DNA from: Octopus bimaculoides
Lineage: Eukaryota
Reading direction: 5' to 3'
Assembly (NCBI RefSeq): GCF_001194135.2
Contig: NC_068984.1
Coordinates: 15,941,389-16,005,388, forward strand
Length of the DNA: 64,000 bases
Shown: in pieces, positions 1-64,000 of the stretch
Layout: each line of letters opens with the position of its first letter
Numbering within the stretch: position 1 is the stretch's first letter
Notes under the pieces: generated by a model
What the model was told of the DNA's origin: nothing
Databases searched by the model: none
What the model saw: only the letters and a program-made list of their open reading frames with translations
Program-made: the position numbers and the translations under genes

Positions 1-462
1 ACATTGTGTCCTTAAGCAAGGTACTTCATTGTTCCAGTCTATTCAACAATTCCCTTTTCTTCCAGCTGTCATACCCATGATGTTCTGCTGGATCCAGGGT
101 GGGAGGGATGAGAGGATGTCTATGTCTGCTCACAGCTCCATAGGTACCTAAAACAATTAGCAAAAGAATAGTACATGTTGCCAGGCCATTCACACTTACT
201 AGTACAGCTAAGCACTGTATATTTACATGTGGTAGTAAAACACTTTACACACACAAGGCAAGGTAAACGCTACAATCACATCTATTATAATAGAGATTAC
301 AGTAATATTAGTTCTATAAAAAATAGTTTTGCTAACTCCAGTTCTTTTAAAGTAAGGCATGAGTCAGATGAATATGTTATTTAATATCCTTCCTGACGTT
401 AATCCTTACCTGTTTTCAAACAAAGGACCTCTTGATCATGTTTATTCTTTTTTTTTATTCTT

Positions 463-643
463 TTATTTGTTTCAGTCATGACTGTGGCCATACTGGAGCA
501 CTGCCTTTAGTCGAGAAAATGGACCCCAGGACTTATTCTTTGTTAATCTAGTACTTATTCTATTGATCTTTTTTTGCCAAACTGCTAAGTTACGGGGGCG
601 TAAACACACAAGCATCAGTTGTCAAGCAATGTTGGGGGGACAA

Positions 644-693
<50 letters not shown>

Positions 694-850
694 CGGGCTT
701 CTTTCCGTTTCCATCTACCAAATCCACTCACAGGGCTTTGGTCGGCCTGAGGCTGTAGTAGAAGACACTTGCCCAAAGTGCCACGCTGTGGGACTAAACC
801 CGGAACCATGTGGTTGGTAAGCAAGCTACTTACTACACAGCCACTCCTGC
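463..850 (-). mobile_element. tRNA-head CORE-like SINE with central (TA)n (family 1)
   Basis: Head gcaggagtggctgtgtagtaag..., core ttgggcaagtgtcttctactacagcctc..., tail gactgaaacaaataaaa; many near-identical copies in the window. Confidence 0.85.
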
Positions 851-1204
851 GAATTTCTTAATTATATAAAAAATTATTCTGGATATAGTTGACCGATAGA
901 TAAAGTAAGACAAAGCAAAAACGTAATTGGGAACTGAAGAAAATTAAGATAGAGACAACAGAAAAAAATGTTTTTAAATGCTTCATATCTTCATCAAACT
1001 GGCAAATATGTAATGTATTTAAAAGACTAACTTCGTTTTAAGAAAGCTTTAGCTGAGTTTCAATATCATGAAAGACACACACACACACACTCTCTCTCCC
1101 TACCATTCTCTCTCTTTCTCTACCTTTCTCTCTCTCTCTCTCTCTCTTTCACTACCATTCTCCTTCTCTACTTTTCTCTTCCCTTTTATTTTTATTTATG
1201 CGCC

Positions 1205-1559
1205 CTTTCAAAGCCTAACCAGGCTCATGGGCCCAGTTTCCCGGTTTCTATGGTGTATGTGTTCTCCCCCAGCTGGACTGGACGCCAGTCCATCGCAACG
1301 TTACTCAAGAAACAGGAAGAAAGAGTGAGAGAAAGTTGGGGTGAAAGAGTACAACAGGGGTTGCCACCACCCNNNNNNNNNNAAAGAGTGAGAGAAAGTT
1401 GGGGTGAAAGAGTACAACAGGGGTTGCCACCACCCCCTGCTGGAGCCTCGTGGAGCTTTTAGGTGTTTTCGCTCACACATACAACGCTCAGTCTGGGAAT
1501 CGAATCTGTAATCCTCCGACCACTAGTCCGCTGCCCTAACCACTGGGCCATTGCGCCTC
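1205..1559 (-). mobile_element. Family 3 SINE with a gap-associated duplication
   Basis: Same head as 24161; N at 1373-1382. Confidence 0.75.
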
Positions 1560-1653
1560 TTCCCTACCATTCTTTTTCTCTCTCTCTCACATACACACAC
1601 AACATGGTGACACTCAATGAAAAGGGAAGAAAGTTAGAAGTAATCTGGCTTAC

Positions 1654-2353
1654 CTCAGTACATTTGCGAAATCTTTTGGGACTTACTCCATACTTTGTAG
1701 AATTTGTTGCACTTATCTTCTTTTTTTGAGAGACACAGTTTAGTTTCCCTCGAGAATATATACAAAGAGGCAGGTGAGATTTCTGAGATTTTAATGAACT
1801 TTGGGTGATAGCTACGTTTTCAATCACAGCATTTGACTGTTTGGTTGGTTCAACATCGTTACACAGTAAACTGTTATTCAAAGAATGTTTTGAGGAGTCT
1901 GAGGTACATAGAACATTTGGGTGATGCTGCAGCTTCTGTGAAGAACAGTCTTGGTGGAGTAGAATACTCTCACCATTCCTCTGAACAATATCCAAATGAG
2001 AAATTTCATTAAGGGTATTACGTTGTTGATTCTGTTGGCTCATCGGATCCCCTGAAAGTTTCCGTACGGAGGTAGTTTGTTGGTGATAAGAGTTAGCTTT
2101 TGAAGGAATGTTACTCTGGTGACAATGGCTGTAGTTAGAACAATGACAGGATAATTCCCCAAATGATTTCAGGAATGACTGCTGTTCTGGATTCAAAGAG
2201 CCATTAGTCATGGTTTCATGGTCGAATGTAGCATTCTCTTTTTCCATTGATGGGGAATGTAGTTTCAAGACTGGAAATGTTGGCTGTGCACTACTATGAT
2301 AGGAATCATGTAGTTTGTTGCTTTGGTTAGACCCGAACATGGCTGCATTTAGC
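1654..2353 (-). CDS. Large internal or first coding exon (233 full codons) of an unidentified Ser/Asn/Gln/His-rich protein; the gene continues off the left edge
   Basis: Inside ORF 1564..2370(-). Acceptor gtgtttttctcttttag|G at 2353 and donor GAG|gtaagc at 1654. The 700 nt are open. In-frame ATG (MFGSNQ) at 2340-2338. NLS-like SPKRFRK near the exon end. No family recognised. Confidence 0.75.
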
Positions 2354-3799
2354 CTAAAAGAGAAAAACACAGAAATAGAATACGATCAATTAAATATAAC
2401 AACAAATTAAACAGTTTAATATTTAGCTTTTTTTAAAAAGAATTACCAAGTTTTTCAAATTCCTAACCTGTTACTCCCCACCACCTTCTACTGCTTAATC
2501 CCCACTCTTGATAATTTGGTTTTTTCCTTTCTTTTCTTCCTGTAAAAATGTTAATAAAAACAAAATCTAAGACCAAAAAGTAAAACATTAAAAAAAAAAT
2601 ACTTTGAATTTTTTTTTTTTGAAACATAGAATTACAAAAATTGTCATCATTAGCTCATCATATAAATTCAGCATTTACATGTATATATAAAGGTTCTCTG
2701 TGTATGCTATAACAATTTGTAGGTTTATATCTTTTCTGCATAGAGAATTTGTTCTGTTGTTACTGCTTTTCTTTGTGGCTTTCAGTTTTCCATCGTCTTT
2801 TTAAGATACATTTTGAGTAAACCAAGTCAGATATCTAATTTTTCTTTTCTAGCTAGAACATCTCCACTTACAGTGAAAAGATCTCAACCAGCTAGAAATA
2901 ATAGTCAAATACACCTAAAATCACATACTACTGTCTTAAATAAAATCATGAGATAATAGATTTTTAGATATCCTTAAAAAGACAGGATCATCACAGTTGG
3001 AATGTCTGATCATAGGTCTACCAAATTAAGGCCAACTTAGGGCTGAACAACATAGGAATCCTTTTCACCAACTCTCCTCTATAAACACGAGATTTCATGC
3101 TTCTTTTAGTCTAACTGAATTGGACTACTTTCAGAACAAGCTAACTGCTAGCCATACAAACAAGTGTTGCACATTCTTTCACTTACACTAAAAGTAACAA
3201 TAGCTTAAAAGAAATTGATGTTACACCTGTGCACATTCCTACACACCTGGCAGCACTGCTAGCATGGCTCATTAACTTATATATTTTTCATATGACAGCT
3301 GCAAATCTTAAAACTGAATTTCTAATGTATATGTATAGTTGAACTTATTTTATGTAATGTTAATGAGAATGAAAAGATTCTAGTTTCATTCTTGTAAAAT
3401 GCACAATAAAATACAAACAACCCAGTAGCTACCGAAGTTGAAAGGTATATGAATTACGAGACTGTTCAGTTATCAACACACACACACATAAGAGACAGAG
3501 AGAGAGAGATTAAAAGAGAAAAAAGAATTTAGTGAATAAATACTTTGCTAAAATAACGATGGGATCAAGCCAGGAATTTCTTGTGCAGCTGTGGGCAACA
3601 AGCCCAGCGGTACACAAGAAAATCTTTTCAAGTTGCAGAGAAAAATCAATGATAAAGTAGCAAAAATCAAATGTTAATTCGACACGTTGAAAAGTTAGCT
3701 CTGATTGCTAAGGTGGATGTTTCCGCCAGGTCAGGTAGATTACATTGATATTTTATTTTGTAAGAGAAGAAAGGTATTAAAAAAAAAGAAAAAAAACCT

Positions 3800-5400
3800 C
3801 TGCCATGGAAATTAGATAGAATATCGAGCGTCTTACAACGAATGCATTTGCCAAAATTACTGTTCATATTGTTATAAAGTCGAGATCAATACATTCCTAA
3901 CATTTTATTGATTTTCATTATATATATATATATATATATATATATTAACGTCCTAATATAAATTAGTTAATGTGAATATAAACGATAGTATAATAAATGC
4001 TGTAAGAAAACGTATGGGGTTACAATAGTTTGTTAAAATCGAATCTAAGCTCTTAAAATCGAAGTTGACAACTAGGTAAGCCGCTTTCACAAAAAGAATT
4101 ATGAGAAGTTTAAGAGTTGCACAACCTTATTAACTTTGGTAATAACAGTTCTTTAACCCATCAAATCGAATTGTTGTCTATAAAAACCACGGCAGAAAAT
4201 ACAAATGCAATAAAGAAGTTTTCTAAACTATAAAACGATAAGACTTACCTAATCTATTAATGGACCGTCCGAAACTTTTTTTAGAACAAATACATAAATG
4301 AAATGAGAGTTTTAGAGAAAAATAAGACAAACCTCTACTGATAAGATTTATATCTGGTGTAAGAGCTACAATAAGCGGTGGAAAATCTATTGGGCAGGAA
4401 ATAATTTGCATAAAATGATTAAATGAAAGAAAATGTGGGACGGTTTAATTTCGTCTCACCTTTTTGTTGATCTGTCACCAATTGGAATGTTAGAGTTATC
4501 CTCCCTTGCACTAAACCATCGGACAGTTTACCTTCCCCCCTCTTTGTAACTAGAAAGCCATCCAGGTAGTGTAGTAGTAAGTAGGTTTTCTTAGTGATAG
4601 AGACGTTGTCCCCCCGCCTACATGTTCCATTACAGATCTCAGGCACTGAAGTTATTATATTTCAAAAGTGTAAAACCAAAAACCAAAATGAAAATATAAA
4701 AATGCTTTCACGATTTCTACTTACGTGGCTATAAAATTGTCGTGTAACACGAGCTGAACAATAGTTAGCAAATTGATAATGGTATAGTCATCGTAATATA
4801 AAACGCTTTCTTCACTACTTTAGATACAATAAAGTAAAAAAGTTACGGGTCACAATTAGTTTTAATGACAATTAGATGGAAGAGAATAAATACCCAGGTA
4901 AAACTATTTTAGAAAATAAAGATTCTTGTTTATTCTACACGTGTCTATTTCACAAAGGTGTGTCCACGAAATATTTCTTACAATACGAGATGAATTGTTA
5001 ACATGGGAAAAACAGAAAAACACAAATGATTAAGCAAGTTGTATTAGCTGCTATATACTGATGTGAAACTGAATTTGTTGTCCGGTTTAAGGATGGTGGG
5101 TTACGCAGAACCGTTGGAGCGTCATGCGAAATGAAGTGTTATATAGAGTAACGGTTCGTTCAGCTCTTAATTAAAATCCCGCCGTAGTTTAACTTTCCTT
5201 TTCTGGGGTCATAAAAAAGTACCAATCAAGTACTGGGATCAATATAACCGTCTGTTCACCTCTCCAGTTTATCGCCCTGTTCAACGCCAGACCCTTGAGC
5301 AGAGTCCTCGTTTGCAAGTAAGTCAGGTCTTCAGTTTGAGGGGTAACTTCCTCCCACTAGTTTCGTAGGCCATAAAAAATGTTTTGGGCGCAACCCTTCG
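3800..5400. promoter_or_regulatory. CpG-retaining, repeat-poor region; probable (bidirectional) promoter
   Basis: CG dinucleotides are visibly more frequent than in the flanks (not counted), and splice donors point away on both strands (4249/4725 minus; 5318 plus). Inference. Confidence 0.4.
4249..4830 (-). other. Probable 5' (likely untranslated) exons of the minus-strand gene
   Basis: Minus-strand donors TAG|gtaagt at 4249, AAG|gtgaga near 4460 and CAC|gtaagt at 4725; acceptor-like ttcag near 4647. No reading frame joins cleanly to the 2353 exon. Confidence 0.4.
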
Positions 5401-8400
5401 TTCTATCTCTGACTAAGCCACCAAAAATGTAGGGATTAGAAAACTTGAAGGAAAAAAAAAAAACCAAAAAAAAAAAAAAAAACCCAACACCCTCCATTCA
5501 CTCATTCGAATGAAAAGCCATGTTCCCATCCCTAAAACTAGCTTTCAAACCCGGAATAATTTAGTGTTAGCATAATGCAAAAATGCTAAATGAGGTTTAA
5601 AAATTTAATTAGAAGTACTTGCAATGAGAAAAAGGCAACCTTATCATTATTTAAATCCGTTTTCCACATTGGCAATGGATGGACGGTTTGACAGGGCCTG
5701 GTGAGCCGCAAGGCTGCATCAATGTCAGCTTTGGTATAGTTTCTATGGCTGGATGTCTTTCCTAATGCTAAACACTTAAGTGTGTACTAGGTGCTTTTCT
5801 TCATGCCACCAGCATGTGAGATTGCCCTCTTGACTAAGAGGGTGAGGAGGGTCCATTGAGAGGTGGAAATAGTTGTGCGTCATGTGTTGAGAGACTAAAA
5901 AGTAGGATAGAGGGACAAGCCCAGGCGTCTTGCTATAGAGGAGATACATGGTTACTCCACATTATATAGTGGTGGGTGGGAGTAGATGGAAAGAAGGGAG
6001 ATACTGAAGGTATGTTTCAGTACTTTTGGCCTTTCTCAGTTAAGTATACACTTCCTCATACATGCTGACATAGTGATAAGATAATCATTAAGTGTATAAC
6101 ATTATACACAAGTACAAACGAAAAGTTAGTATTTGGATTAGAAAAAAAAATCACTGAGATTAATTGCACAAGGATGCCATCTGCATGAAAAATGACAGTT
6201 AAGAAACACTAAAACAGCAAATTAATGGGATTGAATTATAGTACATTTTGAAGATTAATGAAGTTAGTTTTCTTTCTTTCATTTGTTTTATTTTTTTCTT
6301 AATCAAAACACTTTTAAACTCATCTTTTTTGAATGAATTATTGTTCATTTTCTAATCTTGTTTTCTGTTTTTTTTTTTTTGTTGTTGTAATTTTTCTAAG
6401 TAACTCAGACTCGATGCAAAATGAATTGAAATTTTGAAATGTAGAAATGAATTAAGACATTTTCAAAAACTGCTTCCAGTTTTTTGTAATAAGATCAATT
6501 TTCAATACAGCAAATAAAATTTATTAAAAATACAGTTTTTCTGTTGAATTATATATAGCTAGCTAAGTATCCATAAAAGTTTATAAGATTTATTTCTATT
6601 CCTGTTGAGTAATTTTTAATCTTTCTACTCCAGGCCTTGTTCCAGTATCTTGTGTGTCATTTGGTTGTCTTTCAGTTACTTTTGCTGTTTTTGTCAAACC
6701 TTGCTCCATTTTCTTCATGTGTTTCATTTTGTCTTCTTTCAATTATTCTTTTTATACAGAGTATTGCTTTACTTTTCTTGTGTTTGTTTTGTGACACTAC
6801 TACTCTCTAACACATCCATAATGGACTTATGATAATCATCTTTCTGCAGTTCAAAGTTGAATAGCTTCTCTACAACAGAGATCTTAAACTTGTTCTGTTT
6901 GTAAAGTCATTTCTTCAATTTCTTACTCTTACACTCTCACTACTCTTCAACATATTTTCTCCTCCTCCTCCTCTATACTGTTGCCTCTCTTTCCCCCTAT
7001 CTCATTAAAAATCTACCATCTTTTCTCTTCATTTCTTCTCTTTAAATAATATAAACAAATTTCTATCTTATACTAACTATCTAATTCCTTCTATCACATA
7101 TCTGTTTTTTGTTTTTACCTCTCCTACAATACTTTAGTACTTACACTGTCTCTTTCAATTTTTATTTCACCACTTCCTTATATTTCAGTTTTTGCTGACA
7201 TGACTGTCTCACGAGCATTATTAACTGCTGACTATTTCTCTCTCAACCCACCTCCTACACTGTCACTCCCCTACCTATTTATCTAACTTACTTCTCTTTA
7301 TAACACTCTCTCTCTCTTTCACCTCTTTTGTCACAGCTACTGCTGTCCCTTTTCATATTCCTATACATGAAAGAAACACAAAAACTAACAAAGAAAAAAG
7401 AGTTACTTGACATTTTATATAAAAAATGACTAATAAACAATTTGCATTGAGATGTCATTTCTATAAATCCATTGTAGAAGTTGTTGCATAGCCCCAGGTC
7501 AATCCAGATCAAGCAAACTGATAAGCAAAGGAACTTCACCTGAAATCATCCAGTTTTTTTCCCCCAAGGAACCTAAAACCACATTATCCAAGATGTCCTT
7601 TTTAACACAGCAGAGTGTGAGTGAAATAAATTTGGCTGTTATTTCTAGCAGATCAGCAGCTATGTAGAGGTTCACTCGTTAGCTCTAAGTTGTTTATTCT
7701 CAAGTCATTTCTGATCAAGGCCTCCTATAATCAAAGACATTCAGCCGTGACCACCTCTTCATCAGGAATAACATGGACTGCATCATAGAACGTGTCATTT
7801 TTTAAAGTTGGTTTATTATGATTTGAGAGAAGAGATTTGGTTGTTATGTCTCACAAGTCAAGTGATTAAGTAAAAGCTTCCATATTGGCTCTTATAGAAA
7901 AAATATTTATTAGTTAAGTGCTGGTAGGGACACCATATTTCATTATGTGACCATAGTATACTACAAAGTATATCAAAGTCTTATAAGTCAATAATGTGTC
8001 CTACCTGTGTTAGCAGTGCTATTACTTCACTTTTCAAAGACATCTCTACAGATACTTTATAGAAATCAGAGGTAGCACTGATTTGTTATGATCGAAACAA
8101 ATCAGAGCTGGCTATAATTTCTATAGACTATCTGCAGTGATAACCTTAAAAAGTGATATCTGTTAGTATCCACCTAACAATCAATCAATATGTAATGCTG
8201 AGTTTCCATGAATAACTTATGGACCAAATATAGCATTCCATTATGTAGAGACTCTATGTAAAATGTCAGACTGAAGTAGTTTTAGAGAAATTTACCCTAT
8301 TTGGAAAAATAAGATTATAACAAAGATTTGTATATATTGTTTTTAAAGAGCAACACTAATTTCAGTTGTCTCTATGGATGTGAAATATGAGTGTTAGCTG

Positions 8401-8485
8401 TTGAACAGGATCTTGAAATGAAATGTTATTGGAAGATCCTACAATGTTAAAAAAACTGTTGAAAAAAACTGCAAACCATGAAACT

Positions 8486-8820
8486 TTTACTCGTTCCAGT
8501 CATTTGACTGTGGCCATGCTGGAGCACCGCCTTTTAGTCGAGCAAACCGACCCCAAGACTCATTCTTTGGAAGCCTAGTACTTATTCTATCGGTCTCTTT
8601 TGCCAAACCGCTAAGTTACAGGGACATAAACACACCACCATCGGTTGTCATGTGATGTTGGGGGGACAAACACAGGCACACAAACATATACATACATATA
8701 TACGACGGGCTTTGGTCGGCCCAAGGCTATAATAGAAGACACTTGCCCAAGGTGCCATGCAGTGGGAATGAACCCGGAACCATGTGGTTGGTAAGCAAGC
8801 TACTTACCACACAGTCACAC
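8486..8820 (-). mobile_element. Family 1 SINE
   Basis: Same head, core and tail as 463-850. Confidence 0.85.
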
Positions 8821-9304
8821 CTTTAAAAAGGTTGGAAATGAAGTGGTCTAATCATGTAACACATCAAAAGGGCATTCTACCTCTCTAACAAAGATTAATT
8901 TTGGACAAACACCTAATAATAGAAGAATAGGAAAACCACAAAGAGGTGGTGGTGGTTGAGAAACATTAATGCATGGACAGAGAAGATGGAAGAAAACATG
9001 GTTAGCTGATGATGATCAGGTAAGGTGGAGTGTGTGTGTATGTGTGTGTGTGTTGTGTCCCTTATTGAGAACTTACAGCCTCCTGAAAGTACTGATTTTA
9101 ATTGATTAATCGTTTATATTACCACCAAAAAAGAAAATGAGGAGCTTTTAAGTTTCAGGAATGAAATTATAAAAGTTGCTTTGAGTCTTTTGTAATAAGA
9201 TCTATTTATGTTGCAATTAAAGCTAATTAAATCTAATTTATCAGTTAATTCTTTCTTCATGTGAAAGGTCTAGGGTAAGAGCTAAACTGTTGATAACTTT
9301 GTAG

Positions 9305-9461
9305 TTGTTTTGGCAAACCGTCATCATGTGCTCTTTCAGTCCTTACCTCCTGTGCCACCAGATAATTGTGGTTGGAAGATTGCCAACAAACCCAGCAGTC
9401 TTTTGTTGAGAGACCACTGCAACTACTTAATTTATTTTTTTTACTTCTTTGACACCAAAAA
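9305..9461 (+). CDS. Candidate exon of tentative plus-strand gene B (VVLANRHHVLFQSLPPVPPDNCGWKIANKPSSLLLRDHCNYLIYFFYFFDTK)
   Basis: tttgtag| acceptor, |gtaaga donor, open frame, phase 1 to 2. Confidence 0.3.
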
Positions 9462-11570
9462 GTAAGATATGCAAGGAGAGAGACAAAGGGAAGAAGGCGC
9501 TTTTTAGTCTTGTAAGGGACAACCCCTATAGTGTTAGTAGCAAGATAAAATGCACTCAGTCTTTGCTGTGAATTGGTTGGTAGTTATAGCGGAACTGAGC
9601 CATTGAAACCATGCCAAAATATTGGTATAAACAACAAAGTTGACTTTTAATTTGTTATTTTTTTCTGTTGTTATGCAGTCCAGATGACAAAGAATTAAGG
9701 TGGATGGAGAGGGGATATAAGGCCCATCCAAACCATGTCAACATGGAAAAATGGATGTATGAGGATTATCATGATACGATTAAATTATTGGTGAAGTTAA
9801 AAAAAAAAAGGTTTCAATTATAGAGGTATGACCATGCTGGGGCATAATCTTCAAGGGTTTTTTTTCTTAAAGTTAATCGTATTGATCCCTGTACTTATTT
9901 CATTGAACTTTATCAAATGACTTAACTTGCCCTTTAACACAAAGGGACACAACTTGATACACTGGTATGCACACATACACACACACAAGGGCCTTTCATA
10001 CAGTTTACATCAGCCAAATTCCACTCACAAGGAACTGAGTGAAATTTGGCAGAAGACAGAAGACACTTTCCCAAATTGCCATGCAGTAGATTTGATCCTT
10101 CTATTTTGAAGCAAACCTCTTAACCACGTGTGTGTGCGTAAGAGTGTATAAGGTACAGAATAAGGTTTAAAAAATATTTTATATGCACATGAATCTACTG
10201 TATTTTCACACATACACACAATCATCATCATCATCGTTTAATGTCCACTTTCCATGCTGGCATGGGTTGGACAGTTTGACTGAAAACTGGTAAACCAGGA
10301 AGCTGCACCAGGTTCCAATCTAATTTGGCAAGCTTTCTATGGCTGGATGTCCTTCCTAATGCCAACCACTACAAGAGTGTAGCAGATGCTTTTTACATGC
10401 CACACACAGATACACACACATATATATATTAGTGACGGTGCGGCCTAATGGTTAGGCTGTTGCATTCCTGATTGTTAAGTTGTGGGTTCAATTCCTAGAC
10501 CAGGCAGTGCATTGTGTTGTGTTGTGTTCTTGAGCAAAACACTCAGTTTCATGTTGTTCCAGTACTCCTTTTGACCAGTGATGAGGTGGGGTGGATCTCG
10601 GCCTGCTCACTTAGCCAGTGGGGTGTCATCGTTGGAAGGCTGAAACAATGCAAAGTGCATTGTGACCAGCTATGTGGAACAACATCTGAAAGTCTGGTCA
10701 GTCGCGTGGTATATACATACATGTATCACAGATGAACAAAAGGCATCATTAGAATTAAATAAATACATTAGGGACTTTTAGACAGAAACATCATCTAAGA
10801 ATAATCTTTTTTTTTTTGATATTTCAGCTATCCATCAGTTGCAATAGACATATGAATAAAATCAATAAATAAAACCTCCATTGAGACTAAACTAATTTTA
10901 TTTTCATAGCACATTTAATCTAATAGACAGACACAGCAGAATGTTAAAATATCTAGAATACTTCATTGGAAGATACAGTCCAACAGCAAAAGTAACTAAA
11001 CCCTTTTGCTACAAACCCACCTGAAACTATGATACAAACTCCCTGTTTTAAAGAGATCCAAATTAAAAGCCTCACATCAAAATTTCTTGTTGATTTATGT
11101 TCCAAATGCCAGGACAAAACTGTTTTAATAAATCCTTCATTATTTTAAACAAATTAACTGAATTAAAGGAAGCATCGAAAAAATAAATATGATAACAAAA
11201 GGGTTAAGCAAAGTATAAATGCCATTATATACCAAGACAGTCTTTCTAATACAAAATTGTTTGCCTCTGTTTAACTATCAGCAGTGAGGAAACTAAAAGA
11301 AAATAATAATTAAAAAAAAAAACTGGGTGTCTATATTAGTACTTTTGGTTGAAAATAATGATGTAAATTTAGTGCATATCACTAATGATATTTTGTAAAT
11401 ACCACAAGACTGTAGAATCAAGGCCAAGCACAAAATTAATAATTTTATACCTCCAAATGAGGCAGGGTTGTGATGAAAGCCAACGATATATTTAATATTA
11501 CTAACTTGATAATATGTTTCCAAAACGAATTACTGAATTATCTAAAAGTATATATGGATATATTTTGTAG

Positions 11571-11626
11571 CTTATTCATAGAAAGCAGGGCAACTCCCCA
11601 GACCTTCTTTCAAGGTTACAAGACTG
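11571..11626 (+). CDS. Candidate exon of gene B (LFIESRATPQTFFQGYKT)
   Basis: tattttgtag| acceptor, |gtagga donor, phase 2 to 1, matches neighbours. Confidence 0.3.
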
Positions 11627-12390
11627 GTAGGAGACAATTAGGTGACAAATTAAACAACCCAAAATTTGATATAGGTTCGATATAGGTTTCTTACTTTATG
11701 CAATTCGCAGAAGTATTAACGTAGGAGAGAATTAAATAACTAATTAACAATGGAAATAAAAACTGCCTATATTGGCTCTCCTCTATTAATACAAAGAATT
11801 TTAAGTGTATGTACAATTGAATTACCAGCTAAAAGATTTTGTGTTCTAATTCACTGAAGGTATCTTATGAAACATATTTAGTAATTGTACATTCTTAAGC
11901 TTAGTTAGGTGGCAAATTAGTAAAATTAGTAACATATCGAACTAAATACGTTGCAGTATTTGTTTCAGCTCTAAGTTTCAAGTTCAAATTCCACTGAGGT
12001 TAACAGTGTCTTTTAAACTTCTAGTCAATAAAATAAAGGACAAGGCTGGAATTGTTAGAGCTTTGGACAAAATATATTCAAGCTTTGGACATTCTCAATG
12101 CACAGGCAGATGTAGCAGACTTCTATGCATGTAGCCAACAAAATGGTGTCTTGCAGAAAATTACTTGTAGGAGTGGGGAATCATCTTAGTTGTCATTCAT
12201 AAAAATTCCATGACAAATACTATATTTAATGGCATAAAAGATATGGGAATATTAGACACGCTCCTATTTCAGAGGTGCATATTCACGAAAATAATTTCAG
12301 TGCATTAAAACATGTAATATAAGCCTAATGTTACATACTGGATCCTGGGGTGATATTTGCGAGACATTTTTCGGACAAAAGTGCATCTCA

Positions 12391-12660
12391 TATCATCATC
12401 ATCGTTTAACGTCCGCTTTCCATGCTAGCATGGGTTGGACGATTTGACTGAGGACTGGTGAACCAGATGGCGACACCAGGCTCCAATCTGATCTGGCAGA
12501 GTTTCTACAGCTGGATGCCCTTCCTAACGCCAACCACTCCGAGAGTGTAGTGGGTGCTTTTTATGTGCCACCGGCATTAGTGCCAGTAAGGCGATGCTGG
12601 GCACAGGTGCCGTCAGGATTTTGCTTTCACTTGCCCCAACAGGTCTTCACAAGCCCTATT
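12391..12660 (-). mobile_element. (ATG)n-tailed SINE (family 2)
   Basis: catcatcatcgtttaacgtccgctttccatgctagcatgggttggacg..., shared by many copies. Confidence 0.85.
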
Positions 12661-12700
12661 GAAATAAATCACCAAGGGTTGTTTATAAATCTGATGACAA

Positions 12701-12794
12701 GAAAGGACGAGGCAAGGATGAAACGTGAGGAAAGGACGAGGCAAGGATGAAACGTGAGGAAAGGACGAGGCAGGGATGAAGCGTGAGGAAAGGA
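12701..12794 (+). repeat. 29-bp tandem repeat, 3 copies
   Basis: gaaaggacgaggcaaggatgaaacgtgag at 12701, 12730 and 12759. Confidence 0.95.
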
Positions 12795-13162
12795 AGAACA
12801 ATCAGAGTAAATTGTTGGAAATAAGTAAGATAATCAGGTAATACTAACAGAAGTAGATTGATGTTCTATTTAATAATTTATTTTTCACGTTTGATAAATA
12901 TGGAAGCAGTTTTTCCTCAGAATTTTGAGCATTAAATTTTTGTCACATAGCAAACACTTAAAACAAGGTTTTATACTATTGGATATGTAAGTGAAAACAA
13001 GGACACAGTTTTTTAAAGCTTTGGACTGGTCTGATAGCTTCACAGAAAAAAAAAAAATCATTGATAAAATAAGGACAAACAAAACAGTCATTCTTAATTT
13101 CCTGCACCCAAATAGTAATAAAATTAGTCATACATTTTACACATACTTCTTTCATAAAATAG

Positions 13163-13237
13163 TCTCATGTATCAGTGAAACAGGTCAACTATGTAAGCAC
13201 CCTTCATTTCTGTTACCTGGACAGTCAGGTGAAAAAG
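13163..13237 (+). CDS. Candidate exon of gene B (SCISETGQLCKHPSFLLPGQSGEK)
   Basis: ttctttcataaaatag| acceptor; donor |gtaccg at 13238 or an internal |gtaagc at 13193, both phase 1. Confidence 0.3.
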
Positions 13238-13547
13238 GTACCGAGAGACTTTTTTTTTTTAAGTGTGGTGTGAGTTTTCTAGTTGTTAACTTTTAGTATC
13301 TCTAGCAACTATATTTCAACTAATGTCTACTAAAAAATAAAGCTTGTAGTAGCTTTTTTTTTCTTCATATTTGTTAATTTATCACTTCATAAAAAACTTA
13401 ATACTTTCATTTTAAACCAACTGATCATGTTTTAGATTATAACATTTAAATACAAGGAAACAAAGAAAGAAAAAAGGAGGTTAGGCAGCAGAAGAGGGAG
13501 CGTGAGGGGGCAGTGGGCCACATATCCCATAACAAATGGTGTGCTCA

Positions 13548-14146
13548 CCTGTGCCCCTCCCCACCAATCATGACCACGATGGCAATGCCATGGAGAATGG
13601 CCAGCAGCATTCGCTGAAGAAGCCGCTCTACCTCATGGGGCTCATTTCTCAGACAGGCCACTGTTAGCTTGCTTACCAACCACATGGTTCCGGGTTCAGT
13701 CCCACTGCGTGGCACCTTGGGCTAGTGTCTTCTACTATAGCCTTGGGCCGACCAAAGCCTTGTGAGTGGATTTGGTAGATGGAAATTGAAAGAAGCCCGT
13801 CGTATATATGTATATATATATGTATGTGTGTGTATATGTTTGTGTGTCTGTGTTTGTCCCCCCCAACATTGCTTGACAACCGATGCTGGTGTGTTTACGT
13901 CTCCATAACTTAGTGGTTCGGCAAAAGAGACCAATAAAATAAGTACTAAGCTTACAAAGAATAAGTCCTGGGGCTGATTTGCTCGACTAAAGGCGGTGCT
14001 CCAGCATGGCCACAGTCAAATGACTGAAACAAGTAAAAGAGTAAAATTGGTAGTGTAGGGTCTGAGAACACCTGCAGTCTTGATGGCAATTGGCACAAAC
14101 TGATAGTAGCTGGTCAGGTCCCTGTATTTATTTAATTTTTCTCTCT
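13548..14146 (-). mobile_element. Decayed C-terminal restriction-like endonuclease region of a CRE-like non-LTR retrotransposon, split by a SINE
   Basis: REKLNKYRDLTSYYQFVPIAIKTAGVLRP (14146-14050) and KLTVACLRNEPHEVERLLQRMLLAILHGIA (13670-13580) match the KY..L...Y.FVPIA.ET.G and EPRE...L.QR.S.AI..GNA motifs as I recall them for CRE-type elements. Confidence 0.65.
13667..14046 (+). mobile_element. Family 1 SINE inserted in the CRE-like remnant
   Basis: Near full-length copy ending gtaaaagagtaaaa. Confidence 0.85.
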
Positions 14147-17100
14147 TTATTTTATCTTTAAATTGTTTTGCTTTTGATAAAATCACTGTTAGCAAAAGTC
14201 CTACAGAAAGCACCATACAGATTTCATATTGCTAAAAACAATTATGAAATACATTTTCTTCGTTAAGAGCTGCCCCCATGCAACAACATTAAACAAGAAC
14301 ACCTGGCAAATAAGGGAACGGTGATCATAGACAATTAAGAAAGGTGATAATATTAGTTGGCTTCCTTGTGAAAACAGAAAGAATCAAATAAATGTAAGTC
14401 TTAATAAAAAAAGGGGTGTGGAATTTTATCAAGTTGGGAAGTGAATGTTTAATAAATTGATGAGAGATAGTATCAACAAGGAGGTAATTGAAAGAAAATA
14501 TTTATATAATTATATACTGTGTCAGTGAGAAAAGAGAAAAAAATAAGGTAAAATATAGAGATATTTTGTTATTGAAGCAATTCTCGTCTCTGCCGGTTAT
14601 AAATAAGTGTTTTTGTAGGGCGCCAACTGACAATATGCTATAAAGTGTTTTAAATTCTCAAATAGAGGAAACATTTAATAAATTATTTCATATGCGATAA
14701 AAGCTAGCAATTATAACCATATGGTACATTATATGTTATATAAGTGTAGATAATTGCAGCGTTTATGCTACATATGCCTACTTTAGGCAGAGTTCAACTT
14801 TTATTTCCTGGCAGAAGGAGGCAATTAAGGAATACACGATGGGTACGTCAAGAAAATACATCACCTGCTAATTCTTACTGTGTGTGTGTGTAGAATGGTG
14901 TAGAGGAAATAGGTGACATATTTTCAATGACAATTTTGGGAACAAAAGTGTTGTTGGTTACAGGTTTCTAATAAACTGACCACTGGATCATTACATTTAT
15001 GATAGAAAGAGTAACAAGGGACTGTCTATGTATCTCAGTGGAATACCACAAGGTAGTTTTGTTTGACACATCAAATTATCTTTTACCACTAAACATCATT
15101 ATTCACACACACAAAACGGGTCTTTGCAGTTTCTACCTACAAGTTCTTATAAAAAAGAAAAAAAAAAAAACCCTTCCAATTGAGTTGCACCATTTTCGTG
15201 GCCACTAGCAGATCAAAGACAATCATTGCACATACAAAGCTAATATATCCCTTCTCCTGAACATGACTAGAAGGTAACAAGAACCCTCAACAGCCCCACA
15301 AATGCTAGGTCTCACAAACACTCAATATCTTTTATGGCAAATACATATCCTTAATTTAGCAAAGACTGCATAACAAAGGCTACTGGCCTTCCTCTTCAGG
15401 AACCAGAGAGTACTTTGACCTTCAACAACTATTAAACAATTACAAAGCTCAGGTGGGACCCATAATAGAATTCTGCTCTCACAATTAGAACATCCAGATA
15501 TTCTAGACTTCATATAGAAGAAAATTAAGAAAAAAAGAAAAAAAAAAGAAAACAAACAACCCCCACCACCCTAACTCCAGACTGATTGGCATAAAGTCAC
15601 TCCACCATCGACACACTCTAACCTCTGACTAACAGACATGCTTTTTGCCTTTTCTTTTGGTTCTACTGAGTTGACTGGTCTCGTGTCACAAACATCCAAG
15701 TATTTCCAACTCGTTCCTCTCCCCTCACTTATATTGTGTCCTCCATTTCCCTTCCTTAGCCTTGTACTATGTCCTCACCACTGCAGTCAATCCACACCAC
15801 TCTCAAGCAGCCCTCAGGAATTTTTTTCAATGCTGGCAGTTTTTTCTTGAAACCATCAACTTACAACCATGTATGAAGAACATCAACTGCATCAGTCCTG
15901 CCATTTTCAGAAGGCCTGTGATGGCCTCAGGCAAATCCCTTCTTCCAGATCAAACCAATTAAAAAGCAAAAAAAAAAAAAAAAAAAAAAAAAAAGCTCCA
16001 CTCAATCTGAGGGTATAAAGGACACTTGCTCAAAGTGCAGCATGATGGGATTGAACTTGAAAGCCTGTGGTTGCAAAACAAACTTTAAACCACACAGCCA
16101 TGCTTATTAAACTAAGCACTGAGCTTAGTTCACAATGTGGTAGTAATTCTTAGTTGTAACTATTGTACTTCACTAACATAAAAAATCGCGGCCACCACAG
16201 CTTTCGTTTCTCTTTCCTAAAGCACTTAAAATTTCCTGCCTAAGTGACAGAGAAAACAATGGAAAGCCATATCTAAAAAAACGTTATCAGACAGAGTCAT
16301 TGTAAGTTATATCTGGAAAGACACAATTTTATGAATGAATGGTAAAGATAGTCTCCACAATCTAAAAAAGGTTATCAAATACAGTCATAGTAATTTATGT
16401 CTGGAAGCATGGGTTTTATGAATGGATACTTACTGTTGTAAAGACTGAGTGGTGTTAATGTATGTCAGTTTGCTGAACAAAATTGAAACTGCCTGGATGT
16501 GGAAAATGAGCTGAATAATACGAAATAGAATCAATGGCTGTCATTGATGTTGTTTGATCCGTGATCAATCCATATCACATATTCCGATTATCAATGACAG
16601 CTCAACAATGACCCTCTCCAACCAGAAATATATTCTATTTTAGGGGTATTTAGGAACACATTATCTAATATGTCTTCCTCATTTTTAAGATGGTAGGGCA
16701 TTACTTGAGGGAAATTTGGCTGTTATTTCTAGTAAGGTGAATGACCACAAAAGGTTCTACATTGGTAGTTTTGCAGGGTAAAATGGTTATGGGCAGGAAT
16801 CTTTATATCATCAATAACAGAACCAAGAAATCAGTGAAAGAGTGTCTGTCCTGGATTAGGATTTGAACAGAAAGATTTAACTTTTCTCAACAAGTTTTCT
16901 TTATTAACCTTTATAGAAAGGGTCATACCTACAGTTTTTCATCTTGCTCTGATGAACTTTCTGGTACCCTCTGTCATTTGCTTATCTTCCCAGGTACGTA
17001 GTTTCTCTTTTGAGCTCCATGTTAGTCATAACTCTTTTTGTTCTAATAACTGTTTTTTCTCCTATTGCTGCTTTCTGGAACTCACCACCATCATTTTGTT

Positions 17101-18034
17101 TTACTCTGGTCTACGATATGTCCCTTACACTACAGTGGCCTCAACCCTTGCTTGCAAGGGGATTGACAAAGGGACAGTGATAGCCAAGGAAATTCAGATA
17201 GTCCTAACAGATCCTCCAAGAGTGGTGTGGTTAAACTTGAGCAGATTGATATTAGTATGTGACGGTGTCATGTAAAAAGCACCCAGTACACTCTGCAAAG
17301 TGGTTAGCATTAAGAAAGGCATCCAGCTGTAGAAACCAAGCCAAAACAGACTTTGGAACCTGGTGTGGCTCCTGGCTTTGCCAGTTCCTGTCAAGTCATC
17401 AAACGTATGCCTGCATGGAAAATGGACATTAAATGTTGATGATATCTGTAGAGGAAAATATGTGGGTAATAGGTAAGGAATTTTAAAGTAATGTATCTGA
17501 GGCCAAAAAAGACTTGGCTGTGAAGAGAAGACCAAACACAGCAAGGCAGAGCGAAGGCAGATACAGCAAAATGTGAGATTCAGTATTTGGTTTGTGTCTT
17601 GGATAGGGAACTGAGACACTCCTGCCTCATTTAGTAAGAGAAAAAGTTAAAAGAGAAATATGATTTGTTGGCAGAATAACAGATCTTCATAGACAAAACC
17701 AAATATTGTCTTCACTTTTATCTTTCACTTTTATCCTTTATTGAACTGTGACCACATGGGGCACCCCTCTGAAGGGTTTAGTTGCATGAATTGACTCCAG
17801 TACTAATTCCTAAGTTTGGCACTTATTCTATTGATCACTTTTGAACACTATCTGTCGAGCATTGGTGGGGACTAAAAGCACACAAACAGACAAGTTTTCA
17901 CACAATTTCTGTCTTCCAAATTCACTCACAAGGAATTGGTCACCTCAGTGCCATAGTACGAGACACTTGGTCAAAGTGCCAAGCTATGTAACTAAACTTG
18001 AAAGCATCTTAACGACACAACTACGCCTGTGTCA

Positions 18035-18218
18035 AGTCATTTGACTGTGGCCATGCTGGAGCACCGCCTTTAGTTGAGAAAATTGACCCCAGGATTTATT
18101 CTTTGGATGCCTAGTACTTATTCTATTGGTCTTTTTGCTGAACTGCTAATTTACGGGGATGTAAACACACCACCATCGGTTGTCAAGTGATGTTGGGGGG
18201 ACAAATACAGACACACAA

Positions 18219-18258
<40 letters not shown>

Positions 18259-18421
18259 GACGGGCTTCTCTCAGTTTCCGTCTACCAAATCCACTCACAA
18301 GGCTTTGATCGGCCCGAGGCTATAGTAGAAGACACTTGTCCAAGGTGCCACACAGCGGGAATGAACCCGGAATCATGTGGTTGGTGAGCAAGCTACTTAC
18401 CACACAGCCACTCCTGCACCT
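18035..18421 (-). mobile_element. Family 1 SINE
   Basis: Full-length copy with central (TA)n. Confidence 0.85.
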
Positions 18422-18639
18422 ATTTAACAATTTATAGAAAATAAAATTTACCATTTTGCAGTTCATCTGCAACCCTCATTGGAACTGTACTACAAGTAAT
18501 AATTCCATTGTTCATATCAACATGTAATAAATGTATTTCTTTTAATACAGTGGTTAAACTCATAAATGTCAAGTCATTAGACAACAAGCACAATGAAAGA
18601 GTAGCGTCTATATGTTTACTCAATCTGCTAGAAATAGCA

Positions 18640-18925
18640 ACCAAATTTCTCTATGGTCACATCGACTAATGTGATCCTGGATATGCTGTCTGAAAATAAG
18701 TGGGATGGTCAAGGCTGTTAGACCTTTGATCAAGGCAGTCCTGGACTAAACAACAACAACAATACTCAACTAATTGCTAACTCAGTCTGCTAGAAATAGC
18801 AGCTACATCTTCCTCTGTTGTCATGTTAGCTAATGTAATCCTAAAAATACTATGTCTCAAAACAGATGGGATGGTCATGCCTTTGATCAGAGCAGTCCTG
18901 AGCCTAAACAACAACAACAACAACA
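18640..18925 (+). repeat. Two tandem copies of an (AAC)n-tailed interspersed repeat
   Basis: tctgctagaaatagca...cctttgatc...cagtcctg..ctaaacaacaacaac occurs twice; fragments of this family recur across the window. Confidence 0.7.
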
Positions 18926-19082
18926 AAATGATCTGATATTTGCTTGATGTAAGTCTGACAAGAAGGAAGAGAATGGGTATGAGCACTGTGTTGACTCATC
19001 AGAATATATTATGTATAATAGAAACACACTGAAGTCATTGCAGTTGGTTAATAAGAAGAAGAAGAAAGCAATTTCAGTTTAG

Positions 19083-19181
19083 TTGTGGAGATGTCAGTTG
19101 TGACAGACTGTTTTACCAGGACTGGAACAACTGGTGCTATCAATGAATGTTCAGTCATTCGTTGTAATAAAAGACGGAATG
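19083..19181 (+). CDS. Candidate exon of gene B (VEMSVVTDCFTRTGTTGAINECSVIRCNKRRN)
   Basis: tttcagtttag| acceptor, AATG|gtgaga donor, 99 nt open, phase 1 to 1. Confidence 0.4.
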
Positions 19182-19204
19182 GTGAGAAGTTCTTTAAGTG
19201 TAGA

Positions 19205-19830
19205 GTGTCTTGAGAGAGGGAAGGAGGGAGAGGTAGAAGGAGAGGCAGGGAGAGGGAGAGAAAGGAGAGAAAGGAGAGAGCAGATAGAGGAGAGAGAGAT
19301 GGAGAGAGAGGAGAAAGAGAGATGGAGAGGGGAGAGAGATGGAAGAGGAAGAGAGATAGAGGGGGAGAGAGAGAGAGACAGAGAGAGAAGGAGAGAGAAA
19401 GAAAGAGAGAGGAGAGAGAGAGGAGAAAGACAGAGAGAGGAGAGAGAGAGAAGGAGAGAGACAGAGAGAGGAGAAAGAGAGGAGAGAGACAGAGGAGGAG
19501 AGACAGGGAGAGGAGGAAAGGAGAGAGAAAAAAGGAGAGAGAGATAGAGATAGAAGAGAGAGAAGAGTTAGAATCAGAGAATGTGTGTATATGAGAGGGA
19601 GAATGAGGAGAAAGAGAGAAAAGAAATAGAGATTGAATGGAAAAAATGAAGAGAAAGAAAGTGAAAAGAATGAAAGAAAGAAAAAATTGAAAAAGAGAAA
19701 AGTACCAGGAAAGAAAGAAAGAAAGAGAAAAGAGTAGGAAAGGAAAAGGAGAGAAAGTGAAAGAAAAAGGAAAGAGAGTAGAAAGAGAGAATAGGTGAGA
19801 GAAAGAAAGAGGAAAAGATGTAGATAGAGA
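19205..19830 (+). repeat. GA-rich low-complexity tract
   Basis: Near-pure purine tract; explains the ORFs at 19134-19892. Confidence 0.95.
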
Positions 19831-20104
19831 AACAGAATGTGTCTTTGTGAAAGTAATAAGATCTTGTAGTAGTTAGCTTTGGTAGATACCATATATTAAA
19901 GATTTCCTGACACCACTAATGGAAAAACACTTTTAACAATACACTTTAAATTTCATATTTCACAGCCTAACTTGCAGACATATTACAAAAGATAACTTAG
20001 ACATTACATACTTTTTATTATTTCATACGTTTTTTTTTTTTTTCTCCTTCACGAAAGAATAAAACAAAATAAAAATAAAACTACTCGTTTATTCATATGA
20101 AGTT

Positions 20105-20520
20105 TATATAATACAACGAGAGATATTGCTGACGTCTTCATAATTAGAAACCTGGAGATTGCTGAAGTCTTATATAATACAAACCTAGAGATTGCTGTAA
20201 TCTATATAACAGAAACCTACAGATTACTGAAGTCTGTATAAATACAATCCAAGACATTACTGTCGTCTGTATTATACAACCCCAGAGATTGCTTAAGCCA
20301 ATATAATATAAACCTACACATTACTGCAGTCTATACAACACAAATCTAAAAGCTGCTGTTGTCTTATATAATACAAACCAAGAGATTTCTATACTTTCAT
20401 ATAATACAAGCTTAGAAGATTGCTGTAGTCTTTAAGACAAACCTAGAGATTTTGCTGAAGTCTGTATAACAAACCTAGAGCCTGCTGTGGTTTATATAAT
20501 ACAAACCTAAACATTGCTGA
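20105..20520 (+). repeat. Degenerate minisatellite, about 33-bp unit (tatataatacaaacctagagattgctgaagtc), roughly a dozen copies
   Basis: Recurrent tataatacaaacctagagattgctg motif. Confidence 0.85.
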
Positions 20521-20539
20521 AACACATATTATATATCTA

Positions 20540-20900
20540 TCTTTTACTAGTTTCAGCCATTAAGACTGTGGCCATGCTGGGGCACTGCCTTGAAAAATAT
20601 TAGTTACATGAATCGACTCCAGTACATGTATTTTTAAGTTCGGCACTTATTTTATCTGTGTCTCTTGCTGAACTGCTAAGTTATGGGGATGTAAACACAC
20701 CAACACCAGTTGTCAAGTGGTGGTGAGAAACAAAAGGCACACACACAAACACGACAGGCTTCTTTCAATTTCCTTCTACCAAATCCATTCACAAGGGTTT
20801 GGTCAGCCCGAAACTATAGTAGAAGACACTTGCTCAACATGACATGCAGTAAAACTGACCCTGGAACCATGTGGTTGGGAAGCAAACTTCTCACCATACA
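20540..20900 (-). mobile_element. Family 1 SINE
   Basis: Diverged copy with the same modules. Confidence 0.75.
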
Positions 20901-20926
20901 CACACACACATATATATATATATATA

Positions 20927-21192
20927 TGGACTGGCTCCTGTGCAGGTGGCACATAAAAAACACCACTTGAACGTGGCCGTTGCCAGTACTGCCTAGCTGG
21001 CCCTCGTGCCGGTGGCACGTTAAAGCACCCACTACACTCTTGGAGTGGTTGGCGTTAGGGAGGGCATCCAGCTGTAGAAACTCTGGCAGATCAGATTGGA
21101 GCCTGGTGCAGCCATCTGGTTCGCCAGTCCTCAGTCAAATCATCCAACCCATGCTAGCATGGAAAGCGGACGTTAAACGATGATGATGATGA
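20927..21192 (+). mobile_element. Family 2 SINE
   Basis: Ends ggaaagcggacgttaaacgatgatgatgatg. Confidence 0.85.
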
Positions 21193-22748
21193 TATATGTA
21201 TGTATGCCGACCTGAAGTTATGGAGGTCAGAAACACAGATAAAGAGAACACACACACACACATACAGGCTTCTGCATAGTTTCTATCTTCCAAACTCACT
21301 CGCAAAGCTTTGGTTGGCCTGGAAATATAGCAGAAGTGACTTGCTAAAGTTCCACACAGTGGTATTGAACCTGAAACTACATGGTTGCACAGTAAGCTTC
21401 TTAACACACAACCATGCCAAGCATTCCAGTCATGACCATCCCAGTATATTTGCAAAATGAATCTAGGATTGCATAATTCGATATCCTTCCATTTATAAGT
21501 TGGTAACAAGTGATTTGGAAGAATTTTAGCCACTATTTTTAGAAGGTTTAGTATCCCTGTAGCAACTCCTTTATTGGCAAGAGAAAGTCTTGAGCAGAGG
21601 AGATAAAGAACTAGGCAGATATATGAAGATTAAGAAGGGATTACAAAAGTTATAATTTAGGAATTAACACCAATAGAAAGTTTTGAAATCTTGGTAACAA
21701 ACTTTAATCCAAATACGGCTTTCTTTTGATCAAGCTAATTTACATCCCGTTCCAGAATGATATAATTAGTTACAAGCTTGTAATTCATCTCATTAACCTC
21801 AAAAGGATGGAAAGTAAAGTTGATTCTAGAAAGATTTGAATTTAAAATGCAGATGGACAAAACTAAGTACTGAAAAACCTAGAGTCTGACATCAATATTT
21901 TGGCCAATACCATTTTTATCTTTTACTTGTGTCAGTCACTGGACTGTGGTCATGCTGGGGCACTGCCTTGAAAGGTTTTAACTGAATTGAGACCTTAGTA
22001 CTTATATTTTTTAAAAGTCTGGGACTTACTCTATAGGTCTCTTTTACCAAATCACTAAGTCATAGAGGGTGTAAATAAACCAACACAAGCTATCAAGCAG
22101 CACGAGGAGGTGATAAACACACAAAAATGGGCTTCCACACAGTTTTCATTCTAAATTCACTCACAAGACACTGGGCAATAGTAGAAGACACTTGCCAAAG
22201 TGTGCTGTACAGTGGGACTGAACCCGAGACCACATTGTGGGGAAGTAAACCACGAGTTTCTTATAAGCACACAGCCATGTCTTATTTTATCTAAAAGACT
22301 ACTTACTATTTCTGTATTTGTGCAAAAACCATAAAAGCTACCAAAACTGGAATATCAACTCTAACGAATGCAATACGTTTTAAACATTTTAACTTTGATT
22401 ATAATGGCATTCTCTCAAAACATTTAACAGATCTGTTTCCAGAAAACAGACATTTATTTCTTACCAATCTTATTTTGCACAAAAAACAAAATGTCTTTGC
22501 GAACTTGCAGTCTTAACCCAAATTCGCATGTGACATAAACAAGACTAGGTCTGTTGGTTTAATGAATCAATCAACATTACAACAATATATTGTATATTTG
22601 TAACTGAACTAAAATACAATCCACAGGTCGAAAGGAAGATTGACTAGAATGTTAACTTTATTAATATGACATTTCCCAGCTCCATTTTGATTTCCACTCA
22701 ACAGTTCTTATAAATGTTTCTTTATTGATCAGTTCATGTTTGTCACTG

Positions 22749-22810
<62 letters not shown>

Positions 22811-23040
22811 GCACACACACAAGTGTATGTATGTGTGCATGAGTATGTATGTGGGTGTATATATATATCTATCTTTCACTTGTTTCAGTCACTGGACTGC
22901 GGCCATAGTGGAGCACTGCTTTGAAGGGTTTAGTCAAACAAATGGACTTCAATACTTATGCTTTCGGTCTCTATTGCTGAACCAATAAATAAATTACAGG
23001 GTTGTAAACAAACCAACACCTATTGTGAAGCAGGGATGAT

Positions 23041-23072
<32 letters not shown>

Positions 23073-23155
23073 CATATAATCTGGAATACAAGATAGCTGG
23101 TCAGTCTGCTACAACACCAATTAAACCATGCTACTCATAATGAAATTCCCCAAAG

Positions 23156-23273
23156 CAAGCCAATGTAATCTGGATAATAAATCTGAAGCAAAATATCAGA
23201 AACTTGAACTACAGAATCAGACATTCAGATACGATCACAAGATGTCCACTGAACACAACAGCCAAGCTACACC
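23156..23273 (+). CDS. Candidate exon of gene B (SQCNLDNKSEAKYQKLELQNQTFRYDHKMSTEHNSQAT)
   Basis: Strong |gtaaga donor at 23274; weak ttccccaaag| acceptor; phase 1 to 2. Confidence 0.3.
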
Positions 23274-23820
23274 GTAAGATAAAAGGGATTATATACGATA
23301 TGCACAAGGGAAAATTAATAACTTTAAATCATGAACTCAGGACCTTGCCTTGGGTAAGAAACTTCTTTATTGAAACGATATCAATAAACCATCGTTAAGC
23401 GTAAATTTGCCTTTAAGCTACAAATTGTGTGCCAACAAATGAAAGAAAACATCTCTTAGATCATTTTGGTCTCAGGCCTGGAATTAAAAGGATTCCAGCT
23501 ATAATATATATATATCATGGTTGAATACAATCAGGAAGGAATATTGTAGAAACATCAACAGTGAGGAGTACAACTATTGATTCGTAAATGTTCAGTAAAT
23601 CTGTGGTGGAAAGCTGAATAAAGAGAAAATAGTTGGATACTGAATGTCACTCGCACGTATGGCTAAGTAAACTATGGAAGGCCAAAATCGACATCAAACT
23701 GGTATATTGTTTTCATTTTGTAACCACGATTGAAAATATTGATTATGTCACATCTGTGACAATATTACACAGGATTAGCAGATGCTTCGAAATATCATCA
23801 AGGTTATACCTTCATAAGTA

Positions 23821-24161
23821 GCTGTTGTTGGCACTCCGTCGCTAACGACGTCGAGGGTTCCAGTTGATCCGATCAACGGAACAGCCTGCTCGTGAAATTA
23901 ACGTGCAAGTGGCTGAACACTCCACAGAGTGTGACAAGGCTGGCCCTTTGAAATACAGGTATAACAGAAACAGGAAGAAAGAGTGAGAGGAAGTTGTGGT
24001 GAAAGAGTACAGCAGGGTTCGCCACCACCCCCTGCCGGAGCCCCGTGGAGCTTTGAGTGTTTTCACTCAATAAACACTCACAACGCCCCGGTCTGGGAAT
24101 CGAAACCGCGATCCTATGACCGCGAGTCCGCTGCCCTCACCACTGGGCCATTGCGCCTCCA
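23821..24161 (-). mobile_element. tRNA-derived SINE with (AAC) tail (family 3); well-preserved head
   Basis: Head GGAGGCGCAATGGCCCAGTGGTGAGGGCAGCGGACTCGCGGTCATAGGATCGCGGTTTCGATTCCC with Pol III A/B boxes and a TCG anticodon-like loop (tRNA-Arg-like); tail gagtgccaacaacagc. Confidence 0.85.
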
Positions 24162-24203
24162 CTTCATAAGTAGCAGGACGTTACTAAAACAATAGGTATT
24201 GTG

Positions 24204-24645
24204 CAGGTATGGCTGCGTGGTTAAAACGCTTGCTTTGTAACCATGTAATTTTAGACTCAGTCACACTGTGTGGCACCTAGGGCAAGTGTCTTCTTCTATA
24301 GCCCTAGGCTGATGAAGACGTTGAAAACTATGGAAGCCTGTGTGGAACTGTGTGATTGTATATAATCACTCTGTTGAACTCCTAGTGTGAAACCGATTAG
24401 TAAGATTGGCCAGAATGGGTATACGTATAATACACTTTGATTAATGTGTGTGTTTTTGTGTTTGTCACCAGCATCAATTGACAACCAGTGTTGGTTTGTC
24501 TATATCCCTGTAACTCAGCAGTTCAGCAAAAGACCAACAGAACAAATACCAGACTAAATAAGTACTGGAATTGATTTGGTTGCTTAAACCCTTTAACAAG
24601 ATGCCCAGCATGGCTGCAGTCCAATGACTGAAACAAGCAAAATAA
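24204..24645 (+). mobile_element. Family 1 SINE (diverged)
   Basis: Head gcaggtatggctgcgtggt, core gggcaagtgtcttcttctatagcc, tail gactgaaacaagcaaaa. Confidence 0.7.
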
Positions 24646-24659
24646 AAAAAAAAAGAATG

Positions 24660-25362
24660 TTATCTGAAAATTACCTTGAGATAAATATTGGTTTCAAATT
24701 TTGGCACAAGGCTAAGAAGTTCAGAGGAGGGATAAGTCAATTATATTGAACCCAGTGTTCAACTGGTACTTAATTTATCGAACCCGAAAGGATGAAAGGC
24801 AAAGTCAACCTCAGCAGAATTTGAACTCAGAATGTAAAGACAGACGAAATACTGCTAAGCATTTTGCCTGGCGTGCTAATGTTTCTCATCTCTTTATTGC
24901 CCACAGGTGGCTAAACATAGAGGGGACAAACAAGGACAGACAAAGGGATTAAGTCGATTACATCAACCCCAGTGCGTAACTGGTACTTAATTTATCGACC
25001 CCAAAAGGACGAAAGGCAAAGTCGACCTTGGTGGAATTTGAACTCAGAACATAATGGCAGACGAAATACTGCTAAGCATTTCACCCGGTGTGCTAACGTT
25101 TCTGCCAGCTCACCACCTTANNNNNNNNNNTCTTTATTGCCCACAGGTGGCTAAACATAGAGGGGACAAACAAGGACAGACAAAGGGATTAAGTCGATTA
25201 CATCAACCCCAGTGCGTAACTGGTACTTAATTTATCGACCCCAAAAGGACGAAAGGCAAAGTCGACCTTGGTGGAATTTGAACTCAGAACATAATGGCAG
25301 ACGAAATACTGCTAAGCATTTCACCCGGTGTGCTAACGTTTCTGCCAGCTCACCACCTTAAC
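24660..25362 (-). mobile_element. Cluster of tRNA-head family 4 SINEs (ggtggtgagctggcagaaacgttagcac... type)
   Basis: A diverged copy at 24660-24890 plus the copy 24891-25120, repeated at 25131-25360 across a 10-N gap; other copies near 40208-40405 and 43750-43900. Confidence 0.8.
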
Positions 25363-25398
25363 CTTGGGATAAATATTAGAAGCATTTTTGACATTTAG

Positions 25399-25592
25399 GA
25401 CATCCATATGTTTTAAGACAAAGAATAGTGGAAGAAAATTCTTTCATAGATGTTTGGAACAGGAAATAAAAGTCCAGCAGATGTTAACATTTCATTCAAA
25501 ATCAGCGGGGAAAGAACATTTAAAGGCAACTGCCTTAAAACATAAAACTTCACCACCCAGATTATACAGTCACATAATTATTGACACACTTG
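25399..25592 (+). CDS. Candidate exon of gene B (TSICFKTKNSGRKFFHRC...HIIIDTL)
   Basis: ORF 25388..25612; catttttgacatttag| acceptor, |gttatg donor (weak); phase 2 to 1. Confidence 0.25.
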
Positions 25593-25962
25593 GTTATGTT
25601 ACTAAAATATAGAGGCGACAATCTTTAAGAGTTGGAGTTTTCAGACAAATGAAATAATGATCATTTAACATATATTCCAGAAATTTGATATAAGTGGGAC
25701 AATAAAAATATGCAAAGCATTTTTAAAGTTCAGCATGTAACTTCTATAGTGTAAATTCAAACATGGTTAGATTTCTTAGAAGCCAGCCTTTTCTTAATGA
25801 ATTCGAAGAATTTATATATTAATTCTTTGAATTCGTTGTTTCAAAAGAGGCTAGCTTTATATAAAATGTAAAGGAATAAGGATTTGGAATCCAGGCAAGT
25901 ACCTTATTAGCATTCAGATATAATCCAGATGTGGTTAACCACATCAATAATAGGGAACATAT

Positions 25963-26296
25963 GCGGGTTCAGTCCCACTGCGTGGCACCTTGGGCAAGTG
26001 TCTTCTACTATAGCCTCAGGCCGACCAAAGCCTTGTGAGTGGATTTGGTAGACGGAAACTGAAAGAAGCCAGTCGTATATATATATATAAATATGTGTGT
26101 ATATGTTTGCGTGTCTGTGTTTGTCCCCCAACATCGCTTGACAACTGATGCTGGTGTGTTTACATCCCCATCACTTAGCAGTTCAGCAAGAGAGACCGAT
26201 AGAATAAGTACTAGGCTTACAAAGAATAAGTTCTGGGGTTGATTTGCTTGACTAAAGGCAGTGCTCCAGCATGGCCGCAGTCAAATGACTGAAAAG
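25963..26296 (+). mobile_element. Family 1 SINE (5'-truncated)
   Basis: gggttcagtcccactgcgtggcaccttgggcaagtg ... gactgaaaaga. Confidence 0.85.
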
Positions 26297-26349
26297 AATG
26301 AAAGAATTATACCATCTTGATTACATATTTTGGATGCTTTATGATGTCT

Positions 26350-26401
<52 letters not shown>

Positions 26402-26427
26402 CATAACGAGATATTTGGAAAATGTAG

Positions 26428-26497
26428 GCGATGACCTCAGTCATCACTCCTGTGAAGTCCAGGCTAAAAGGGGTGTACAGAAAAGGAAAACAATCAG
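26428..26497 (+). CDS. Candidate exon of gene B (DDLSHHSCEVQAKRGVQKRKTI)
   Basis: CAG|gtaaaa donor; weak acceptor after a (TG)n tract; phase 1 to 2. Overlaps a competing minus-strand acceptor at 26463. Confidence 0.25.
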
Positions 26498-28484
26498 GTA
26501 AAACCAAAGCATTCCATACATTCTCACTACAACATTCTAAGCCTCTTCCACCGACAGTATTTATAACCATGTGCAAGTGTATTATACCATTTGAATGACA
26601 TGATGGAGTTTTCTTTAATATCACACGAACTTGCATAATCATTGGTTATATTATGTTCCAACATAAAATAATTCATTTATCTCACCTGTTATTGAAATGA
26701 TTGTAGCTGAATAATAAACATGATACCAATATCTGCATTCTTTTAATTCATATACCTACATGCGTTTGTTAGAAGCTCTCTGTCTTCATTATTTGCCATT
26801 TTACCTCTGTATCGCAATGCTGCAAGCAAACTACACTGGTTTTTCTTATATATATGTATAGATATCACTATTTAACGTCTGTTTTCCATGCTGGCATGGG
26901 TTAGAAGTTTTGACAGGAACTGATAAGTCAGAAGCTGGCACCAAGCTCTGCTGTGCTTTGGCATAGTTTCCATGGTCGGATGCCCTTCCCAATATTCATA
27001 AGAAGGGCATCCAACCATAGATGTTGCACACGTGTCTGTGTGTGCATGTGTGTATGTGCATTTTTTGCATGCACATGCATGTGTATGTGTGCACGTGTGC
27101 CATTTAACATCAGTCTTTTATACTGGCATAGGTTACATGGCCTGCCTGCAGCTGGTAAGCTGAAGAGCTGCACCATGGTCCAATTGTCTGTTTTGGCTTG
27201 GTTTCTATGGATGGATGCCCTTCTGAATATCAGCTACTTTACAGAGTGTACTGGATGCTTTTTATGAGACCAATGGGGTCACCAAGTTACTTGTCAAATG
27301 CTAGCATGGAAAGCGGACGTTAAACGACGACGATGATGATGAATGGTAACTTATTTGAATTATACATGTACACACACACACACATATATGGATTCTCGTA
27401 GGAATTTCTGACCATGAACCCATGCCAGCATGGACAACAAGTATTAAATGATGATGGTGAGTGTTCAGTTGCACACTAAACTAAACCAAATTAGTGTTTA
27501 AGTGGATGAGTATCCCACAGACATGTCATGTACCTTTAATGCAATTCTCATGTTGGTAGAGTATGTGATAAGGCTCGACATTTGAATTACAGGTACAATC
27601 TATCAGACAAGCAGTCTTCCACACAGTTTCCATTGACCCAATTTCACTCAATGTACGGGTTGACCTGAGATCACAGAAAATGATTCTTGGTTGTGATGTG
27701 CAGTGGAATCAGAACCAGGATCTCAAGATTCCAAAGTGAACTACTGAACCGTTTGGCCATACTACACCTACAGAGAAATTGAGACCTCCCCACTGCGACC
27801 TTGCCATATATTTAAGTGTATGTGAGCACACAATTAATTGTGTAGGTATACACTGCTCTACTTGACTGTATATTGTCTTTGATTAACTAATGTATATGCT
27901 GACACGTATAAAGTCATAATGGGTTCTGGTTTCATAGAAGTGTGCAAATGAGAATTCTATCTCTTCCTAAATACGATACTGGTTCCTCTCAGATACCTTG
28001 AACCTATTCCAAATCACGAGGTGAACTGGGACATTTAGAATGTTATTATAGAAAAGAACAAACTGCAGCAATCTATAATTTGGGAATTCAATACCAAATC
28101 AATTTAATCACTTCACTTTGTGTGTGCACATCTGACTGCGCGTACATGCATTATTTCTTTTACTTGTTTCAGTTGCTGAATAGTGGCCATGTTGGGGCAC
28201 TACACTGAAGGATTTTAATTGATCATAACAAGCTCAATATTTATTTTTAAATCTGATATTTATTGATTTCTATTTGTCAAACCACTAAGCCACACACACA
28301 CATTTCTATAACTGTGTTGATTGTTTGTTTAAGAGTGCATGTGTAGTAGTTCGGTCTTAAATCAGTCCTGAGACAGTAAACCTATAACTAAAACACTACA
28401 GCCATGACTTCTCCAGCTTTTCTCAGACAGTGTACTTTGAAATAATTTAACTGCTATTTCTAGTAGGTGAGTGACAGTACAGAG

Positions 28485-28679
28485 CAGCGGTTCTCAATCT
28501 TTTTAATATCCAGGCCAGATCCAAAATCTGGATTGTTTTTTTAGGGTGCTACACCAAAAAAGTAATACACAGGAAAATTTTATATTTATAGAAGGCAGAC
28601 TATCAGGGGGCTGCTGGAGGGATGTTCAAGGGAGGGGGGGGCTGCATGCAGCCCTGGGAGCTGCGACTGAGAACCACTG
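28485..28679. mobile_element. hAT (Charlie-like) MITE
   Basis: Termini cagcggttctcaa / tgagaaccactg; imperfect 8-bp flanks gtacagag / atgtagag. Confidence 0.7.
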
Positions 28680-28699
28680 ATGTAGAGACTCCTTCATTG

Positions 28700-28895
28700 G
28701 CTTAAAATTATGTGTGTGTATGCACTTTGGTCTGTGTGTATATTATGCATGTGTGTGTGTGTGTGTGTGTATGCATTGTGATCTGTGTGTATATTGTGTG
28801 TGTATATTATGTGTGTATGTATATTATGTGTATGTATATTATGTGTGTGTATGCACTGTGGACTGTGTGTATGCATTGTGGACTGTATGTATGCA
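28700..28895 (+). repeat. TG-rich degenerate minisatellite
   Basis: tattatgtgtgtatgta and tggactgtgtgtatgca units. Confidence 0.9.
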
Positions 28896-29006
28896 GATCT
28901 AGCCTCTCACACAAGTCCTACAATGTCATTCTAAAAATAATACCTCATCAAAATCTCAAAAGCTATAAGATAATGCAAGATTAATTCAAAACAAAATGAA
29001 TAAACA

Positions 29007-29340
29007 AGGTGCATGGCTCAGTGGTTAGAGTGTTGGGCTCACAATCATGAGGTAGTGAGTTCGATTCCTGGACTGGGCTGTGTGTTGTGTTCTCGAGCAA
29101 GACTATTTCATTTTGCTCCAGTTCACTCTGCTGCAGAAATGAGTTGTGATGTCACTGATACCAAGGGGTATCGGCCTTTGCCTTTGCCTTGGATAACATT
29201 AGTGGTGTGGAAAGGAGAGGGTTGTATGCATGGGGGACTGCTGGTTTTCCATAAACAACCTTGCCCAGACTTCTGCCTCAGAGGGGAAGTTTCTAGGTGC
29301 AATCCCATGGTCATTCATGACCAATGGGGGTCTTCACCTT
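29007..29340 (+). mobile_element. tRNA-head SINE (family 5); related copies at 10435-10720 and 1-150
   Basis: gcatggctcagtggttagagtg...gagttcgattcc followed by ttgtgttctcgagcaagac...ttgctccagt. Confidence 0.7.
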
Positions 29341-29993
29341 TTTTTCTTTTTCCTTCACTTTCAACAGAATGTGAATGCTGGAAGGTTAAACTTGCTAAAA
29401 TAATATTCAAAGCAATTTATATGACTGGAAATATAATTTTAAAGTGTTCATAGTGTCATAGTGCGGACCTGAACAAAGACTTTGCAATTAAAAAAAAAAA
29501 TAAAGTGCAAGTATACAAAAATAAACATTTTTCACACTACTGTGGTTTAGGCTTACAAAGAATAAGTCCTGGGGTCGATTTGCTCAACTAAAGGCAGTGC
29601 TCCAGCATGGCCGCAGTCAAATGACTGAAACAAGTAAAAGAGTAAAAGAATATATGGGGGCACCAAAATCTTTCAAGCGCTTAGGGCCTCTATGGGTCTT
29701 AATCTGGCCCTGGGACAAGGACTAAGCTTCACTCTTATGAGTCATAGGTGTTATATCAGACCTTAGAAAGTATCCAACAAAAAAAAAAAACCCTTGAATG
29801 TGGGGCACTAGCATGGTTGCAGTCCAATGAGTGAAGCCAGTTAAAGAATACATATTACATACATCGAAACCTAACGGCATATGCCTGTCATAATCACCAC
29901 ATACAGATATTATTTATATTGTAGCTTTTATTAAGAGTTAAGTTTTTTTGTCTTTGTCTACAGAAGCAGGAAGCAGAACACAGCAAGATATTG

Positions 29994-30031
<38 letters not shown>

Positions 30032-30999
30032 ATTCACTGAATCGTAACATGGTTATAAAGAAATATCAATAAAAACGATTTAATTGAAGACAATCAAAAC
30101 AAAACCATACATTATTAATTTTTGTAAAATGAGAAAATGAAGTAAAAATAAAATGAAATAAAATTATAAAACCTGCTTTTCATGTAAAAAAAAAAAAAAT
30201 GAAAAAAAAAAGAAAGAAGTCCTATTGGAATGATTTTTCTCAATGAAAATAAATAAATTTCAATAAATTAAATTGTTAAAGACTGTTAGAAATAGAGGCA
30301 GTATATTGATTAGGATTTTTTTCTCTTTCTTTTCTATTTGATCAAAAGAAATAAAGAATTAGACCAGTATTGATTAAATATCTTGGTATGTAGAAACCTA
30401 GCTTTCTAGATTAGCAGCAGGAAATGGTGAATTTCCTGAAATAGCTTGATACAATTAAGAACCATGTAAATATATTTTGTAACAATTTAAAACATTCTTT
30501 ACTTTCATCCTCTCTCTCTCTTTTCATTGAATAATTTGTTAATATTAATTATAAAAGAAAATATAGGACAACATCCTAAATCATTTTTACTTGACTTGAA
30601 TCCCTTCATGGGTCAATGAAGACCCTTTCATTCAGTTCTCAAAGTTACCATCACAGATTAAAATTCCTCTGAGTTTTTATCGTAATCCAGTAGTTGTTAC
30701 CTTTTCTTAGTTTACATGAGCCAATGAGGGAGTCCCTACACGATTGCTCGACTCACTAGAAACAGCAGTCAAACAATTCCCCGTTTTCTTTTTTTTTTTT
30801 TTTTTTNNNNNNNNNNTTTTTTTTTTTTTTTTTTTTTTACCTGTGGACTCCTTTGATTTGTTTTACTCAGCCAGCAATTTAAGGGGTGAATCAGTCAACC
30901 CCGTACTCAAATGGCACTTATTATATTGACCCTGAAAAGCTGAAAAGTAAAGTTGGCTGTGATGGAATGTGAACTCCATTATAATAATAATAGTCTTAT

Positions 31000-31342
31000 C
31001 TTTTATCCTTTACTTGTCTCAGTGGACATATGTGGACATATTGGGGACCCAGCTTGGAGAATTTTAGTCAAATGAATCGACCCCAGTACTTATTTTTTTA
31101 TAAAGCCTGATACTTATTCTACTGGTCTCGCTTGCTGAACTGCTAAGTTTTGGGGATGTAAACACAACACAGGTTGTCAAGTGGAAGACACACATACAAC
31201 AGGCTTCTTTCAGTTTCCATCTACCAAATCCACTCACAAGGTTTTGGTTGGCCCAAGGCTATAGTAGTACACACTTGCCCAAGGTGTCACACAGTGGGAC
31301 TGAACTCTATTGGGAAACAAACTTCTTACCACACAGCCACAT
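31000..31342 (-). mobile_element. Family 1 SINE
   Basis: Same modules, diverged. Confidence 0.7.
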
Positions 31343-32060
31343 CTAAGGTCAGAAATATTTTAGGGGAGAGAGTAGGTCAATTCCCTTGACCCCTCCCCAC
31401 CTCCATTGTGCTGAACTGGTATTTCTTTTACAGACCCTGAAAGGTTGAAAAAGTAATGTTGACCTTTGTGGAATTTGAACTCTGAATGTCGTGAACTTAT
31501 AGTGTATAGTGCTCATGTGCATTAAAACTCGTCAGGAAAAGGTGAAAAAAGAGAGAAAAAGCAGCTGTGAGTCAAGTAATGGACGACAGCAATGATAGCG
31601 GAAAGGTGCATGCGTAAGCACAGAGGATAAAACTAAAGAAGACAACAATGAACAGTAAAAGTGTTATGAAGTGGAAATGATGCATTGGTGCATCAGAGTT
31701 TTGTGAAGCATGAAATTTTTGAAGGATACCATGTCCTGACAGCTAACAAACTGACTTAATAGAATTATCAAAGCATGCAATAAACTACTTAATGCACAAG
31801 ACTTAAAGCTACTACCTCAAGTTATAGAAAATACAAACAGAAATTCAATTAGAATATTCATAAAAGAAAAAAAAAAAAGACTTGGAAAATATTTTATTTT
31901 CAGTTTTGATATGTATTAGACACTTGAATTGTCTATTGACCACTTGAGTCATAAGGTTAAAATATAAAAGTGCAGCTTCCAGTCAAGTGACCAAAATGAT
32001 CTACTTTGTGGTTCATTAGAAGAAGCAAATAAATGTCATTGAGTGCATACACACCTTTAG

Positions 32061-32180
32061 AAAATATGTATTACAATGTAAGCTGTTCTCAAATGCTAAC
32101 GTAATAATAACACCAGATACTATTCTTGGGATACGTTCTGTAGAGGCTACACGAAAGGTCAAAGTATTGATGCAGAACCT
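32061..32180 (+). CDS. Candidate exon of gene B (KYVLQCKLFSNANVIITPDTILGIRSVEATRKVKVLMQN)
   Basis: acacctttag| acceptor, |gtaaat donor, 120 nt open, phase 2 to 2. The antisense strand is also open with plausible splice sites, so the strand is not certain. Confidence 0.35.
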
Positions 32181-33018
32181 GTAAATATTTGATTGTGTAA
32201 AAGATATTTATATAGTAACACGAAGACAGCTAACCTCAATTTTGCACATTCAATCTATTAGAAATGTCATTTTTTAATCTTATTTGTTTCAGTCACAGGA
32301 CTGTGGCTGTACGGGGACAGGTACTGCCTTGAAGGGTTTTAGTTAAACAAAACACCAGGACTTTATTTTTACATTTGATAATTATTTTAACCATCTCTTT
32401 TGCTGAACTGCTAAGTAATGGGAATGTAACTAAACCAACACTTTGTTGTTACGTCCCTGTTTCCAAGCAAAGTAATATTTCCTCACGGCCAGACATGTTT
32501 TCGCAGAATAATGGAAATGAATGACACAGCTTATGTGGTTGAAGCTTTGGTGAAGCTAGAGGGTGATACTCAAGCACTCAACTATCAGCACATTGCACCT
32601 TGCAGCAGAAACATCTGTAAGCTAATGAAGTAAATAATATAATTGTTCGTTCCTTTGTCAACCCATTTTATATATATATATAATACACTGTTCCATGCTG
32701 GTGAGGTCAACAAAAAAAGTACTTCATTTGGTGAGAGGAAAATATTTAATATACACAATACATGTTATTATGTGCTACTAATAATTTCATCATGGACTAT
32801 GATATGTAGTTTGTGCCTGATAAATATGTTTGGAGCATTTCTCAACATATGAAATTATTAGTAGCACATAAAAATATGTATTGTGTATATTAAATACTCT
32901 CTCTCTCACACACACAGGTGAATGGACAAACAAAAGAGAGGTATTCAACACAATAGGAATTTGTTCTGTAAGAAGCCTATGAAAGTAAGTTGCAAGGGGC
33001 TGAACCAAACTGTTTTAA

Positions 33019-33062
<44 letters not shown>

Positions 33063-33649
33063 GGGATTCTTTCAGTTTCCATCTACCAAATCCACTCACA
33101 AAGTTTTTACCAGCCTAGGGCTATAGTAGGTGTTTACCCAAGGTGCCACACAGTGGGACTGAACCTGAAGCCATATGGTTGGGAAGCAAACTTCTTAACC
33201 ACACAGCCATATCTGTGTCTATAATAAAAAATATTATTAAAAAATAAACAGACAAATCAGTAAGGTTAATTATTCAAGGAAGCCATCTAAAAAATAAATA
33301 AATAAAAATGTCAAAATTTATGCTAGCATATTTAATACAATGAACTTTAGATATAAAAAAATTCTAATTAGAAATACTTTTGCATTGAAAAAATGACAGC
33401 ATTTGCTCAATGACTAATATTATTTTAATCATAAAATGTTGCATCGTATTTAGTTAGGTATGTGATGTATATCTTATAAGGGAGACTTTCTCTGTTGCTA
33501 TGCATATTCTTCCATCCAATCTAAGCAGCTGATTGTTGAACAACATGCAGATCATGTGATGCTGTAGCATTACACAGTGGCTCATGTGATTGATGTTTGA
33601 AATATTAGAGTAATTCAGATTCAATAGCAAACATCCTAAGAATGAAATA

Positions 33650-33668
33650 GATAGAGAGAGAGAGAGAG

Positions 33669-33704
<36 letters not shown>

Positions 33705-34130
33705 CTTAGGTATGTATTGATATGCATGTACATGTAGATATGTGTGCATGCATGTGTATGGACTTGTATATATATGTATGAGAGAGTAAGTGTGCATGCA
33801 TGTGCATGTGTGCATATGTGAGTATGCTCGTGCGAGCCTGTGTGTGAACATGTGTGTGTGAGCGTGTGCATGTATGTGTGTGTGAGTGTGTGCATGTGAG
33901 TGTGCACATGCGTGTGTGTGTGTGTGTGTGTACGCAACAGAGAGTATGTGCACAGGAGAAATGCATGAGTGCGTATGAGTGTCATGTGCATGAGTGCATG
34001 CACATGAGTGCATATGCAGGAGAGTGTGTGTGTGCACATGCATGAAAGTGCATGAGCCTAGGCAATTCATGAGTGTGCATGTATGTGTGCACATGCATGA
34101 CAGTGTGTATATGCACATGAGTGTGCATAT
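33650..34130 (+). repeat. Degenerate (AG)/(TG)/(TGCA) microsatellite
   Basis: Explains the His/Thr-rich ORFs at 33605-34304. Confidence 0.95.
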
Positions 34131-34689
34131 CATTTTGTCATGTACATTTTTCTTCTCTACTTTGAGAAATTGCATTTTATAAGAACTTAATTCTAACAGG
34201 GCAGGAGATGGACATCTACCCAACAACCAATCTTCAAAAAAAAAAAAAGAAAAAAAAACAAATCCCACTTTAAAACGATGAAAGAAACAAAAGAAACCCA
34301 CCACTAGTGACCAGTCCGAATGCCAGAACTTGTCTCTAGAAAGATACTAGAATATTGATAGAAAGATACATAACATCTAATATTAACAAAAAATTATTTC
34401 TAATTAAGAAGACATTAACAGTTCACAAATATTTTCTGCCACCTTCATAATTAATCTAAAAAATGGTAGGCATATAGGTGCAGGCATGGTTGTGTGGTTA
34501 ACAAGATCACTTTCCAGCCATGGGCAAGTGTCTTCCACTATAATTCCAACTAGTTAAAGTTTTGTGAAATATAAAGGTTTCACTTAGGTATAAAGATGCT
34601 AATAACTTGGTGTTAGAACTTAATACATATATGCGTCAAAATAAAATGTTAGTTGAATACTAAGCATAATATGAGATTAAATAACTTAC

Positions 34690-35460
34690 TGCATCACAAA
34701 TATTGCCAAATATTTAATAAGTATATCATTAAGCTATCTTACTCCGCAGCCCCAAACCTTGCAGATGCTACAGATGAGACTAAGTTCAAAATAAACAATC
34801 CTAAACTATTTAAATATTTAGGTACCCCGAAACATAATAACCAACCACTAAATACCACTGGTTCTGACTCTCAAGCATCAAACGTCCCTAAGAACTCCAA
34901 TCCCTACAACATGGTCATCAATGGAACTCAACTAATGTTAGCTGGTAGAGTTGTTCACACAACAATATTTCTTTGGCACCTCTGCGAAAAACAGTCATCC
35001 AAACTGATTAAATATTAAATGTCAATATATCCAATACTATTGCAGGAGACCCCTAGTACTAAAACCTGTAATTTAAAAAGTACTTACAATTGCCCATTAA
35101 ATAGAAACTGTCTTGTCAAAAACATAGTATACAGGTGTCAAGTAGTTATGTGGGTAACTGCTAGAAAATACATAGGAGCTACAGCTAACAATTTCAAGAA
35201 ATACTTTTATATGCATGTGCACTCATTCAAAAATCCTAAATTGGTCTATTCAACTTCACTGGCCGAGTACATCTGGTAACTTAAAAATCTAAACACCCAC
35301 TACACCTTACAATGTAACACAGTGAAATTTGCAGCCCTGTACAAGGGGCAATGAAAGCCATGCTGATTATGCAACCAGGAAGCAATTCAAATTTGACTGT
35401 TTGACACACAATTTCTAAACAAATGAAATGAGTTGATTATCAATTGCAACAAAAAGATTC
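34690..35460 (+). mobile_element. Decayed Penelope-like retroelement (RT C-terminus plus GIY-YIG endonuclease)
   Basis: KLSYSAAPNL, then CN....CPLNRNCLVKNIVYRCQV...KYIGATANNFK...HSFKN...STSLAEYIW*LK...C*LC...FLNK*NEL, with in-frame stops. Confidence 0.85.
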
Positions 35461-35822
35461 TTTGAGCATTTAGATTTTCTTACAAAAGAATAATGGATCT
35501 AGCTTAATCTAACTCAATGCTAGCAAGGAATGCAAAAATACATAAAGAAATGAACTGGTGTAGTGAAGAAAAGAAAAACATTAGTTCATTGACTTTTATA
35601 TAAATTTATTTGGAGTTTGGGAACTATAGGGGATAACTGAATATGTTCCACTATTACAAGACTTTTTCAACAAATTACAGCCTCCTCTGTACTCTGCCAA
35701 GCGTAAATTTTGTTAGTGACTTTACATTTGTAAGTCATTGATAAATGTAAATTTATTCTTTGCCCATTAGAACTATAAGAAACCACCCCAGTGCTTTTCT
35801 CACTCACTCACTCACTCACCCA

Positions 35823-36371
35823 NNNNNNNNNNNNNNNNNNNNNNNNNNNNNNNNNNNNNNNNNNNNNNNNNNNNNNNNNNNNNNNNNNNNNNNNNNNNNN
35901 NNNNNNNNNNNNNNNNNNNNNNNNNNNNNNNNNNNNNNNNNNNNNNNNNNNNNNNNNNNNNNNNNNNNNNNNNNNNNNNNNNNNNNNNNNNNNNNNNNNN
36001 NNNNNNNNNNNNNNNNNNNNNNNNNNNNNNNNNNNNNNNNNNNNNNNNNNNNNNNNNNNNNNNNNNNNNNNNNNNNNNNNNNNNNNNNNNNNNNNNNNNN
36101 NNNNNNNNNNNNNNNNNNNNNNNNNNNNNNNNNNNNNNNNNNNNNNNNNNNNNNNNNNNNNNNNNNNNNNNNNNNNNNNNNNNNNNNNNNNNNNNNNNNN
36201 NNNNNNNNNNNNNNNNNNNNNNNNNNNNNNNNNNNNNNNNNNNNNNNNNNNNNNNNNNNNNNNNNNNNNNNNNNNNNNNNNNNNNNNNNNNNNNNNNNNN
36301 NNNNNNNNNNNNNNNNNNNNNNNNNNNNNNNNNNNNNNNNNNNNNNNNNNNNNNNNNNNNNNNNNNNNNNN
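35823..36371. other. Assembly gap
   Basis: Run of N. Confidence 1.
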
Positions 36372-37539
36372 TAAACATATATCAATGAATGTATTTTTAC
36401 CTCTCCCAGACTACTTAAGAACCTATAAAAACCAGGTACACCACCAATCTCCCTCTTGAGTGATCTGACAACCTTATCTTTTACTTCTTTCAGTCACTGG
36501 ACTGCAGCCATGCTAGGGTACTAGAGATAGCAACAAAATATCTTTCAACCCCCAACCTAATACATAAAAAAAGGCATGGTACATCATCATTTAAAGTCTA
36601 TCTTCCAAACTGACACAGGTTGAATGGTTTGACAGGAGCTGGCAAGCCAGAGGGCTGCACCAATTTCCACAACTGGATGCCTTTCCTAATGCCAACCACT
36701 TTATAGAGTGGACTGAGTGCTTTTCATGTGGCACCAGCACTGATGAGGTCTGTTTTGGTATGGTTTTTATGGCTAGATGCCCTTTCTAATACCAATCAGT
36801 TTACAGAGTGGACTGGGTGCTTTTTATGTGGCACCAGCACTGGCAAGGCCTACTTTGGTATGGTTTACACCACTTCAAAAGGAATATTGATCATAGCTTG
36901 AAGGCTGCATTTGATAATAGATTTGCTTGCTGGATCAAGGCTGACTCAGGGCAAAAACAACAGCAAGAATTCTACCTTTTCTAATTGTTATAAAGAACCT
37001 TGGTAAGACAGAGCATTATCACTGTAAAAATTATTCTAAAATTGTTAAGAAAATGTGGACCCTGGCAGTGTTATTATCAAATGCCCACTTTTCCATGCTT
37101 GCACAGGTCAGACAGAATTTGTTAAGGCAGATTTTCTATGGCTGGATGCTTTTCCTGATGCCAACCCTTACCTGCTTTCAAACAAGGTAATATTTCCCCA
37201 TAGCTAGACATTTTTCAAGGAAGACTAGAAACAAATGATCTTGCTTGTTTGATGATTCTCCTCATTTACAACCCCTATATGATGTTTAGACAAGGGGACA
37301 GAAAAACACAGATATACACATACATACAATAGGCTTCTTTCAGCTATGAACTCTAAATAATATCTACAAAGCTTTTGTAACATTAAAATGGTGGTTTGTC
37401 ATTGCCTTCCTCGGTTGGGGTTATGGCAGTATTACCATCAAAGCTAAATGTTGATCAAGGCTTGTTTACTGTTGTTTTGATTTTTCTTAGTCGTGCCTGC
37501 CTTCTTTAATCTTGAAGACCTGGAATGAGGTTGCCCTTG

Positions 37540-37890
37540 TTTGGCTGTGTGGTTAAAATGTTTGCTTCTCAATCATGTGGTTCAGGGTTCAGTCCCGATG
37601 CATAGCATCTTGGGTAAGTGTCTTCTACTATAAGCTTTGAACCAACCAAAGCCTTGAGGGTGGATTTGGTAGACAGAAACTGAAAGAAACCTGTATGTGT
37701 GTGTGTGCACATTTGCCCCCTACCACCACTTGACAGCTGGTACTAGTGTGTTTACAACCCTGTAACTTAGCAACAGAATAAGTATCAGGTTTAAAAAAAA
37801 AAGAATTGGAGTTGATTCATTTGACTAAAAATACTTAAGGGTAGTGCCCCAGCATGGCCACAGTCTGATAACTGAAAGAAGATAAAATAT
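37540..37890 (+). mobile_element. Family 1 SINE (diverged)
   Basis: Same modules. Confidence 0.7.
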
Positions 37891-38020
37891 GAAAACTAGA
37901 CAAACAAAATGGGCTTCCATACAGTTTCCCCTTTACCAATTAGGGATTATAATAGAAGACACTTGTTCAAGGTGTCACATGGTTGCAAAGCAAATTTCTT
38001 CACCACACAACTATTTATCA

Positions 38021-38053
<33 letters not shown>

Positions 38054-38077
38054 TATATACTTAATATATAGTCAATG

Positions 38078-38530
38078 NNNNNNNNNNNNNNNNNNNNNNN
38101 NNNNNNNNNNNNNNNNNNNNNNNNNNNNNNNNNNNNNNNNNNNNNNNNNNNNNNNNNNNNNNNNNNNNNNNNNNNNNNNNNNNNNNNNNNNNNNNNNNNN
38201 NNNNNNNNNNNNNNNNNNNNNNNNNNNNNNNNNNNNNNNNNNNNNNNNNNNNNNNNNNNNNNNNNNNNNNNNNNNNNNNNNNNNNNNNNNNNNNNNNNNN
38301 NNNNNNNNNNNNNNNNNNNNNNNNNNNNNNNNNNNNNNNNNNNNNNNNNNNNNNNNNNNNNNNNNNNNNNNNNNNNNNNNNNNNNNNNNNNNNNNNNNNN
38401 NNNNNNNNNNNNNNNNNNNNNNNNNNNNNNNNNNNNNNNNNNNNNNNNNNNNNNNNNNNNNNNNNNNNNNNNNNNNNNNNNNNNNNNNNNNNNNNNNNNN
38501 NNNNNNNNNNNNNNNNNNNNNNNNNNNNNN
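38078..38530. other. Assembly gap
   Basis: Run of N. Confidence 1.
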
Positions 38531-38845
38531 CTTGGGCAAGTGTCTTCTACTATAACCTTGGGCCGACCAAAGCTTTGTGAGTGGATTTGGTAGATGGAAG
38601 TTGAGGGAGGCCCATTGTATGTGTATGTATATATATATATATATATACATGTGTGTGTGTTTGTCCCCCTGACCATCACTTCACAACTGATGTTGGTGTG
38701 TTTATGTTCCCATAACTTAGTGGTTTGGCAAAAGAGACCGATGAAGTACTAGGCTTACAGAGAATAAGTCTTGGGGGTCGATTAGTTCGACTAAGGGCAG
38801 TGCTCCAGCATGGCCACAGTCAAATGACTGAAACAAGTAAAAGAA
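38531..38845 (+). mobile_element. Family 1 SINE (5' end lost in the N gap)
   Basis: cttgggcaagtgtcttctactataacc ... gactgaaacaagtaaaag. Confidence 0.8.
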
Positions 38846-39449
38846 TATAGTCAATGAGTAGTTAGACAAATTGTTTGAAAATTCTAGTGCAGGGGCCCAG
38901 CTTAACATGAACAAGAAACCGAAGGTGGTGTGTCAGAATTCTGTAATTAATGATTCAATTTTGATATGAAAATAGGTTGAATGGTTCTGAAAGAAGTATT
39001 TGTAGGAATTTTGCTGCTGTTTTACAGCTGGATGTACATCCAAATATCAACAAATCAATTGTGATGTGGGAATAATATTGATTTTTGCAGTATGGTAAAC
39101 AAAGTCCAGAAATGTTGCAGAGTTTCAATTGATGGTCTTTAGACTAGTCTGCTGCTGCTGCTACTGCTGTCACCTTATTTCAGTGTTTAATGTAAAATAC
39201 ATCATATGGTCAATGATATATAAAGCTCAGGGGATGTAGTCAAATATTTAATTACATCATAAATGAATAAATAGTTGGTAATCAGATGAGATGCACTGTT
39301 ATTGCAGCATTTGTAAGAACATTCTAATGTAATACTAGAATGCTTTTACATAATATTATTACATAAAATCGAAAATTTATTTACTTTATGAAGTTTTCCA
39401 TTATTTTCACAATAGTAACCCAAGAAGAATATGTATATTTTTGTTGTTG

Positions 39450-40110
39450 TTTTTACTTGTTTCAGTCATTTAACTGTGGCCATGCTGGAGCACCACCTTG
39501 AAGTGTTTCTGCTGAACAATTCGACTCTAGGACTTATTTCTAAGCCTAGTACTTATTCTATTGATTTCTTTTGCCAAACTGCTAAGTTACGGGGATGTAA
39601 ACATACTAACATCAAGCGTCTGGTGATGGGGGGGGGGGAAACAAAAGAAACATACATATCTATCTATCTATTATATATATATTATATATCATCATCGTTT
39701 AACAACCGCTTTCCATGCTAGCATGGGTTGGACGATTTGACTGAGGACTGGTGAAACCAGATGGCTACACCAGGCTCCAATCTGATTTGGCAGAGTTTCT
39801 ACAGCTGGATGCCCTTCCTAACACCAACCACTCAGAGAGTGTAGTGGGTGCTTTTACGTGTCACCCGCATGAAGGCCAGTCAGGAGGTACTGGCAACGGC
39901 CACGCTCAAAATGGTGTATTTTACGTGCCACCTGCACAGGAGCCAGTCCAGCGGCACTGGCACACAATGGGCTTCTTAAATCAACTCAAGCCTTTGGTTG
40001 GCTTGAGGCTATAGTAGAAGGCACTTGCTCAAGATGCCAAACAGTAAGACTGAACCCAGAACCATGTGGTTGGGAAGCAGGCTTCTTATCACACAGCCAC
40101 ACCTGCACCT
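39450..40110 (-). mobile_element. Family 1 SINE with a family 2 SINE (39690-39961) nested in its central microsatellite
   Basis: 3' half at 39450-39650, 5' half at 39962-40110. Confidence 0.75.
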
Positions 40111-40769
40111 ATATTTGTTTATTTAAACAAAAGACTATCTTAATGATTAAAAATGCATCTTTATCCAATTTACATCTGACACGTTTTCTGCTTGAGAAAG
40201 GTGGACTGTATTGGTTTCAAATATTGGCACAAGGCCAGCAAACTTGCGGGAGAAGGAGTAAGTTGATTACACTGACCCCAGTCCTCATCTGGTTCTTATT
40301 TCATTGACCCCGAAAGGATGAAAGGCAAAGCTGACTTCAGCAGAATTTGAACTCAGAACGAAGACGGATGAAATACCACTAAGCATTTTGCCTGGCATGC
40401 TAATGATTCTGCAAGCTTGCCTCCTAAAAGGGTGGAATATCCATGGTTCTATAATACAAACTTCTTCTTTTAATGTGATCTAAATTAAAATCTTCCATCA
40501 AAATTTTATGTTAATTTATATTTCAAACAACTTAATAAAGACTAAGTTACTTTATTATTTTCATAATTAATTGAAACAAAAGCAATGCATTTCTAATAGA
40601 AATATGGTAACAAAGGGGTTAAACATATGGAATTCATATATTATACAGCCTACCTTACACTTCACATAAAAGTTTTCTTCTACATAAAAAAAAAAAAAAA
40701 GGAACAAACAATAAGAACCTTTACTGCCAGTGAAGACTTCTAGCAGAGTATTTTGTTTATTTTAACCAG

Positions 40770-40964
40770 TTACCAGGACTTGGAGCTACTTCTAAAAAAC
40801 ACAAATCAGTTAGTTGCTAGGGTGAATGAAGTCTAGCAGAGCATATCTTCTTAAAGAGAATTCTGTTTATCTAACAGCATTACAACATTGAACAAGACAT
40901 GGTTGCCAGCCAAAAAGCACTACAATTATTAAAAAATCATATGGTTGAAAAAATAGCAAATTGA
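40770..40964 (+). CDS. Candidate last coding exon(s) of gene B: 40770-40821 (YQDLELLLKNTNQLVAR) and 40878-40964 (HYNIEQDMVASQKALQLLKNHMVEKIAN*)
   Basis: Two good acceptors (ttttgtttattttaaccag|, ttctgtttatctaacag|), helical-looking peptide, TGA at 40962-40964. The implied 56-nt intron is unusually short. Confidence 0.35.
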
Positions 40965-41912
40965 AAGAAGGGGGCTAAATGAGGGCACTTTTACTGATGT
41001 TAGAATAACAAGTTATTGATAAGTTAGTCGGAAGATAAACATTTTCATTTTATTATTATTATCCATCATCCATCATCATTCTTCAGATCCACTTTTCCAA
41101 GCTGATAGCCATCTCCTTTTAAAGTCAATTTTCTTAGCTGCATGAAAAGTCATTTATAACAACAAAGTATTTGTGAACATCGTATATAAATAGACTTTTT
41201 TTCTTTCCTAAATCCCTATTATGGTAAGATAGGAAACACTGATTTGATTAATAATCCTCACTGCATCCTTATCCAGTTTTCTTCTGACACATCAGTAGAG
41301 CCAGTTTGTATAGTTCTTACTAAAACACAACTATGGCTGGTAGATAGCACAATTGTGTTTGCTACAAGTCTCTGAGGTAACCTTTTTGTAGGATAGTAAA
41401 TTAATTTTGCCTTTCTATCTTCCATTTATGGGATTGTGAAAATAAACAATTTCAAAGACAAGGATGGCAACAGAAGAAAACAGAAGAGAACACCGATTCA
41501 TTTATAGAAAGCAATTTTTTTGGCTTTCTTTTGCTTTTTTTTCTGCAAATAAATATTGAGAAATATATTTAAGGCTGAACATTAAAAGGAAAACAAATGA
41601 AAATCCTAAAGACAAAGAACAGTAGAAAGCAGTTGCGAAGATGAAAAAAAAAATATATTCATTCCTTGAAGTTATCTTTGCTAAACAGAGAAAAGAAAGG
41701 AATGGAGAAAGACTGTAGAATAAATCAAGAAATGAGAGAGGGGAGTTGAAGAGGTTGGATGGAAAAAGAGGAAGAAAGACGAGACAAAAGAGAATGAGAA
41801 AATTATACAAAACAGCAGGAGGAGGGTGAAAAGATGAAAAAAGAAAAAAAAAGTTGCTTCAAAGCAAATGCATAAAATTATAGTTTAACAAGATATGATG
41901 TGAACAAATAAG

Positions 41913-41960
<48 letters not shown>

Positions 41961-42175
41961 ATTATAGTAAAAAGGAAATACAGTACATTGACATTCATTA
42001 ATGATGTATCAACCAAAAAAATGGGGTGGGGAGAAATAATATTTAAACTAATAGAGGCATGTATGTTTAACTCTTTAGGATTTAAACCAGCCATCTCCAG
42101 CCCAAATATTCTACCCATTTTAAGTTCAGCCTAGCCAGATCCAGTCTCTTACAACTACCCTACAATGCCATTAAT

Positions 42176-42585
42176 CATCATCATCGTTTAACGTCCGCTT
42201 TCCATGCTAGCATGGGTTGGACGATTTGACTGAGGACTAGTGAAACCAGATGGCTACACCAGGCTCCAATTTGATTTGGCAGAGTTTCTACAGCTGGATG
42301 CCCTTCCTAACACCAATCACTCCGAAAGTGTAGTGGGTGCTTTTACGTGCCATCGGCATGAGGGCCAGTCATGCGGTACTGGCAACAGCCACGCTCAAAA
42401 TGGTGTTTTTTACGTGCCACCTGTAAAGGAGCCAGTTCAGCGGCACTGGCAACAACCTTGCTCGAATGTTTTTTCACGTGCCACCGGCACAAGTGTCAGT
42501 AAGGCGACGCTGGTAACGATCATGCTCAAATGGTGCTATTTACATGCCACTGGCACGGAAGCCAGACAACCGCTCTGGCAAGCTA
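42176..42585 (-). mobile_element. Family 2 SINE with four internal hairpin modules
   Basis: Tail plus repeated ggtgcttttacgtgccaccggcac-like modules. Confidence 0.85.
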
Positions 42586-44143
42586 CAAGATAATGCAGTA
42601 TTGGGACAATGTGAATAAACAAGTTCATAGAGTAATCTGAATGCCAAAGGGTTAAGCAGCTAACTTTGCAACAATGAGGTTCTGGGTTCAGTCCCACTGT
42701 GCAGTACCTTGGGCAAATGTCTTCTATTATAATCCAAAGCTGAGCAATGCCTTGTGAGAGAACTTGGTAGATGGAAACTATAAGGAAGCTCATTGTGTGT
42801 GTGTGTGTGCCTTTGTGTTTGTATTGTTTGTCCCAATCCTACTGAACAACCAATGTTGATTTATGTCTCAGTAACTTAGTGGTTCAGCAAAAGACACTGT
42901 TAGAATAAGTACAGACTTAATGAGAATAGTTTAAATGAGACTTCCTTTTTAGTAACTGTGATTGAGAAAAAAACAAAGACCACACAAAAGAGAAAAAAAG
43001 GAAGTGGAGATGGTATGGGAATGCAACATCTAGTAGCCTTGTGGTGATCATTCCTTAAGGAGCTGTCGAGGGAGAAGGAAGAGACCGACAGAAGAACAGA
43101 TGGACAGAGATCATCAAGAAATGGCTAGGGAATCATTAGCTGAGACATGAACTCCAGCGCACAACTGCAACAGATGTAGAAGATTAGTATACAGTGTGAT
43201 GACAGAGTCTCCACAAATCCATAAGGAGATGAGGTCTTAAGCAGGCATATACCAAATAGAATGTTTTGAAGTGGATTTTCTATGGCCGGTTGCCTTTCCT
43301 GTTGCTGGTAGGACAGGTTTCCATGGGAGATTGGAATTAAAGACAACTTGTTAGATTGGGGCACCTGTTTACAATTATTGTGTGATATCAAGATAAAATA
43401 CACACACAACATATTTGTTTCAGTCTTCATCTACTAAATCTTTTCACAAAGATTTTATTGGCCCAAGTCTATTGTAGAAGACAATTGCCCGAGTTATGCC
43501 TGTCATACTGTGGAACTGAACCCAAAACCACATGGTTGAAAAGGGAACTTCTTAAGCAACCACATATATATGATTGGATTGCCTATCTTCAGTCCATTGC
43601 AGGATGAATGCCTCAGCATCTCTCTACCAACCATGGTCTGACGTGGAGGCCTTGAATTTGAGCTTGAGGTCATTTTGGTTTGATGAGCCTACTCTGCCAC
43701 CTTGGCTCAACATGGCTTGGTAGAGGAGAGGTTTTATACTGCTTATCCAAGAGTAGATTACATCAACCCCAGTGCTCAACTGGTACTTATTTTATCAAGG
43801 ATAAAAGGCAAAGTTGACCTTATCAGAATTTGAATTCAGAACAAAGAATGGACAAAATACCACTAAGTATTTCACCCAGTCTGCTAATGATTCTGCTAGC
43901 TTGCCACCCTATATAAACAAAGTTGAACACTCAAAATGTGTGGGTTTCAATTATGGTATATAACTAGTCAGTCCCCACAAACCCATCAGGAGTTGAGGTC
44001 TTAAGCAGGCATATATAGTATCTTAAATGTTCGCTTCTTTTCATGTTAGAATATCATGGACAGTTTTTTGCTGACTATTGCACTTGGCAATATTGGACAG
44101 CTCTTCAAACATGATAGCCAGAAGGACAGCCTTTTTTTTATGC

Positions 44144-44525
44144 TGAGGAGTAGCTGTGTGGTAAGTAGCTTGTTTACCAACCACATGGTTCCGTGTTCAG
44201 TCCCACTGCGTGGCACCTTGGGCAAGTGTCTTCTACTATAGCCTCAGGCCAACCAAAGCCTTGCGAGTGGATTTGGTAGACGGAAACTGAAAGAAGCCCG
44301 TCGTATATATGTATATATATATATGTCTGTGTTTGTCCCCACATCTCTTGACAACCGATGCTGGTGTGTTTACGTCCCCGTAACTTAGCAGTTCGGCAAA
44401 AGAGACCGATAGAATAAGTACTAGGCTTACAAAGAATAAGTCCTGGGGTCGATTTGCTCGACTAAAGGCAGTGCTCCAGAATGGCCGCAGTCAAATGACT
44501 GAAACAAGTAAAAGAGTAAAAGAGA
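44144..44525 (+). mobile_element. Family 1 SINE, full length
   Basis: Intact head through the tail gtaaaagagtaaaagag. Confidence 0.9.
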
Positions 44526-44611
44526 GTATGAAGTCCTGGTTTGCTTGGTAATGATAAACATTTCTTTCAAAATTATTTTATTTTGAGCAAGTTTTACACT
44601 CAATAGAAATA

Positions 44612-44815
44612 TCATCATCATCATCATCGTTTAACGTCCGCTTTCCATGCTAGCATGGGTTGGACGATTTGACTGAGGACTGGTGAAACCAGATGGCTAC
44701 ACCAGACTCCAATCTGATCTGTCAGAGTTTCTACAGCTGGATGCCCTTCCTAATGCCAACCACTCCGAGAGTGTAGTGGGTGCTTTTATGTGCCACTGGC
44801 ACGTAAAAGCACCCG
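44612..44815 (-). mobile_element. Family 2 SINE (short)
   Basis: Tail plus one module. Confidence 0.85.
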
Positions 44816-45962
44816 TATTTGTGAAATGTAAAAATTTGCACAAAATAAAATAACAAAATTGCTGAAGCAATAAACTACCAACATCATTTATTAGTTGTCA
44901 GGACACTACATCCTTTAAAACTCCCAATCTTCCTGAAATTCACCAATAGTCCCACCAGATGCCCACCACATTTTTTTTGAAGGGCTCATTCATGGTTTCA
45001 TTTCCAGTACATATTCTATGTACTGTTGGCTACTTTTTCTGTTGAGTTGTAGTGCACCTAAGCACTGCATACAATAAGCTCATTATTATTAATACGGAAG
45101 AAAAATTTTCGACTAATTACAACCATCAAATTACAATTTTCAAAGTTTTATCATAGATATTTGAAGGAAAAGAAGGCGGATTCATTACATAGCAACAGTT
45201 ATATGACAACGAGAATTTTAGGGAAAATGAAATGAGGTGATGTATGAACATCACCTCATTAAAAAATCAAAACTGAACCCACAAACAAAGCAAGGAAATT
45301 TCTTTAATTCTATGTTTTGAGATTTTATAAAGCTATGAGTTAATGTCTTTTTTTTTGTAGAAAAAGTAAAACAAAAACTATCTTAATTCATTCCTTAATG
45401 AAAGTGCTGCAATTTTGACACATTAGCTTAGGAAAATTATTAGACAGTAGCTAAGATAATTGTATACATTGTTTAATGAATAATTAATCAAAAAATTGTT
45501 AGATAACATGTAAGGAAGGAAGGAGGACTATATGCACAAATGTTAAACTTAGACACGATATTAAATCCTGAATTATTTATAGTGATCTATTTCATTGACT
45601 GGTGTTTCAAAAACCAGTGATATGTGCTTCCAGTGCTCAAAACCATGAGTTCAAACTTCATAATATCCACTGGCTGTGTTCTGATAACAGGATTTAGTCC
45701 TCTGCTTTTCAACTGAATGATTAATCTGAGTAGGACAGCTAGCTGTAAAAACAATACAATTGCTCTAGCAGAAGTCATTCGAGTAACAACTTAGCAAATG
45801 GCTGACAAGAAAGAAAAAGAGTAAACAGAATAGCTAATTAAAGCTTCATTATAGTTCTGAATGACCTGTTTGCATTATACAGTAAAATAATAATTATGTG
45901 ATCTATTGAATTTGTACCAGCATACAGATAAGAGGACAAATGAAGATGACAGTCCTCATAGC

Positions 45963-46003
<41 letters not shown>

Positions 46004-46159
46004 AAGAGAAAGAGAGAGAGAGAGAGAGATATTAGTTAGTACTATGTACTATTAATGACGAGAATGAAAAGATAGGTTTAGGTCTTAGTGGGAGTGGGGG
46101 TGGAGGGGAGAGAATCAATCCTGGTAGTTATTTTGAAACCTGATATTAATTACACTTTT

Positions 46160-46540
46160 GCACATTTCAGTCATTTGACTGTGGCCATGCTGCAGCACCA
46201 CATCTATTCAAAGAAATCGACCCCAGGACTTATTCTTTGTAAGCCTAGTACTTACTCTATCGGTCTCTTTTGCCGAACCACTAAGTTATGGGAATGTAAA
46301 CGCACCAGCATCGGTTGTCAAGCAACGTTGGTGGGGAGACAAACACAAACACAGACAGACACACACACACATATATATGACAAGCTTCTTTCAATTTCTG
46401 TCTACCAAATCCACACACAAGGCTTTGGTTGGCCTGAGGCTATAGTAGAAGACACTTGCCCAGGGTGCCATGCAGTGGGACTGAATCCGGAACCATGTAG
46501 TTGGTAAGCAAGATACTTACCACACAGCCACTCTTGCCCC
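46160..46540 (-). mobile_element. Family 1 SINE
   Basis: Full-length copy. Confidence 0.85.
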
Positions 46541-47321
46541 TGAACAGGTTTTAGTCTTATCAGACTTCCACAGCAAAGCAGACACCACATGTAAAATTAT
46601 TTTTAATTATTACTGCATTAAGTACATTAAAAATAATTCTTTTTTACATGAGAACATCTGAATGAATTTCTTTCAAAAGATTTATTTTTTTTAAACATGC
46701 AAATTTTTCACACTTGTTCGCGTACAACATTGTACATCAACTCAGTGGCTTTCTTAACACTTCTTTGACAAGAATGATGAAGTCTGCTTTGCTGAGGAGG
46801 TCATAACACGACCAAAACACAACGGAAGTTACCTCCCATACATGCTGAAATAATCCTAACAGCAACAGTCACTGAACTAAGACTGCCATTCCTCACCACA
46901 TAATTATTTCCAATTATGCTCACTACATTAAATATACTAACACTAACCCATTACTATTCATGTGAACGATGCTCATGACTAATTTCGTTCACTAGGTTTA
47001 TTTATTTAGAATGTCAATGGTCAAAGTGAAACAGTAGCTACACAAGTAATTTCAATATAAAGACGTTGTGAATGTTATATAATGATTAATTTGGCTCATT
47101 TATTTATAGAGCAAGTTGTTAATTAGACTTCAGTATAATGTTAATAAGTCATTTCTAAATATGTAACGTATTTAAAGTTGCTATATAAAACACTTTACTT
47201 TCCCATAAAACTGATTTCTAGTCATTCAGTAATATTTTATTTCACAGGTTCATTTGAATAAAAAAAACATGCACACACACACACACCTTTTATCTTTTAC
47301 TTGTTTCAGTATGTGTGTGTG

Positions 47322-47683
47322 TGTGTATAAGAAGGGATGACCACTAAGTGGACATCCAATATGCTAGAAAGAGGTCATCAACGACCCAACCACATTTTAT
47401 TTTATGAAGACAATTCGTGTATAGTTCTGCAAATTATATTGATTCTAGAACGATTGTGCTGAAGAGACCACAGATGTTGTTATGCAAGTAAAACGTTAAT
47501 GTCGAAACCGGTACACAATTATTTCTTTATTCTGTATATTTCTCATTTTGTCTTGTACGCTTATGTTCTGGTGTTTTGCGAAACTTTTTCTGGAGAGCAT
47601 TATTTTTCTTTGTGGTTGGGTCATTGATGACCTCTTTCTAGCATATTGGATGTCCACCTAGTGGTCATCCCTTCTTATACACA
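47322..47683. mobile_element. Non-autonomous foldback element with 73-bp terminal inverted repeats carrying a hammerhead ribozyme
   Basis: 47322-47394 is the reverse complement of 47611-47683 with 2 mismatches; adjoins a (TG)n tract and a truncated SINE tail. Confidence 0.85.
47453..47519 (+). ncRNA. Type I hammerhead ribozyme (minimal, Penelope-type)
   Basis: Stem I ATTGTG (47453-58) / CACAAT (47514-19); core CTGAAGA (47459-65); stem II GAC/GTC (47466-68/47501-03); GAAA (47504-07); palindromic helix III ACCGGT; cleavage triplet GUA ending at 47513. Confidence 0.8.
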
Positions 47684-47780
47684 TGTAATACAATTTTTCT
47701 GAATTTTCAGATTTTTTATATGCTAGGCCACTTGGTTTTAAATGGAATTAATATTCAATTTGTCACCTTCTATATATATA

Positions 47781-47819
<39 letters not shown>

Positions 47820-48199
47820 GAATATGAAGTGTGCATATTTGTGTATATGTCTATGAATATATTTATATTAAGGCAACAATGATGATGATGATAAAGGCAT
47901 CACATTGGTGGAATTGTCAGTGTTGGAAAAAATGTTTTTAGCATTTCTTCTGACTACATTCAGAGTTCAAATCCCAACTCCCTCTGAGATCATCTTTTCC
48001 TCCTCCAGGGGTTGATAAAATAAAGTACTGACTAAGCCCTCTTTTTCAAAAGTTGCTGACTTTGTGCTTGAATTAGAAACCCTATTTTTTTTTATTTCTG
48101 ATACCAATCCAGGCCTTATCAGAATGGAAAGCAGATGTAAAATGACGATGGTAATAAACTAGACAATTTTAATAACATATTACTTGAAAAACCTATGAC

Positions 48200-48399
48200 G
48201 CTTTTACTTGGTGCAGTCATTTGACTACAGCCATGCTGGAGCACTGCCTTCAGTCGAGCAAATCGACCCCAGGACTTATTCTTTGCAAGCCTAGTACTTA
48301 TTCTATCGGTCTTTTTTGCCAAACTGCTATGTTATGGAGACGTAAACACACCAGCATCGGTTGTCAAGCGATGTTGGGGGGACAAACACAGACACACAA

Positions 48400-48433
<34 letters not shown>

Positions 48434-48450
48434 NNNNNNNNNNCACACAA

Positions 48451-48493
<43 letters not shown>

Positions 48494-48660
48494 CACGACA
48501 GGCTTCTTTCAGTTTCCGTCTACCAAATCCACTCACAATGTTTTGATTGACCTGAGGCTATAGTAGAAGACACTTGCCCAAGGTACCACGCAGTGGGACT
48601 GAACCAAGAACCATGTGGTTCGTAAGCAAGCTACTTACCACACAGTCACTCCTGCGCCTA
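48200..48660 (-). mobile_element. Family 1 SINE spanning a 10-N gap
   Basis: Full-length copy; N at 48434-48443. Confidence 0.85.
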
Positions 48661-49909
48661 TTGTTGACAAACATGAGATGTGACCAGACCCAAAGAGCTT
48701 TGAAAGACAATATAAAATAAATGAAAATACTAAAATGATTATATTTAGATTATCTAGTGTCTGCAAAGAGAAACAGTTGAAGGATTACACAAAAAGAGCT
48801 GAGAACAAAGCAAAAACTAAAGTACAGCAACAATTGATGGTACAGCTACTTGTAATTATTATTTGTAGAACGTGTTTGGTTGGTTGAGTGAATAGAGATA
48901 CCAATAAACTAGTTGAAAAGTCAAAGGTTGTGTTGCTGAAATTGCTTAATTCCACAATGAATGCTGGTGTTTTTTTTTTTACCATAAGTTACAGCAGCAC
49001 CATAGAAATGTGATTTGTTATTGTTTAACTCCAGATCAACCCTGAGAGAGCAGATTTATAATCAAAGTGGTTGGGTTCCAGCCATGATCATCCAAATTTA
49101 TTTTCAGACAATATATTCAGAACTACATAATCCAATATGTACTTCTTTATTTTTACTGAAATAGTAAGGTGTGGTATGGGAATTTGGCTGCTATTTCTAG
49201 CACGTCAACTGACCACATTGTTGGATGACAAGATGAATATAAGGTAGACGTTCTCAATGTTTTGTGACTTGGGCCTCCTTTTACTAAATGGCCTTTTACA
49301 AAGCAACCACTTTGCACGGTTTTGAAGGAAAAAAAATCTAACATTAACTTTGTGCAGTGGTTTATTATCCAAATTTAAACCATGTCATCCTGCCTGTCCC
49401 CCTGTCTACATATTTGCATGGACTCCAATATTAAATGTTATGGAAATTTTTGAAGAAGTTGGTGGTATGCCTAGATCCTTTGTGCATCATCAGTCATGTT
49501 TCTCACCACAGATAACACAATGTCCGACTCACATTCTAAGCCTGACAGATTGTTTTTCTTTTTTGAAATGTATTCCTGTTGCCAAATCTCACCCGTTTCC
49601 AAGAAAGGTAAATACTTCCCTACGCATGGCCAGTCATGGACATTGCTTGTATGATGGTGATGTTTGTTTACAACTGTCAAGACAAAGAGAAAAACATACA
49701 GTACATGCTGAAAAATGGTTGGCATTAGGAAAGGCATCTAGCCATAGAAACCATGTCAAAGCAGACACTGGAGTAGGATGCCGTCTTTGGGCTGCATTCC
49801 ATTTTCTGCCTGCCAGAGGATATAGAAGATACTTGCCCAAAGACTGAACCCATGACCATGTGGTTAGGAATTGAACTTCTTAATCACATGGTTAGCCTGT
49901 GCCTCTCTT

Positions 49910-49946
<37 letters not shown>

Positions 49947-49988
49947 TACAATATCAACTTGAAAAAAAAATAAAATGATACACAAGAT

Positions 49989-50288
49989 CAGGGGTTCTCA
50001 ACCATTTTTTTTACCTGTGGATCCCTTTGATTCCCGTTTTACTTTGTTGGATCCCCCCTCCCCATAGACATTCGATGTTTAAAAAAATCCAATTGTATTT
50101 TTATAATTAAATATCATTAGGACTTGTATAAAAATTAAGAAGTATAAGCAATTTATTGCACATAAACTTTACTGGTCTGAAGCACAATCTTTTCATGGCC
50201 CCTGAAAAATTACTGGGGACCCTCAAGTCTACTATATTGCATCCGTGGACCCCAAAATTCTTACATGGACTCCGGTTGAGAACCCCAG
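49989..50288. mobile_element. hAT (Charlie-like) MITE
   Basis: Termini caggggttctcaacc / ggttgagaaccccag. Confidence 0.75.
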
Positions 50289-51593
50289 CATTAAATAATG
50301 TAATCTAGTGAATAGATGATACCTGGTTGTTGTTGGAGCAGTTTTGATCATATAACTGCTTGAATCCGGATTGATGATGGGTTTAAACAACAATAGGACA
50401 TTATCTACAACCTACTTCAGAGTTGTGTGGAGGATGCTACTAAGGAATACATCCAGTGATAAGATACATCTATAAGAGAGATCTATAAGAAAGATATAGA
50501 ATTGGAAAAGAGGAAAACGAAGATAAAAGGTGTGATTAGAGTAAGATTAGAACCAGAATTGTTTGAAACAGATGAGAAAGCAGTGTTGCTGGAAACAGAG
50601 AAGATACAAAAACTAATAGGAACGTTCCAGGAATTAATTAACCATATGGATATATATATGTTCGATATGAGAATTTGCCCAGTGTGATTGGGAGAGAGGA
50701 TCTGCTTGAACATATAATGGACGAACAATAAAAAGATAAGAGACTGATTATAAGAACAGTAAAATGAAACTGCGAGCTTTGGGGGGCTCGTAAGCCATTT
50801 CATCCTTTTCATTATAAATATTCCATTACATATTCATCATTCGTTACATGTACCCCACGTTTTGTGTTGTCTGTCCTTGTAATGTCCATTCTATGTTGGG
50901 GCTGTATGCCTAAGTAAAGAGAGATTAGTAATAAAATACATCATCATCTCTTGCAGCTAACTAATGTTGAAAAACTTTCTCATATATATTTGTAAAAAAA
51001 CCAATGTAAAAATCTCATTTAAGAAAATAAACTAGGAAAAATAAATGTGTTGCTCAGAAATAATGTTTGACAAAGAAATTTTTGATCAAAACATGTGTTT
51101 CTGAATATCAACGCAAATAAAGTGACAGAACAATTTACTGTAGTGAGACAATGAGGGAGCTGCTATGTGGTTGCTTGACATGTTAGAAATAGCACCAAAA
51201 TTTTCCTTAGCTGATACACTTTTACATTGAATTACATGGTTGGAATGTCTGGTGGCAATAGGTCTATTCAATCAGACATCAAGGTATACAACAAAAACAA
51301 TTTAATTTAATTTAATGAAAATCTGTATAAGCATCATCACCATCATCATGTCCACTTTCTCAAGCTTGCATGGATCAAACAAAATTTGTTGAGGCAGATT
51401 TTTGTGTTTTTACAGCTGGATGCCCTTCTTGTTGGCAAAACCTCACTCATTTCCAAGCAAAGAAGTATTTTCCTAACGAGTGGGCAGATTTTCATAGAAG
51501 ACTGGAAATGAGGACCACTAGTTGCATGATAGTAACACTCATTGACAACTATCATGAGATGTGAAGACAAGGAGGCACATATATTGTATAGAT

Positions 51594-51844
51594 TAGTGGT
51601 TCTCAACCATTTTTTGCCTATAGACACCTTTAATTTCTTTTTTATTCTACTGGACTTCCATAACCATTCAATGTATGTATAAAAAAATCCTTCTGTATTT
51701 TTATAATTAGATATTAGAAATTGTATTAAAAGATTTTAATATTTTGAGTATTGTAGAAGTATAACTGATTTCTTGAAGATAAATTTTAAACAAAATCTTA
51801 TATGGTCCACCAAGGACCATATGGATCCTGGTTGAGAACTACCA
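51594..51844. mobile_element. hAT MITE, same family as 49989-50288
   Basis: Termini tagtggttctcaacc / ggttgagaactacca; shared AT-rich interior. Confidence 0.7.
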
Positions 51845-52599
51845 ATATAGATGGGTTTCTTTCAGTTTCCATCTATTAAATTTACTCACACGGTTCGAGG
51901 TTAGCTCAGGGTTATAATAGAAGACACTTGTCTTTGGTGCTGAACAGTGAGACTGAACTCCAAGCCATGTGGTTGGCAAGCAAACTGCATAATCCAATCA
52001 CCATGCCTGTTGTAGCATTACAGCAATTCAGTTCTTGCCATGCAAACAACACATTCTAAGAAGACCTGCAAAAACCATAAGTACAGTAATTCCTGAGACT
52101 AAGGACATAAAAAATTTAGGGTATGTTTTGTAGTGAGCTGAGGTATTAGAAACAGGACTTGTCACCACTTACTCAGAGAAATGTCCAGCTTAAGTAAACC
52201 AAGAGAGCTGAAGTTGTTTATTTAACCCTGAAGCAGGCTCTTATTGAACAGGCCTTCCAGCCATGACCATCTTGTCTATTTTTCACAGGCATAGTGTACC
52301 ATAGACTACATCATCCAATATGAATATGTATTTTTTCTTTTAAGAGCATGTGATTTCAGGGTGATTTGGTTGCTATTTCTAACAGGTTGAGCAACCCTGT
52401 AGAGGTCCCCTTGTCGGCTACAAGTTGTTTACCTAAAGTCATTCCCAACTGAGTAGACTTATGATCTGTGACCATCCATCTCTATCCCACATAGAAATTT
52501 CTTTGGTGGCCCATGAGCTGTAGATTATATAGCATCTTCATACAAGAGATTTTATTCTATCATAACCAGCCATTTAATCATATGACTAGTGACTGAGAC

Positions 52600-53070
52600 C
52601 TTTGGTAATGTGCTGTGCTTGAGAAGACCTGTCAAGCCAAGTGTACCTGTGCTGACGGCATGTAAAGAACACCTTTTGAGCGTTGGGCCTCTTGGAGGCA
52701 AAATGGCTGAGTTCCTTTTGAGTGTTGGGCCTCACAGACGCAATGACCAAAACCTTTGGCATCATGTCATGCTTGAGAAGAAGAGCCATCAAGCCAAGTG
52801 AAATCACAGTCACGGCAGATACCAGTGCCATGCAAATGGCACTCATGCCAGTAGTACGTAAAAGCACCCCGGTGTCACACATATGGCACCTGTGCCAGTG
52901 ACACATAGAAGCACCCATTACACTCTCAGAGTGGCTGGTGTTAGGAAGAGCATCCAGCTGTAGAAAACCATGCCACATCAGACTGGAGTCTGGTGCAGCC
53001 TTCCAGTGTGCCAGCCCGGTCAAACCATCCAACCCATGCCAGCATGGACAACAGACATTAAATGATGATG
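52600..53070 (+). mobile_element. Family 2-related SINE
   Basis: Ends ccaacccatgccagcatggacaacagacattaaatgatgatg. Confidence 0.75.
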
Positions 53071-54959
53071 AAAATTTACCCCTTGAATTTCAAGGAACTT
53101 GCATATACAATCCTTGGTTCTGCTATTAATTCATGATATTTAGGTCTTGATAGTCTCATTGGATTAAGGGGCAGAATTTCATGCTAGTATCACTATATTA
53201 ATTATGGTTCCATAATATTTAGTTGTGGTTTTACATAGTATTAAGGGTCATTTTTAGTTCTAAAGTATAAAGGATCATTGTTTAGTCCTAGTGTCTTATT
53301 AGATAAATGGGAGATAAAGCCATTGCGTCAAAAGATGTTAAGGCGTTACATAGGACATCTACTAATGGAATGAGCCAATTGAGTGTGGCTATTTGGATGT
53401 TGATTTAGCACAGCACACTGGACATTCAGCCCGTTTTGGTGTTTTGGTACTGGAAAATACTAATGTGCATTCAGAAATATACATATACAGATAAAAAGAA
53501 CAGGATTGATTTAAATACTCCCTTTTTTTCATATACATAAAGAGAAGTATGCTCATACACATAAACAGAGAAAAAGAGAGAGTGAGAAGGAAGGAAAGAA
53601 CAGATGAATTTAAAAACGTCATTAAAAATAAGTCAGTGTCGAATCAGTGACGCCAAATAGGTGGCACCAAAATGGCTGAGCCAGAATGTCTCATTCCCAT
53701 CAACAAAACCAGTTCACTTGTACCATCATTTAACCACAGAAGTCGAAGCCTGTATTAGTCTGACAGGATAATTTTCTTTCTCAAATGACATACACACAAT
53801 TCAATACCTGAAGTGGGAACTGAACCTATCAAATGATTTGCATAAAATTTCCTTTTCTAAAATCAGACTTCTATATGGTTAAAATTCCTTATTTTAATTT
53901 TTTCCCATTAATACGACTAGTTGGTCCTTTTTATACCTTTAGCATAGTACACTCTCTTGAATCCATTCTCAATAAATTCCTGTTTTTTTTTAGTCTCTGG
54001 AGGCTTTGATAAAACTATAATAAAACTAGATAAAAAAAAAACCTAAACCATCCCAAGGAACAGATTTCATGTAAAAGATCCCCACATTTTCTTGCCTTAA
54101 GCTTCTTAAAAATTTAGATCCTTAAGGATAAGAATAAAAATCTTGCAACAAAAACGACACAGTCCCAGGATTTGTACATATTACACCGTACTAGGATCAC
54201 GACTAACTCTATATTGTTAGCTCACTGTTCGATGGACTTGCTGGAAAAAGTAGCCAAATCTCCTTCAAATCATACCCTACCAACTTGTAAAAAGACTGTG
54301 GGTCTAAATTCGCAATATGCGAGAGAGGGACGGGACAGTCATAACTGGAAAGCCTTAGGTCATGGGTTTGTTCAGTCTGCACTAAGCAGCATTATAGGCA
54401 TTACACTATTCTGGGAGTAATTCTATTATTTTCTCAGCCTGTCAAGCAGTGTAAAAAGGTATTCTCTTACAGACCTGTTCAACCTGAGAGAGAGAGAGAA
54501 AGAGAGATAGAGCAAGCAACACTCCAGTATGTCTTTAATACTGCACTTCTTATTCTTTCTGAAATCTCTCTCTGCATCTCTACAACATATTTCCTATTAT
54601 AACTTTAATATTTGGTAGTGCATAACGAGACCATTTTGGATGCTGATATCATTTTAAGACAATATCGTTAATATTAAACTGAGGAATTCTAGATTCCAGT
54701 GAAAAATCATCAATTCAGCTGCCCAGTTTTTCAGCTGCGTGTTTTTTTTTTCCTTCATATAGTTGAATTAACGCAAATGCATTTGTTTTAGAAATCAATT
54801 TAGCCGAACAGAAACATGTTACCTATAGTATATGGAGACAGAATTAATGTTTTTCAAATGAATTTAGTAAATGAAAGAAGGTAATTAATATACTTACTGC
54901 TACTTAGCAGCGAGTGTCAACTAAAAAAATAAAAACAAAAACAGAAGCAAAAGGCGTTT

Positions 54960-55225
54960 GAGCAAAGCTCCTCCCCCGCCAACCCGTCAATTAACTTCAA
55001 GTTATCGTTGAGTTGGCTTTATCTGCAGATGGAATCCAACATCTCATTCAACTCAGCTCTGCTGACCAAAGAAAATATTGTTGCTAGCGCAGAAACAAAG
55101 TCACAGGATTTAAGTTACATAATTTTCAGCCAATCCAACCAATGAAAAATAAAAATAAAATATGAGAATAATTACAAGTTGTCAGAGCGCACACAACACA
55201 TTCAACATACACTATATAAATACAA
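54960..55225 (+). promoter_or_regulatory. Possible core promoter: GC-box-like ctcccccgcc, two CCAAT boxes (55130, 55139), TATATAAA (55213-55220)
   Basis: Motifs in canonical order and spacing inside a CpG-retaining region; short motifs can occur by chance. Confidence 0.25.
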
Positions 55226-56419
55226 TACTTAATTACCGAGAGATGTGGTGAAATAAAATGTTTTTTTTTTTGTAGTCTGTCCGCAATATGATTTCTTTCG
55301 GCTAGCTAAATAACCAATATTTATAGATCTGGTGTATCCGATTAAAGTGACGCAATATAACACTGGTACTTAATCTCATCGATTCCTGTAGGGATGAACG
55401 ACAAAGTCAATCATAAACTCAAACTACTACTGCTATTGTTATTACAGTGAAAGCTTTTATTGGACGTNNNNNNNNNNTATATATATATATATGTTAGATA
55501 TAGATATGTGTGTTAGATAAGCAACGTTTAATAATCGACATAAACTATGCAAAAAACAAACAAAAAAATCATAGGTATATATTCTGTTGCTTAATATTTC
55601 TTCATAAAAAATATCTTTTTTTTTTTTAAAAGAAAACGTTTTAAAACCCAACCCATTAAATTACTTAAATATTTGTCATTCAAGATAACAAAAATTAATT
55701 ATATGTCCCATTTTCTAGAACAGGTTGTGAGCAAGACTGTTCTGGCCCTCAGTAACACACCAGCTTATTGTCACCTGTTCAGTAATTATGCAGAGTTCTT
55801 ACTAGTCTTTTGTTTTTCTTGGATGATACAGCATGGTGACTTTCAATTTAAAAAAAAAAAATTAACGAAAACAAAAATAAACAAACTTCTGGTTTATATT
55901 CGAGTTCAATTTTGTTTTGAAAGCTTACTATTGTGAACCGTACTTCACAATAGGGAGCTTTTAAAACTGGATTGAATATATTTACACCGTAAAAGAAATC
56001 TGCATTACTAAATTGATTTTCTTCGAGGAAGTTAAGGGTTGTTAAGTAACTATTCTTCGTTATGTGAATATTCTTAGAGTCCGTATGATGGAGTAGTGTG
56101 AAGGTAGCAGCAGAAAGGAGGAACATTCAAAAACAAATACATAAATAAAGATTTGTTTAAATATACAAATGTTCAGATAGCAACAGCAATAGTAAAAACA
56201 AAGAGGAGCTAGGTACATATTTTAGAAGTCCAGTAGTTTCTTCTACTTCACCAGGTATTGGCAAATTTACGAATATAGTCTCTAGTTATGAGCGAAGGGC
56301 CGAAAATGACTAAAATGTAATTATTATAATTGAGTTTAGTAATACCATTTAAAATATGTATTCCATTTCACAATCCTGAGAGTAAAGACAGTGCGAAGGA
56401 AAGAAAGAATGTGACTTAC

Positions 56420-57261
56420 CTTTCACCAACTAACAAAATCTGTTGCTAATGGTCCCCAAACATAGTAAATTCTGTTGTCAATCGTCCTTTTTTCCTCTCC
56501 TACTTCTGGTTTGCTTTCAGTACAGCGTGCCTCACGGCACACAAGCATGTATTTCGCAAGTCGGGTGGGTCCCTTTCTTTACACGTAAATTTACAAAGAA
56601 ATATATGAGTGTAATGTGTGTTTTGTGTGTATAATCCTAGATTAATTTCATTATGTATGAACATTTATACGTTCACTTTTTACGATGCATTCGAATAAAT
56701 CGTTAACCAAAGTTGCGAAAGAACACGTAATCAGAGAATGGAGGGAAGTAGCCGACGAGGAAATTCACGCAGTTCCTGAAGAACAACGGCGAGAAGTCGA
56801 AGACTACTGAAGTCATAATTATCCCCTTCCACTACAACTATGTATTTCTTTGCCTTCGTTTACCCCCACCACTTTCATATACACAATCATTCTATGTTAG
56901 AGTGACATCCATGAAAACAGACTGAACGAACGAAGAAAGAGAGGCCAAGAATTAGAGGAAGGGAGTGATAGAAGAAACCATAAACTTTCTATAAAGGGGC
57001 GTCAGTAGTAAACAATGTCACAAACCTCAACTTCAATTTGTGCACAAAATTGAAGATCTGATCCAAACTACACGAAAGAAAATCGATCAAGTTTCTTCGG
57101 TTATTTTACCTTATTGATAGTTTGGTAATTATATTCAATATAATCAAAAATCTAATTTTTATTTGATTTTTTTTTCCAGTCACGACTCACAATAAAGTGC
57201 CAAATGCAACAAAAGGACTGATTTCCACGCTAACAAGGGAGTCTCTACGTGGTCCTAAGAC
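56420..57261 (-). ncRNA. Two spliced minus-strand exons (57191-57261 and about 56420-56576), apparently non-coding: 5'UTR of a leftward gene or a lncRNA
   Basis: gctattttttgcag| acceptor and ATT|gtgagt donor for the 71-nt exon; AAG|gtaagt donor at 56420; all three frames hit stops just before that donor. Confidence 0.4.
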
Positions 57262-57676
57262 CTGCAAAAAATAGCAGCCGAATCTGCCTAAACTCAGTCT
57301 ATCGTGGTATATACGTACAAGACATAAGATAATGTAAGTCTTATACTTCTCTAAAAAGACGGGATGTTCGATCAATGTTATCTATTATTACACACCATAC
57401 ATTCTAAATTTAAAAGCGTATCGACTTAGGGTTTCTGAACACGTTTATAAAAATACACTGCCACCCCTCTGTATTAAAATGGTATCGTCGTACTATTTCT
57501 CCGATCCCAACGTGTTAGTTGTTCTGCCACAGTGAGATAGCAGCAGCAATCACTTCCTAGAGGAAGTCTTTCCCAATATCTCACATTTAGTCAACATAGC
57601 TCACACTTGAAGCCATCTCTGTTGCTATTTAGACGTAGACTTTAGAATTGTTGACTAAATACTACACATATTTACA

Positions 57677-57711
57677 ATGGAGTCTCAGATGAACAAGGTA
57701 CTTACAGAAGT
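57677..57711 (+). CDS. Candidate first coding exon (MESQMNKVLTE) of a rightward gene
   Basis: acaATGG start context followed by GT|gtaagt donor at 57712. Confidence 0.3.
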
Positions 57712-58565
57712 GTAAGTTAGGATATTTTCCTTTTACGTCTATTATTGCTCTCCATTCATTAGAATATTTGTTAAATTGCTAGACTTCCGCTACGCACAGT
57801 ATATTAATGAGTAAATATAAGCGATGATTGGGAACAGTTTCATAGACCCCATGTCAATTACATAATCCCTAAAGCTATATACTATAAACCATTAATCGAA
57901 TAATATTATAAGCATAGTTTCTTACTAAAAAATCGATCTATTATTTGATCTGTTAGACTGACAAAATAATAATTATAAACTGTACATAGTTCATTCTATG
58001 TAAAGAGGATCGACTTGTTTTATATATATATATATATTAATAATTCATTTCGATATCGTTTTCGAATTAAATTTCATTATTTTAAAGGTTTTTAAAGGTT
58101 ATTTTAAAGCTGTTTTCTACATAAACACCCTTGGATGTTGTATGGGTCATAGTATTTAACCTTTGGGATAACATATTTTAGAAACCACGATTGCGATATC
58201 TACTTTTAGTCTATTTCTTTTAACTACTGATAACAGAAAGTTTCGATTCTTCTCACTATACATTATTAATAGTTCATTAGAAATATTTATTCCAATGCTC
58301 GGCCGTTTCCATTGACTTTATGACTTCTTGAAGAATGTTGATTTCTAAAATATGCTGCAAGACTTCTCATTTAAGGGACGAATATAGTCGATTAGATCAA
58401 CTCCAATACTTGATTGATACTTAAAAAAATTGCTAAGTTCATCTCTGGCCAAGTTGTTGTTAAGTGCAGATTTATACCATGTGATAGTAATTTAGAACTA
58501 TATTGTTACTAAAGAACGGAACTATATATATTTGGGAGCAGCGCCTATGGCTCTATGTTTTTCAG

Positions 58566-58579
58566 GGTCTCCGTGATAG
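58566..58579 (+). CDS. Candidate 14-nt micro-exon
   Basis: ctctatgtttttcag| acceptor and TAG|gtgagt donor; open in phase 2 to 1 (VSVI) following the 57711 exon. Confidence 0.3.
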
Positions 58580-58711
58580 GTGAGTTGTAAGAAAAGACTT
58601 GGTCCAAATGTTTGTACCAGAGAGGACTATGCTAAAGGGTTCCAAGGGCCAGATGGTAGTGTTAAACCGAGTGACTGGTTAAGTCTACCACACAAAGTTT
58701 GTGTATATATC

Positions 58712-58743
<32 letters not shown>

Positions 58744-59433
58744 TATGTATTTGTAATTTGCCTATGTTTACTTAAAACATCCGCTTTACAAAAATGAAAT
58801 ATTTAGTTCTTTATTTAAGTAGAAAAACATTATTCTGTATTGAACCCTTGGTCAGGACAGTTTTAGCAGTTCAATTCATAATTGATACTGTACTTTGGTA
58901 ATGGTAACATGAAACAATGATTCCTAACAAGGTTGTCGTATCGCATTGAAGATGCGACTAACAGAACTTGGGGGGCGTCGCAGTATTGTCTAATTTATAT
59001 TTAAGGAACCTTTGTATTATTAAAATATAATCTCTTACGAATTATCCTTCAGTGTATAAATAGTAGTAATTTTTCTTAAGATCTAAAACAACAAAATGAA
59101 TTAGGTTATCACAAATTAAAATATAAGACGGAATTACCGTCATTTGGAAAATAACTATTTAAAGTAACAATCATTTGTTTGGGTTTGAAGAAATTCCGAA
59201 AGCTGATTTAAAGTGTTTATTTAACACAAGTGACATATTTCTGAGATTCTGAAAGTGTTTGTGTTTTATGAAAATACATGTCATCGTGTATGATATATTC
59301 GGCAGAATTCTGCTACGTAAATAACTTCACTCTGGTTTGCATTTATCAAACATTTTCGGCCAACACCGGTTTGGGTCATAAACGATGTATATATTGTTGC
59401 TGTTGTAACCAAGCTTTCGATTTTGAGCAAACT

Positions 59434-59619
59434 TGGGTAATTTTTCAGATTAACACCCGCAAGATCTTCACTAGGGTGTTAGGGTTAGGGTTTTAGGGTT
59501 TGGGTTAGGAAATTCCGTCCATAACTGTAACACTAACCCTAACCCTAAAACTAACCCTAAAACCCTAACCCTAACACCCTAGTGAAGATCGTGCGGGTGT
59601 TAATCTGAAAAATTACCCA
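59434..59619. mobile_element. 186-bp foldback element with inward-facing telomeric TTAGGG/CCCTAA repeats
   Basis: 59434-59500 matches the reverse complement of 59553-59619 at 66 of 67 nt; the inner part of each arm is TTAGGG-like repeats. Confidence 0.75.
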
Positions 59620-59693
59620 GACCTGTTTCGAAGGCAATCTAATCTTGTCCATTCTGTCTCATGAGTATGTAGGGTTAAAGTAAATAAAGTAAA

Positions 59694-59786
59694 GGTAAAG
59701 AATACGCACACCATCCGTTTTCGGCGCTTAGGGTTAGGGTTAGGGTTAGGGTTACGCCGAAAACGAGTTGTGTGCGTATTTTTACC
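59694..59786. mobile_element. 93-bp mini-foldback enclosing exactly (TTAGGG)4
   Basis: Arms aatacgcacaccatccgttttcggcg / cgccgaaaacgagttgtgtgcgtatt flank (TTAGGG)4 at 59728-59751. Confidence 0.7.
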
Positions 59787-60689
59787 CCTGCCGTAAATAA
59801 TGTATATTTTTACACTTTCAAGACAGTAAGGTGTGATTTACCTGCTGTTTCTAGCAGGTCGAGTGACTACCTGGACGCTCTCTGTATAATTAAAATTCAC
59901 TGAGATGCTTCTAGGCCACGGACACCTTACCAAATACTGCTGCCATGGATATTTATATAGTTTAGGAGATGGGTTATGTTCGTAGCTGTAGTCAGGAAAA
60001 AAGGAAACCACTTTTCTGGGTTAATCTTCGTCTGAGGGACGAAAAAACTCAGTAATTTTTGCCGACGCAGTTTCCTTTACCTATACGAGTACATATATAG
60101 TATGACAACAGAATGTTGTTCAATTTCCGTTGGACGTACATTATAACTGTTAATTTTGGAAAATTCATTTCTGTTCTCTGTAATCGGTTATATTTTCATT
60201 TAACCCAATCGAACAATAACTGGGACGCACTTGACATCTCGGACGTTTCTTTTTTTCACACTGTCCATTCTTTATGTATGTTAGTTGTTGCTTAACGCTA
60301 TGTTAGTCCTGATTGACTAGACCTATGATGAAAAGCATTCCAGTCGTGACTGTCTCACCTATAGGGTATCTAAAAATATATTTTTTTTTAAAACAGTAGG
60401 ATATGATTTTGAGATGGGTTTAGCTGCTATTTTTAGCAAATTGAACGACCATGATAGGTTCTGATGACTTACTGCACTTATCGATGACGGTGTACATTCC
60501 AGTACATTGTTTGTGGCTAGTGAGATTATTGATGTTGCTATTTTTGAGTCTATGTACTTTTATTTGGACTGTGTATGTCACAGTGTTCTTAAGGTGGTAT
60601 TTTACTAATATTTTTAGGTGATGTAGAATTTAATCTTGGTTAAGCCATGCTATGCAGGTTGTTGGTTGAATGATGAAGTATGACTCGGG

Positions 60690-61270
60690 TCTACCTTCCC
60701 AGTTTTACAAGACCTTCATCATTTTGGCAACCATAGAGCGCAATCTTATATACATTGATGAATTGTATGAAAGCTTGGACATGTTGCATTTTGGATACTG
60801 TGCAGTATTTCTATGCTACACAGATTCTCGTGGTAGCGACAGCAGAGATGGGCAAGGTAACTTGGTCTGAGCATGACTGTTGCACTTCTTGGTGGTTTGC
60901 CTCCTAAATTAGTGTTTCAGACCTAAGAAGTCTATTGATTCTGTGGCTATTTCTGAATGTATATGTTCAGGTTGAGTGACAGTGACTGAGATATTGTTTT
61001 GAAGATGTAGTCATTGAAAATCCTTTGGGGGTTAGGATGAAAGATCACCGTCTGTTTGATATAACTTTGCGAGTCTACATGTCGTTATGTAGGCCAATAA
61101 GAGACCTACAAGTCTGCTTGCAGACTGAGCGTGGGAGAAGTGGTACTGTAGGTCATGTCACACTACCTTCTTCATTGACATTTATTGCTGAGATATTTGG
61201 TTCATGTATCGAAGTGTTGGGTTCTATAATAGATAATCCATTTCGTCGTGTGGCATTTGTTTACCAACGT
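60690..61270 (-). mobile_element. Highly decayed Penelope-like element fragment
   Basis: Frameshifted peptides IIYYRT..DT, LQYHFSHA, VIFHPNPQRIFNDYI and TCPS..NVYKIALYGCQ resemble the PLE RT thumb, linker and GIY-YIG motifs. Confidence 0.5.
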
Positions 61271-61615
61271 TTCTCACATGTACATATCATACTTCTTCAG
61301 ATTGCTTTTGTCTTTGGAACCACTTCATTTGTCCTCGTGTGTGCTTTCCTTCGTTCACCTTGAAGTAAAACAGTTGTTCGTCATCATCATCATCATCATT
61401 CAACATCCTTTTTGCCATGCTTATATGTGTTGGACGGAGTTTATTGAAGCAGATTTCTACGGCTGGCTGTCCTTCCTGTCATCAATCCTCACTGGTTTCC
61501 AAGCAAGGTAAAATTTCTCCATGGCCAGATATGATCTTGCAGAATACTGGAAATGAATGACATTGCTTGTGTGACAGTGACATTCACTTACAACCGTCAG
61601 GCAATGTCACGGCAA

Positions 61616-61666
<51 letters not shown>

Positions 61667-61819
61667 ATAGGCTTATTTCAGTTTCCATCTACCAAATACA
61701 CTCAAAGGCTTTGATGGATTTATAATAGAAGACACTTGCCCAAAGTACCACGCAATGAGACTGAACCTGGAACCATGTGGTTGGGAACTAAACTTCTTAC
61801 CATACAGTCATGCCTGATT

Positions 61820-63700
61820 ATCCAGTACTGCCTATTGAAACTGATATTCTGTAATTTGGGTTTCAAGGCAGGAGATACTGGCTTGCTCAAGCATGCTGGC
61901 ATTCTGCTATTTTCTTTCTCACTGAATGTATGTGATTTTCTTCAGACATCTATTTCTGATAGTGCATTTTCAGCTTATGGAGTGACAACCTATAATTTCT
62001 CCAGGTTTCAGAACTATCTGGGAGAGTTTATACATACGTTATACACCAGAAATTTAGTTGTCTCAGATCACACATTTCATATACCTGTCATCTCAGACAA
62101 ACAGGGTATGCTAGTATATTTTATTAGTGGTTGGGTCTCTTCATCAATAGCTGCATTCTGTGATTGATAGCTACCCAGATATTGGAAGTGCTCAACATTT
62201 TCCATCATCGTCCACATCATTGACTAGCTGAACTAGGTTCCTGCCTGTTGGCTGTTTGGAGATGCAAGATCATAGCTTTATTTATGTTGAAAGTTTGACC
62301 TATGCTTTCATATGTGTGGAGAAGATATTGTCTGTAGCTCTTTTTCTGAAGGTACACAAACTGTGACATCTGTGAACTAAAGTTCAAATAATCAAAGTAG
62401 TCATGGGCTTTGTTGTGGAGAATGCCAGAGTTAAATGACTTGCTTACTTTGCAGTATGAAATTCATCATCATCATCATCATCGTTTAACGTCCGCTTTCC
62501 ATGCTAGCATGGGTTGGACGATTTGACTGAGGACTGGTGAAACTAGATGGCTACACCAGGCTCCAATCTGATTTGGCAGAGTTTCTACAGCTGGATGCCC
62601 TTCCTAACGCCAACCACTCTGAGAGTGTAGTGGGTGCTTTTACGTGCCACCGGCACGAAGGCCAGTCAGGCTGTACTGGCAACGGCCACACTCAAAATGG
62701 TGTATTTTATGTGCCACCTACACAGGAGCCAGTCCAGCGGCACTGGCAACGATCTCGCTTGAAAGTCTTTACACATGCCACGGGCACAAGTGCCAGAAAG
62801 GCAGCGGTGGGCACAGGTGCCATCACGATTTCGCTTTTGCTTGCCCTAGCAGGTCTTTGCAAGCCGAGTTTTGTGTCCAATGAAGGAGACTTGCCCATAG
62901 TGGGCTTGAAGTATTAGGGCAATTGTGCACTCTTGTCTTACTCCATTTCTCATCATTTAGCACCTGTTTTCCATGCTGGCATGGGCTGGACTCTTTCACT
63001 GGAGCTGATAAGGCTGGGAACTACACCAGGTTTCAAAGTCTGTTTTGGCTTGGTTTCTGCAGCTGGATGCCCTTCCCAACATCAACTGCTTTATAGTGTA
63101 CTGACTGGGTGCTTCTTTGTGACATCAGCACAGGCAGTCACTAAGCAACTTGCCAGACAAAACTGCTTGGCTGGAGGGAGGAGGAGTAGTATTTAGGCAG
63201 GGGTGGCTTTGTGCCAGTTGAGAGATTAAAGGTATAGAGGGACAAGGATAGGTGTCTTGCTGTGGAGTAGATACATGGATGCCCCAGTTAGAAGCATTGC
63301 ACTTCAGCTTTCCTGTCATGCAGAAGTTGCTGGATTGTGATGAGTTTTTGTGAGCATCCCATGTTTGGCTAGCACATTTCACAGGGCTTCAGATTTACAG
63401 CATCAAAGAAAGCCATGTGTAATGGTTTGTGTTGCTCATGTCATTTCTCCCATAGCTGGTGTGCACAGAACACCAGATGAGTAATAGTTCTGAAAAGTTC
63501 TAAACTAGATTTGAACTAGAGATTCTCTGATAATGGGATGAGATGGTTGAGCAGGATTCGAACCAGAATTTTTCCAAGTATTTGACAAAAGTGAGAGTTG
63601 TCTGGACTTGCCACATTCTAATTTGTTTTCTTTCTTGAAGATAGTAGGAATGGTTGCATCTTTGAGGTTGTTTGTTGTTAGTGCTTCAGTTATCAAATCC
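61820..63700 (-). mobile_element. Decayed RTE-clade LINE reverse transcriptase, interrupted by SINEs at about 62463-63290
   Basis: LKDATIPTIFKKENKLECGKSRQLSLLS (63650-63560), VFCAHQLWEK..EQHKPLHMAFFD (63470-63400), ENVEHFQYLGS...AIDEE...TKFLVY...ETWRNY (62200-61990). Confidence 0.85.
62463..62885 (-). mobile_element. Family 2 SINE inserted in the RTE remnant
   Basis: Tail plus three internal modules. Confidence 0.85.
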
Positions 63701-64000
63701 TGTCAAATTTGATTGTCTCAACTTTTAGCAAAAAATTGCTTTCTTTCTTGGTTTCTGCAATGTCAGATGGTGCAGCTAGGTTGTTCATCATTTGGTCTTT
63801 GTTTGATGCTGTCTACAGATCTTTTATTTGTTGCACACTCTGCTCCTGCCTCTTTCTCTCATATTTTATCCCTATTCACCTTGCATAAAGTTCCTTCTCT
63901 CTTCATGAGGTTTGTAGTTTTGCAAGCTGTGTGGTGACTTCACTTGTGCTGGTGGCATGAGAAAAAAGTACCCAGTACATACTGCTTGTATTTGCTGGCA

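What the first reader, a model, noticed from the sequence alone, without database searches (positions are those of the whole stretch)
47322..47683. Terminal-inverted-repeat foldback element carrying an intact hammerhead ribozyme
Seen: 73-bp arms (47322-47394 and 47611-47683) are reverse complements with only 2 mismatches, so the insertion is young or constrained. Between them lies a complete type I hammerhead on the plus strand: ATTGTG-CTGAAGA-GAC[32 nt]GTC-GAAA-CCGGT-A-CACAAT. All core nucleotides are present, stem I is a perfect 6 bp, and helix III is the palindrome ACCGGT. Established: minimal type I hammerheads with a palindromic helix III that act as dimers are typical of Penelope-like elements (PLEs) and of non-autonomous retrozymes, which normally carry them in direct repeats or pLTRs. 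Inference: a single hammerhead inside a MITE-like inverted-repeat shell is an unusual architecture. It could be a new non-autonomous, ribozyme-processed mobile family (a long hairpin RNA self-cleaved in its loop, perhaps mobilised by PLE enzymes; PLE remnants lie at 34.7 and 60.7 kb), a DNA MITE that captured a PLE ribozyme, or an inverted PLE pLTR relic. If it is intronic, it could cleave a host pre-mRNA.
Basis: partly seen in the sequence, partly recalled or inferred. Interest (0 to 1): 0.9.

Follow-up and report, generated by a model that had tools for sequence, protein, structure and literature searches.

The report
Hammerhead-bearing retroelement stub with inverted partner
A 362-bp insertion with 73-bp inverted ends really does carry a hammerhead ribozyme motif, but it is most simply read as an ordinary dead fragment of a Penelope-like retroelement inserted head-to-head, not as a new kind of mobile element.

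Summary
The sequence facts hold. The arms 47322-47394 and 47611-47683 are 73 nt long and differ by two transitions. Between them, on the plus strand at 47452-47520, lies a hammerhead motif with an exact core. It has a 6+1 bp helix I and a helix III made of one A-U pair capping the palindrome CCGG. Such a motif is expected about 1e-7 to 1e-5 times per 64-kb window by chance.

The ribozyme is structurally marginal. Helix II is only 3 bp closing a 32-nt loop that folds no better than shuffled sequence. No Rfam hammerhead model scores even at E<=10. The monomer's best fold sequesters the core.

No second copy of the arms or the interior was found in the window or in any collection I could reach, so family status, covariation and target-site duplications (TSDs) remain untested.

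The architecture matches what is published for Penelope-like elements (PLEs): 5'-truncated copies, often with an inverted 5'-truncated copy abutting, inserted in microsatellites, with the hammerhead near the 3' end. My best reading (about 0.5) is a truncated PLE or retrozyme 3' fragment plus a 73-nt inverted partner, now inert. A new ribozyme-bearing foldback family is not excluded (about 0.12). The claimed PLE remnants at 34.7 and 60.7 kb got no Pfam support.

The parts
47311..47329 (.). (TG)n followed by TATA: the microsatellite into which the element is inserted. TATA 47326-47329 is repeated at 47676-47679, so it is a candidate TA or TATA target-site duplication. It is ambiguous because TATA is its own reverse complement.
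   Evidence: Direct reading. The outer 8 nt of the 'arms' (TGTGTATA / TATACACA) may be target sequence rather than element.
47322..47394 (-). Left arm. Read here as a 73-nt inverted, 5'-truncated copy of the element's 3' end, with that 3' end pointing outward to the left.
   Evidence: 97% reverse complement of 47611-47683 with two transitions. No other copy in the window. Contains near-palindromes GGATGACCACTAAGTGGACATCC and GGTCATCAACGACC. Folds better than shuffles, z -2.4.
47395..47451 (+). Interior upstream of the ribozyme. Read here as the 5'-truncated start of the longer, plus-oriented copy; the 5'-to-5' junction lies at 47394/47395.
   Evidence: Complementarity to the other arm ends abruptly here. 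AT-rich: the interior is 31.5% GC against 43.8% in the arms.
47452..47520 (+). Type I hammerhead motif. Helix I 47452-47458 / 47514-47520. Core CUGAAGA 47459-47465. Helix II GAC 47466-47468 / GUC 47501-47503 with 32-nt loop 47469-47500. GAA 47504-47506. Helix III A47507-CCGG-U47512. Cleavage site after A47513.
   Evidence: only hit in the window. (chance 8e-8 to 1.4e-5 per window). (no Rfam hammerhead hit). (hammerhead fold -9.7 against MFE -13.9 kcal/mol). (helix II segment z -0.10).
47521..47610 (+). Interior downstream of the ribozyme, continuous with the right arm. Read here as 3' region of the parent element.
   Evidence: No similarity elsewhere in the window. Translations of the element's six longest stop-free stretches, which cover this segment in all three plus-strand frames and two minus-strand frames, found no protein relative.
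47611..47683 (+). Right arm. Read here as the 3'-terminal 73 nt of the longer copy. The element proper probably ends at ...CCCTTCT (47675), followed by TATA.
   Evidence: No poly(A) or A-rich tail at the end.

Best explanation
This is a dead, strongly 5'-truncated insertion of a hammerhead-bearing retroelement of the Penelope-like or non-LTR-retrozyme lineage, laid down head-to-head.

Anatomy under this reading. One copy, 47395 to about 47679 on the plus strand, keeps the last ~285 nt of the RNA. Its hammerhead cleavage site lies about 165 nt from the copy's 3' end. A second copy, from about 47326 to 47394 and inverted, keeps only the last ~70 nt. Both 3' ends face outward and the two truncated 5' ends meet at 47394/47395. 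That geometry automatically produces 73-nt 'terminal inverted repeats' around a unique 'loop'.

How it formed (inferred). The PLE endonuclease nicked both strands of a (TG)n-(TA)n microsatellite. Each 3'-OH then primed reverse transcription from the 3' region of the element's RNA.

Ribozyme role (established for the family, not for this copy). In the parent element, two hammerheads in tandem pLTRs or repeats pair through the palindromic helix III and cut after GUA. At this locus a single copy with a one-base-pair helix III and a 3-bp helix II is expected to be essentially inactive.

Any present-day effect would come from the 73-bp hairpin if the locus is transcribed (a dsRNA substrate). That is speculation.
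For: Hammerhead motif is real and non-random.

Its helix III, a single A-U pair plus the palindromic tetraloop CCGG, together with G10.1-C11.1, are the features listed for metazoan type I and PLE hammerheads (PMC4209133, PMC7229834).

The geometry matches published PLE behaviour:
- Inverted 5'-truncated copy adjacent, forming inverted repeats, and a microsatellite insertion bias (PMC8557442).
- Both target strands cleaved and extended in vitro (PMC11167929).
- Reverse transcription starting about 90 nt downstream of the hammerhead cut site in the anole PLE, the same order as the ~165 nt here (PMC11167929).
- Opposite-strand hammerhead pairs 100-700 bp apart in Schistosoma (PMC4209133).

The element sits exactly at a (TG)n/TATA junction and has no A-tail.

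The arms are not a common repeat: one copy each, against about 20 for the neighbouring SINE-like repeat.

The only hammerhead motif in 64 kb lies inside one of only three short high-identity foldbacks, whose loops together make up about 0.5% of the window. That argues for a mechanistic link between the ribozyme and the inverted repeat.
Against: No sequence link to any PLE was obtained. There is no RT or GIY-YIG beside the element and no similarity to the rest of the window. No related DNA or ORF turned up in any reachable collection.

The helix II form (3 bp, 32-nt loop, folding like random sequence) departs from the long 6-8 bp helix II and the extra base between positions 9 and 10.1 described for PLE min-hammerheads (PMC4209133).

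No 30-40-bp one-sided 'tail' is seen.

Short foldbacks occur elsewhere in the window without ribozymes, so a PLE is not needed to make an inverted repeat here.

A TA/TATA flank is equally what a Tc1/mariner-type MITE would show.
Confidence: 0.5

Rival explanations
1. A genuine non-autonomous foldback family. This would be a MITE-like or hairpin-RNA element whose fixed terminal inverted repeats enclose a hammerhead. It would be moved either by a DNA transposase (TA target) or by PLE enzymes acting on a ribozyme-processed hairpin RNA.
For: Near-perfect 73-bp inverted repeats ending at the same nucleotides. Flanking TA/TATA is compatible with a Tc1/mariner-type duplication. Each arm carries repeated GATGACC/GGTCATC half-sites that could be protein-binding sites; 2 of the 3 copies of each orientation in the window lie in the element. 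The hammerhead is non-random. A literature search found no prior report of this combination, so it would be new.
Against: No second copy in 64 kb or in any collection searched. A known process already yields this geometry (PMC8557442, PMC11167929). The termini (AGAAGGG...) do not resemble any transposase TIR I can name (from memory, not tested). The ribozyme would need a partner copy to dimerise.
Confidence: 0.12
2. A solitary PLE- or retrozyme-derived hammerhead relic next to which a local 73-bp inverted duplication arose by a replication or repair template switch at the microsatellite. The arms would have nothing to do with transposition.
For: Two other short high-identity foldbacks occur in the same 64 kb: 59434-59619, built on telomere-type repeats, and 32738-32901. 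Hairpin-forming inverted duplications therefore arise readily in this genome. The element abuts (TG)n/(TA)n tracts.
Against: It requires the only hammerhead in the window to fall by coincidence in about 0.5% of the sequence. The duplicated segment would have to end exactly at the microsatellite on both sides.
Confidence: 0.15
3. Chance hammerhead look-alike inside an unrelated foldback or MITE.
For: Its 32-nt loop folds like shuffled sequence, z -0.10. No Rfam hammerhead model matches at E<=10. The monomer MFE uses a competing pairing (P 0.7-0.99) that buries C3-G5. With loose criteria, chance gives 0.025-0.06 motifs per window, and the first stage read many windows.
Against: With G10.1-C11.1, a palindromic helix III and a 6-bp helix I, the expectation is 1.6e-6 to 1.4e-5 per window, and 8e-8 for the exact form. 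That is at most about 0.6 per 2.7 Gb of sequence (about 42,000 such windows). The GC-rich palindrome CCGG sits in a 31.5% GC interior. The motif co-locates with a transposon-like structure.
Confidence: 0.08
4. Monomeric unit of a non-LTR retrozyme (tandem-repeat circRNA element) that still yields a processed RNA.
For: Type I hammerhead with a newt-like helix III (PMC7229834). Dispersed monomer copies of retrozymes are common and derive from PLE pLTRs (bioRxiv 10.64898/2026.07.22.740005). Size and low GC fit (about 290 nt, 31-44% GC).
Against: There is one hammerhead only and no direct or tandem repeat, so neither double cleavage nor cis-dimerisation is possible. No loop 1 / loop 2 tertiary-contact architecture is evident.
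Confidence: 0.1

Closest known systems
Hammerhead ribozymes in the pseudo-LTRs of Penelope-like elements (Cervera & de la Pena 2014, PMC4209133) and the tandem/inverted insertion structure of PLEs (Craig et al. 2021, PMC8557442; PMC11167929)
   Same: Type I topology. Exact core. G10.1-C11.1. Palindromic 15.2-16.2 and loop 3 implying action as a dimer. Occurrence as a solitary motif in a truncated copy. An inverted 5'-truncated partner creating inverted repeats. A microsatellite target. The ribozyme lies 100-200 nt from the insertion's 3' end.
   Different: Helix II is 3 bp with a 32-nt loop instead of 6-8 bp with a short loop. There is no extra base between positions 9 and 10.1. Helix I is longer (6-7 bp against 4-5). 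No RT/GIY-YIG ORF, pLTR direct repeat or 'tail' is present, and no sequence similarity to any PLE could be tested.
Newt satellite 2 / axolotl HHR_Amex1 hammerheads and metazoan non-LTR retrozymes (PMC7229834; bioRxiv 10.64898/2026.07.22.740005)
   Same: Helix III is a single base pair capped by a palindromic tetraloop, so it is weak as a monomer and active as a dimer. AT-rich unit of about 300 nt. Dispersed monomer derivatives exist.
   Different: Those sit in head-to-tail tandem repeats with conserved loop 1 / loop 2 contacts and a 4-bp helix II. Here there is one copy, no direct repeat and inverted arms instead.
Schistosoma hammerhead-bearing repeats (cited in PMC4209133)
   Same: Dispersed, non-coding, a few hundred bp, each carrying one type I hammerhead. 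Opposite-strand pairs 100-700 bp apart were noted for the PLE-type motifs.
   Different: No sequence relation was tested. Those elements are not bounded by inverted repeats.
MITEs / foldback DNA elements
   Same: Short, non-coding, near-identical terminal inverted repeats, possible TA duplication, AT-rich interior.
   Different: No family copies found, no recognisable transposase-type termini, and no MITE is known to me to carry a hammerhead (none found).

Membership tests
Hammerhead ribozyme, type I | Conserved core C3 U4 G5 A6 N7 G8 A9 / G12 A13 A14 / A15.1-U16.1 / H17 not G | tested here: met
   CTGAAGA 47459-47465, GAA 47504-47506, A47507, T47512, A47513.
Hammerhead ribozyme, type I | Three helices around the core, with helix I open | tested here: inconclusive
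   Helix I is 6 Watson-Crick pairs plus 1 G.U. Helix III is one A-U pair plus CCGG, so it forms only as a dimer. Helix II is just 3 bp, and its 38-nt segment folds like shuffles (z -0.10). The hammerhead fold is 4.2 kcal/mol above the MFE.
Hammerhead ribozyme, type I | Scores with a curated covariance model (Rfam hammerhead families) | tested here: not met
   No match at gathering score in the window, nor at E<=10 in 47250-47750. From my own knowledge, PLE-type minimal hammerheads are generally poorly covered by these models.
Hammerhead ribozyme, type I | Self-cleavage, and covariation in the helices among relatives | not testable with these tools
   No related copy obtained.
Penelope-like element insertion | RT plus GIY-YIG ORF, or sequence similarity to a PLE pLTR | tested here: not met
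Translations of the element's six longest stop-free stretches found no protein relative. No similarity to other window sequence. Comparison with Repbase or cephalopod PLE consensus sequences was not possible.
Penelope-like element insertion | 5'-truncated copy with an adjacent inverted 5'-truncated copy (3' ends outward), a microsatellite target, and a hammerhead in sense near the 3' end | tested here: met
   The geometry and flanks match the descriptions in PMC8557442 and PMC11167929. Any hammerhead in the loop would fit in either orientation, so this test is weak.
Non-LTR retrozyme | Head-to-tail tandem repeats, each with a hammerhead | tested here: not met
   No direct repeats other than microsatellites in 46500-48500. 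A single hammerhead in 64 kb.
MITE (DNA-transposon derivative) | Terminal inverted repeats with a target-site duplication of fixed length | tested here: inconclusive
   TIRs are present. TA/TATA flanks both ends but is palindromic and part of a microsatellite. There is no 8-bp duplication.
MITE (DNA-transposon derivative) | Many copies with the same boundaries | not testable with these tools
   No other copy in the window. The source genome is not searchable here. Exact-pattern scans of other collections gave only 20-22-nt chance matches.

The most novel reading that the evidence does not exclude
The 362-bp unit is one member of an undescribed family of ribozyme-bearing foldback elements. Its transcript would form a 73-bp hairpin with a dimer-dependent hammerhead in the loop. 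It would be processed and mobilised in trans by PLE machinery, or would be a DNA MITE that captured a PLE ribozyme.
Probability: 0.12. Interest if true: 0.65.

Novelty: new member of a known kind. Interest (0 to 1): 0.22.

Why it matters
If the best reading is right, this is one more solitary Penelope-type hammerhead relic. Its main value is as a clean, small, young example (arms 97% identical) of the head-to-head insertion product expected when a PLE enzyme primes reverse transcription from both target strands.

It would matter more if genome-wide copies showed fixed inverted-repeat boundaries. That would define a hammerhead-carrying foldback family and link ribozyme processing to hairpin RNAs.

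In either case, a 73-bp perfect hairpin in a transcribed region would be a substrate for dsRNA pathways. That is inference only.

Tried and rejected
1. Rfam covariance models found no hammerhead, either over the whole window at gathering score or over 501 nt at E<=10. The only 'hits' were miRNA-precursor models matching the long hairpin and the microsatellites.

2. blastn of the element and its flanks against the window found only the two arms matching each other, plus microsatellites and a 24-nt SINE piece.

3. Strict and relaxed hammerhead scans, including the U3-A8 core variant and a bulge after A9, found no second motif.

4. Exact-pattern scans used two arm segments. The first (22 nt) was run against metagenome, prokaryote-genome and viral contigs and gave nothing. 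The second (20 nt) was run against metagenome and prokaryote-genome contigs and gave only two 20-22-nt chance matches, L001 and L002.

5. A protein route to other copies failed. Exact look-ups of one ORF inside the element and two elsewhere in the window were not on record. A concatenated query of the element's six longest stop-free translations found no homologue.

6. Pfam on six frames of 34300-35790 and about 60000-61620 gave nothing relevant. A GIY-YIG-like string at 35058-35462 found no homologue.

7. Supplements of the two key PLE papers, which might have held cephalopod consensus sequences, are not held as text.

8. Rejected: two independent insertions of a common repeat. The arms are single-copy in the window, equal in length and end at the same bases.

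9. Rejected: assembly palindrome artefact. There are two mismatches and a 216-nt unique loop.

10. Rejected: L1-type twin priming, because it inverts a segment without duplicating it.

Full report
**Observation**

The stretch 47322-47683 is as described. The repeat finder reports arms 47322-47394 and 47611-47683, 73 nt and 97% complementary, with 216 nt between them. The two differences are transitions, one of them at a CpG. Complementarity ends abruptly on both the outer and inner sides.

The outermost 8 nt of the arms (TGTGTATA / TATACACA) belong to a (TG)n-TATA-(CA)2 context. The element proper is therefore probably 47330-47675 (AGAAGGG...CCCTTCT), flanked on each side by TATA.

On the plus strand, 47452-47520 reads GATTGTG-CTGAAGA-GAC[32 nt]GTC-GAA-A-CCGG-T-A-CACAATT. 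Every invariant hammerhead position is present:
- G10.1-C11.1 closes helix II.
- Helix I has 6 Watson-Crick pairs plus a G.U.
- H17 is A47513.
- Helix III is one A-U pair over the palindrome CCGG.

**Is it more than chance?**

A scan that required only T16.1 in helix III finds this one motif in the window. First-order Markov sequence of the same size gives 0.025-0.06 such motifs. That alone would not be convincing across many windows.

The estimate falls sharply with tighter criteria: G10.1-C11.1, at least 3 bp in helix II, a loop of 3-40 nt, a palindromic helix III of any of four lengths, and a 6-bp helix I. The expectation then is 1.6e-6 (Watson-Crick only) to 1.4e-5 (G.U allowed) per window, and 8e-8 for the exact form seen. 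Over 2.7 Gb of sequence (about 42,000 such windows) that is at most about 0.6 chance motifs. I conclude that the motif descends from a real hammerhead lineage, with roughly 8% left for coincidence.

**How good a ribozyme is it?**

It is marginal, on four counts:
- No Rfam hammerhead family matches, at gathering score over the window or at E<=10 over 501 nt.
- Helix II is 3 bp. The 38-nt helix II segment can draw a GNRA-capped AU/GU hairpin, but at -4.4 kcal/mol it is indistinguishable from shuffles (z -0.10).
- The 69-nt monomer prefers a competing pairing, UGUGCUG with CGGUACA, that buries C3-G5. That fold is -13.9 kcal/mol against -9.7 for the hammerhead fold. Helix I pairs have probability 0.07-0.15 and the competing pairs 0.70-0.99.
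- Helix III cannot form in a monomer. An ACCGGU self-duplex is worth about -8 to -10 kcal/mol, which is the dimer mode described for newt, axolotl and PLE hammerheads (PMC7229834, PMC4209133).

The arms differ by only 2.7%, so the weak helix II was probably already present in the parent RNA rather than caused by decay in place. This is inference.

**Search for relatives**

Nothing else in the 64 kb resembles the arms or the interior. By contrast, a neighbouring SINE-like repeat has about 20 copies. Relaxed scans find no second hammerhead.

The source genome is not available in these tools, so I tried indirect routes:
- Exact scans of two arm segments, across metagenome, prokaryote-genome and viral contigs for the first and the first two of these for the second, gave only two 20-22-nt chance matches.
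- Look-ups of window ORFs found nothing on record.
- A concatenated protein query of the element's six longest stop-free translations found no homologue.

Copy number, co-occurrence of arms and ribozyme, covariation and true target-site duplications therefore remain untested.

**Surroundings**

The left flank is (CA)n, then a 24-nt SINE fragment, then (TG)n. Further (TA)n tracts lie to the right.

There are no RT or GIY-YIG Pfam matches at E<=1 in six frames of 34300-35790 or about 60000-61620. By eye, a plus-frame peptide at 35058-35462 looks GIY-YIG/CCHH-like (…NIVYRCQV…YIGAT…C.LC…). It has stops, and it found no homologue. This is a lead only.

The window holds two other short high-identity foldbacks, at 59434-59619 and 32738-32901. 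Inverted duplications are therefore not rare here. Their loops together cover only about 0.5% of the window, and the single hammerhead lies in one of them. That favours a causal link between the ribozyme and the inverted repeat.

**Explanation**

The published behaviour of Penelope-like elements supplies that link without anything new:
- Insertions are highly 5'-truncated and form partial tandems. [quoted passage not shown] Targets are biased to microsatellites (PMC8557442).
- A purified anole PLE protein cleaves and extends both target strands. It starts reverse transcription about 90 nt downstream of the hammerhead cut site (PMC11167929).
- PLE hammerheads occur mostly as solitary motifs in truncated copies, and sometimes as opposite-strand pairs 100-700 bp apart (PMC4209133).
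- Animal retrozymes and their dispersed monomers derive from PLE pLTRs (bioRxiv 10.64898/2026.07.22.740005).

If both nicked strands prime on the RNA's 3' region, both element 3' ends face outward and the truncated 5' ends meet inside. Here that means a ~285-nt copy in plus orientation, carrying the hammerhead about 165 nt from its 3' end, abutting a ~70-nt inverted copy that is too short to reach the ribozyme. The arm length is then just the length of the shorter copy.

I give this reading 0.5. The steps of this mechanism are inferred. What is shown is only the geometry, the target context and the type of ribozyme.

**Rivals**

- A true foldback or MITE-like family with a hammerhead (0.12).
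- A local inverted duplication beside a solitary relic (0.15).
- A retrozyme monomer that is still processed (0.10). Against it: a single hammerhead and no direct repeats.
- A chance motif (0.08).

The features against the best reading are the absence of any sequence tie to a PLE, the atypical helix II, the lack of the extra base between positions 9 and 10.1, and the TA/TATA flank, which a Tc1/mariner-type MITE would also show.

**Comparison and novelty**

The ribozyme works like the dimer-dependent type I hammerheads of PLE pLTRs and non-LTR retrozymes.
- Membership of the hammerhead class is met on the core and on helices I and III, inconclusive on helix II, and failed on the Rfam models.
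- Membership of a PLE insertion is met on architecture only.
- Membership of retrozymes fails on tandem repeats.
- Membership of MITEs is undecided.

I file it as a new member of a known kind, of low interest unless genome-wide copies show fixed inverted-repeat boundaries.

Noticed in passing
window 59434-59619: A foldback with 76-nt arms (95% complementary, 34-nt loop). The inner halves of the arms are head-to-head telomere-type repeats, (TTAGGG)n facing (CCCTAA)n, flanked by unique inverted sequence. This is an interstitial telomeric inverted repeat of unknown origin.
   Followed up: partly
window 32738-32901: An AT-rich foldback with 53-nt arms (92% complementary, 58-nt loop). Its loop holds CTGATAA...GAAA with a 7-bp helix II. 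This is a hammerhead near-miss (A instead of G8) and not a ribozyme.
   Followed up: partly
window 46150-46541, 48189-48662 and about 18 other places: A SINE-like repeat of about 20 copies per 64 kb. It begins TTTTACTTGTTTCAGTCATTTGACTG.GGCCATGCTGGAGCAC and usually lies next to (CA)n/(TA)n microsatellites. A 24-nt piece of it (47287-47310) lies just left of the element.
   Followed up: partly
window 35058-35462 (+): A degenerate reading frame, with stops, that shows a GIY-YIG-like and CxxC string (NIVYRCQV…YIGAT…C.LCNQEAIQI). It is possibly an endonuclease remnant of a Penelope-like or Naiad-type element. There was no Pfam hit and no homologue found.
   Followed up: partly
window 1564-2370 (-): A 268-aa open frame rich in Ser, Asn and Gln that could be a host coding exon. 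It is not on record by exact look-up and was not searched further, so the genic or intronic status of the element is unknown.
   Followed up: no
window 19134-19892: A purine/pyrimidine-skewed low-complexity tract that gives long Glu/Arg-rich and Leu/Ser-rich ORFs on opposite strands. It is probably a simple repeat, not a gene.
   Followed up: no
window about 35.8-36.4 kb, 38.1-38.6 kb, 48433-48443: Runs of N (1052 in all) mark assembly gaps. One lies 750 bp to the right of the element, inside a microsatellite.
   Followed up: no
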